Source: Utricularia gibba (taxonomy: Eukaryota; Plantae; Magnoliophyta). Taken from it: DNA of 64,000 bases. This document shows positions 1 through 64,000 of this stretch, piece after piece (the stretch's first letter is position 1; each line of letters begins with the position of its first letter). Both the position numbers and the translations under genes were made by a program. The DNA is taken from assembly GCA_002189035.1 (NCBI GenBank), contig NEEC01000029.1, positions 372,001 through 436,000 on the forward strand, in the 5' to 3' direction. The notes beneath the pieces were generated by a model. The model had not been told where the DNA came from. It was given only the letters and a program-made list of their open reading frames with translations, and ran no database searches.

Positions 1-1953
1 AGGACATTTTGGGTATAATGCTAATGGATTTGTGGTGCAGCAACCGGTCAACTCTGGTGTTTCAATTGAGAATACTTTTGGAAGGGTAGGTATTCTACTT
101 GGAAGCTTGCCTTCTTGAATCATATCATGACTTCGTATACTGCGCTTTTGGAATTTTGTTTCCGTGTTTTAATGTGAAGCATGATTCAAGAGTTTCATCT
201 CTGGCACCATTGAATGAATAAGCTGCCTGTTCAAAAGTAAATCGCTTTCTTTGCCGAATCTGAAACTGAATCACTTCCCAACACTAGCAAAGTCATTTGC
301 TGCTCTTTCCATTTCTTTTTGGTGTGTATTTATCTGTTTTTCTTCATTATATTCAGAAGAAGAATGGGTATGCGCATGGAAAAAGGCGGATGAATAGCAG
401 AACGAGCATGGCTCAAAGAGAAGAGGTGATTAGGAGGACTGTTTATGTTTCTGACATCGATCACCAGGTAAACAGAGTTAACTTTTATGTGATTTGTGTT
501 AACTCATTCTTTTATGTCCTCATGCTTCCCACGGGTTGTGCTTGAGATAATGTATGAAAGTGAGAGTGCGTGAGCTAATGAGAGTCAATCTTTCGGTTCT
601 TAAACGAACATACAAGTGTCTTTGTGCACTTCACTAAGCAACAAAGTGTCAAGTGTTATACTTTATTTTAGGGATTTTTTTTTTTTTTTTTGAGATTTTG
701 AGAGGTGTTAGTGAGTTAATGGAAAACAGAACACCATCATTCACATTTATTATGTTTTTTTCAAAGTAGGTTACCGAAGAGCAACTTGCTGCACTCTTCA
801 TCAATTGCGGACAGGTGATTATTCTTAAACTTGGACATCTAACACAACATTTGCATGTGATATTCTTGGTATAATGTGATGAAGGTTGTGGATTGTCGTG
901 TTTGTGGTGATCCAAACTCGGTACTTCGTTTTGCCTTCATTGAATTCACTGATGAAGGTATGCCTGTGTCAGATTATCATTGTGGTCAAAATTACATGGC
1001 TTGTCCTATTTCAATCTGTCCCATTCTATACTTGCAGAAGGGGCGAGGAATGCTTTGAGTTTGGCTGGAACTATGCTTGGATTCTACCCTGTCAGAGTCT
1101 TGCCATCGAAGACTGCAATTGCACCTGTTAATCCTACGTTTTTACCAAGGGTGAGTTAGAATCTGCCCCACCACATTTGATCAATCCTTCCATTGCTAAT
1201 AATCGATAGACCTTCTTTGTCTTCAGTCCGAGGATGAAAGGGAGATGTGCGCGAGAACAATATACTGTACTAACATCGACAAAAAGGTAGCATCTTTTTG
1301 TATTTCCTTTTATGTTTAGAAACTTGATGCATCATTTCTTGAATGCGTGAATTGCAGGTCAGTCAAGCAGATGTCAAACTCTTTTTTGAATCAATATGTG
1401 GAGAGGTTTGTTCTTCCTCACTCATGTCCTAAAGTCTCAACATTGAGTCACCCACTGAGATCTTGACTCTAAACATGCCTATCCAGGTGCATCGCTTGAG
1501 GTTGCTGGGTGATTATCATCATTCAACTCGCATAGCGTTTGTGGAGTTTGTTATGGTAAGCATGACCTTTGATTTTCATGTGACTATGTTGCTGGCTTTA
1601 TTGCATAAGTGGATATTTGGGGGACCGATTCTGCCTTAGAGCTCGTGTAGAAGGTTCCTTTTTGTGATGGAGACAAAGCACTGCGCGATTCTGTTACCCT
1701 TTCTAAATAAGCCTGCCTATATGAATTTCTGCTTAAATGAACGAAATTGATCAGGCTGAGAGTGCGATAGCCGCGCTGAACTGCAGCGGTGCAATTTTAG
1801 GATCACTGCCCATAAGGTTATTTCCTGGACACTCTGGTTTATCTTTGTGTTGGTGGTTGATTGATTCTCTGCTCAGATGTAAGTTGTGTTTTCATCAGGG
1901 TGAGCCCATCAAAGACACCGGTTCGGCCACGAACTGCACGTCCGCTGCGCTGA
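1..1953 (+). CDS. Polyadenylate-binding protein-interacting protein (CID8-13 family, two RRMs); 5' end lies outside the window
   Basis: GT-AG spliced exons give GKRRMNSRTSMAQREEVIRRTVYVSDIDHQ / VTEEQLAALFINCGQ / VVDCRVCGDPNSVLRFAFIEFTDE / GARNALSLAGTMLGFYPVRVLPSKTAIAPVNPTFLPR / SEDEREMCARTIYCTNIDKK / ... VSPSKTPVRPRTARPLR* (TGA 1951-1953). Confidence 0.93.
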
Positions 1954-2690
1954 GGTGTCTGTCTGTCTGCCTGGTTGGATTGTGAGGTGTGAGCCCAGTG
2001 CCAGTGCATACGTAGAACCCTGAGCTGCAGGATGGTGTTCGGTTAACTTAAGCTGCTGCAGCAGCCACATTCGTAGTTGAGTCGAGTAGAGCAACAACAT
2101 GATGTGCTTCCTTGTTGTTGTTGGTGGTGGTGTTAGGGACCCCCCAAGTGGAACGAGAACCTGCGTTTCACAGGGTTGTCATGGGATTCTGCTACTGCTA
2201 CTGTTTGGTTGCATTCTTCCTTTTTCACCTGCCACTGCGATTACCCACCAAAAAATAACCCAATGCACAACGGAGCGTAGTGTCCACCCGTCCAATCTGG
2301 ATTTGAGCTGACTGGTCAGGGTACCAACCAACGAGCAGAAAGCATTGCCACTTCGATAAAAATCTAGAATCATTTTGCTTACCAATTCCGTTTTTATTTA
2401 ATTAGAATATATACGCCCAAACATAGCAGAAAAGCACGGGCGACTGAAGTTGCATGCTGTTGGGCAGATGTGGCGTGTGACTCACACACCACAAATTCAA
2501 ATCTAACCAAAATTCAATCTTTCAATTCTGTTGTCACAACAGCCTGATGGGATTTCATAAACAGCAATGGAGTTTCTGGAGGTTTCTATTTCCATCCACA
2601 AACTCTTGCTCACCACCACCCAAGGCCACAGACTCACACCATCTCTTCTACAATGGAAAATGCTGATTCAGAAGAATGACAGAAGCTGAT

Positions 2691-5600
2691 CTATCGTCTT
2701 GCAACCGTGGGAGCAGCAGATGTTGATCTGAGTAAGGGTCATCTAGTAAGTTTCTGGCCTGGGAGCAGAGCAGAAACTAGTTGGTTTAAGGACTCAAGTA
2801 CCTGCCACTTTGTTTCCTAGGTGCACTTGGGGTAAATCTCGCAGGAGATACTGTGCCACCTTGATGGATATCGCCTCTGTCGGCGTCTGTTATGATACCG
2901 ACTGTCAGTGGTAGAGATCCACCAGGCCCACTTTCGGCACTAGCACTGCTCGATATTTTAACATTTGAAACTCCAGTGGGGAAAGCAGAGCGACCTCCAT
3001 TCTGCATTGAGAATTCGGAAAAACCCGAGGAGTCATCGCGACATCAGACATAGCAACTCAAATTGTCTGCGCACTTACAGATGAGGCGTCGAGAGAAGAT
3101 GCCTTTTTCAATCGTTGGGACTGTGCCATGGGCGTCAAAGCCACAGATGGAAACAATGATGAATGCGAAGGTGGTGGCGCTGCAGCAGCCGCTTCTATTT
3201 TAGCAGCAACAGCCATAGCAGCAATGATTTTTTGCGCACCTTCTCGAAGCTGGATGTTGTCCCCCTCAATTAGAAATAACTACCATATACAAAAAAACAA
3301 AAAAAAAATAGTGAGAACATGATTATTGTACTTCAGAACTGTAATGAGAAACAATTTGAAAAATTACTTCCGGATGGCTGGCCACAAACTCATCAAGCTT
3401 CCCATACTTTCTCTTATAATCATGCCAGTGTAGTGGAGCAAGCATTTTTCCGAGTCTATTTGGGAGCTGCCCAATTGAAGCACAATGTCACTGACAATAG
3501 CATTCTCATAGAATACAAATGAATGTCTAATAAAGAAAAAAAAACATCTCACAGTTGAACTAATCTTTATCCTGCCACCGGAGCCAATTGAGCGTGCAAT
3601 ACAGGCCAGTAGTGCTCTTTCATCCATCAGATAGCTTTCCAAGGGTTTGTCCACTGAGTGGAATTTCTGCCTTGCAGAAACATATGAAACCGACACTCCT
3701 GCAGTGCTATTTGGAGAAGCTTCACTACTATTCTCGATATGATTGGGGAGTTCAGATGGCACTGCTTGATTAGAAACAATTGCTTGTTCCAGAGGAGTGG
3801 CGTTCTCAGCCAATTCATGATTATTGACAACCGCAACTGGCTTCTCCTGTGACTCAAAGTATTCATCATGTAAAAAAAAATAAACAGAAGTATATGCAAA
3901 AGAAGTATCATGAAGTAGTATTCTTGTCAGTTGGAAGACCCCAAGCAAATAATCATTTAACCTTTATTTCATTTCCAACAGCAAGAGCATCCAGACATAG
4001 AGACTTGTGAGCCGATTCCATGGTGTTTTTAGCAGGGCTGGCAGTGCCATTGCTGGTATCCACAAAATCATGCACCTAGATACATTTGACATGGTTATAA
4101 AAAGCAGAAGATAGTAACACAGACACATTAAAACATATCAACACCAACCTGCCCCATTGCCCCTGATATCAGGATCGCAGGACCCACCTCCAATCCCTGA
4201 CCAACCTCAGAATTCAGCATATTTCCACTGCTATCTTGCCCATTTATTGGTTCCCCATGGCCATAATTAGAATCAGCCTTCAAAACATGTTCCTCTGCCT
4301 TGATAACAGATTGATCGGGCAATGGAATCTTTTCTCCATCCACAGGGGCCTTACATATGGTAAAGAAAACACGCATGAAATCGAAGGACAGTAAAAAAAA
4401 AAAACCATATGAACAAACCATAATGAAGAGAATGGCTACCTGCTGGTTCACCCAGTTTTGAGCAGAAGAAATTCCATGTAGGGAAACAAAATGAGTCAAC
4501 CCTTGTTGATGCATTAGAAATGGATGCAGCGAAGATGGAAGGTAGGTTGGCATTCCATATAGGGATGAAGCATAAGGAAGCCCATGGGCACCCTCCGGCT
4601 GGTACAGATTAGAAATTAGCCATAGAAAATTCTTAAAACATAATTTACAGAAATTTTTCTACAAACTTAAATATTTAACTTTTTAGAGATATAACCCCGG
4701 AGTTCTTTTATTAATGATTTAGAATTGAAGAGCTACTCAAATGGAAGAGACATGCCATAGGACTAAGTGAAGGCTGTAGGCTGGAATGCTAATACAGCAT
4801 GACCCTAATCTCACTAGATTGGCTGTTAAAGTGACACCAAATCAATTGCATAGGTTTCACATTCTAACCTGAGAGGTATTCACCATAGAACTTTCAAAAC
4901 TTCTGTCTTGCAAGCTTCCATTAGGTGAAATAGATGAATTGCTGTCATTAATCTCCAAGGGGTTACTACTGACATGTACAACTCGAGATGCATCACTCGA
5001 ATTCGTGCTAGAGGGGTGCGATCCATTGGTATGACTGCCATTTTTTTCTCTAGCATCAGCCAGTTCGCGCTGAAGCTGCTGTATATGTAAATGAAGCCTT
5101 TCCATGTCCCCAAACTAACACAAAACAAAGTATCAGTCTACAGGCAATAAAAAAGCTATAAAGAACTCTAGGTTCTGGATCCAACATATTTGAACATCAA
5201 TAAACCTGTCTTTGAAAACCAAGCCACAGCTGATTATATTGTTCTGTTCGCTCTCGGAGCTCAACTTGTAGAGTCTGGTTAGCAGATGATTGCAGGGTTT
5301 CCATCTCTTGAGCACGACTTATCCAAGTTTGTGCATCTCTTATCTGGTCTTCTTTATAGATGATAGCCTCTTGAGCTACCCTATGCTGGAATAAATTTAC
5401 AGTAAATTCACTAGATAAGCAGCAGACAACAATTCTCTCCATGAAGAAAACAAACCTGCTCCTGCAGCTCTATCATTTGGCGTTCTTTTTCTTGTATATG
5501 CTCTTGAAGATCATGAATTTGTTTAATGTGCTGCACCCTTTCGGCCTCAGAATTATCTCTCTCCATTCTAAAAAGATAATATGTTCATATCACGCTATGA

Positions 5601-6836
5601 AATGAAATACTCATGTAAATCAATATCAGTATCCCAAGTTAGTATGTAATGGTGCATGATAAGGATTGCGCATGAAAATATAAAATTGCCATGATGGGAA
5701 AAGAAACCAATGATCAGGTGACCATTCATAAAGAAGAAAATGTGAAATTATAAGACATCACATAAGCTACACCTGTAACTCTGGAGTTCTTCACTTTGTT
5801 CCCTGAGGAGATCATCCTTGGCCCATGCATGCTAAAATAGAGGAAAATTATGAATTAACAAGAAAATCACACAAAAAGAGCACCGGATCATAAGAAGAAA
5901 ATATTATTCTTTGGACGAACTGCTTCATTATCCATCCTTATGGCATGCAATTCTCTTTCCTTCTCATCCAGCATCTTCTCAAGTTCATGTATTCTCATTT
6001 CCTTCTCGTGAAATTGTTCCTGAAAAATAAGAATAAAATTTACCAAGGAATATAGCAGAAGGGAAGCATGACTAACAGAGAGTTAAAACATTCTAGAAAC
6101 TGCAAACATTATAGAAAGCATTTATTTATTGGCATACGTGTGCAAATGAGGACTAAAATAAGAATTGCGGAAACCTGGAGTTTCTTAGTAGCATTTGCAT
6201 GTTCTTTTGCTTGAGAATCAAAAGCTTTTTGAAAGCCAGCAATTTCAGATCTCACTAAAACTTGTGCATGAAGCTCAATCTCCATGCGCTGCAACTCCTC
6301 CCTTTGTTTCGAAACAGTATGAAGTTTCTGCTGCAGTATGCCATCATCTGAAACATCATCAATCCTTACGGAAAAAAAATTCACCTCCACTGGCTCTCTT
6401 CCGCGCTGCACCTTTACATGACACACAAAGTAACGGTCTTAGGCACCAACATCAAAGGTGGAAGATGCACACCCAGGAAGAATCCTGAATAGAGGGTTTC
6501 CTTGTATCATTACTTCCGTACAGCCAATACCTCATATATCGATCTCCCATCCCGCTGACCCATTTTTGAGCGTTCCAAACCCTATGCATATGTGAAAAGG
6601 GGGAAAACAAAACTGCATTCCATCACATACTATTTTCTAGAAAAGCATCTCTTGTGTGCGTATGAACCCGGAGCACAGACAAAAATGCAACTAGATTTCA
6701 CCTCGTTAGCGGAATTTCCAAGAGTCGCATCACTAACGACACGCCACTCCTTACGGGAAGACGACGACGTAGACAAAACCTGTGGAAAATGAACCCCTCC
6801 ATTCCGCGCTACGGCGGGAGCACCGGGCTCCTCCAT
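2691..6836 (-). CDS. Conserved uncharacterised plant coiled-coil protein with a conserved C-terminal domain (At5g08440/At5g23490-like, recalled)
   Basis: ATG 6836 (MEEPGAPAVARNGG); exons DDGILQQKLHTVSKQREELQRMEIELHAQ, QHRVAQEAIIYKEDQIRDAQTWISRAQEMETLQSSANQTLQVELRERTEQYNQLWLGFQRQ, LMDERALLACIARSIGSGGRIKISST, IEGDNIQLREGAQKIIAAMAVAAKIEAAAA; last exon RSTSAAPTVARR* (stop 2691-2693). Confidence 0.82.
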
Positions 6837-7305
6837 AACTACACCTTTTTTTCTCAAAAAACAAAAGCCCTAGTAGATTCTCATACAATTCCGCAGCATC
6901 CGACAGCAAAACAAATTGCAAGAACCCAAAATAAGCACACTGGAGTGAAGATCCCACTAGGGAGGGCGAAGAAGCAAGAAGACCTACTGATTGGGAATCG
7001 GAGGTTCTCGTACTCCGGGTGGGGGCACCTTCGAGAATTACGGGTTTTAGAAGGGCACTTCTGAAACCGGAGGCGAAACATTTTGATTCTTTTCGCATAA
7101 ATAATTAGGTTTAAGAAGTTCGACGTCATACTAAAAAATTAAGTTATGGCTGTTGCCTGTTGGGTTTGATGAAATAAATAACTCCAATACCCAATTGGGT
7201 TACTCACAACAACATTTGATTAATAGAGACGAACACAACACGACGCCGCCGTTCAATGTTAAAGTGCAGACGACCAACAGCAGCAATAGCTCTTCCCTGC
7301 GCACT

Positions 7306-8190
<885 letters not shown>

Positions 8191-8213
8191 CTAGGGCTTC
8201 TGTCTGAAACAGC

Positions 8214-8242
8214 AGGCCCAGTTTCGTCCTACAAAAAGCCCA
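8214..8242. promoter_or_regulatory. Site II (TCP-type, GCCCA) motifs upstream of RPL40
   Basis: AGGCCCA and AAGCCCA within about 110 nt of the RPL40 ATG; this arrangement is typical of plant ribosomal protein promoters. Confidence 0.5.
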
Positions 8243-9209
8243 GGGATTGATTCCCTTTGAGAGGAGGTGTGAATGTGGTTAACTTCTGTGTCATTGGGCT
8301 CGGTGGGAGTTGGAAAGAAGAGTCACATGGCATGACCTTGGATTGCTGTGTTGATGGGAAGGCAGGCAGGCAGACAGGCTGCATCTAAAGCCTTGAAGAG
8401 TCGTCATCTTCCTAAGTTGATGGTTGGCGTGCATGAATCTAATCAAGTTCACGATCTGGACAAATGCTTTCTTTCCACGGAGAATCGAAAATCAAGTGGG
8501 TAGGGTAGCGAGGAGTAAAATCGCGGGCACTCTCCTCCTCACATGGAGTAAGTTCACGCTATCCGCCTTCCCCTCCTGACATCAAGCCCCCCATCCTCCG
8601 CCCCGAAATACTACAGCTACCCCATGTATTATTCTTAATCGCCTCAAGTTTAAGACTAATCCAAACCCCTCCTGGAGGAATGTGTCACGGCGTACGAGAT
8701 GGACGTTCCCAAAAAAGCTCCCATCTTCTCCTTTTCTGGTCAAAAGAAACAACAGACGCACACATACCACGAGACAATGTTCTCGTCCACAGGGACGAAC
8801 TGGTAAGAAATTCTATTCCACACAAGAAATGTTCAAACTTTTACCAAAATTAGTGTTCACCGATCAGGCAAAACGACAGCGGTCTTGATTTTGATACGCG
8901 GCACCGGGGATCTTGAATTTTCCTCCATCCATTTAAGCCCCTATTCCGTTCTCTGCTTCTGCAGCATTTCATTCATATGCACATAACCCCAAAAAGGAAA
9001 AAAGGGGAAAAAAAAAAAAAAGAGTGCGGGGTAATAGGCAGCTCACAATAAATTCGACTTCCTGCAAGGCTGGCTTCATCATTGTGTTCTGTTCATCCTT
9101 CTTTAATGGCAGTTGATCCGTAGCTTAAATCCCTTGCCTCCCCCACCTTCGAACCCCGCTGAGAGGTTTTTTCAAGTTGATTCAAACAATTCCTCCCTAG
9201 TTGGGAGCC

Positions 9210-10630
9210 ATGGTGGTGGTGAATTCCTCCACGGTCCCTGTTTTATCGGTTGTTTTAGTGGGTGTGGCTTTGGGATTTCTACTTCGAGCAAGTTTGATTG
9301 TTTTCCTGAAGAAGCTGCGCAATGCTCTGGAGAGTAAATGCTATGTTCATCAGTTTTACAAGGTGCCGAAATTCAATGAGAATATGCAGGAGAATCTACT
9401 CTATCGAAAGGTATATGCGTACCTAAATTTGCTTCCGTCCGTTGGGGAATCCGACTTTGCGAACCTGTGTTCGAGTTCGCGGTCGTCGGAGATCAACGTG
9501 ATTCTTGATGAGAGTCAGGTAACGGTAGACGAATTTCTCGATGCCAGAGTCGAGTGGAGGATCGACAGTGGCGGAGAAAGTAGAGCGAAATCGCTGATAA
9601 TGAGGATAAGGAAGGACAGGCGTAGAATTCTGATACCTTATTTGCAGCACATTCATCAAGTGTATGATGAAATGGAGCAGAAGAGAAAAACGGTCCGATT
9701 GTTCGTAAACGTTGAGAATGATCCGGCGGCGAACGGGCGGTGGAGATCAACTCCATTTACGCACCCAGCCACCATGGAGACGATAGTGATGGATCCTGAT
9801 CTGAAAACGAGAATCAAATCCGATTTGGAGAATTTCCTCAAATCCAGGCAGTTTTACCACCGGTTAGGCCGCGTCTGGAAGAGAAGCTACCTGCTGTACG
9901 GCTGCGCGGGGACCGGTAAATCGACTTTCATCGCCGCGATGGCCAAGTTCCTCAGCTACGACATTTACGAAATCGATCTCCACAAACTGAAGTGCAATTC
10001 AGACCTCAAATGCCTCCTCCTCCAAACTACCACCAAATCGTTAGTCGTAATCGAGGATGTCGACCGCTACTTGGGGGACGAATCGAGTTCCGTCACCGTA
10101 TCCGGAATCCTGGATTTCATGGACGGCCTGCTCTCCGGGTGCAGCGAGGAACGCGTGATGGTTTTCACGATGAACAACAAAGAAAACGCGGAGTCAGCCC
10201 TCCTCCGTCCGGGAAGAATCGACGTTCACATCCATTTCCCCCTGTGCGACTTCGGTGCATTCAAATGCCTTGCGAGCAGTCATTTAGGGCTCAAGGACCA
10301 CAGACTCTTTCCCCAACTGGAAGAAATATTTCAGACAGGGGCCACACTGAGCCAGGCGGAGGTATGCCAGATCCTGATATCCAACCGCACCTCCCAAGCC
10401 GCGCCTTGAAAACCGTGATTTCCGCACTGGAGATCGACTCCGCGGGGCGGTTGGGAAAAGGGCTGAACCGCAACCAAGGTGTGGAGGAGTGCATTCAGGT
10501 GGGAAGCTTGGTGAAGGATGGGCAGACTGGAATCCACCCCATCAAAGAGATGAAGAATTTGTACGGGCTGCTGAGAGCCCGCAGTAGAAAAGTGTCGGTG
10601 GATGTTGATGAGAATGAGAAAGAAAGCTGA
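9210..10630 (+). CDS. BCS1-like plant AAA+ ATPase (At2g46620-type), intronless; 1-nt frameshift at about 10393
   Basis: N-terminal hydrophobic anchor, W-x-S-x-P-F-T-H-P-A-T motif, Walker A GCAGTGKS, Walker B VIEDVD, ALLRPGRIDVHIHFP; after the shift the second frame continues SRALKTVISALEIDS...MKNLYGLLRARSRK to TGA 10628-10630. Confidence 0.92.
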
Positions 10631-12663
10631 ACCGAGGGGTGGTGGTGGTGATAGGGACGGCCAAGAAGCCACCCGGAGATGCCATGGATGGATAACCTGC
10701 GAGTTACCATAATACCCCGCTGATCAAACGCCACAGATGAGATGAGATCGGATCGGATCGCCCACACCAAAAAGGAAGCCTCCACACGGCGATGATGGAT
10801 GATGCACAGCCACAGAAAAGGGATCATCGTGTGTGTATGGCGATGCGGCAGCGTGTGTGTTGGATGAGAGAGTTGTGAAGGCGTTGCGGTGCACCCTCCC
10901 CAATTCCCCAATCCCCATCCCAGGAGCTGAAGAAGATTGTGTTCTGGGGTGGGGCCTCCACTGAACTCTCTGCTTGCTCGTGTTGTGTATAATAAAGAAA
11001 TAAATGATGTTGTTACTACTACACGAGAGAATGGGAATGGCGGATGGGGCGAGGAGTGAGTGAGTCGCTAAATATGCTGGTACCAATAAAACGTGGCAGA
11101 AGATTGGACAGACATTGACGGGGCGTGGCCCCCCGGCGAAAGCGCGAAGCCAAGGGGAGGGGAGGCCTTGTGTCGTCTGTCAGACGCCTGCCCTGCCCTG
11201 CTCTGCCTCGCATTCCATTCCATTGCTTCCAGTTGCAGGTTGCAGGTTGCAGCAGCAGCAGGGTGGACGAAGAAGGGGGGAATGGAGTAAAGAAGGATCA
11301 CAGGTTGTGTGTGTGCCCACCCCCAGCCTACCATTTCACACAACTGTGTGTGTGTATGCGGGTGTGTTAATCCGATTCCAGACCCACCCACATCGGTGAA
11401 TGGGTGGGTGTGCACAAAAAGGCTAGGCACCAGGATGGGATGGTGTTGTTGGTGTTCATCAGGTTTGAGATTGTGTGTTGGGACATGGGGGAACAATCTA
11501 CAATACGCGCATCCATACATCATGTTGTCGCATGTGCATGGGCATTTAGGTCATTTCCATCCATATATCATCTGTACGGAGGATGTATGGATGGAATGCC
11601 CTCCCTCCCTCCCTCCCTCCATGATAGGGGTAGGTGAGTCAACGGCGTTGGTTGCAAGGACACACACAAGTGGAATGATGAACGGGTCAAACCAGCCATC
11701 GCCCGCCCGCCTGCCTGCGTAATCATCCAATCCCTTCATTTGTTAATTGTAATGAATAAAGCAGGAAGAGGGGTATCCAGGATTTCCTGAAACCCTCAAC
11801 TGTTTGATTGCACAATTCATCCTCTAATGTTCACCCTTGTTTTTTTATGTGTATCAGAATAATTGGTCCATTTTATTCAAACGGGGCTTGACCCAAGACG
11901 AGTTGCCTGGGGGCGGGCCTTGCACTCCTCACTTTGACCCAAGACGGGAGATCATTATTTTGTTCTCAAAAATAATGATCGAGATCTCTCCTTTTTATGC
12001 CATATTTTGTGGATCTTCCAGCCCCTTCATTTTGTATTCAAGATCCCGTCCGGCTGTATTGTATTTCTATTAATATTTGCAGTTGAATGGACAACGACAG
12101 CGCCACCCCCTCCCTTCCCTTCACTCTTTTAATGGCTGTGGTGTGGTCAGTCCCGGTGTGCTCCCTTCTTGCGCACCCGACGACCTCAACATTTATCCCA
12201 CGAAAACTCACCCATCCATCTGACCCTCTCCCCTCTATTCTATTCTTCTCTTTTCCTCCCGATTCGTCTTGGGTTTTTTTTTTTTTCTCTGGTAACAGCC
12301 CAAGGGAAGATGAAGCACCACGATGTCGATGTAATGGGCTCTTCGGACGAGAGTTTTCATTTTAAAATGTTGTGCTTGTCGGAGGGGATGGGTAAAATGT
12401 ATTGGGATTTTGAATGGTTTTCGGTGGTGGGATTCTGATTCCGATGCGTGGTTTGAGAAAAAAAGGGCTGTCTTTCTCTCTCCCGATTCAATTCTATATG
12501 AGAGAACCCGTTCCCGGGGAAGACGAGTGTTACCGTAATGGATCTGCTGCACACTAACTCCTCATTTTCTATGTTCTGTATTCCTTTCCGTGACTGACGC
12601 CAAAAAGCCCGTCTTCGGTTCGTCGTTGGGGGCATCGGATTTCTGGCTCTTGGAATAAAAGTA

Positions 12664-15218
12664 ATGGATGCTCTGGGCAACCTAGATGAAAATTGTCATT
12701 TCTTTGATGCTGTGGAACACATGGAAGAAGATTTTTCTACTCAAAAGCTGCAGGCTTTTGTGAATTACGAGTATGATCTGTGGACTGCACCTCTTACAAG
12801 TATCAAGGAGCGTCGGATCAACTTCATCCAGAGGATGGGGCCGAGCTTCAATCTATCCCAAAAAGCGTGCCATGGTCGAGATTTCAGTGGTGAAGGTGAT
12901 CTTTCCAACGGAGATGCTGATAGAGTAAAGGAAACCAATGGGGCTGTTCTAAGAACGTCAATTTCAGAAGATAGTACCTCCTCCAGCGATTCATCCGTAT
13001 CTGGTATGAAATTTGATGAATCCGTTGGTGTTGATGGTCATTTTAACTCCATAAATGAATCTGGGATGTCGAATACTGAATGCAAAAGGGAGGTAGAGGA
13101 TTCCAGTGTTATGCCGAGGATGATTAATCTACTGAGGGATAAGTGTTTGCGGAAATGGCGACCCTTCAGTCGAATGGTTAAGTGTAAATTGAAGGAGCAT
13201 GATGTGAGATTGAATAGCTGCAACCAAGTTCAGAGTTTACCGGCTCGGATGGTTCGGGCTCGCCATTGCGGGAAAAAGATGAAAGAGCTCTCAGGTTTGT
13301 TCACTTGCCAAAATATACAAGCACATGAGGGTGCCATATTATCCATGAAATTCAGCCATGATGGACAGTACCTGGCTAGTGCTGGTGAGGATAATGTTCT
13401 CAGAGTCTGGCAAGTTGTTGAAGATGAAAGACCGAATGTCATAGACATCGTTGATGTGGATCCTTCATGTGTTTGTTTCTCACTGAATCATCCCTACAAA
13501 TTGGAACCGCTACGAATTGAGAAAGATGATTCTCAGAAAACGAAGGGCTTTAGAAAGACACAAGAATCAGCGTGCATTCTCTTCCCTCAGAAGGTTTTCA
13601 GAATCATTGAAAAGCCATTGCACACTTTCTTGGGACATAAAGCAGCCATCTTGGATCTTTCTTGGTCAGAGAATGATGTATGCAAAGGATTGCAGTTATA
13701 CATTGAAGTTTTTATATCGCATGTTGAAGTAAACCTCTGTTTGTTGCTTGTTTCTTTTCAGTGCTTGTTGCTTTCGTCCTCAGCCGACAAGACAGTTCGT
13801 TTATGGAAGGTTGGCGTCAAGGAGTCCCTCAAAGTCTTCCTGCATACTGACTATGGTATGCACAGATGTATATGACTTCTCATGGTTGAGCATGAATTTG
13901 AATTTGATTTTGTGAATATTTGTCTCCTCTTATGATCCAAATGTGGGCCTAGCTCATTCTAGTTTTTGGCATGCCACTCTGCAGTCACCTGTGTTCGTTT
14001 CAATCCCGTGAATGACGATTACTTCATCAGCGGCTCAATAGATGGCAAGGCACGAATTTGGTCAATCAGTGGTTGTCATGTTGTTTCTTGGTCTGAACCT
14101 AAGGAAATCATCACTGAAGTGTCTTTCAGCCCTGATGGGAAGGTAAACTGACGCAACTCTTCTCATATTTTGTTTGGCTTCATAACTTGCTGTTTTTGCC
14201 TTAAAAGCCTCCTTTCTCCTGCTCAGAATGCTGCTATCGGCTCAATTCTGGGTACCTGCAGCTTTTTCAGCATATCTGGTGAGTGATGAATTTCGCGTTC
14301 CTTGTTATATGTTATCTGGGTGCGATCTTCATGTCCGCAGATCAGCTTCTTAAAAATTGTGTTATTATCAGATCATCAGTTCCAGTTGGAAAGCCAGGTT
14401 TGCTTAACCAGCAAGAAGAAATCACCCTGTAAACGGATAACTGGAATTCAGGTTCCTTTGACTTTACTCTCACAATCGATTTCGACTGGTCCAAAACCAC
14501 CACAGATATGCTCATAAGTTTCATCTTGGGTGCAGTTTTTAGCTCAAGATCCTAGCAAAGTACTGGTCACTTGTGCTGATTCAAATATCAGAATTATTGA
14601 TGGGGCAAACGTGATCGCCAAGTACAAGGGTACCTCCCTAATGTCCTCAGACTGTCCCTCTTCTTTGTCATTAGGTGCTGATTGCCTATCCATCCTCTTC
14701 ATCCCTCAGGACCACGAAGTGCAGGCAGCCATGTATCTGCAGCCTTCACTCCCGACGGTAAACACACAGTCTCAGCGTCTGAAGATTCCAACATTTACCT
14801 CTGGAACTGCGACGCAGATTCTGGTCGATCGAAGACCATTCGATCCTTCGAGTCTGTATCCTGCAGCAATGTGTCGATGGCCGTTCCATGGCCGGGGTTC
14901 AAATTGGGCAGCTCGCCCGACAAAATCCCGATGTTTCCTCTACCCTCCCCGGCCAACTGCTACTTGCCGTTGAGCCATGAGCTCCTCCCCCTAGCCTCCA
15001 ACTTCAAGGGATCAGCCACATGGCCTGAAGAAAAGCTTCCCATTTCATGTCCAAAGGCGCTCCCCTCCTCCCCCCTGGGCAAATCTCAGTACAAACACTT
15101 CAAGAAGTCATATCAGAGTTGTTCAAGTGCACATGCATGGGGCCTTGTTTTGGTCGCTGCTAGCTGCGATGGACGGATCAGATCCTTCCACAACTACGGC
15201 TTGCCAGTTCCTCTGTAA
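12664..15218 (+). CDS. WD repeat-containing protein 44-like (WD40)
   Basis: [105 protein letters not shown]; exon phases are consistent. Confidence 0.93.
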
Positions 15219-15882
15219 CTGCATCGTAGATGGTTGCTGCCGTGAAGGGGGGTACCTCTGCCTGTCACTGAGCACCCCCGTACCGGATACGGTCCCACAT
15301 CCGGGTACAGGGATCTCACAGTACATCGGACGATGGCCGCAGGAAAATGGACAACCTTCTAAACAAGCAAGTCTTTGGCTCGTTATGTGCTCATCTATTT
15401 ATTCTCCTCACCTAATGGGCCACAGAAGAAATCAGTTTGCGGTTGGGGAGCGGGAAATGTGATCGTGTCATGGCGCATGCCCTTTTGAGCTGCGACAATG
15501 CAGAAGCATGTCGTCTGCTTGGTGTTCTATTGGGCCTAAACGTGTCCATCGAGTTCCGCTTCTGGGCCGTATAACCAGATACACAAAGCTCGGTTCTCGG
15601 AGATGAGCTGCGAGTTTGCGCTCCCGGTCGCTGTTTGTATGTTTGCGGTTGGCCCGCGTTTCTTTCTGAAGTATGAAAGTGTTTCTTCAACATTTTGGAC
15701 ACCGTGAGAACTTGGGGTGACCCTTGAAAATTCCATCTAATCTGGCCGCCGGAGCTGCATCTTGCATCGTGACTGGGAAGTTCCCTTGGTAAATTTGGAT
15801 GGATCGATTGAAGATATGATGAAATTTGTGATACAAAAGCAGTGGGCAGTCTCGCACAGTGGGCGCGTGAGGGATCTGTGAT

Positions 15883-16618
15883 CTACCCGGTCTGATCGTA
15901 TAGTTGTTGCCTCATGAATCCAGGGCCAGGCTTGAAAGGATCCTTCTGGACGTAGGCTTCAGGGCGGTAGATCCCGGTGTCATTCATACGGTTGCTCAGA
16001 ACATGAAGTATGGCTTTCTTCTCGAACCCATATTCATCCCGGTTCTTCTCCACATACTGTTTCGCTTCTTCCGCTACTTGATTCACAAACTGGTAACGAT
16101 TATCTTCCGATAGCAACAGTCTCTCGATGTCCATCGACAGCACGTTCCCCGTGTCTCGTATCTTCCTAACTTGCTCCTCTAGAAACGGCACTCGCTCCAT
16201 TGTGAAGCCCTGCAGCATCGGATCCTTCTTCGTCTGCGTTCATTAGGGCATTGCATCGAACAACTTTTAGTCAATAGCCTGTTTCTTGTAACCAACCCAA
16301 AATCCAAAGTACAATTTACCAACTTCCTCCTCCTCCACACTTTCCGATAGCTGCCACCAGAATTTCTCGGATTCGAGCTCTCCTATGCGTGCAATTAGCA
16401 GCTAATTCAAAAGTACAAAAAAAAAAAAAAACATCGCGGCTGAAGGGGAAGAAAATCGCACCCCCGACGAACGAAGCAAGAAAAATAACCTGAGAGGCTG
16501 CAACGAAGCTTGCTTTCCATTGGTGTCCACCATTCTGCGACGAAGCGAAGAGAGAAAAATTCCGAGTAGCTGGAAGTACATGCGAAGGGGAGGCTAAGGT
16601 TGCAGAGAACGCAGCCAT
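15883..16618 (-). CDS. PTAC7: Plastid transcriptionally active chromosome protein 7 (PAP12), PEP-associated
   Basis: Three exons: transit peptide MAAFSATLASPSH..., ESSNPRNSGGSYRKVWRRRKL, TKKDPMLQGFTMERVPFLEEQVRKIRD...EDNRYQFVNQVAEEAKQYVEKNRDEYGFEKKAILHVLSNRMND...DPFKPGPG. Confidence 0.88.
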
Positions 16619-16950
16619 TGCAGCACCAAGAAAACGAAGGGCTCGAAAGCATTTGTTATTCTACGGGCCTGTAAAAATACATTGAGGGAGTAACATGGGC
16701 TTTTGTTCAACGTCAAATTGGGTGCACTGTATCGTGAGCCCATTAACAGGCCGCTGCGCATTTTAGTCTCGGAAATCAGCGCCGGTTAAGTTTTTGTGCG
16801 TTTCTGTGGTTGCTCGGCGGATTTTAATGTGGCTGGCCAACCTTACGCATTACCGGCTGACGGTGGAGCTGTTTTGGAGAATGAAGAGGATAGGAGTGGG
16901 AGAGGAGCTGATACTCTGAAATTCGCCGCCCAATATTTTTTCTCCTTGTA

Positions 16951-19900
16951 ATGGCTTTCCTTCTAGCCCCTTCAACAGCAGTCTGTTTAAGGTACCTGTA
17001 GTCAGTGTTTGATACATACTCTTACATGGATTGGAGTTTACTTTTTTTTTTTTTTATGGAGTTCTTTCTTGTGTTGTTACACTAAAGATTTTTTCTCTTT
17101 ATTGGTTGTTCTAAAACTACTAGTACTTTCAGCCAAGTATGTTGATTTGTAAGTGTTGTAAGGCGTTTCATGCGTTGAACAGACGAGGCTACGATACCGA
17201 AAAAAAAGTAGTTTCAAAAACACGTTTCAGGCTTACGTTTTTTTTTTCTTTTTCGTCATTTCCAGGGTCAATGAGTTCCGCCAGTGCAGTTTGATGAAGT
17301 TGCGGAAAGCGATTGTATATTCCTCTGCTTGCAGGAGCCCTCTGCCATGCAGTTTTAATTTTTTTATTGAGCCACCAATTTCGCGAAGTACTTGGAGAAG
17401 TTTTTTGGTTGATAGACCATTCGAAGCTGGAGGTCGTTTCTCCAAAATTTGTCCAAGTTCGAGACAAATTTGCTTTAGCATTTCACAAAGGTTCAACTTT
17501 TTTTCATTTGAGTATTCAGAATAGGCGTGAGGGATGTCTCTAGTGTGGTTAGTGTTGTACATATTTGATTCAAGATTTCCTTCTCTACAGATTTTCCATG
17601 GAAGGAGCAGTGAGATTTTTATTTGCATTCAAATTTTTTGTTGGAAATTATTTCGCTTTTAGTTTTTGTTTTTTGCATATTATTTTGAGAGCTTAAACGT
17701 TTAAGATTGTGTGTTGTTCAGTTTTGTATTCTGGTATCAGTTTAATGAAAGTGGTTGTCTACTATCAGGTCTGATGTTTTTGAAGGCCAAGTAAATGATG
17801 TATCTGGAGTATCGGATGAGCTTGAAGAAGAACTTCAGGGTTTGTTTGATAAGATTAAACTTTTGATCAAATCTGGAAAGGAAGATGATGCACGGGCTTT
17901 GCTCGATGCAAATCATGAGGCTGTAATGGAACTAATTAATTCAGGCTACCAAGGAGCAGAAGAAGCAGCTAGTTTAGATACAATTGCCTTGGGTTACATG
18001 GCAATCGGTGACGTAAGGACTGTTGAGTCCATAATGGAAGTGGTAAATTAGCTTATTCACATCCCTGGGCCTCATATGCTTCCCTCCTGACAATTTGAAA
18101 AAGAATGCGGTGGGACATTTGTTTTGAACAAGGCCTGTGTGTTTGTCTAATTTTCTTTGGGTAGTATGACCCATTAAGTTAAAATTTTCCAGCACATTAT
18201 AATTTTGGTTGCATGTTATCTTATTGCAGATGAGCAAGGTGGTAAATGGGTTAAAAGATGATGGGCTCTTTCTTGATTCAGTGCTCATGCATATGGGAAG
18301 CCTTTATGCCAAACTGGGAAAGTTGGATCTATCTATTTCTTCATACGAAAGATCACTTCGAATTAAGGAGAGAAAACACGGTTAGCATAAGTATAAACTG
18401 CTGGAGTAGCGTAAGCTTTGCTGTTTCAATTTTTTGAATTATAATATAAGTGTGATTTATTCTTTGTTTCATCCCTAGGGAATAAGAGTTCCTTCCTCTG
18501 TATTTTACTGCTGGGCATGGCAGAAGTTTTGGCGTCATGCCAAAGATTTTCTGAGGCTATAGATACCTACGATAGAGCCATTAAAATTTTAGAGCTGAAT
18601 AAAAATGTGAAATGTAAGGACCTAGTAGTGCCTCTATCTCAGATGGGCAATCTTTTGCTAAAAGAAGGAAGAACTTTGGATGCTGAGTACACGTTTAGCA
18701 GGTATGTTGATTGAACAGTGCATTGATTTGTATGCCAAACATGTTTTGATTTCTTCCTGCTTTTGGGTAGAGTTCTCGACACCGTTGTGATGTTATATGG
18801 TGAAGAAGATGGAAGGGTAGGAATGGCGATGTGTTCTCTGGCCCAAGTGAAATGTGCAAAAGGTGAGGATAGGTTGTATGATTGAGTTGTGTTTTGCTAG
18901 CAAGCAGCACTTTTTCTTCCCAAGTTGTCTCATCAAATTGCATGAAGCTCGAACAATCCAATCCATCCAAGCTTTATTGCTACAAACACAGAGTCAATGC
19001 CTTGATGAAATTTCCTTATTGTGCTTTCCCTTCAACAGGAGAAGTGAATCAGGCCATTGAGCTTTACAAGAATGCCATCCAGATTCTCAAGGATTCAAGG
19101 GACATGGAACAAGATGACAAAATATTGGAGAAGATTAGGATGGACCTCGCTGAACTCTTTCATGCGGCCGGAAGGTACAAAAAATTGAATCTTGTGCCTG
19201 TTGCCCTTGGAATAATATTGGCTATTTGCTTTATGATTCTCACAGTGAATTATCGACATGTTTTTCGAAGTGCATAAATTGGCTCATTTTCCTGTTTGAG
19301 AGAAGTTCTCTGATTTCATGTGACTCACAGTCTTGATCGTTCTTAGAGCAGAAGAAGGGCGAGATTTGCTCGAAGAATTATTGTGGCAAACTGAGAAGTC
19401 TGAAGGAAAAAGGCATCCCAGTATAGTTCCGCATCTTATGAGTCTTGCCAGCTCCCATGCACACTCCAAGAACTTTTCAGAAGCTGAAAGATTGCTGCGC
19501 ATTGGCTTACAAGTATTGATGCAACATGTCCCACCTGATGATCCGTCAATTACATTTCCCATGCTACATTTGGCGACTATTCTACATAGTTTGCATCGTT
19601 TTGAAGAAGCTGAGACATTTGCTCTGAACGTTGTTTGCATAAGGGAAAGAGCATTCGGGAAGGAATCTTTACCTGTTGGTAAGCTTCAGTTTTATCAGTC
19701 ATGCACAGTAGCTCCTGTCCCCTTTTGTAGATATAGGCAACAAAGATGCGTAACTCGCTGACTTGGTTGTCCACAGCCAGTATCCGAACTTCGTTTGGGG
19801 CATGGATTCTATTACCACGTAGCACTTTAAGCTATTTCGATTGTTTTTTCGAAGTTCTTTGACATTTTTTTTCCTAAACTGATTAAACAGGAGAGGCACT

Positions 19901-20147
19901 TGATTGCCTAGCATGTATCCAGATGAAATTGGAGAAGGATGAGCCTGAACTGATGGAGCTGCTCAAGAGGGTGTTAAAGATCCAAGAAACGCACTTTGGA
20001 CATGACAGTGGTGAAGTTGTGGAAACTCTGAAGAAAATGGTGTATCTTCTTGATAGAATGGGAAGAGACAGGCATCTGGAGAAACAGACGCTCGAGAGGA
20101 GATTGACCATGTTGAGAAACAAGCATAAGCGGATGGTTCCCTACTGA
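16951..20147 (+). CDS. Kinesin-light-chain/nephrocystin-3-like TPR protein, probably plastid-targeted (At5g53080/WTG1-like, recalled); 5' exon structure uncertain
   Basis: Spliced TPR-type exons (LDSVLMHMGSLYAKLGK, GMAEVLASCQRFSEAIDTYDRAIKILE, GRVGMAMCSLAQVKCAKGEVNQAIELYKNA, PDDPSITFPMLHLATILHSL) ending LRNKHKRMVPY* at 20147; candidate start MAFLLAPSTAVCLR at 16951 with a transit-peptide-like second exon. Confidence 0.8.
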
Positions 20148-20420
20148 CTTAGTGCATTTCTCTGGCCACGAACACCATCTATTGACTTCGAATACACATG
20201 TAACAAATCACTTGACTTGATACACCAGTAACTATATGTAAAATCAGGATTTCTTAGCCACTGCCACAGTTCCCTCATATTACTTAAGGTAAGAGATCCA
20301 GCTACTAGCTCTCCGATTCTTCTTAACTGGGTTTTGCAGATGTGAGAGAAGATGGAAACGCTACATGAGAATGGGGCCCAAAGAGTAAAAACAAAGAATC
20401 GTTGTGTTCTGTCTTCTTGA

Positions 20421-22407
20421 TCAGTATTCATCAAGGTAAGTGTAGAGCATATCATCTCTTCTCGACTTTCTCTGTGACAGCAGAGATTTTAAAAGAGCTT
20501 TGCTCTTGCTGGAAAGTTCCCTACTGTCTTTAGGGCTCTCCTTGGTGGCCGGCATCTGTGTTGATGATGATTTTCGAGGTTCTGAGATATACTGAAACAT
20601 GGCACAGCAGAGTATCACTAGGATGTTGGATACATGACCAGAGGAATGAGACTGGGATGCTCACAAATTGCTGGTGTGCAGAGCGGTCAGGGGTGGTGGG
20701 CCGGCTCTTATTTGGCGTGCTTGACCGTGATGCTCTTGGTGTCAATGCCTTGATGGAGAGCGAACTTGACCGGAAAAAAGGAAACCGCCGTGGCGAAGCA
20801 TCTGTTCTCCTTCCTGAATCAGATGCACAATCAAAATGAAGGAACTGTCATTACATTATCTCAGGATACCTTAAAATCATCCATCTCAGAACAAAGCAGT
20901 TGGGCAGGAGGTATTCTCATAGCGGTTATTATCAAAAGGAAAATATTGATGCACACTTTTGACTATATATGTTCACCAAGGCCATATGAGGAAGTGCAAG
21001 ACGTGCATCTATCCAATACACATGCTTGTCACAGCTTCAACAAGGAAAAAAACCTGAATCTCTATTCGACTTGTTGATTGGAAAGGAAAGGTTTCCATCC
21101 TTCAATGCATAATTCGGAGGAGGAGTCGACTGAGAGAGCCGTTTACTGAAATGACAAGCAAATACTTTCACCATAGGTTAAAAGCAAACTGCAAAAAAAT
21201 GAAAAAAAAATCTAATGATAGATAATTTCATTTTGACTCGCCTGACTTCGGTGAGTAGAGAAGGTTCCTGCATTGTGCTTCGAAAGGCTGTAGGGAAACC
21301 ATTAAAATGAAGTGTGAATGTGACAATGGCTCAATGAAAAAGTGACTGGAAAGATATCAGAGTGCGTCATTTTTTCATACCATTCTTAAATTGATCCAAG
21401 TCTTCTGTGTCCTGAAATATGCATCCTATGAACTTTGATTTTGTCTGGACGCCTCCATGCATTGTTTCTCCCACTTAACAGATATAAACACAAAAAGATG
21501 AATTACATGCACGTTACAATGGATAATGGATTCAATGGAAAAGAGAGATTACATGGCAAAGTATATCTTTTACAGTACTTGGGTGCATTCATCTGCAGTG
21601 ACTGTTGTGAAATGCCTTCATGGTCGATGTACTCCTGGCATACTTGCAATCTCTAAATCACCTCAAAGTTTCAGAAATGCAAAAAAAAGTCACAATCAAC
21701 AAAAATTGCAGTTTCAGATTCCGAAGTAGAACATTTCTCAATAGTCTCTTTGATCTAGCTTCAGAAGAACCGCAGAAATACCTGGTGAATGCAGGAGATC
21801 CGGAGTTCCGCTCCAGAAACATCTTCAACCTTATCATCGAGCAATCCATTTACCTTATAACTTAGATAGCCCAGGTGGTCCACGGTATTCACAAGCGCTT
21901 TAATGGCATAATCTTTCAAAGTATTTACAACTCTGCAGTTGTCGAGCAAAAAGTATTCATTTTAGAATGTATAACAAAAAAATCCATGTATAGCCTACAG
22001 TTTAGGTAAGGAATTAGGTGATGAATCTAACATTCAAAATCAGCTAGAAGGAGCAGGTGACGATTGACCAGCACAGATTATAAGTAACTCACACATGCTT
22101 TTCGATGTCATTCATGTATGAAAACTCAAAGTATTCTGCAGCTGAATAAAGCTGTTTCCTAAGATTCTTCAAATCCTGAAAAACAAAAAAATACTGAACA
22201 ACTAAAAGAGTAACAGTTCGAAAAATCATGCCTTCATGTAAGTGGTTCATGTTACAAAGAAAATGGGGGTATGGAAACAGCTCAAGGGTATACTACCAAG
22301 CGAAAAACTACCTTTAAACTATCAGATAACATCAAACTCTGGTGCAGAGAGACCTCATCGTAATTTTCTGGTTCACAAGGAGGATTCACTGAAGCACTTT
22401 CACACAT
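20421..22407 (-). CDS. ABIL: Abl interactor-like protein (SCAR/WAVE complex subunit)
   Basis: [32 protein letters not shown] / [20 protein letters not shown] / [32 protein letters not shown] ... [29 protein letters not shown]. Confidence 0.93.
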
Positions 22408-23807
22408 TGCCTCCATTGAGGAGCATGGAACCACTTACAGAACTATTTATTCCTGCAACAACCATTTCCGTCCGTCGTTTAGTCCAAGCATTGGAAGCTG
22501 CACTCTAGAGAAATACAAGAAAGAACTCTAAATTCAAACGCTGGAATTTCCTAACAGTACAGCAGAATCCCTCTCTACAAAGATGCACTTCAGCATACTC
22601 AAGGAATTTAAATACAAAAATACTATGCAGAGGAAACGAAACATCTAAGCAGATGCACTACAAACCTTCGCAACACTAAATTCCATGTCTATCACAAAAA
22701 AGAAAAAAACAGCAAAATGTCCATTGTTAACTCAAAAACAGATGAAATTTGCTCACTCACACTCCCATTGCTCTCTAGAAACACCAAAATGCACGTAAAC
22801 ACGAAAGAACTCGGATAAAAAAAGCAAGAATGGTTACGAAATGTGTGAGCTTTCGGAATTCTAAACACCTTGGTGCCACTCCGCAAGCAGATAAAGGCTT
22901 TTTGTCCTACTCGAGCGGAAGAGCGAAAAATGAGACCATCCACGTTCAGTTTCCAATCACAAGCCTTGGATTTTTGAAAAGTGATGAAAGAAGACGACAA
23001 CCCGAAACAGGCCCAGCATATGCTGAAGGCACTTTGGCGTTTGGGGCATCAACCCTGTCTGAAACCAAACTGCAAAATAACTACTACTCTTCTTCCTGAA
23101 TGATAAAGTGTGAGCAACAAAAGGGTTCCTTTGTCAGAGCAAAAATGGCCAGCAACTCCGTAACGTTTCCTTTCATGGAATCTGGCTGGCAACCCAACAG
23201 CGGAGGGGACGTTGGAATTTCCCAGAAGAATAGTTTTGGATTAACTAAGGAAAGTGTAATTATGATGTCATTTAAGATGGATTTGAAGGCGCATTTAATG
23301 AAACTAGGAATTTGATGAGGCCAGACAAAAAAACACGTCGCAATTATTCAATTCATGAAATACGCCGCATTGGCGAATGGGAAACCCCAAACTACCCCTA
23401 AAACGCCCTATTGGGCCAACCCTGGTTCACTAGGTGGGCTCGGGATCTTCGGGCCCAATGCTAATTTCCGAAGGGGCAATCAATGCATGATTTAAAGCAT
23501 GTTCCTGAAGGAGACAGCAGCAGCAGTCATCTTGAGAGCGATCCCGGTGGCCTACATTCTCCCTGGACCACTTCTGGAAGGGCCCCCATTTTGCTGACTT
23601 TGAATCCGAGAACCCCAGTCTTGAAATTCGATAGTACCGCAGCAAGTGGTTTTCAGTTTCCGGCGTCATAAGATGATAGTAGTTGTATAGTTTTGATGAA
23701 CTTCAAAAGGAAAGGACCGAAAGGCCGAGTGTTGAGCATCAAACCTTGTTGCTTAAACGTGGTACTAAGATAACTAGTGAAGTATCAAGTATGCAGGGAA
23801 TCAGGAA

Positions 23808-26125
23808 CTATCGCTTAAGATGTATGATACCATTACAAGCCAGAGTGCCTTCAAGGTTTCCTATGATTCGAGATATTCGAATTTCCAGTCCCATTTGGAC
23901 TTCTCTGAAAAGAGTTCTCATGGTGTCTGCGAATCGTTTCGCATCAAAGCTCTCGAGATTTTCGATCTTCCCTTGTTCCCCTTGGAGTCCGGAGGCAATC
24001 TTGGTTTGCACTTGTGCTAGCTTCTGCCCGGTTGCGACAATGTACCTCTGTAACTGGAAGGTTTCTTCAAGAAAATGCTCTAGAATCTTGGCCTCTTCAG
24101 GGTTCTAGCATTGCTGGAACACTCACTGCTCAAGTTCAGGTTGTTGTCTTGCTGAAGTTTGTGAACAAAGAAATGGTGTAAGCTGGCGATTTGAACTTCA
24201 GCAATGGTGTAAGGCACCTTGGTCCATCCAAACATAAATGAAATGTGGAAGCTATGACATACCATTCTTTGGGAAAGATCATCGATTTTTCCTTGAAGGG
24301 ACTGATACCGATCCGCCTGTTTGTAGAGAAGGGAGATGAGAATTTCGAAATCTTCATCCTTATGTCCATCACACTCTTGTTTTCCCTTCAGCCTCTCAAG
24401 CACAAGAAGCTGCTGCTTCAGTCTCTTGATCTTGTGAGTGATTCCAAGAGCATGAATATCCATCTTCCTGGTGGAATTGCTGAGCTCCCTTTTTGTTCCT
24501 AGGCCTAGTAGAGCTGATGTAATTGCACCTGTGAAATCATTCGAATCGGCGCTCGTAGTTCGAGAATGGTTCAGGCTCACCACAGGCGCACCAGAGCTTC
24601 CCACATTCTGGACATCCAAAACTATGTCCTTTACTTGATCATGAAGAGAGTTTTTTTCGATATCGTTGTTTCTGGCTTCTTGGTTTCCCTCGTTCAATCT
24701 TCTCTCAATGATCTTTATGTTGGACTGGAGATTCCCCCGGTTTCCAGTTTCTTCATCTGGAGAGGGATTGAACTCAAGTCTTCGGAGATTCAGAGGTTCA
24801 AAACTCAAGATCTGCTCTTTCAGTGAGTGCAACTCATTCTCACGATCCAGAACCAGTTCCTCTAGCTTCACATTCTCCTGCTTAAGTTGCATAAAATCAC
24901 GTTCTAATGCGTGCACGTACGACTGCATCCTCTTGGCTTCGATATCCGAGCTCAACAGCCTCCACTGTAGAGCTTCCAGTCTTTCATCTTTGAGTCTGAG
25001 TTGCTCTACGAATGCTTCAATCACAAGGTTATGCCTTTGATCCTGCTCTTCCTCATCACCAGTTAGTTCGATCGGATTCCGGTTGGATACAACAGAAACA
25101 ATCTCAAGCCCTCCCCTCAGCTCAGGTTGATGATGATAGCCTTTTACATGCTTGGACAGCAAATTTTTTAACAAATGGCCATCATTTTTAAACTCTGGAA
25201 CACCTTTCCAGGCTCCTGCTTCATGCTTCCTCGTCGCTTTCGCCATCTGTTTATCGCAATTCCCTAGATCGAGCTTCCTCAGAAGGACAGACAGGACTTG
25301 ATCTTTCTGCTCCAAATCCTTCCTCAATTTAACCAGCTGTGTCGACAGTCTTTGGTTCATTGCCAGAGCTTGCTCTTTCTGCTCCGTCGCTGAATCAGCT
25401 TCTTCGTTCGATGCTTCGAGTCGTCTCAAAGCCCGGTTCAGCTCAGCTTCAAGCTGCCTCTGAGCAGAAACAAGCTCTATAGTTGCAGTCTTGTACCTCA
25501 GGATCTCACTAGAATGGTATTCAGCTTCAAGCTTTGCCTTCTCTGTCAACTGAGCAACTGCAACTTCAGCCGCTCTCACCCTCTCTTCGATCTCCCGTCT
25601 CTTCTCCTCAACTGCATCGATCAATCTATCCTTTTCGGATACAAGATTCTCACTTTGCACCAACCTCTCCCTCAGTTCACACACAGATTTCTCATTCTTA
25701 GCCTCGGCAACTCTCAACTCATTGGTAAGTGACCCAATTTGTTGCCTAAGCATCTTCCTCTCGTTGAACCAACTCTGCTCCCGGGCTGCAACGATGCTCA
25801 TTACCCTCTCATTCGCTTTGGCTTCTTCATTTCTTCGCCTCTTCAGCTCTGCAACATGTTTTTCAGCGTCTTCAAGCTTGTTCAGAAGATCAATGTTCAG
25901 ATTTTCCACTCTCTTTGAGTGCACCTTCCAAAGAAACATCCCCATTAAGTGGGCACTCCCCTTAATCACCTTGTTTCTTTCTTCCAGCCATTCTTGTGTT
26001 TCGGGATCTGATATGAGATTCAGAGCGAAAAATGCACAAGAAATACCGAAAAATACAGGATACAAACTATCGCTTCTGTCCTCAGGCATAAAACCAGAGG
26101 GGCTTTCGGCTACATCTTCATCCAT
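23808..26125 (-). CDS. Plant coiled-coil (myosin-tail-like) protein, At5g53020/At3g45900-like (recalled); 1-nt frameshift at about 24101
   Basis: 681-aa ORF with LYPVFFGISCAFFAL, long heptad regions, EQRHxLxIEAFVEQLRLKDERLEALQWRLL and MDIHALGITHKIKRLKQQLL; the last exon resumes EEAKILEHFLEETFQLQRYIVATGQKL...FREVQMGLEIRISRIIGNLEGTLACNGIIHLKR*. Confidence 0.85.
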
Positions 26126-27721
26126 ATCTCAAGAACGGGAACAATTGTTTTTCAACTCTCTAGGTTTGATTTCAGCAGATTCAACAACCAGCAACTAATA
26201 TGAGCTCAAGGAATGAAAAAAAACACCCCAAAACTCACATCCATTGCTTGGGTTCACAAGCATCAAAAGAAGAGAAATACGAAAATCCAGATATCACAGA
26301 AATGCTGGTATAAGAATCATAATCAAGAGATCTTAAAGAAACACATCAGAACGAAAGTACCCTTTTCACAGAGTAACTTCATCAACTACCACAGAAAGAA
26401 AAGGGCACATTTTCCCACATGACAGCTGAAGAAGTGAGCTTTAAAGTTGAAGAGAATCAGTTCCTTGAGCTCTAATTTTCAGTGCGGACCCCATTATCTT
26501 TCTCCTCGGGATCATGGACTCTCAGTGACAAATGAAAAGACTTTGAGTTGAAGGTGTGTGTAGTGTAGACATCCTACTGGTATGTATGTGCGGCCCGAAA
26601 AAGACTGCTTCTTCACCCCTGCAAAATACCAAGTTTCAAGCAAATTACAACTCATTTCTTTCGTTTTTTTCTTCAATATGATTGCATTACAGATTTTTTT
26701 TTTCTCTTCCTTCCTGTGGGGGAATCAAGCCAATAAATGCTTCCAGCTCGTCCAACTCTAGAAGGTGACCCACTTTATGCATCAACCAAAATAGCTGCTT
26801 ACATGTATGATTAGGTACCACCGGCTCTACTGTTAGTCTTGTCCTGAATAGTGTTTGGAGCACGAACTTGATCTCCAAATTCTACCACATTTGATGCTTC
26901 ATGTGGACAAACAGATAAACATTTCATAGAGCCAGGATGTGTTGTGAGGCAAGTCACAGTAGAAGCTCCATTGTTTGGAGTTTACTGTACGAGCTTCAAA
27001 AATGTCAGGTGAGTTGAATATGGTCAGCCGTACTCTGCACCTGCCTTTTTACTACTAAAGGCCTTCTCCTCTCTCTTTTTCACTTACTGACAAGGAGCAT
27101 GGGGATTATTGCAACCTAATTTGCCCTAAATTGTCCAATTCCAATGAACCCCTGTTGTAGACTGTAGTCTGGGCCGAGTGGATCCTATAAAGCATGTGGG
27201 CATGTGGGCCTGTGCTTCGGCCCGATGGTAATGAAATGATTTTGAAAGTCAAAACAATTGCCCATCGTGTGGGAATTTGTTTTGGGGCCGACGTCGTTTC
27301 ATGGAAGCAGCACGGACTGTGTGAAAAGGGTGCATGCAACTTTCTCCAAAAAGTAGACATTAACTGGCCTTTTACTATGAATTGTCGCTAGCTTCCAAGC
27401 AATAAATACGAGGACCGTGAAACCCTTTTATGACTTGTTCGGATTCTCCAAAACGCAAGCTTCCTTTTTGCTGCCGTTTTGATCATCCGAGAAAATATGT
27501 ACACCTGAACATTGACGTGTTGGATTTTCTCGAATACTATGCCTAAGACTGGAGCAGCTCTTGACTAAATGGCTACCCGGTAGCCCTGTTGGATTGCATT
27601 GTTCTTCATTGAATCAAGCACTCGGTCAAGTTGCTCCCAGCGCCAACTTTGACGTTCAACAGTTCTTCTCAGTGTTGAAATAGCTGATGCGTTCCTTGCA
27701 TGCTGTTACCGCCCTCCTGCC

Positions 27722-28836
27722 ATGGGTTGCTTTGCATCCAAAGAGTCTCGTCCCGCCCCTGCCTGCGGGGACTCGAAAGCTATTGCGTTGGATACGCCTT
27801 GTAAGTTGAACTGCGCTGTCGTTTGCATACATGCACTTGCTCACTGTGTGCCATGGTGTAGTTTCGGTGAAGGAAGTGGAGGCTTTGTATCAGCTTTTTA
27901 TGAAAATAAGCTCCTTGATTGTAAAGGATGAGCTCATCAACAAGGTATCATCAAAACTTCATTCTTGATTGTGTCATTAAGGTGTGATACTGAATGATGC
28001 GTTCGATCCTTGCAGGATGAGTTCCAGCTTGCAATGTTTAGGAAACCAGACGAACAAAATTTCTTTGCTGATAGGGTCAGTTCCCTACATCCAGTGGCAG
28101 CAGCCAAAACAAAAAAAAAAAAAAAAAAAAAAACCTTCCTTTTTCTTTTTCATGAATTTGCGTGATGTCTCCTATAGTTATTCGACCTATTCGACTGCAA
28201 TCGTGATGGGGCCATCGACTTCGAGGAGTTCGTGCGTTCTCTGGGAGTGTTTCACCCAAACGCTCAGTTTGAAAGCAAAGCTGCATGTAAGAAAGAGTAT
28301 CCTTCTGCATGACTGCCCAGACAAACATGGCTTGCCTACTCATGATAATCCTTCTACAGTCACATTCAAACTGCACGATCTAAGAAACTCGGGCTTCATC
28401 GAGCGGAATGAGGTGAAGCAGATGGTGTTCTCGCTGCTTCACGAATCCGATCTGGAGCTGCCGGAGGATGTGGTGGAGCTGATCGTGGAGAAGGTGAGGA
28501 TTTGTATTAATAAAAAAGAAATCCAAGCACAGCATTAAGTCAGTGAAGCTCCCATATGGGCTAAATGATTGACTGGCATTGTATTGTCCAAGCAGACGTT
28601 CTCTCAGGCAGCGAAAGGCAACCCACAGATAAATTTCGAGGAATGGAAGGAATTGGTGTCGCAGAACCCGTCGCTGATCAAGAACATGAACCTTCCGTAT
28701 CTCAAGTAAGTTTATATATCGCCCAAAATCCCTTTGTCCAGGTTGCGGGTTTGTAAGATACGGAGTCATGGGATGCAGGGAAATAACGCTCTCCTTTCCA
28801 AGCTTTTCTATCAAAGTGGAGCACCAGAGCACATGA
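27722..28836 (+). CDS. CBL4: Calcineurin B-like calcium sensor, CBL4/SOS3-like, divergent
   Basis: MGCFASK (myristoylation Gly2, acylation Cys3); seven exons: [25 protein letters not shown]...[77 protein letters not shown] (FPSF motif); TGA 28834-28836. Confidence 0.85.
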
Positions 28837-29256
28837 GTGCGGAGATAGAGAGATATGTAGAGGTCGGCTTCCAAGGATACATCTTGGGGAGCGGTATGGC
28901 TTCGGAAGTGAGCCCGCAAGGGCTTTGGGTCGAGTCAAAGTCATGATGATGACTTCAGATTAGTTAGAACATTTCATAAGTTTTGCTGTCCAGATAGCCG
29001 TTGCTTTGTCTTGGTCTTGGTCTAGGGCATGACAAGCATGAATTGGACCAAGCAAATGGATAATGATGGGCTTTTGTAATTTTCTTTATTCCCAAGTGTT
29101 GGGCTGGGCTGGTCTGGGCTGGGTTGGCCCATATGGATGGAAAGAAAGCTTTTCACCACTTGCGCAAATCTTTTCTCCTCTTTTATTTTTTATTTAATTA
29201 AGCCAGGGGTTCTTCTTGGGAAGAAAACGCCGGTTGGAAAGCCCTAGACTCTCACT

Positions 29257-30940
29257 ATGGCGATTCTCTCAGATTTCGAAGAAGAAGACACGAGGAAGGC
29301 TTCGAGTTCGACGTCCAAGCAATTCAACGCCGTTTTTGATCCCTCGAATCCCTTGGGTTTCCTGGAGGTGGTTTTTGAGTTCGTCGCGAGGGAGAGTGAT
29401 CTGTTTAACAGTAATACGCTCCTAAATGATGTGAATGCGGTGGTGCGGATGGTGAAGAACAAGGTGGAGACAGAGGAGAAGAAGAGGAAGGATACGGAGA
29501 TTGCTCAAGTTGAAAAGAATGAGAAGAAAATTAAGGCGGCCGAAGCTTCATCTCCCCCAAAGCCCAGAAGGAGATTAAAGAAGTCGCCATGGAGGATAGG
29601 GAAACAGAAACTATAGGGGAGACGGATGATAAGGGCCGTCGCGGTACTGGTCTACTCTTTTTTCACAGTGTAGTTCACTATAAACCCTGTTCCATCTCAA
29701 GTTTTAGTTTTTGTTTTCTTTTTAGCCGCTTCAACGTTATATTAAGTTTTGTGATGCGTGGTTTTTGTCGATTTCGTGGATTTCTTCTCCGGTATTTGTA
29801 TGTTTAGTTATCTCGTCCGCTGTACTGAGGGTGATACGCTTATCTTGGCACTTTTGTAGTTGTTTTCCTTGTTTTAGGACGTGATTTTTCGTCTTGTAAA
29901 TGAAGTTTTGTTTCCTAGTAATTTTCCGCTTCATTGTTATGCTGCTAACGCTTGAAGTTTTGTGCCATTTTATCTGGTCTGATGTTCCATAGCGACCTGT
30001 AGCTCGACAATGTGTCTGATTCTGCTCTCTCCTTTTGTCTTGTACAGCACCTAACAAGGGAAACGGCCTCGATTTGGACAAGTATTCATGGGTTCAGTCG
30101 TTACAAGAGGTCACTGTTTCTGTTCCAGTACCTGCTGGCACGAAGTCGAGATTTATTGTTTGTGAAATAAAGAAAAACCATCTTAAAGTTGGGCTCAAAG
30201 GCCAGCCGCCAATTATAGACGTACGTGGCTTATGTGGTGTCTCTCTGTTTTGCCGCACCTTTATGAAGTTAGATTCAGAGGGCTGTCATGCATTCTTGCC
30301 GTTCTAGCATACGCTTGATGTTGCTCACCGACGTGTTTTCATTTGTATTCTCACAGGGAGACCTTTATGAGTCTGTCAAGGTGGATGACTGCTTCTGGAG
30401 CTTAGGTAATGAACGTGTGTGTCTTTCTTTCGCTTCTGCCGTCTTCAAATTTCTAACGCATGCTTACAACACAACCCCCTAACAGAGGATCAGAAGTCTG
30501 TTTCTATTCTCCTCACGAAACATAACCAAATGGAATGGTGGAAGTATGTGGTGAAGGGTGAACCGGAGATGGACACCCAAAAAGTAGAACCTGAAAATAG
30601 TAAGCTGTCTGATCTTGATCCAGAAACACGCTCCACGGTAGAAAAAATGATGGTAACTCTTCCTCACCCTAATAAACTGTTGCTTATTTCGTCTCGCTTA
30701 GCTCGTTATTCTGATGCATCGTGTGTCCATTCCCAGTTCGACCAGCGACAGAAACAGATGGGTCTCCCAACTAGTGATGAGATGCAAAAGCAGGATATAT
30801 TGAAGAAGTTCATGGCCGAGGTAAAACACAATACGCAAAGTTGCACCTACACTTCCAAACAGGGTAATGCTCTGACATGAAATGTGCGTGTGTTGCTGCA
30901 GCATCCGGAGATGGACTTTTCAAGAGCAAAAATCAACTAA
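29257..30940 (+). CDS. BOB1: BOBBER1 / NudC-domain chaperone; 1-nt frameshift at about 29555
   Basis: [75 protein letters not shown] / [28 protein letters not shown] / [12 protein letters not shown]. Confidence 0.94.
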
Positions 30941-32605
30941 GAGATGAGATGGGTGGGGATTTTGTGTTTGTGTTTCACAGTAGATGGATCATTTCCGTTG
31001 ACTTGGAAAGACGAGTGAGTGGATGGACTGCATTGGGCACTTGTGCGTTTATTCGAATGACGTTCGTACAAGACCTCGTGAAAACGACACCAACAATCAG
31101 TAGTTAAATATTAGGCGGCCAGAAATGAAAACAGAACCTGCCGGGGGCCGACCGGTCTTCTTGCAGGCACACCCAACTGATTTATTCATTGCACATGGCT
31201 GGGATTCAGAGACCTGAGGCTCCCCCTCAGGGCGCTTTGCTTGCTTTGCCCTGCGATGAAGTAGAATGGAAAACTTTTTATATGAACCCATCCCGGCAGC
31301 CCCTTCTTTACCCTCAAATTGCTGCATCAATTTTACAAGATCGCGTGGATGACTTGCTGGTTGCGGTGAGCAGGTCGTTGGTCGGTTATTACCTGTTTCA
31401 TCCTCTTCTTTACCGTCGTAGGATTGACACGCCGTTCATGGTATCAAGGGGCAACTTCAGCATCTTTGCTTACTGTGAATTGGTGGATGCTTGATTGAAC
31501 TGACATGCTTATTCAATCGGGGTAGGTTGTTTTTGCTTGGGAGACCTTGAAAAAGATTCCATTCATATTCCTGAGATCCACATCTTAAATGCGGCTGTTT
31601 CTTTGTCTCCTCTCCCCCAGTCCTCCCCTGTTCTTTTCATTTTACTCTTTTATCTTGTTTTTTTTTTTAACTGAGCCTCACGCTCATAAGACCACGCCCA
31701 AAGCCAAGGTCGCCTGGGTTCATTTGGTGTTGTCACCTTTGTTTCTCTTCCCCATCACGAGGAAAAAAGTGTTCCTTGATTTGAAACAATGTTGTTCTAC
31801 TTCCCATGGTTACACCAAGAAGTTCAGCAGTGTGATGAATTTGGGTGCTCCCAGAAAGCCACTGATTGCACGGTATTCGTTTCAGTTTTTGGTCCCGCTT
31901 CTGGGTTTTCATATCTCTGATGTGGGATTTCGAGTTTTAGCTCGTTTGTTTGATTTTTCGTGTTCGAAAAACTGTTTGGTTTTTCGGTTGAGAAACTGAT
32001 TGCTTTTCAAGATTCCTATCCAGGGAAAGATGCATAAATGGAAACCACTATAAGTCATCACAATCATCATCGTTTTACTCTTCTCTTCTGAGCGACTGGT
32101 GATTCGATTTCTCAACAAGTTTGCTAAGTCTAAAGAAAAACAGCTTTGAAAAATAAAGGCTTCCTTCTCTTTCACAGCTTTCACCAAAGATTGTTTTTTG
32201 TTTTCCTAAAGGGCCTGTCTCTTTAAACTTCATTTTGCTTTTAATCTCTTGTAATTCTCAGCCATCTTTCACTCTGATTGATCTTTGAGGGTGCTTTCTC
32301 AAAAATATAAAGCTGATGGAAATGTTAGTGGTCAGTTATGTTGGTATCCTCTGTCCACTTGTTTTATTTGGAAATATGAGAGGGCTTTGTGTTATCTCAG
32401 CTTGTATCCTTATCAACGTCATTATCCTGCAGAGTAACGTGATTGATTCTCGTTCCACACAATAATAAATGACTCCCTACCGCTGGGTGTCAAGGGAGCA
32501 AGACAATTTCAATTTACTGCGCCTTGAGTTCCCCCCTATAAGTTTTCCTGATTATGCTCACTTTCTGCCTTCCTACTTGGAAATCACAGGCATCTTACTC
32601 TGTAA

Positions 32606-33599
32606 ATGCAGGGACTATCCATATCTGGTTACAGGATATGGGGAGAAGGGGACTTGTTCCAGGCCCCTGAGCCCATTATCGAGGAAACAGTTGTGGGAAT
32701 CGATCCTGTTACAGCGGCCATGTCAATGATATCTTGTGGTGAAGATGTGATATCACCCCAGTCGTTGAATGTTTCCGACATCGAATCCTCTATCAAAAGC
32801 GGGAAGATACTCAGTGAGGTGTTCTATGAGTGCAGAAAGGATCTTCTAGCAAAGCAAGGGAATGAAACTCCACTATCCGAGGTCTTGAGCATCAAACTCC
32901 CAGATGACAAGATGGATGAGCAGAGAATGATCATTGATGGTGGAAAGTTGAATGCCGAGGGCTCATTCCTGAAGAGTATTAGTTCCAGTTGTCTTCAGTC
33001 GATGGACAACATTAGCCACTCATCTGTAAGGCCAGATTTTCCAGCGATGGACTTGAGAGCTGCAACTGGGCTGCGAAGAGCTTTCAGTGAAGGCGACATA
33101 AAGGTCTAGTTTCGCATGCTCTATTCTCTCTTAACTAGAAGCCTTCAATAGGTTACTGTTTCACTAAATTTTCATCGGCTTCCGTACTGGAGCAGAACTT
33201 TAAGCTGAGAAATGATGTTTCTGGGCTCTTGAGGTGGGGAAGGGTGATTCATTCTGAGTTTTTATGACAGGCTCTAGGTAACAAGAGTAACACCGATAGC
33301 CTCCACTTTCAGCTGGGGCGGCAACAACCTCACGCCTTGAACATGGCTGCCATCAGCTCCGCAGAACGCAGGGAAAAACTGTCTCGATATCGTAACAAGA
33401 AATCCAGGAGAAACTTCGGCCGCAAGATCAAGGTACAACTAACTATAAGCAAGATGGTTGCAGCCACGTGCACGAACGCAAGGTAAAGCTCTCTTGTGTT
33501 TTTCAGTACGCGTGCAGGAAGGCTATAGCAGATAGCCAGCCTCGAATACGAGGGAGGTTCGCCAAGACAGAAGACACGGGGACTCTGATGAAGCAGTGA
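32606..33599 (+). CDS. CCT-motif family protein (At5g53420/At4g27900-like, recalled); start codon or first coding exon uncertain
   Basis: GEGDLFQAPEPIIEE...DPVTAAMSMISCGED, GLRRAFSEGDIK, ERREKLSRYRNKKSRRNFGRKIK / YACRKAIADSQPRIRGRFAKTEDTGTLMKQ*. Confidence 0.88.
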
Positions 33600-34250
33600 C
33601 CAGGGGAGCGCTGATGCTGCTGCTGCTACATTTGAGGGCCTCATCATCCATCTCCTCAATGACGTTGGCAGCAGCCGAGAGTACTACTTGGCCTATTTTC
33701 ATGATTGTAGATTTGGTTTGTTATCTGGAGTTGTATATACCGTACGTAGCATCGAAATAAAGTATCATCCATCCAGATGTGTTGTACAGCATTAAACTCC
33801 AGCACGTGCACAGAATCATGCAAAACATAAGGACACAAGAGAGAAAAAGTAGAAAAGAAAGATTTACAACCAAGGAATCTTCTCTATTAGTGTTCGTACC
33901 AAACACCAAGTGTGAATCAAAAAACACATATATACTTTTCTTCACACACTAAAGAAATAATCCAGAGAGATTAGAAAGAGCACACCGTTGACCATCACTC
34001 TTTTCTCTTCTGCTGTGCATAATCGACAAAAAGAACCTCAAGCAAAAAGAAGGGCTAGGAAGGAAGCTGTGTGATCTCTTCTGTACAGACTGCTGCTACT
34101 TGTGTTTGATGGTGTTCTCTGTTAGCTAGCTACTCTTGTAAGTTTAGAGGAGCAAAGAATCAGTCTCAAGGAAGCTGGCGGGTGACGAGCGCTTTCTGGT
34201 TGACTGCATGTGAAGAAGCAGAAGCCATTGGAATGTGAGCTTGCTTGTGT

Positions 34251-37200
34251 CTAATTCATGAATTTTCTGCAGTTTGGAGCCTTGCACAAGCATGGAACCT
34301 TGAACTCTTCCGGCTCATCAGGATCAAATAAATAGTCATACCTGTACGGATGGAGAAATGGAACAATTGTAAAATTTATGTTCTTTACTCTCGGAGTTCA
34401 ACACATTTCGATGAATCTCTGCAGAAAGAAATAGCATCTTCAAGGAGGGAGGAGGGAAATACGTTAGTTCATCACCAGCGGGAACGAACATCCGGGCAAT
34501 AAGTACGATCCGGCTCTCATCACTACCTACACTCATGATTCTTGCATAGCAGTTGGGCATACACTGCAAAATGTCGTAAGAAGGGATATTTAGAGGGGGC
34601 AAAAGCATAGACGTTCAACAGAAAGGAGCATCATCCATCAGTGTAAATAGATTATGTACCGAGTGGTTAATCAGCCGAGCAATGTTTCCGGCATCTGTTG
34701 CATCTACAACAACCTCTTCACTGATTTTGAATAGCTGAGGAGAGGAAAGCAGATTTTGTACAGTAAGGTAACCATGTGTACTCGGGATAACAGCATAATA
34801 AGATGCTTGTCTCTGGCCAGAAGAAAACATCTCACATAGCAATCCTTGCCCTGTGCCCGATACCGTGCTTCTCTTAGATCCGCAACACTGCGTCTAACCT
34901 GCTCCCCCGATATTCCACCACCTAACCATTAAAAAAAAAAAAGCATAGAATAAGAACCCCTTCATAGCAGGGCATCAAGCATGGATTTCTTTCGTTAAGA
35001 GCATACATACCATTTCTCCTTCTTGAATATCCCTACGTGCAAAAAGACCCCAACCATGTATTCCTGATCTACCAAAGCAAACTTTATCCCTTTCTGTTCT
35101 CTGTATCATCCAAAAAATGTTCTGCCGTTGAACTTCGCCATAAAATCTCATTATAATGAAACGCATGTAACAAACCTGCAAATAGTGAAGCCTTTCTCTA
35201 AAGGTGGAAAAGGACTCCCGCTTCTCTGTTTTCTGTGTCAGAGACGAGACCAAAAAGTAGAGGTTTTTTTCCTGCTATCCCCTACAAATGGAACGATGGT
35301 AGAAAATTTACCCTATTTGCATTCAAACTTCTTATTACGCCCATTGAATGATGACGAGACCCCATAACATAGTGGACTATTGCCTCATTACTGATCTGCA
35401 AGACAAGGGAAAAAATCGGCAAAGAAATCAGAAAAAAGTAAATGGTAAGCAAATCAGCGCCTTTCCCATCAACATTTCTAAGCAAATGGATCAAATAAAA
35501 ACATCTATTTTTCTAGACCTTGTTAGATCTTTTGTAGACACGGCACCTTGCTGCAGAGAATGGTTCAACCTCATCGGTTTCTAGTGAAGGAGGCTCCATC
35601 TTCATCCTACTTGTTGAAATCAGCCTGGCGCTCATGTGCTTTTTGCTTTGAAGCAGGCTTCTGGCTGAGAAGGTCCCTTTGGGAGTCTCTATGATGAGAA
35701 CATTATCTGGATTTGGAGCCCTATACACAGGACAGTAAGGGCATGAGCATTATAGACATGTAAACGCCAAAAGATAAAATTTAAAAATCAACATTAGAGA
35801 AAAAGGATGAAGCAAAAACTCAATTACCTGTGGAAGGCGCAGTAAGATACCATTTTGGTCAACTGTTTGCCGTTCTTTTCAAGACAGTGCAACTGCAATT
35901 TCCAAATGAAGTTTTTGAACTAACATTCAGTATATGAATAGCGAAAATGTCACAAAAATTCCGTCTGTTTCAGCACTCGAATCCAAATTACATTAAAGAT
36001 GAGCGACAAGCCTGACGAAGTCAAAATCAGAAGAAAAATACAGGACTGAAATACGTATTCAAGTTAGTACAGCACACCTCCATCCGGTAACCTGCCCTGG
36101 ATGCACACACTGCATGGTAATAAGTGGAGCACTTGGTACATTGCGTACATGATCCATGAATCTGTTTGCAGACTACACACATCTGAAATACATGCAAATC
36201 CAAGGATAACTAAATTGGTTAAGAACGAAAAATGTTAGGATCTTGAGCACTTCACTCATGCAGAAAAACCTAGAATATCATCTTATGAAATACACCAGAA
36301 GTGATCTCAGGTGCCAGGTGAAAAACGACAATACCTTTACAAAGGAGCTTGAAGGTATCTTCAATATTCCAATGGCAGGCTCCATCTTTTCATCACTTGC
36401 AAATGAAACTTCAGGTTGAAACCAAGCACAGGTAATGTGAACCCACAATGGTGAAACATCTGTAGGTTTCAGCGCACCCCCTACATTTTTTAATAAACCC
36501 ACAACTTATAGTATGATCAAGATGACTTGATGCTCGTATTTAGCCAAATTTAGGGAAAAGGAGACTCTTTTCAACACACTATAGTCGATCAATGAGTGTA
36601 CAACAGCACCCTCAAACAGACTAATAGGACTACTCAACTACCTTTCACAGGGCATAGGCAACACTGCCGCTCAATATCAGGTGTCTCGCAAGATCTACAT
36701 ACCCATGAGGTAAAATCACGGACATGTCTCGCTCCATAACACTCTTGATGAACAGCAATTTGGCATCTGCAAAAAAGTGGACCAAACAAAACAGTTAACA
36801 TTCACAAAAAAAGTTGTTGATGAATTTGTTTAACATCTTTTATAAACATGTTCATCCATACCTAATGCAAATAATAATCTTGTTGAAGTCCCAGTCTTCA
36901 ACCCAGCGACATACGGCACATCTCTCTGTTGTCCATTTAGCATGAACAGGTTCATGATGTTCTAATGCATAGAAAAAGGCTCAGGAGTCACTTCTAAAAT
37001 TCGAGACTGGTCAAGGCACATCACAAAATAAATAACAAAGGATTGGAACTAACCTTGAAGAAAATTAAGCAGCCTTTGCCTCCTAACTTTCATTGAAGGA
37101 CGTTTCATGGATTTAGCAGGAACAAGGCTCTGTTCGTGATACTCAGCCATCTGTACCATCTGTGTGACAAAAAAACCAGTCAAGTGGCATAACTTCAGAT

Positions 37201-39813
37201 GGTGCAGGTGGAAACTAAACAGGTAAGGGAATGAAAGATGAGTTTCAAAACAGACCCATTGTTCAAGGGGAAGCAGGGAACCCTTCACCTTGACACTTGA
37301 TTTCCAGTTTTTAGTTTTTGAACCCGTATGTTGTTGCCATTCACTGAGCGATTGCTTTTCCATTCCACAAAATCCACATTTGCAAACAACTCTGCATGAA
37401 GAGAACCATTCCAGTGCATGCAAACCCCCTAGCTGAATTTGAAAAATCTCTAGTGGAGGCAGATTAAAAATTAAGAATCTTACAAGTGTAAACTCGGAAA
37501 ATAAATCCCTTCAACACCAGAGCAGATGACAGCAACTTTGTCAGGCAACATGGAATTGCTATTCCTTTTGCCATTCCTGCATCATGGGTACCGTGATTTA
37601 TTTAGTAAACCCTCAAGACATTAAAGAACTATTTTATGCCAAAAAGGAAGAAGGAAATTCACTTTATTTTAACATGCCGAGCCTCCGAATCAGATAACTC
37701 AAAATTAAACCTAGCTTTGCATTCAGGGCAGTAATAATCACTTATTAGCGTATCCTGCAACACCAGAAAAGTTCAGATAACCAACAACTCAGGCCTATTC
37801 AGCGCATAATGAGTTAATGGAGGGAACATGAAAATATTGAAGGAAGAGAGACCTTCACATTGTTTTGTAAAGACTTGTCACACTCTGCATGGAGCCACAC
37901 TTTACAACCATTACATTTGACCTGATGTTTTTGATCAGAGAAAGATGTTATCAGTAGAAACGCCTTGAAAAAAAAACTTCTGATTTTAATTGCTTACCCA
38001 AGTTCCGTTATCAAATTGATTTCGAATCTTCTTGCAAATGCTGCAATAATGTTTTATTTTTTTCAACTGCAAAAGAAAGGTGAAAAAAAACAGGCGAACC
38101 ATTAATGGGGATGGTTTTGGACAATGACGCAAGTACAATGTCATGCCCAAAAGGTAACGCACCCTAGCACAAGAAGTACACAAACGGTTGATGCCGGCAG
38201 CTGAACTAGTAGATTTTTTTTGCAAGTTAGATGCCATGCTAACACCACAGGCTTCACATGATTTCGATTCCTCTTTCACACGTACATCCTTCATGATGGT
38301 AGGGAAACACATGTTTCTTAGTCCCATCCCAGTATGGTAAAATTCGTATCTTGGAAAGGCATGCATTTAAAAATAAGTATATCTTTTGCAAGTAACACCG
38401 CATCAACAAAATCTTAAAGGAAATATACACATAAAAAGAGGTACTTATGGTCCCTAAAAAAACCATATATTCTATTCAATTCCACAAAGAACGAAATAGT
38501 TAAGCAAGAAACCAGATGAACTTACTTGCTCCCTAGAGTTGCGACTCTGCCCTGAATCAGAATCCTCAAAAACTCCCCTAGTAAGAGAACTAGGATAATC
38601 AGGGCGGCCAGCAGCAGCATTTATTTCCACCATCAGCATCTCATTAAATCCATTTTCTGCCAAAAACGCCTCCTCTATCGCTGACCGAAGATCACTTGGC
38701 TTGCTATCGTTCAGTTCAGTTTGATCCTGAAACCTAAATCATCAAATTCACAATGGTTTCAACTCAACAAGTACCCCGAAAATCTTGTTTTAAAAAAAAA
38801 AACTATCAGATAAAATCAAAAAAGAAAGCAAAAAGGTACGGCAGAACCACCTGTCTATATAGTCGAGGAATGGAAATATCATGCCGTTTCTAATCCACGC
38901 ATAATCCTGCTCAAAGAGGACATACTTAAATGCAACAAATGCAAGCAGAAACACAGAAAACAAAAGCACACTTTACCCTCTGAGTTCCATTTCCAGAGTA
39001 ACCAAAGAACATTACACAAACTGATCCAGCAACTCGACAATTGAAAACCTTCTGCGGGATTTGCATCTCTTGATTTAAGACAATCGCAGGCCATGCAGGG
39101 CAATTCTTCCCAGAAATGGCCCACACAATGTCACCTTCATCAAACTCCTGGGAGCCATACAATTTATCAATGCCGCTAATTTCTGCACAATCAACAAAAT
39201 CTTCATCAATCATCCAATCATTCCTCAGTTCTGCAATCTCTTCCTCGGATAATGGCGCAAATTTTCGGCCATGGAAAGTATTGGTCTTTTCCTTCGTCAA
39301 CTTCCGATTACCTATCACGTTTGCACGAACCCCTGGTGCCCTGAATCCAGATTCTTTTACCTTTTCTTGAAATGGTGTATAATCTGTATCCAAATCAAAC
39401 TCCCGTGTTCCATTCTTACTGGAAATCTTCTCTTTTTTCCAATTATCAAGAATCGAATCATTGAATCTCGACGGGAGTACCTGAACTCTCCCACGAGACG
39501 TTCTCACCAGAGGCGGCCGTGAGACTTCTTCTTTCGCCGAAGGAGTCGTGTACATTGACTCCAACTCTGGACGGTCCACGCCGACTTCAGCCACGGCAGC
39601 GGCGGCGCTCGACAGGATTTTATGAATCCCATAACTGCTGAACGTAATTACCCCCGCAGCAGCCTCCCCAAGGATATGCAGCGGAAAACAACCATTATCG
39701 ATTTTGCGTTTCTTCCTCTTCGCTGACGACTCGTCGTCTTCTGCCGCCGAATCGCCGCCTCGGCACCGTTTCAGAAACGGCATTACCAGTTTCAAGTTCT
39801 TTTTTATAATCAT
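34251..39813 (-). CDS. ATX5: Trithorax-like H3K4 methyltransferase, ATX4/ATX5 type (PWWP, PHD, ePHD, SET, post-SET); 1-nt frameshift at about 34906
   Basis: [41 protein letters not shown] (PWWP), [88 protein letters not shown]; ATX4 versus ATX5 cannot be separated. Confidence 0.9.
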
Positions 39814-41099
39814 CCTTCACTGGAGCTCCGAATTCACTCAATCTGTAAATTCAAAACCCTAGTGGGAGTACAGAAATGCTCCCCCAGAACATCAAAATCG
39901 CCGCGATCACACAATTCCGTCACCAAACTCAAAAACCACCCGATTCAAAATCCAGGCCGAAACCCCCCCTTTTTGTGGCAATTTAGGGATCCCTGTTCCA
40001 ACACTTATGTCTCTCTCCACCTTCCCCTGAAGCGATGAGAGAGAAGGAGAAAGGTAGCATTTTTATATCCAGGAGGATATAGATACACTCTGAATTGTAA
40101 GTAAAGACACCAATTTATGAATATACTACAAATTTTAGTCTATTCTGTTCACATTTAATCGGAAGCTAGAGACGAAGGAACATTTATCAGGAAGAAGCGT
40201 TCGAATTCCATTCGATGAAGCTTGTGATACGCGTACAGATGCATGTACGTGTGGTAGGCGCATCTGAGTTGCAGCTGATGCTGCCACAGTTAATGGCTTC
40301 CATATTCTTTTCCGGGAACACCCACAAATCGAAGGGAAGCATTTGCTAGCACAGGGATTCATCAGTTGTTTGTCAATAAAAAGTTGCGTTCTTTTACAGT
40401 CACAGGGGTCCAGCAGAGCCGGCGGGGCGGTGGAGAGATCCTCGAGATGCAAAAGTGCGAATGATTTTCCCGGTGAGAGAAGAGGCGGGGGCGTTGGTGG
40501 AAACGCATGATTTTTCCGGATTGGTTTGTTGACCTAATCGAGAAAGAAACTCGGGACACAGATCAGATCCATGAAGCAGGGAAATGGACAAGGTAAACCT
40601 AGTCTGAAATTGGGAAAGGAATCAGAATTCAGAGCCAGTGGGACAAACCCAACCGATGGCGGAGGATTTTATGTTACACCACTTTCCCTTGTCTGATTTC
40701 AAGACTTGTGGAATGTACGCCTTTCTGTCTCCAAACCTTCCTCAGAAGTGAAGTAGCCTGTTGGGTCACATCGTATGACTGTCTCTGAGGGGCTTTTTTT
40801 TTTACACTTTTAATTCTTAATTTGATTTCGAACATTTGAAAAAAGGGGGAAAAAAAAACCATGAATTCATGCATGCCGCACAAGTTCACTGTCGTCGGTT
40901 CATTTCCGTGAAGTGGGCCTGAGAAAAGTTGCCAAGCAGACTCCATGTGTATTTCATCAGAGAAATTGCCCTGTGTTTAACTAACAAAGGCTTGAATGTA
41001 TTCTAAAGCTGAGCATTCCGCCATGCTCATTGATGGAGAAGCGGAAGTAGTTCAAGTAACATGACAACACCAACAGACTGACTCCTGACTCCAGGAGGA

Positions 41100-42463
41100 G
41101 CAATTGCAATTTGCAAGCATGCCTCATCAAAGTTTCATTGTGCCGAGGAATGCGGAAGCCCCTTCCTTCCGCATGGGCTGGAGCTGGATTGGGATTGCAC
41201 CAGGGCTGGAAACCAATGGAGTAGGCCCATGTATCCCTTGTTGTGCTTGTGCATTTGCATTGGCATAGCAGGGGCCCTCTAGATCCATCCAGCAGAAGGG
41301 AAGGAGTAGAACGAAGATAACCTACCCAAGTTTATAGTGGTCCACTGTATGCAGTGGCACCTGGTACGGCTGCATTCAGAACACAAGTGCTGCTGAGGAT
41401 GGTGTAATCTCTGTTCTGCCACCTGGGAAATGCTTCTTCCATCAAAGGCATTGCCGCAGTTGTGCCTGCTGCTGTATCAGAAAGTTGCACCAAAGCCTTG
41501 ATACTGCAGGAGACTATGAATTTCTTGAGATTACAATGTGTGATGCCATTTTCCCAGAATTGGCCACAATATCTCAACCTAAAATCCAGCGGTCTTTTCA
41601 AGTGTAGTGATCTTGTGAACAAAACCCAAATGCAGAAAACGGCTGCAAAGCACAACACTTGTTACCGCATCGAATGATTCAAAAAGGAATACAAAAGAAT
41701 GTGTCCGAGTTACTTGTCTTCACCGAACATCATTTAACAGAAAAGAGCACAGATCAACATCTAAGTCGCTGTGCTGGGTCGAAAATTTTTGAGACATTGG
41801 CGACATAATCTAGTTGATCACCAAAATTAAGTTAGAAACCCCCCAAATACAAAATACAAAATACCAAATAAATGGTTGAACATTTTGACAGAAGCAATCT
41901 TTCTGCCAAGCAATAATAAGCTGCCATCGAAGATATATCCTTGGCACGTGGTTGCATGTTTCACGCCATCATGTGAAGTAAAAGATTTAGGAAGCATGAC
42001 AAACAACTCACACAATAATCAGAGAAAGCCTCCTGCACTGTTGATAAATCGGTGAGGGCCCATCAGCTACTAAAAGGGTGCCAGTTTCTTAGCAGGAGCA
42101 GAACATCAATGCTAAAAAGGCGTGGATCATTCTCCTCAAATGCTACATTACCAGCAACATCTGCAGCACTTTTGTAGTTGACAATTTCTAGCCTGTTTGA
42201 GTACTGAAGGTACACAGCTTTCCCTCGTAAGTCGTACGGATGATACGTTATCATAGCATAGCAATGGCTTGACTCAATTCAGCCTTCAAAACATTAGGAA
42301 AAAAAAAAAAGTAGGAATACAAAAGCCATAAATATGGTGCGAATTCAATGAAATGCTGAGTTTGTTAGACCCAGCCTTGGGCTTACGGAACGACATTCCC
42401 TGTTCCATCAGCTCCTGTTCAGAAGAAGAACCCCAGGAGTGGCTGGCTGGAAAGAGACGACAT
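41100..42463 (-). pseudogene. Polypyrimidine tract-binding protein (PTB1/PTB2 type) pseudogene
   Basis: MSSLSSQP start, then multi-base deletions and frameshifts; recognisable pieces (Q)HFIEF / AELSQAIAM, RGKAVYLQYSNRLEIVNYKSAADVAGNV, SIDVL, FVHKITTLEKTAGF* (TAG where Gln is expected), ALVQLSD, NRDYTI; a donor site reads CT instead of GT at 42092. The 3' boundary is approximate. Confidence 0.88.
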
Positions 42464-42626
42464 TCCGGTGCAGGAATCGTCCTTGCCCTTGATAAAAGAA
42501 AACGATTGAGCCAAACGCGAAAGCATTGCGGCAGCAAAGAACAAACTTGAGGACGGCAACAACGAGGTTGACTAGGATGAGGGTAGATCAGAATCGACGT
42601 AAGAATAAAATAAAACATAAATAATT

Positions 42627-42742
42627 CATCCATCCATCCATCCATCCGTGTGGGCCCAGGCGCCGTGTTCTGGTTTGCAAGCGTCTGGTCTGGTCTGGTC
42701 TGGTCTGTGTCTCAACTCTCAACCCAGCGGATGGATGGATGG
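42627..42742. repeat. (CATC)n / (GATG)n inverted repeat enclosing a (CTGGT)4 run
   Basis: CCATCCATCCATCCG (42634-42648) is the exact reverse complement of CGGATGGATGGATGG (42728-42742). Confidence 0.85.
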
Positions 42743-43028
42743 GCACCCACTGGAGCGATGGGATGCAATCCACCACGCAGGCAGAAGAAAAGACGCTTAG
42801 CAGCAGTTAATTAAATCAAGTCAAGTCATTGGGTGGTTAGCGGTTACGAGGGCATGTGATTTTGCAGCTGGGGGCGGGGATGTCGTGGTGGGTCCCGCTC
42901 CTGTAATGAATGTCTTTCCACAATGAGCGCGCTCACACCCACACACAGTCTCACACATGCACAAGCGAGGACCCAATCCAAGCATCCTCCACCTCCCAGG
43001 CTCCAACCACAACCACAACCACGACGGC

Positions 43029-43057
<29 letters not shown>
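43029..43057. repeat. (CT)14 microsatellite
   Basis: Perfect dinucleotide run. Confidence 0.95.
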
Positions 43058-43062
<5 letters not shown>

Positions 43063-44057
43063 ACGTGACGACAAACAACTACAACAAGCAGTCGCCTGTT
43101 TCGGTGTTCCGGGGGGGCTTGGCGAGTATTAGTTGCTTCTACTTAACTCTACACCTTAAACGCCCAGTCCAGTCCAATAATTCCTGATGACAACTGGCTG
43201 CCTGCTTTCTCGCTTGCTTGCGGTGGAAATAGAGCCTGATTCGTAGTAATTGCACAAAAAGAAGGGAAGGGCCTGGCCTGGCCTGGAAGCACCGCACCGC
43301 AGGATTGGAGTTAATAGTAACAAGGAGGGGGGGGAGGGGGAGGCAGCCTGCAGCTGCCATGCTGTCGTATTTAATGAGCACTTTACCCCAAAAGTGTAGC
43401 CTTGCCCTTCCACCACCACACATCATGTGCCTGCCTGCCTTCCGGATTATTCATCTCGGGAGTGTGTGGGTTAGTTACTGCATGACTAGGGCGGGGCGGG
43501 GCGGGGCATACGCGAGACCGGCCACATATCCGAAACCGCCATCGCACGGAAGGCGGTAAGGCCCCCGGACACCAACCAAGGCGGCAGGCAGACCCTTCCC
43601 CTCCCCATGTAGGGCAGGGTGCGAGGATCTGCCGCGTGTCTGTCCCTCATAAACGACTCCGCTCCAACGCCCTCTTCCTTGTGCATTCAATGCTCCAGTC
43701 TTCACTGCCAACAACCACCAGAGGCGGTGAAAACATGCACCGTTCCGGCATCCGCGACTATTCCGGGGAACGGAGGGACACTTGCCCAGTTTTGTGTCAC
43801 CTATTCACTGCACTGCACTGCCCAGTCAAGGCAATTTCCTTTTGAGCCGTATTAAACAACATGGGGACTATCAACTCCTGGTCCGCGGGCAAACATGTAC
43901 TACGCCGGCCCCGATAAATTTTAATCGCAAATTCTCGTGGTGTGTAAAATCTTAAATACAACATGGTTTTTAAATGACTGCGAGGAAAAGGCCACAAAGT
44001 TAGGTGTGAAATTGATGCCGGAGGGGGGGCGAAGAACGTGCTCCATGGAACTCAGGT

Positions 44058-44065
44058 TATAAATA
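44058..44065 (+). promoter_or_regulatory. TATA box of the BAHD gene
   Basis: TATAAATA about 45 nt upstream of the ATG at 44109. Confidence 0.7.
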
Positions 44066-44108
44066 CAGCCTCAAATGAAGGCGCATTGCAGCGCATTGCA
44101 ATTTGCAA

Positions 44109-45787
44109 ATGAGGTTGGAGACGGTGAAGAGGTCCTGCATTATCCGGCCGGCGATACCCACCACCCACGGAGTCCTCCCACTCACGGAATTCGATCAGGT
44201 CAGCGGACTGCTGCCTTACGTTCCGGGTATCATCTTCTACCGCCCGCAGGAGAGATGGCACGCCGGGGATGTCTTCACCACTCTAACAAACTCTTTGCGC
44301 AAAACATTGGTCTACTTCTATCCTGTGGCCGGCCGCCTCCGTCGCCTCCAAGGAGGCAGGTTTGAGGTGGACTGCAACGACGGCGGGGTGCTTTTTACCG
44401 AGGTTGACTCCCAAGAGGATATGGAGGTAATTTAAGATTCAGGCACTAGATCTGCTTGTGATGGATCATCTTCTTTTTTACCCTACTTCTTCATGTGCGC
44501 CGCGCCGGTAAATACCAGGTATTGATTATTAATTAAATGGTTCCATGGGCGTAAGGAATATGACTGGATAGCGATAGCTCTCTTCAGGAATATTATTCCA
44601 ATCAGAAACACAATTGTTTATTCAGGAATTTGTTTCTTTTTTTATTATTATTCTTTCCTGTAAAGTGCGGATCGAAGCGTCTCTAATCGTAATTAAATTA
44701 CTTGTTCTTCATATGCCAACAGGTCCTTGCTGACTTCCCTCGGTCGCCGGAGTTCCATAATCATCTCATTCCTCGCGTCGATGACTCCGCCTCCGCGGAA
44801 GACCTCCCTCTCCTTTTCGTGCAGCTCACTCAGTTCCGGTGCGGCGGCTTCTCCCTGGGCTTCGCACTTTCTCATGCTGTATTTGACGGGCACAGCTGGG
44901 TGCATTTCCTGTGGGAATGGGCGCGCCTCGCCAGAGGAAAGCCGATCATGGCCCCGCCTTTTCTCGACAGGAAAATCTTCAGAGTGGGAAAGCCGCCTCT
45001 GTCGCCGACGGGCCATCACGAAGACTTCCACAACCCTCATTTCACGGCTCCGCCGCTTTTAATCGGCGAAACTAACTGTGAAACGCAGAGAAAAAAGTCA
45101 ACCACCACCGCGACGCTGCAGATTTCCAATTCCCAAATCGAAACCCTGAGAAAAGCCGCAAACAGCAAAATCCCACCGGAGAAACCCAAGTTCTCTCGGT
45201 ACGAAACCATCGCTGCCCACATATGGCGGTGCGCGTGCCGCGCCCGGCGCCATGTTTGGAATCAGCCGACGAGACTGGGCGTGTGCGTGGACATCCGCAA
45301 CCGCATGAATTTACCCAAGAACTTCTTCGGCAACGCCATCCTGGACGTGATGGCCGAGGGGCTTTCCGGCGAAGTGACTATGAAGCCATTGAGCTTCGTG
45401 GTGAGCAAAATTCGGAAGGCGATCAACTCGGTGACGGCAGATTACGTCAACTCCTCGATTGATTACCTGAAAAAGCTGGAGGACTTGTCGCCGATCGAAG
45501 AGTTTTACGGGACCTCGGAGGGGCAGGGGCCGTTCTACGGGAACCCGAATATAAGCGTGACGAGTTGGCTGAGCTTGCCGCCGGGGGGGGTTGATTTCGG
45601 ATGGGGGGCGGAGGCATTGTTGAGCCCTGGTGGTTTGGACAGCGACGGGGACACGCTGATAATGCCGGGGAGCGGGGGGGAGGGGGCGGTTTTTATATGC
45701 CTTCAGGAGGAGTTGATGGGGGAGTTCGTGAAGCTATTCTACGAGGGCGTCAAAAAGGAGGAGACGGCGGCGGGGATCCCAGAATGA
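44109..45787 (+). CDS. BAHD acyltransferase, spermidine hydroxycinnamoyl transferase (SHT)-like; one intron 44427-44722
   Basis: FYPVAGRL, VDCNDGGVLF, HXXXD motif HAVFDG, FSRYETIAAHIWRCACRAR, FFGNA, FYGNPN, DFGWG; spliced frame EDME|VLADFPRSPEF is open. Confidence 0.9.
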
Positions 45788-46419
45788 TTACCCTTCGACC
45801 GTCCGCCCCTCCCTCCCACTTATCCAACACACACACAAATCACAATATTTGGTTCAGTGCACTCGCCTCGCCTCTCATCCCATCATTTTTATTTCATATC
45901 AAATATCATCATTTTCTTGTATATCCGGCGGACGCCCTGCCCGTGTAATGAATACAATAAATCGTGCCTGAAATGAATATCATAATTATGGCGTAACTCC
46001 CTTTTGTTCTGTAACTGGTAGATTTAAACCGGAACCAGCATAAGTTGCAGGAGGAGATCGGACGGCACGCCTGCCGAGGCTGAATTTTCTGCCACCTCTC
46101 GACTAATTCCTCGCAGGATACTCGAATCATCTGCTAAAAAAACGGTGCAGGGGTAGCAAGGAAGTTACGACGCTTCTTAGTTTTAGAAGCTCATTTATTT
46201 GTATTTATTTAATAATTAGCTACTACACACCTGAAAAACAGTCTCCTGAGTATATGATGCACCAAAAATGTCGTGTCGCACAGGTCATCAAAAATGAGGG
46301 GGAAAAAAGCAATAGATGGAGAGAACAAGGGGTAGCTAGAATAACAAAGAAGCAAGAGATGTGAACTCTAAGTATTGGATTCACCAATCGCCAAACGCAG
46401 CAACATCATCGGGTTGAGC

Positions 46420-49400
46420 CTACACTTTCCTGACCTGAATGTTATGGGTAGACTGTGACCGCCATATCGGTTGCCGGCCGCTCTGGAGAAGAGCCACATG
46501 TTCGCCTTCTTTCACCATACCTTGTTTCTAAATTGTCAAGATGCCACAGTTGGTATACATTACCTCGCACACTCAAACATCAAAAAATTATGGTTCTGTG
46601 GATACAAGTGTTTAGGAAGGACGAACCTGTAGCACGGCGAGCGCGTTGGCAAATGTATCCTCAGCATCGTCGGAGAACTCCAGATGAATGGGGCAAACAC
46701 CTTGGTAGAGAGCTAGCCTTTGCTGTGTTCTCGTACTGTTAACAGAAGAATACACGAAACAAGGTTACACAGCTGGCTATAGGTGAGAGGAATGCTGGGA
46801 GTGTGGCTGTGTGGTCATTTAAGATGGGTAAAAGAAGAAAAAAATAAGGTATCACGGGGAGGTGGGCGAGCAGATCAGTAGACATCTTGCAAAACGCAGT
46901 TGCTAGAACTCACTCATTTGTGAAAGCAAAAATTGTTCCAGATGGTCGATAATGGCTCAATAGGATGGCCATGAAACCAGTTCTCGTGAAGACAACGATT
47001 GAAGTTCCGAGGGTATTAGACATCATTGTTGCATGGTACGCAAACATTTCACTCATATGATTCTGCAAACACAAAAAGCACATCAAAATGAGAAGTGAGT
47101 GTACTTCATGTAAGGTGGAAGAGCTAATGAGATAATATAATCCACTACATGCCCAGACCTTGAAGGCTAGGCCAAGATTTGCTGGTGTCTCTGGGCCTGA
47201 TACCGTTTCTTCGGTGCGCAAAGAGACCGTGTGCATGACTTTCACAGCTTTCAACGGAAATCTGAGCAGTGCAGCAAGTCAGATCACACGAATCAGGTTG
47301 AGTTAATGCACCAAGGTTTGCTGCATCAAAAAAAAAAAAAAAAAAAAAAAGAAAGAAAGAAAGAAGGAAAGACCACGTGCCTCCCATGAGCAGTCTCCCC
47401 AGAAAGCATGACTGCATCAGCGCCTTCGCGAACAGCAATGGCAATATCTGATACCTCAGCTCGGGTAGGGGTGGGATGAACAATCATGCTTTCAAGCATA
47501 TTTGTTGCCACTATCACTGCTTTTCCCATGCTACGGCATGTCCGGATGATTTCTTCCTATAAGCATCAGGTCTTTTGTAAATCTAATCATGCTATTTCTT
47601 GCATTCTGGAATTCTGACGTGTAAGCTGAAAGAGGTTGCCACTTCACCTGCAGTATTGGAACATCCTCAATCGGCAATTCTGCACCAAGATCTCCTCTGG
47701 CAACCATTGCCTGTCGAGAAAAGGGAACAGTTCAGGTACCTTTGCAGAAGAAAGTTTCACCAATCACAAAATACATGGAAACTAGATGCTTCATTGGAAC
47801 AATATACAGTCAACCATAAACAATTCAAGATTAACTTCCATAGAGACATCTTGGCAATTCATTCTGAATACATGACAAATACGGTTATTTATCTATATGC
47901 AACTGTCGTTCCTACCCCATCAGATGCAGTTATAATTGACTGCAAATTTGGAATGGAGTCAGCACTTTCAATTTTGACGATGACATTAATGTCAGCTCCA
48001 GCAGCTGCAGGGAACAAAAAAAATCAAGATACGTATAAGGAAATAGTATAGACAGACGACAGTGGCAGCAGCGCCATCAGAAACGAAGGCTCCGTGCCAC
48101 AAGGGGTCATTAAACTAAGCACCAAGAGCTAGGATTAACCTTTAAGATAATTCTTCAATTCATGAACAACAGCAGCATCTTTGACAAAGGAAACAGCATA
48201 AAAATCAACTTCATTATCCACTCCAAATTTGATATCCTCCCAATCCTTTTCTGTAGAACATTCAAAATATCATTTTAAATTTTTCACACAGAGGGAGAGC
48301 ATTATAGCTAACACACTATAAGAAACCTGATACGACCCAAAAATACTAACCTGTGATTGAAGGGAGTGTTGCACTTTTTCCACGAACATTAAGGTGCCGG
48401 CGAGATTTAAGTTCTCCACCATCAACAACCTCACACTTCACTGAATCTTCATCCTTTGACTTCACGAGCAATGACATCATACCACCTGCATTGACAAAAA
48501 TAGACAACTATATATTCATAAGAAGCAAGTATCATCAAGGGTACGGTGTGTAAAAAACCGTTGCCACTTCAAAATCCAAAAAAAGGAAAGGATACTAGGT
48601 TGCTAAATTGTTGAAACCAACTAATTTAGAAGTGCTAAAAAGTGCCCGATCTTATACAGCGCAATTGTTTGAATAAAAACAAATGAAAACTATGCAAACT
48701 TAAAGTTTACTACCATCAACAAGGAGCATATCCCCAGCTTCAACATCATTGACAAAATCGTCATAGTTGACACTAACACAATCATGTGTACCAACTCCTC
48801 TTCTAATTGTGAAAGTGAATTCCTGACCCGTTGTCAGGACAATAGGTTGAGGTAAATCACCACTCCTAACCTCAGGACCCTGTCATTCAAAATTCCGAAG
48901 AAATATTATAAAACGTAATTTGTGCGCCTTGAAGTGAAATAGAATTCTGAGGCACAAGTTCAACTACAATACTAGCCTTGGTGTCAAGCATGATGGCTAT
49001 AACGTTGTCTTTTGCGTGAGAATTATACTCCTTGACCAAGTCAATAACTTTCTGGTGAGATGCATGATCTCCATGGGACATATTAAGACGCGCAACATTC
49101 ATTCCTGCCTCTGCTAGTTTCCATATCATTTCCTTGGTATTGGAAGATGGCCCGATTGTGCAAACAATTTTGGTCTTGCGCCTCACTGAGGGTGTGGACG
49201 GCAAACCCATGGATACATCACCATTTATTGTGGCTCCCTGAAAATTCAGAACTTTCCCTTCCTCCTGATCCAGAAGTAAGAGCAGGGCAAGGCCATATTA
49301 GGGTGTGGTATAGCAATGTGGCGTCTCTCAAGAATAAGCATAACACAAAAGACCCAAATGAAAAGCTTATACCTTTGTACTGTCTTCAGGAGAAACGGGG

Positions 49401-49615
49401 ATTAACTGTGGATCCGTACTCAGGGACTTCGTCGGAGTGATCGGCGCGGCGACCTTTACAACTCCACCGCGGCTCATCCTCTCATTGGGCCGCAATACAT
49501 TTCCATCGAACCGAGAAATTCGCCTCCGCTCCCCTGACTGGGATTGCCGAGATCCAGAACCACCTCCAGCTGCAACTGCACAGTTAACAAGATGCGAGGC
49601 CACAACTTGTGCCAT
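46420..49615 (-). CDS. PKP2: Plastidial pyruvate kinase beta subunit (PKp2/PKP-beta1)
   Basis: Transit peptide [12 protein letters not shown]..., [103 protein letters not shown]. Confidence 0.95.
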
Positions 49616-49888
49616 TACTACAAAAGAAAGTAGTATATTTCCCCAAAACGCTACTTCAATCAAGAATTAACGTGCGGCAAGAGATGCAGAAGGAGAAGGA
49701 GATTCAGAAGCTGGGGCGATGACTGCTGAACTTCTTCTCGTTTGTATCGAAGCTGGACAGCACAGCGGACCCTCGTTTTCCATACATCGCATTGTATATT
49801 ATATATATAATATATGCATCAGCCTTACAGTAGCTGGACAGAGAGATTCGATGGGTGAAACGGCGTCGTGGTGGTGGCCCGTTGAAAG

Positions 49889-50262
49889 TGGGCCAAGTAT
49901 AAAATACCAGATCCATTTGTTGATCGGGCTCCATTTGGGCCGATGGCTCCAGCGAGGACTGGATGAAGCTAATAACTTTAGGCCCTTTCATTTTGACCCC
50001 TCTCTTTCTCGGATTTGTAATTCTCGCCTTCTAGATTCAAATAATAAATTTTGATGTATATATTAAATAGATGGTAAGTGATTGGAAAAAAAATTCTGCG
50101 CTTTTTGAATTAGAAGTTGATATTTTTTTTTACCATTTTTATAAAAGAATAAATTGTTTATTTATTATTATACGTACCCGGTACCCCCCTGCAATCAAAG
50201 GGTCGGAAAATGAATATGGCTGAAACATGTGCGACCCTGCCCCTCAGCGCCATCTAGGGTTT
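49889..50262. promoter_or_regulatory. Site II motifs (TGGGCC at 49889 and 49936) plus telo-box (TAGGGTTT 50255-50262) in the shared PK / F-box promoter
   Basis: Motif matches seen directly in the roughly 650-bp divergent intergenic region. Confidence 0.55.
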
Positions 50263-50267
50263 CGGAT

Positions 50268-51567
50268 ATGGCGATTACAAGTTCGGCAGGGCCTGCGGAT
50301 GAAATTCGAAGATACACCGAGTTGGGGATCAAGGAATCTTTCTCCCGGAATCCCCTGTACGCTTACGCTTGCAGAGAATTGAGCTGTATCATCAGAAACG
50401 GATACCCACAGTTTTCCAAGAGTGTTCAATCGCTTCTGTATCAAGACACGCTTTTTGCTTTCACCGTTCTTCCCGTGTAAGACTTTTCGGGAAAAAGAAA
50501 AACGATGATACACTCATGGGGCTAACTGTTGACATGAATGTTCAGGGTGCATACGCAGTCTGCTGTATCGGCTGCTCGTACCCTCGTACAAAGTGCCGAA
50601 TCTGCTTTCCCCAAGCAGAAGCGTGCACAGGCTGTGAAGGAGTACAAGAATGCAGTTGTTTCTTGCAAGAGGATGTCCAAACAAAACCTGGAATATGGAG
50701 GTGACATATTTCTTGGTGTTGAAAATGTGATCTTGTCGGTTTACGTTTACTCTGAGATATGTGGGAATGAGTAATTAGATTGGTGTTTCCAGATGGTGCA
50801 AACCTGATACCGCAGGATGTTTTGGTGCATATCTTCGGCTTCTTAGACTTGGGTTCCGTTGTTTCAGCTTCTGGGGTCTGCAGGTATTTCAAAGTAATCA
50901 ACCGTCCTTGCACATAGAGTTGTTGCATTTGATACCTTGTGGCCTGGTTTCCCGTTGTTCAGAACGTGGAATGTGGCCTCTAATGACGATAAACTCTGGA
51001 AATGCTTGTATGATACCTATTTCTCTGCGTTGAACGGCACCATAAACATGCGCGAACGCACTACTACTCATGCCGCCGAAGATTGCGGATTGGAAGAAAA
51101 GGATCATAGTGATCACTGGAGAGCGAGGTTTCAACAGGCGTACAAAGCTAGTAAGTAGTGGATCTGGTTCTGTCGTTTTGCGAATGATGTGAGGGGCTTA
51201 CGCTGTTTGCAGGCATGCTTGCTAGAAAACTGAGGTCCAACAGAGGATACTGTGGAACGTGCTCCTCCGTCGTCTGGCTAGATGGAGTTACGTGCTCAAA
51301 TGCATCTGGTACAAACGATGGAGCTGGGGGGAAGCAGCATCAGATTACACCCATATCCGCAACGCAGGTAAAAACAACATTTAACCTGATTGGGTTCTGT
51401 TCCGGCAAGTTCAACTAAAGAAGCCGCTGGACGACTGGCTCTAGGTAGCTACGTATATCTCAGAAGGCGTTATACCGGAGGAGCCATCTTCGGATACCGA
51501 CAGTGACACAGAGGATGGCTCCGTGTTCAAGCTGTGGGCATTTCCTGTCCGCTTAGATGGTGCATAG
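50268..51567 (+). CDS. F-box protein (At5g52880-like, recalled)
   Basis: Six exons: RYTELGIKESF...YAYACRELSCIIR, QTQSAVSAA-type exon, F-box IPQDVLVHIFGFLDLGSVVSASGVCRTWNVASNDDKLW, SNRGYCGTCSSVVWL, acidic tail DTDSDTEDGSVFKLWAFP...*. Confidence 0.87.
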
Positions 51568-52169
51568 CCTTTGGGAATGTTGTGCGATCATCGAGAGAGA
51601 CAGACGGGGATGAATCCTCAGGTCCGCTGTGTTATCGTGTACAGAAGATTCGTGGGTGATTCGCCATTGTTGAAAAATAGAGGAGCTCGATAGGTCGTAA
51701 ATATCTTGTGTGGAGGGTTCCAATTAAATAACCCTTTTGAATTTAATCATTGGTAATAGTTTATTTTATCTAAAAAGAAATGAGGTACGGCGGTATTACA
51801 ATCGACAGAAGCCCATGAACCGAGATTCAGTTCTCGGGAGCGGCCCATCCCAGCCCAGCCCAGCCCATAATACTAAAGTTTGTTTTTCTTTTTCTAGATA
51901 TCTTCCAAAACAAAACCAGGCCAAGCCAAGCCAGGAGAGAAAGGGACAAGGTGTGATGAAATGTTTGGAGGCATATGTCACATGTGCGAAAGAAAGAATC
52001 GATCCCATTCCCAAGTGGGCATGAGTTGGTCACGGGATCCCATATCCAACACCAATGCCACGGACGCCACATACAAATACTCAAACCATTTAACTCCAAT
52101 TCCTGATAAAACTGTAGCGAGTTACCCATCCTTCCCTCGGTCTCACTCCCAGGCCCTCATTCCTCCGCC

Positions 52170-53988
52170 ATGGAACCACCACCGGAGGAGCCGACTCCAC
52201 CGCCTCAGCCGTGCAAAACCTACAAGCTCACCGCCTTGGCTATCTCCTACGCTAAACCGGCCACCATAGCGCCCAGACTCTGTTTCAAGCCATGCATTTC
52301 GCCGCCGCCTCTTTACATCCTCAAGGAAATCACATTCACCGCCTATCCATCGGAAATCCTCGCCGTTGTGGGCCCTAGTGGCGCAGGGAAATCCACTCTG
52401 TTGGACATTCTCGCAGCCCGTACCGCCGCTACCGCCGGCCAGCTCCTTTTGAATTCCTCCGCCCTGAATCCTTCAGCTTTCCGTAAGCTTTCAGCTTACG
52501 TTCCACAGCACGATGCATGTCTCCCTCTGCTCACCGTTTGTGAAACCTTCACCTTCGCTGCTCGCCTGCTGAAACCCAAAACCGCTGATATCTCCGCCAT
52601 TGTCTCCGATCTCATGACCGAGCTCCGCCTGTCGCATCTGTCCGACACGAGGCTCTCCGGCGGCCTCTCCGGTGGTGAGCGTCGTCGTGTTTCCATCGGT
52701 TTAAGCCTGCTACACGACCCGGCGGTGCTGATTCTCGACGAGCCCACTTCAGGGCTCGACAGCAGTGCAGCGTTAAATGTGATGCAGACGCTGAGATCAA
52801 TCTCCGATTCGCAACATCGAACCGTGATTCTATCCATTCATCAGCCCAGTTTCAAGATTCTATCCACAATCGACAAGATTCTTCTTCTATCAAAAGGCAG
52901 CGTTGTTCATCATGGAACACTGCCTTCTCTTGAAGCTTTCTTGCTCTGTAACGGCTTCACAGTCCCCCTCAGCTAAATCCTCTTGAATACGCTATGGAGA
53001 TACTGAATCAGCTCCAGATAAGTGAACCCATTTCTCCATTGCCCCTATCCCCATGCACCCACGAAAGTTGTGATTCTACAATCTCAGCATCATCATCTCC
53101 TTCTGAGAGCGTGGACAAAGAAGTTGTTAGCTACAGAAGCTCGAGATTCCATGAAACGATCATTCTCTATTCCCGTTTCTGGAAAATCATCTACAGAACA
53201 AAGCAATTACTTTTGGCGAACACCTTGCAGGCATTAGGAGTTGGGCTCATTCTCGGCACCATTTACATCAACATCGGAATCGGGAAATCTGGAATCGAGA
53301 AGAGATTTGGTTTGATTGCCTTTACACTAACATTTCTCCTTTCCTCAACCACAGAAACTCTCCCAATCTACGTCAACGAGAGACCCATTCTTCTGAGAGA
53401 AACTTCAAGCGGAGTTTACAGGCTATCTTCATACCTACTGGCGAATACTCTGGTTTTCATGCCGTATCTCCTCGCAATCGCCATTATCTTCTCAGTCTCA
53501 CTCTACTTCCTAGTCGGCTCTGCGCCAATTGGCAAGCGTTCGCATACTTCCTTCTCCTGATCTGGGTTATAATTCTGGTCGCCAATTCCTTGGTTCTGTT
53601 CCTCAGCTCCATCGCTCCCAATTTCATCGCGGGAACTTCGCTGTTAACGGTATTGCTCGCCGGATTCTTCCTCTTTTCGGGCTACTTCATATCGAAGGAA
53701 AGCTTACCCAAATTCTGGCTTCTGATGCACTACCTGTCCATGTACAAGTACGGGTTCGATGCTTTGCTGATCAACGAATACTCTTGTCTGTTCAATACGT
53801 GCTTGATCTGGGCCGATGACAAGACGAAAAGCGCGTGCTTTGTGAGCGGGAGGGACGTGATGGAGAAGAGGGGACTCCATGAGCGTCAACGATGGATCAA
53901 CGTGTACATCTTGGTGGGCTTCTTCGTAATGTATCGAGCGCTTTGGCTCATAGTTCTGATCAGGAGAGTCTCCAGATCCAAGAGATAA
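52170..53988 (+). CDS. ABCG half-transporter (ABCG4/ABCG8, WBC type), intronless; 1-nt frameshifts at about 52966 and 53517
   Basis: Walker A GPSGAGKST, signature LSGGERRRV, Walker B LILDEP, H-loop SIHQP; restoring one base at each site gives TVPPQLNPLEYAMEIL and LVGLCANWQAFAYFLLLIWVIILVANSLVLFLS; ends RRVSRSKR*. Confidence 0.93.
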
Positions 53989-54309
53989 ACACGGGAATGC
54001 AGTTGAAGATCAAACCTGGTGATCACAGGTGTTTTAATGTTCTTCATTAGTGGTTGCTGGTCCATTAAACCACCATCATCATCAGGATAACAGTTCCTGT
54101 TGGCTATAAATCCTTTGCTTTATGTCGATCACAATCAATCTCACAACTAAGAGCATTCTTGAACTTCTCTTGGTTACTGGCAATGGGAATGACGTGTGTG
54201 GTTGTGGTAGGGCTTCACGGGGTGGTGGTTTTCTTGTTTTGTTGTTCACGTGCAGCCATTGACATTTGAACCAGTTGGGTTCCGTTGGGTTTTGTGAATG
54301 AAGGCTGCC

Positions 54310-54830
54310 ATGGGCCGTGCTTGTCTTTCAATGCAAGCAACCCCATGGCATTCATTCCCTGCCGCGATCAAAATCGCCCATGCTCCCACATACACTCACA
54401 ACACTGGCCAACGTGAAGTGTGTCGGTATAATCTCATGGAGTAATAACATTCCAAGGCTTTGTCTTTAAAACCATTTTTTGACAACATACCTATCATCAA
54501 ATTCCACGACACCATCACCTTTCTGGCATTTGTTCGAATACCCTGTAGGCAACAGCCGCGTCATTTGATTTGTAGCAAGAATCTAAAACTGTGTGCTAAG
54601 AGAATATGCTTTTTCATGACATCCCTATCATCAAATTCCAGGATATCTCATTCCTTTCTGGCATTTGGACGAACAGCCAGCGTTGAAACCGCATTTGAAG
54701 TACAGCTGAATCAAACGGTTCACTAGGAAAGAGTTGGAAAACTGATTTGTATGATGAATGTAAGCCCGAATCAACTTCCCTGCCTTAAGGAGTTTATTGT
54801 TTATATATATGTGTGTGTCATGGACGTTTT
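54310..54830 (-). pseudogene. Truncated, disrupted PLS-class PPR gene relic (At4g20770-like N-terminus, recalled)
   Basis: Fragments NNKLLKAGKLIRAYIHHTNQFSNSFLVNRLIQLYFKCG, LFVQMPERNEISWNLMIGMS*, VFEQMPER/VSWNLMIGMLSKNGFKDKALECY, PTHFTLASVLSVCGSMGDFDRGRE/CHGVA, with stops, frameshifts and a GAAT duplication. Confidence 0.85.
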
Positions 54831-55583
54831 CCAGTTTGCAAGCTACAAGCATGCATTGCTCTGATTCGCTGAACGTGCAAATTCTGGATAATCGCATTCA
54901 TCCTTCCATGTTCTTGAACCTCATTTGCTGCCGATGGAGAACCGAGTTGGTGACTGCACTGCACTGCACGTGTGAATAGAATGGATTGGTGAGAATGACG
55001 ATTTTAAGCAATTAAATTACCCTTTTATTCTAGATGCTTAGACACCACGAATTGGGGATAGAAGAGATCATCTTGTTCACCCCTCGGCCCGGCCCCGGCC
55101 CATAAACAACGGGTCCATAACTGCCTTCGCACTTGCAGAAGAGCGTTTTTCGGAGATGAAGAACCCTCCTGAGCGGAGACCTGTATCTTAGTTAAAACCA
55201 TGAAATATAAGGTTTATTTTAAATCTACGTTTGAAATGAACCCTGTTATCAAACACATGATTAATAAACCCAACTGAGGAAAACCAGGCCATTCACCCTA
55301 CCAAACGCGCCCTAAGTCGTGTGTAGTTGATCTTGATAGGCATGAAATATTGTGCGAGTTGAAATCTGGAATGACGACAAATCCTATGTCTACTTCAGGG
55401 TCCCGATGTCACCTTTCGAGCTCCCCCAAACGCGTATTCTTATTTTTTGTTGTTTCACGCTTCGCCCTCAAACGTGCAAAGAAGGAGATTTCGTGGAAGT
55501 TCACCCTGTTCAAACGATGGCGGTATATCTACTTGTATTTCATACACACTCTTATGCAGGGCATTCCATTTGTGTGAAAGGAG

Positions 55584-58142
55584 ATGTCATATATTTACGA
55601 CAACTGGGAGAGTTTGGTGGCTGCAGTTTCGAAAAGGGAACGCCATCGGAGGCTTGCTCGTCTTCCTTCACTCAGCTCTGGATCATCTGATACCAGTTCG
55701 GAAGATGATTCCAGTTCCAGTTTCTGTTTCTTACCTCCCTCGAAGAATCAGGAGCACCTAGTTCAATACCCGTCGGATTTCAATCAGAAGCAGGTTGCAG
55801 CACCCTTTTCAAGGTGACTTCTTCTGTCATTCGGTTTTTTCTTTCGGCGAGTCTTTGCTGGATTGGGACAATAACACTGATTTTTGTAAATTTGTGTCTG
55901 CTCTCAGCCGTCCCGCGACACCTAATAATAGAAATTCCAGCTTGGCATCTCGTAGGAAGAGGGATCTGAGAATTCAAGTACCAGAGCCACCAGCACTTGG
56001 TTCTTGTCTAGATAGCAATAAGTGCTGCCCGAATATTAGTTCAACAATTCCAAGTGCCAGGTTTCTTTGTTCCAGGCCTCACCGCTTACCTCTACCTCGG
56101 ATAGCAGAATCAGGCTCTTCATCCTCTTCTTCGCCATCTACAAGATCACCTTCTCTGTCACCACCTGGTCATGTAACAGATGGAAACGCTAGAAGCCCGG
56201 GATCTCGATGGAGAAAAGGAAAGTTGATCAGCAGAGAAGCTCTTGGGAACATTTACATGGGATTTAACAGGTTGGTTGGCGTGCTAATTTAGATTGTTGA
56301 ATTAGCATATTAAGTGGTTCTGGATTTTGTCTTCCTGATTTCAGTGAATCTGGTAAATATTGTGTCATGAAAGAGACTTCCCAATCATATGATGATGAAG
56401 AGTTAAGATTGAGGGCAAGTGTATTGAAAAAGGTGAGTTTTGGTGTCTTGGATCTACCATGGACCTCACAGAATTTAGAATAAGCCTGACAAAAGCTCCC
56501 TTTTTTCCTGATTGGAGCTTTTACCGGGTGATTCTCATATGGCATGATATTATTTGAACTGCTTCAAGGACTTGGTTTCTTCAGGTGATCGCATTTCAGA
56601 GTGAATTGAAACATCCTAATGTCATGCAATACAATGGTTCTGAAATGGTCAGTTTATTGCACGAATTCTTGCCCTTTTTTGTTTCAATTGTTATTTTTCT
56701 GAATATCCACTAAACTATTCCTATTTCCTCGAGCAGGTTGATGATAAGATCTATGAGTGTTTTGAGTATGTATCTGGAGGTCCGATCTCTGTGTTAATGC
56801 AAGAATTTGGGAGATTAGGAGAACCAGCTATCCGTAGTTATACTCGACAAATTTTACATGGGCTAGATTATTTACACTACAAAATGACTGCTCACGGGTG
56901 AGATTCCTCGAAGTGCTGCAGCATATTCTGTGATTCAGTTATTTAAGAGAATCTGTTACATTTCAAGACATGAATTCACTTTAACACGTGGAGATACAAA
57001 TACATGGAGTGAAGGGTTTTGCAACATTTTCTCTTGTCCTTAATGTTCTTGTGTCATTTCGATAAATCTTGCAGGGATGTAAAGGCATCCAACATATTTG
57101 TAGACCCAGCTGGTGGGATCAAGTTGGCTAATTTTTGGTTTCTTGAGAATGTGTGTACCGAATCTTTTGTTGGTGGTCTTCTTATTTTTTTGCAGGGCCT
57201 GAGTACTTATTGCTGTTCTGTTTTTGTACTTAACCCACGATACTCCATTGGTTTCACAGCTTCCAGTGCTAAGCCGCACATTCTGGATAGAGAGTGCGTA
57301 CTGGATGGCACCTGAGGTGCCTTATGCGTCCTTAAATTCCACAGCTAGTTGCTCCTAAGCCTCGTTTTTACCTTGGATAGTTTTGAGCATGCAGGTCATA
57401 AATTGCCCTAGTAAATGCAGCTCTGCTATTGACATATGGAGCCTTGGATGCACAATCGTGGAAATGGCTACAGCGAAACCACCTTTTAGTCAGTATAAAC
57501 CTGTATGACGCTCAGCATTGAATCTCTTCTGGTTTCATTCTTGTGTTCTCCGTCGGTCATGTTTAATCCCATCTGGTGGCGTATAGGGGATGGCCATGTA
57601 TAAAGTCCTGAAACAAAAACAGCTTCCCAAAATTCCGGGCCATTTATCAGCTGAGGCGAAGGATTTTTTGATGCATTGCTTGCAGTGGAATCCCGAAAAT
57701 CGTTCTACTGCCCTTCAGCTTATGGAGCATCCTTTTGTGAATGGTACTTCAATAAAAAAATTGACGCTCTCTGGCTCTTCACGCCTAATCACTGAGGTAT
57801 TACCATGCTTTACCTACTGCATTAGCGTCTGATTAGAAGCCGGTTGTTTCTTTGATCTGATGAGGAGGTGAGAATCATGTACAGGGAAGCGATGAAGCTG
57901 TGGAATTTCAATTCTGGCCCGGCAGCCCTTCAGCAAGAGCACCAGAGTCGAGTGAAACGTGTTCTTCAACAACAACTTCATCCTCGGTCTCTCCTAATTC
58001 TCCTTTATCTCCAACAGCAGATGAACAACTGAAGGTGCAAATATCTCCAGCCCCATCCGTAGTGCCACATCTCACTGGGATCCCATTATTCTCCGGAGTT
58101 CATCACATGAGTCAAGGTGCTCCTCCGCTCCGTATTCGGTAA
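55584..58142 (+). CDS. YODA-type MAP3K-derived pseudokinase (open reading frame over 10 exons, catalytic motifs degenerate)
   Basis: SPGSRWRKGKLISREALGNIYMGFN, SESGKYCVMKE, LKHPNVMQYNGSE, EPAIRSYTRQILHGLDYLH, HGDVKASNI, IKLANFW, YWMAPE, DIWSLGCTIVEMATAKPPF, IPGHLSAEAKDFL; every junction is GT-AG with matching phases. Confidence 0.85.
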
Positions 58143-58750
58143 GGATAATAGGGGAGAAACTGCAGGTGCAGGTATCTCTGACTCCCTCCGAGCTTACCCC
58201 ACCAGTGCCTGGTGCTCCCTTGTACGATCATTCGACACGGCATTATTTACATGGAAGCAGTGACCCTTCGGGCGAGGGACCAATTGTGGGCTGCTAAAAT
58301 AGAGAACATGTTTCAGCCGCCAAGCCACTTGGGAATTTCCTTTTCTGGTTGATGCATATACACAATTTTAGAAGCAATAAATGTAAACCATCCGGAAGCA
58401 GTGAAATCGCGAAATGCCTGGACGTATTTCTTTCTCTGGGGGGGTCTGAGCGAAGAACTGGAGATGGCCTTTTTGAGTTTTGTAGGAAAAGTGTGAAATC
58501 ATCGCTGGTTTACGAGAAGTATGCTTCGTTGATCGGTTGATTTTTTTAGGGAGTGAGGTGGGATTTGGGAATTCCAAACCGATCATTTGATTTCGGATCA
58601 TCGGATCCTGACACCCATATATATATACGTTGCCTGCTGTTGCGGTCCCACCCGAATGCATAGCACGCTCCATTTGTCCAGGGTTTTTGTTTTAAAAGTC
58701 GTAATAATCAAACAAGCTTCCAGTGGAATTGCAAGTTGCGTTTGAGGAAC

Positions 58751-58793
58751 ACACGTGTGGTTAAAACAGTGTTCCGTTTGCCAAACACGTGGC
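58751..58793. promoter_or_regulatory. Paired G-box/ABRE elements upstream of the MBD13-like gene
   Basis: ACACGTGT at 58751-58758 and ACACGTGGC at 58785-58793. Confidence 0.5.
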
Positions 58794-59045
58794 TGCTGTA
58801 AACTTGTAATTGCAATTCCTCGCTTTCACTTCACCCTCTCTGAGAGGAAAGTGCTCCGGAGTATGCGAGGGCTGTAGAATTCATTCGAGGGTGGGATCTT
58901 GAGCGCCATGATCCCATCTGTGCTGATGTCCACCTGAAATCTACATTATCCCTCTTCCCCCTTTGTGTCTATTCTCCCTTTCTGGTCTCCGGGTTTAGAG
59001 ACATCTGGGTTTAGGTTGGGAAACTTATCTTGGGTACTTTTCCAA

Positions 59046-61839
59046 ATGGGTCTTCAAAATCCAGATTGGTTGCCAGCAGGTTGGAAAATTGAAGTCAAGA
59101 CTCGTAGTTGTGGAGGCCGTCGTGATAAGGTTTCTTTCTTTTTTTGTAATCATGTTATTCCTGTTGTTTGCACCTTTCCGTGTTTGTTGATGGAAAATTA
59201 ATTCTGTGGGAGAAGAAATGGGGTGTGTGGATCGCTGTCTGCATGACGTTAAGGACCTTGTTTTTATACAATTTATCGACATTCCGCTCTCTCATGGGGT
59301 TAGGGATTGAAGTGAAAAGTCAGACGATTCCTTCAATGAGAGGAATTTTACTCAAGTACAAGGCTCTGAACAAAAATGAGCCCAGTGCCTCAGTGAATAA
59401 GCAGCAATTTTTTACCGAAAAATCTCATCTTGTTTCCAAGCATGAACTAGGAATGGGCTAACGTGTCGGTCATAAAAATGTAAATTTGAAATTGGCGCAG
59501 TAATCCTGAGGGATCTCTACTATGGGAGCATGCGTAGCAGTGGTTCTTCTTTAGTTCTGTACATCATTTGCACAGCTTGGTTTTCTATGGGAAAAGTTTC
59601 ATGTGTCCGCACATTGGGTCATTGAATTTGTGCGGAGCCTACCTTCAGCGCTTCACTAGTTTTCCTGTTTTTCTTCTAGTATTACGTGTGCCCCGCCCCA
59701 CAAATGGATTGAAGTTGAAGTCCCAGCCTGAAGTTCTTCGATATCTCAATAGCTCGGGAAAATGTCAAACACCCATTAAGATTAAACAAGAAAATGCGAA
59801 GAAGGTTAACATCGCCCATTTCCCAAGTTTAGTTCCTTGTGTTTTAGCAGTGTGACCTTGGACCATTGCCCAGTACCTTGTATTGTATCTGGCGTCAGTG
59901 CTTCAATGTCATTCAACGTTGTAGGTTGGCGAAAAAAAGACAGTGGCTGATTTACCTGCGGCATGGATCAAGGAATTCAGAACAACAAGGAAGCGTGGCC
60001 ACAAGGCCAGAAGAGATCCGGTGCATATTCCTTTCTTTCTTTTTATGTTCCGTGCAATCTTTTTAATGCATCATGTTGGTTGTATTTCTTCTTGCAGCAT
60101 AATATCCATCCTGTCGGTGGGCATAGTTTCCGCTCAATCCCTGGAGACATGCACCACCTGCATTCTAAACTTGGAAAGATCAAGAAACTAAAAGATGAAG
60201 TGCATGTAAGTGCCGACTATTGGTTTCATTGTTCCTCATATCTCCTTTACACATTTGCTACTTCTAGTCATCTGCGAAGGCGAAACCACAGGCGTCACGC
60301 AACAAGAAAAATTATAGAAATCTATCCAACATCATGAAGTCAGGTTCTGATTTTTCGTTTTTATATTTCTTTATTGTCACTTCTTCAATTGGCTCATCAA
60401 TGTCCTTTTGTCAACTAGTCTTAGCAAGGTTTAGTTTTTCAAGGTCGGTATTGTTCGTTTATGAACCAGGGAAGAGGGTTGCAGATCGGGTGACTAGATC
60501 TCAGGAGAAAATCATGAATGTGGAGGATGACGAACAATTAGAGAAAAATGGAGATGATATTTCTCTAGAATGTGATCTCTCTAATAATCTGCAATTCTCA
60601 CTCAATGGAGTGAAACAAGAAGTTGATAATCTGCAAGTCATGAAAGTTGTGCGGAACCGGCTAGATGTTAGTGCAATATTGGATCGCAGACTGAAATCAG
60701 GTGCGCAATGATATCATTGTTAAGATTTGCATGGAAGGCATTGCAAATGGTCCTGCTGACACTATGAGCTCGGCACCTGCAGGATCAAAGGCAGCTGACT
60801 TGAAAACTGCAGATTTTATTTATGTGAAGCGGAGAAGCATCGAAAAGGAGCCCATGCATGCAAACCTTCCGGATAAGCAGCCTGAGGTAAATGAAGAGAA
60901 AGACCAAAGATATGGAAGAAGGAGAAGCAGAAGGTTGCATGAAGGCAACTTGAAGCAACATCAATCCATACATTCAGGTGCGTATCATATTCAATTGGGA
61001 TTCGACGATTTTTATGGAAATCTAGGACATACATCTGAGATTTTGATGTAATTATTTTCGCAAGATCAGAAAATGATGATGCAAAAGAAAGTTCCCAAAT
61101 CCTCCCAGAAATAGAAAGTCATCTTGGCGGAGAAGGAAATGAGCTATCCAATCTTAAACGGGAAAAAAGGTCAAGGGGCAAATGCTTTGCAAATGAATCG
61201 TTCTTTGGTAATCCAAAAAGATTAGCAGTTCTCATGGTTAGTTCTTCTGTGGAGCCACAATCCAGCAAGGAAGCCAGGGGAGATAAAGGAAAAGCAGATG
61301 AAGAAGGTATTGGTAGTAGACCCGGATCCTCATATGAGCCAGGGATCAGCGACCGCAGAAATCCTTCAGCAGAAAGGAACGGAAACCCGTCAGATCATGA
61401 GATGGGGGGCTCCGATGTGGTGGGAGATGTTCCATTTCCCGAAGGGGACAGAAATGTTGTCGATGCAACACCAAGCAGAAGCGAGAAGCAAGAAATATCC
61501 TCCTCATCGCCGTCGGTGTTGAAGGATCTGCTGATGGATCCATGCATAGAATTTGCAGTTAAAACTCTAACTGGAGCTATTACGATCGAAGATGTGAGGA
61601 ATATTGAAAGCAGCCTGATATTAGCGTATCCTTCAGCTTGCTCCTCCAGGTCCATGACTCCGTCAGGCGACATTTGGTCTGATCCTTGTTTTGAGTTCGC
61701 CGTCAAAACGCTCACTGGCGAACTCCCAATGGAGTGTGGATCAAAGCCCCAGGCTTCTTTCCATCAGTCAATGTTATCACCTAGGATCACGAGGTGCAGC
61801 AGCGGCATCAACAACGTCAGCTCCTCAAACCACTCATGA
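59046..61839 (+). CDS. MBD13: Methyl-CpG-binding domain protein 13-like; 1-nt frameshift at about 59697
   Basis: PDWLPAGWKIEVKTR...RDK / YYVCP..NGLKLKSQPEVLRYL, second repeat LPAAWIKEFR...RRDP, and the twin C-terminal motifs DPCIEFAVKTLTG and IWSDPCFEFAVKTLTGELP typical of MBD13. Confidence 0.82.
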
Positions 61840-62869
61840 AGACCACAGCAAGGCGTGAAGCGTAGTAGTATCCTCAATGAGTCTCTGTGAGCGGGGGAAC
61901 TTTTCATGTTCACGGTATTTCCTAATACTTTAAGCTTTTGAGTGGTCTCTGATGGTCGTGGCCCAGCATCTATGAGCCTTTTAATCAGTATTACACACAA
62001 CTACATATAACTGAAGCCGGAAGAGAGGTTTGTTTGTTTTCCGGTTAAGATCAAAAAAAGGACGCAGACCGTGAAATCTTTTACCAGCTTTTGCTGCACA
62101 CTTGTCAAATGATAATACATATATATATATGTATGGCGGCCAACAACAGGGAGCTGCTGCTGCTGCTGTTATCGTCTCGAGTGGGCTGCATCCACACAAT
62201 GACTATACCACACTAAGATATACTAGACACCAGGTGGCAGCAATGTTTTCAACGAGGCCTGATACCACATGTACAAGACTTGAGTATTGGGGGATGGGAT
62301 CCATTGAAACAAAAATTACATGTGCGAGAGCGAGACTGACTGAGCCTGAGGGTAAATTAGAGAAAAAAGGGGGCCCACTCCCGGAAAGGGACGCGACACT
62401 GCCCCGGTATGTCCCTCCCCCTCCCTCTACTCTGGGACTCTGGAGTCTAAAAAGCCAAAAAAGAGAAAAATAAAAAAAGGGCAGTCAGGCCCCACTCCCA
62501 GCCGGAAAGACGGCTGATCCGCCGTAGCGCCGGTCGCCGTATTCCCACCCCGTTTAAAGAGCTCCTATCCTTCTCCCCTATCCATCTCGTAGTCCCAAAC
62601 CGGCTCGGCTCGACTCGACTCGACTCGTGTTAAAGACATCGGGAGGGAAGATGGGCATCGAGTCTTTGATAATTCATACTTCCCTGATCATGTCTGACGC
62701 ATCCTAGCCCCACCCGATTCTTGTTCTCTAACGCAGTATCCTTCTGGAAAAATGCATCATATCTTATTAACAGACAACACCCAACGATTCTTTTGATTGT
62801 ACAGTAATCAAGCTGCAGATCTTCCCTCTTTCCTTCAAACAAGGAGAAAAAAAAAAAAAGAATCCAATC

Positions 62870-62889
62870 CAGATCAGATCAGATCAGAT
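62870..62889. repeat. (CAGAT)4 pentanucleotide microsatellite
   Basis: Perfect tandem pentamer. Confidence 0.9.
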
Positions 62890-63673
62890 GAGGTCGGATG
62901 AGCGAGTGACTGATGACAAAGATAATAATAAATTCCACTAAGAAGCAAACGTAGCCAGGTAGGGCGGAGGACATTATAACCAACGGCTAAATTATGTAAT
63001 GTACAGGATTTTTTTAATTATTTTGATGGCAGGGCAGGGGCGAAGCTTCAAAAAAAAAAACTGAATAATAGTTAAGAGGAGTAGGCCCCATCCGGGGAAA
63101 GGAGAAGAGTAAAATAAATAGGTACAGGCATAGGGTGTAGGTATAGCTTAATTATGCATATCATAATTGAAAGAAATTTTAAATACAAAGGAACCCCTCA
63201 AACCCAAGTTTCGAAAATGACATGCTCGTTCGGTCGCACCTGCCTACGTACAATGCACATACATACATGCAGCTGTGTCATCTCTTCTCGTGATGTATCA
63301 TTTCTCTACTCATTCCAATAAAATAATAATCCCACATTCGACTAACCAATAACGGGTCACGACTGCCCTTCCTTTAATGCCTTGCAGCAAAATGGGAAGG
63401 TACAACAGCAGCAGCTAAGGCTAGCTTGCTAGCTGTCTCATGCTGCATGATTCTGGTTCTGGCCGGCCTGGTATCGAATAAATTAACTGATATTCTGGGG
63501 CACTGGACTGGAGGCCTAGTGTCTGTGACCTGATGCGAGCCACGAAATTTCCCTTTCCTGGCAATACAAAATTCCTTCCCTTCAACCTGTGCCCCCAGTG
63601 CAGTCCGCTGGTTCCTCGACTCTGTATTTTCCTTTTTCACTTTTTGTGTGGGTGTTTTGACTTTTATACCCAA

Positions 63674-63697
63674 CTGGACTGGACTGGACTGGACTGG
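63674..63697. repeat. (CTGGA)4+ pentanucleotide microsatellite
   Basis: Perfect tandem pentamer. Confidence 0.9.
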
Positions 63698-64000
63698 GTG
63701 AATCAAAGCAACCTGCTTTCTCGCTCACCACCACCTGCTTTCTTCTTCTCAGTCTCATTTTATCTTCTTGTATGTGGGGGGTGATTTAGAAATCTGGCCA
63801 CTGTATGTAGGTGCACTTGCACATGTCTAGCAGCTGCTAATGCTGCCCACTCTTAGGACTACATCATGAATTTGACTTGACTACATGGCCAAAGGAAGTT
63901 AAGGGCGGGCAGCACCATTATCTCTCTGGATTATGCTGCTGCTATTACGACCGACCTATTTCCATCCAAAATACATCCCGAGAACCATTCTTGTATCGCG

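Follow-up and report, generated by a model that had tools for sequence, protein, structure and literature searches.

A transcribed, selectively maintained gene of Utricularia gibba that descends from the MAP3K YODA and carries a degenerate catalytic site

YODA and described pseudokinases

The MAP3K YODA is a central switch in stomatal patterning, embryo polarity, inflorescence architecture and immunity, and is known to be regulated by upstream kinases, phosphatases and polarity scaffolds. Among the non-catalytic plant pseudokinases, SSP and the BSKs activate YODA, while ZED1 and RKS1 are NLR-guarded decoys. Both sets (SSP/BSK and ZED1/ZRK) are RLCK-type proteins, from another kinase group, and none is derived from a MAP3K. 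We know of no MAP3K-derived pseudokinase in plants; full-text literature searches returned no paper on one, nor on the clade described here. In animals, KSR, the RAF-derived pseudokinase scaffold of the RAF-MEK-ERK cascade, may be regarded as an analogue, being likewise a MAP3K derivative with a degenerate catalytic site. By this analogy the protein described here could bind a MAP2K and/or dimerise with an active MAP3K paralogue; however, KSR belongs to the RAF/TKL lineage and the present protein to MEKK/STE, and the CA1-CA5 domains of KSR are absent from it.

The locus analysed lies in a stretch of 64,000 nucleotides of Utricularia gibba DNA (the window), and is a genuine gene, transcribed and maintained by selection, whose product is a copy of YODA predicted to be catalytically dead. 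It descends directly from YODA/MAPKKK4, with which it has in common eight intron positions, the kinase fold, YWMAPE and C-lobe motifs; the C-terminal SYWDPDILR of asterid YODA reads SHWDPIILR in the window. Whereas YODA is about 890 aa long and has an N-terminal regulatory region of about 350 aa (starting with MPSWWGK), the window protein is 589 aa long and starts with a DUF4219-like module; it lacks the Gly-loop, the alphaC Glu, the HRD Arg and the DFG Asp. Its nearest relatives are short YODA-like proteins of Lamiales, here called the S clade. The window gene shares with them the N-terminal module, the loss of the DFG Asp, the C-terminal motif and the intron layout, but in the window copy the losses go further, to the glycines of the Gly-loop, the alphaC Glu and the QLWQLFH part of the module; the tenth intron is absent, and the gene lies outside the conserved neighbourhood.

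Gene structure, transcripts and the 3' end

The gene lies on the forward strand and consists of 10 exons, starting at 55584, with GT-AG borders at every junction, all of them in phase. This is the exon pattern proposed by an earlier, sequence-only reading of the locus, and RNA contigs bear it out: all nine junctions are joined in runs X5, X9 and X10, and part of them in X11 (three studies). The 18 splice-site dinucleotides are all intact, and each of the RNA studies listed shows expression of the gene.

The 5' UTR (55493..55583) is defined by the longest RNA contig, others beginning at 55531 and 55558. Exon 1 (55584..55813) holds the start codon and the degenerate DUF4219-like module (MSYIYDNWESLVAAVSKRE...), and exon 2 (55908..56270) a linker rich in Ser and Pro, after which the kinase domain begins; what is left of the Gly-loop reads SREALG (56230-56247). 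The beta3 strand is encoded by exon 3 (56345..56432), where the Lys of CVMKE is kept (codon 56370-56372), and the alphaC helix by exon 4 (56585..56647), where a Val (56585-56587; LKK/VIAFQ) stands for the conserved Glu. Exon 5 (56737..56897) spans beta4 to alphaE and ends with the His-Gly of HGD (56893-57078), in which the HRD Arg is gone; exon 6 (57075..57150) continues with the catalytic loop DVKASN, its Asp, Lys and Asn kept, and with NFW for DFG at 57130-57138, and has a weak donor (AAT/gtgtgt). The activation segment in exon 7 (57260..57316) is degenerate and keeps YWMAPE at 57299-57316. The alphaF region (DIWSLGCT...) follows in exon 8 (57395..57502), and alphaG-alphaI up to the end of the kinase domain (CLQWNP...MEHPF) in exon 9 (57587..57796). 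The Pfam Pkinase match falls on exons 5, 8 and 9. The model contains only one kinase-like domain, and no second kinase was found within the window.

The 3' end of the earlier model, at 58142, proved wrong. An additional C behind 58050 is present at 100% of depth in the RNA of runs X5, X9, X10 and X11, and is the only difference of run X5 from the window. The assembly is thus one base short in the C run at 58050..58051, a 1-bp homopolymer error, and the stop at 58140-58142 is an artefact. With this base restored, exon 10 (57885..58297) encodes the whole C-terminal tail down to a stop at 58295-58297, and the frame, now of 589 aa, recovers SHWDPIILR (WDPIILR at 58076-58096), counterpart of the S/PYWDPNILR conserved in relatives. 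The 3' UTR (58298..58406) ends where run X10 shows an A-run behind 58406, marking a site of poly(A) addition.

Introns 3, 5 and 6 are kept in some contigs, at a depth comparable to that of the spliced forms, so that a sizeable share of the transcripts may be non-productive; in addition, an upstream ORF overlaps in the longest 5' ends. Both features speak for a transcribed relic, that is, a gene which recently lost its function and drifts, its frame and splicing not having been hit yet. Such a relic is very improbable, given the evidence for selection presented below.

Descent from YODA and the N-terminal module

The S clade is restricted to core Lamiales, and the window gene is placed in it with SH-aLRT values of 99 and 100 for the full-length alignment and of 100 for the kinase domain alone. 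The clade, window gene included, branches within Lamiales YODA, after Oleaceae, and the tree of the kinase domain alone is concordant. When the window gene is aligned with the YODA-type gene P0251, eight of its nine introns coincide in alignment column with introns of that gene, and the first one is at the S-clade position. Trees and shared introns agree with the YODA origin and the YODA-type exon pattern read from the sequence.

A clade-profile search ranked 21 S-type proteins, all from Lamiales, above every canonical YODA, and revealed no new members. These proteins appear in databases as 'YODA-like' or 'hypothetical' (for example Erythranthe guttata ABFX02_06G032500, Sesamum indicum 'YODA-like isoform X2' and a 'MEKK' of Handroanthus); the earlier description of the gene as undescribed is nonetheless in line with the literature searches. 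In the S members tabulated, DFG is replaced by NFG, SFG, SFA, SFV, NYG, NLG, NFI or NIG, with the exception of Henckelia (Gesneriaceae), which keeps DFG but has HRN. In several members the DFG Asp is the only one of these elements missing, GxGxxG, the Lys, the alphaC Glu and HRD being retained. The (S/P)YWDPxIL(R/Q) motif of the clade is found in the window protein only in the C-corrected frame. Of the members seen, the window copy has degenerated furthest and evolves fastest: its identity to S relatives is at most 48%, and its terminal branch measures 1.85 substitutions per site, where the median is 0.11; a search with exon 9 against 1.84 billion representatives gave no match above 64% identity.

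The conserved neighbourhood of the S gene reads CitMHS - (YODA-type) - S - adh_short - DUF7733, and Erythranthe, Castilleja and Buddleja still have a YODA-type gene beside it. The window copy is outside this syntenic position: an ABCG half-transporter and an MBD-like gene adjoin it, and when three orthologous loci were compared with the window by tblastx, the S gene was the sole match.

The N-terminus of YODA (about 350 aa, starting MPSWWGKSSSKE) is absent from the window protein, where MSYIYDNWESLVAAV... is found in its place. In the S clade the replacement is a DUF4219-like module of about 45 aa, with the consensus MS.xYDNWERLVAAVLKKEQLWQLFH. The window version, MSYIYDNWESLVAAVSKRE, is identical to the S consensus at 19 of 30 positions, versus 5 of 30 for YODA, the QLWQLFH part being missing. 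Pfam matches of the module to DUF4219 are consistent and sub-threshold, and the scores of an ESM Atlas search with it were all at or below 0.60. Residues 1-45 of the clade member P0001, searched with a callose-synthase origin in mind, produced 80 matches and no callose synthase; candidates of about 654-2081 aa were taken, a range that should cover callose synthases. Such an origin is not supported, although a likeness of 17 residues could fall below E = 10.

The same module heads about 60 dual RLK-like pseudokinases of Lamiales, which form large tandem arrays and have HGN for HRD in both kinase-like domains, as well as one NLR (a CC-NB-ARC protein); the latter fusion may be a gene-model artefact. 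As the swapped-in module is common to other Lamiales pseudokinases, the window protein is a chimera and not a simple copy of YODA. The dual proteins recall the pseudokinase-containing architecture of the cereal TKPs, a loose analogy that would not extend to the window protein, which has one kinase-like domain and not two.

The distribution of the module raises the possibility of an immune decoy or sensor, which we consider unlikely. The S pseudokinase would mimic YODA/MAPKKK3/5 as bait for MAP3K-targeting effectors, and the module would couple it to a guarding system common to the dual pseudokinases (similar to tandem kinase proteins) and to NLRs, for non-catalytic surveillance rather than developmental tuning. 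Over the same species pairs, S proteins do outpace canonical YODA in their rate of evolution, by a factor of about 1.5 to 25, and Erythranthe S orthologues show a dS of 0.21-0.25 versus 0.05 in the adjacent gene, about four to five times as much. Copy number varies by local duplication in Buddleja, Handroanthus and Phlomoides, and ZRKs are, like the S clade, fast-evolving and locally duplicated. However, the clade is low-copy and keeps its position across families, unlike typical decoy arrays, its dN/dS is well under 1, and the single NLR fusion may, as mentioned, be an artefact of its gene model. To our knowledge there is no effector or NLR partner of the S clade, and the immune repertoire of the source, as a bladderwort-type aquatic plant, would be a reduced one, which also counts against a decoy. 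Somewhat more speculatively, the module might mark a Lamiales-specific surveillance system, heading tandemly arrayed dual pseudokinases, at least one NLR and the S clade; S proteins would then be integrated 'MAP3K baits' that report effector attack on YODA/MAPKKK3/5, or would link MAP3K-like surfaces to a common module-dependent partner.

Loss of catalytic residues, selection and mode of action

A pseudokinase was operationally defined as a protein lacking at least one of the VAIK Lys, the HRD Asp and the DFG Asp. The window protein has an Asn for the DFG Asp (57130-57132), and the changes affect four elements at once: the Gly-loop lacks two glycines, Val has replaced the alphaC Glu, the Arg of HRD is gone, and NFW has lost both the Asp and the Gly of DFG, the Gly to a bulky Trp. 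The earlier calls of these changes were exact in their coordinates, and the beta3 Lys, the catalytic Asp and YWMAPE, reported as remaining, were all seen in the exon translations. The MEKK signature, G(T/S)Px(W/Y/F)MAPEV, reads IESAYWMAPEV in the window, with Glu for Gly, Ala for Pro, and YWMAPEV intact.

The window protein is accordingly predicted from its residues to be inactive. Some kinases function without canonical motifs, and some that lack the DFG Asp, such as CASK, keep Mg-independent activity; an atypical kinase could transfer phosphate in a non-canonical way through the beta3 Lys (CVMKE) and the catalytic Asp and Asn (HGDVKASN), all retained here, and the S members which lack the DFG Asp alone would fit such an enzyme. 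It is highly improbable for the window copy, considering that the four elements changed together and that the new Trp is bulky. The catalytic loop and activation segment are, moreover, the least conserved part of the domain (43-46% identity, versus 61-65% for alphaD-alphaE and the C-lobe), and the catalytic-residue positions vary across the clade, with no single new solution fixed.

Since the DFG Asp was already lost in an old core-Lamiales clade, most of the 'pseudo' state is ancestral and not specific to this locus. The earlier interpretation of a YODA-derived, catalytically degenerate and retained gene stands in these respects, though it missed the clade and the exchanged N-terminus; the role as scaffold or dominant-negative regulator that it suggested stays at the level of a proposal.

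Pairwise dN/dS within the S clade is 0.31-0.51, not near 1; against Handroanthus or Sesamum the window gene gives 0.32-0.36, at a saturated dS of about 1.5. Of the S-invariant residues, the window copy keeps 90 of 106 (85%); where columns are variable, the figures drop to 105 of 253 and 12 of 59 (20-42%; Fisher p ~1e-14). Accession SNPs in the gene comprise 6 nonsynonymous and 5 synonymous changes (pN/pS about 0.4), with a density of 0.0044 at nonsynonymous sites versus 0.012 at synonymous and about 0.011 at intronic ones. In a neutral simulation, only 2% of the replicates were free of stops at 0.05 substitutions per site, and 0.04% at 0.1, so that chance does not account for a frame that stays open over this length.

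These results bear directly on the relic described above. The extreme degeneration of the window copy, its branch, by far the longest of the clade, and its move from the ancestral neighbourhood are in its favour. As dS is saturated against all available relatives, present-day constraint on the window lineage rests on the 11 SNPs, a small number for a pN/pS estimate, and on the intact ORF. On the other hand, the 589-codon frame and all the splice-site dinucleotides are intact where the simulation permits a few percent of neutral divergence at most, substitutions have spared the clade-invariant sites, SNPs are sparser at nonsynonymous than at synonymous or intronic sites, and expression is found in every RNA study listed. 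Together, dN/dS, invariant-site retention and ORF survival indicate a maintained pseudokinase, and with the expression data they uphold the earlier view of a retained rather than dead gene.

We consider it probable that the gene is functional and that its protein, a catalytically inactive YODA descendant, acts by binding partners of the YODA cascade. The S clade would go back to a paralogue of YODA, with tandem duplication as its most likely source, as the S gene still lies beside a YODA-type gene in three genera. The long N-terminal regulatory region would then have been replaced by the DUF4219-like module, and the Mg-binding DFG Asp lost. The window copy would be furthest along this path, yet with kinase fold residues, the P+1/APE segment, the C-lobe and WDPxILR kept. 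Without phosphorylating, it may bind proteins that dock on the YODA kinase C-lobe and C-terminal tail, candidates being MKK4/5-type substrates, upstream BSK/RLCK activators and YODA itself, and so compete with, or scaffold, the YODA-MKK4/5-MPK3/6 module. The N-terminal module could serve as a separate recruitment input. Descent, gene structure, expression, catalytic-residue loss and purifying selection are observed; inactivity, the partners and the direction of the effect are inferred.

At the level of annotation, a one-base assembly error shortens the protein. An order-wide S clade under purifying selection, in which the kinase and tail of YODA are joined to a foreign N-terminal module, would amount to a 'kinase-dead, N-terminally swapped YODA' made by nature, and would offer a handle on what the YODA kinase domain and tail bind, and on how the output of the cascade is tuned or monitored; its module points to a large unstudied family of Lamiales pseudokinases.

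Gene model and transcripts

The YODA-derived pseudokinase gene starting at 55584 on the plus strand was modelled from 54500-59500 by reading and three-frame translation. It comprises 10 exons with canonical GT-AG borders and compatible phases; in-phase splicing of the kinase exons had been noted in the sequence-only reading. Pfam Pkinase hits fall in exons 5, 8 and 9. The motif changes listed in that reading were recovered: the Gly loop is SREALG at exactly 56230-56247, the alphaC Glu is replaced by Val (LKK/VIAFQ), HRD is HGD, with its Asp retained, and DFG is NFW at 57130-57138. The beta3 Lys (CVMKE) and the YWMAPE motif, described as kept, are both present. No second kinase copy was found within the 64-kb window, whose genes are compact, with introns of about 90 nt.

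The gene end had been placed at 58142, which proved to be an artefact. A C is inserted behind 58050 in 100% of the depth in all four RNA runs, including X5, which does not otherwise differ from the window; a C run of the assembly (58050-58051) thus lacks one base, which creates a false early stop. The corrected frame ends with a stop at 58295-58297, encodes 589 aa and includes SHWDPIILR, counterpart of the conserved S/PYWDPNILR of relatives. Further homopolymer errors may be present in this assembly.

Public runs from the same organism contain the locus, and the RNA runs contain about 0.67 of the sampled words, near the exonic share of the stretch. RNA contigs from three RNA studies and from X11, a run whose record carries another organism label, were compared with the window. 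All nine predicted junctions were seen as GT..AG joints, bearing out the predicted splicing; the 5' ends of transcripts fall at about 55493-55558, and polyadenylation is seen after 58406. Introns 3, 5 and 6 (56433-56584, 56898-57074 and 57151-57259), neighbours of the exons that encode alphaC and the catalytic loop/DFG, are also retained, in contigs whose depth is similar to that of the spliced forms, and part of the RNA is therefore unproductive; retention of intron 5 leads to an immediate stop. An out-of-frame upstream ORF of 57 codons (55517-55690) overlaps the main ATG, and a second, short one starts at 55556; both occur only in transcripts starting 5' of them, the longest contig running from 55493. 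RNA contigs overlapping 57292-57316 and 57461-57496 run on into coding sequence for GQSCPLSFKG and EGVAAMFKIG. As these are canonical YODA motifs, a canonical YODA paralogue is also expressed in the same organism.

A Lamiales clade with an exchanged N-terminus

Exon 9 alone was searched against 1.84 billion representatives, and the full model was compared locally with the proteins returned; one full-length relative and a clade profile served as further queries. The best full-length relatives, of 610-730 aa and labelled 'YODA-like' or 'hypothetical', align from residue 1. Members of this group, here called the S clade, came exclusively from Lamiales: Phrymaceae (Erythranthe), Orobanchaceae (Rehmannia, Castilleja), Pedaliaceae (Sesamum), Bignoniaceae (Handroanthus), Scrophulariaceae (Buddleja), Lamiaceae (Phlomoides, Salvia, Perilla), Acanthaceae (Andrographis) and Gesneriaceae (Henckelia); the same searches brought up no member from Oleaceae or from outside Lamiales. 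The gene models of the clade were predicted automatically, and in at least one case (protein P0001) a tandem pair has been fused.

In a motif table of 120 proteins, GRGTFG, HRDIKGAN and DFGMAKH are invariant in canonical YODAs, whereas the DFG Asp is absent from every S-clade member seen except Henckelia, in which DFG is intact and HRD has become HRN. The replacements are NFG, SFG, SFA, SFV, NYG, NLG, NFI or NIG, and several members carry HGN, HSD or HGH for HRD. All share the N-terminus MS.xYDNWERLVAAVLKKEQLWQLFH, where YODA has MPSWWGKSSSKE.

In a 62-row tree the S clade forms a single group (100*) within Lamiales YODA, after the Oleaceae split, and the window gene is nested inside it (99*, 100*), that is, in core Lamiales, on a branch of 1.85 (median, 0.11). 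A tree of the kinase domain only gave the same position (100*), so that the placement is independent of the common N-terminus. Intron positions agree with the YODA derivation originally claimed: eight window introns share their positions with introns in both S genes and a YODA-type gene, and the first lies at an S-specific position, the junction of the new exon 1; a tenth S-clade intron is missing from the window gene. S-clade proteins are chimeric, with a foreign N-terminal exon placed ahead of a linker, kinase domain and tail from YODA.

In Erythranthe, Sesamum and Salvia the S genes are orthologous by position, in the order CitMHS - [YODA-type gene] - S - adh_short - DUF7733. The YODA-type gene adjoins the S gene in Erythranthe, and locus tags are consecutive in Castilleja and Buddleja, which suggests that tandem duplication gave rise to the S gene. 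The window copy is found outside this neighbourhood, between an ABCG-type half-transporter gene (52170-53988; ABC_tran and ABC2_membrane) and a methyl-CpG-binding-domain-like gene, recognized by eye (59050-59130, beginning MGLQNPDWLPAGWKIEVKTR).

When residues 1-45 of one clade member were searched under length limits admitting callose synthases, none of these was returned, which leaves a callose-synthase origin of the N-terminus unsupported. The module was found instead in about 60 other Lamiales proteins, 660-780 aa long (P0313, P0297, P0292, P0330, P0324, P0289 and about 50 more; 71-94% identity), in one CC-NB-ARC and in one PH/RCC1/FYVE protein. Those of 660-780 aa carry the annotation 'probable inactive receptor kinase', are confined to Lamiales and form large tandem arrays (e.g. 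Buddleja Bualt06G0129000-0130500, Rehmannia DH2020_010107-010120); one that was inspected has two RLK-like pseudokinase domains, with HGN for HRD in both. The module is more conserved than the kinase domains behind it, and shows sub-threshold matches to DUF4219, the copia Gag N-terminus (21 of 27 members, best E = 1.3e-5). The CC-NB-ARC (NLR) protein, P0353 of Phlomoides rotata, starts with the module, either as an integrated module or through a fused gene model. The window loop HGDVKASNIF (56893-57099) and HGNIKAAS of Salvia and Perilla S proteins resemble HGNIKASNIF of the RLK-like pseudokinases, which may be convergence or coincidence.

Full-text literature searches brought up no account of a pseudokinase clade derived from YODA or MEKK, in keeping with the earlier 'undescribed', nor of the N-terminal module family, tandem-array proteins included; S-clade members stand in databases under generic names. 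The window gene is YODA by descent but departs from YODA in catalytic motifs, MEKK signature and N-terminal domain; it is a pseudokinase by the operational definition and has the S-clade features, synteny excepted.

Constraint and divergence

S proteins evolve faster than YODA, with amino-acid divergences of 15% vs 0.6% in Erythranthe, 16% vs 2.5% in Sesamum and 12% vs 8% in Salvia. dN/dS is 0.31-0.51 across all S pairs and 0.14-0.15 for the YODA-type neighbour. Between the window gene and Handroanthus or Sesamum it is 0.32-0.36 (dN 0.51-0.52), at a saturated dS of about 1.5; the length of the branch may thus be due in large part to a lineage that evolves fast in general. Of the S-invariant columns the window protein retains 85%, against 62% of columns conserved at 90% or more, 42% at 50-90% and 20% of variable ones (p about 1e-14), so its substitutions steered clear of constrained sites. 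Within the kinase domain, conservation is lowest in the catalytic-loop/activation segment (43-46%) and highest in the alphaD-alphaE region and C-lobe (61-65%). Accessions differ by 11 coding SNPs, 6 nonsynonymous and 5 synonymous (pN/pS about 0.4), and SNP density is higher in introns and the 3' flank. In neutral simulations, 2% of runs still had an open frame at 0.05 substitutions per site, and 0.04% did so at 0.1. Taken together, these data show selection across essentially the whole window branch and uphold the view of a retained rather than dead gene; recent death is unlikely, though not impossible.

In Erythranthe tilingii and E. guttata the S genes are syntenic (locus L001, 10001-13379, and locus L002, 10001-13282) but share only 82-87% DNA identity, with dS 0.21-0.25, vs 94% and 0.05 for the neighbouring YODA-type gene; hidden paralogy, gene conversion or long-lived divergent haplotypes could be responsible. 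Such unusually deep divergence would also suit a rival reading, in which S-clade pseudokinases mimic a MAP3K as bait for pathogen effectors; the fast evolution of the clade, the local duplication of its genes and the other carriers of the N-terminal module favour it too.

Possible role of a kinase-dead YODA core

The window protein lacks the Mg-binding Asp and has also lost the Gly loop and alphaC Glu; as predicted from these losses, phosphotransfer is very unlikely. Selection has preserved the fold, the P+1/APE segment, the C-lobe, the C-terminal motif and the N-terminal module, parts that would offer surfaces for protein-protein contacts. The N-terminal region of YODA is inhibitory, and kinase-inactive YODA variants have been employed as dominant negatives; KSR provides a functional analogy only. 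The S-clade protein would represent a natural kinase-dead YODA core with an exchanged N-terminus, whose simplest role may be that of a competitor or scaffold, with MKK4/5-type substrates, upstream activators or YODA itself as candidate targets.
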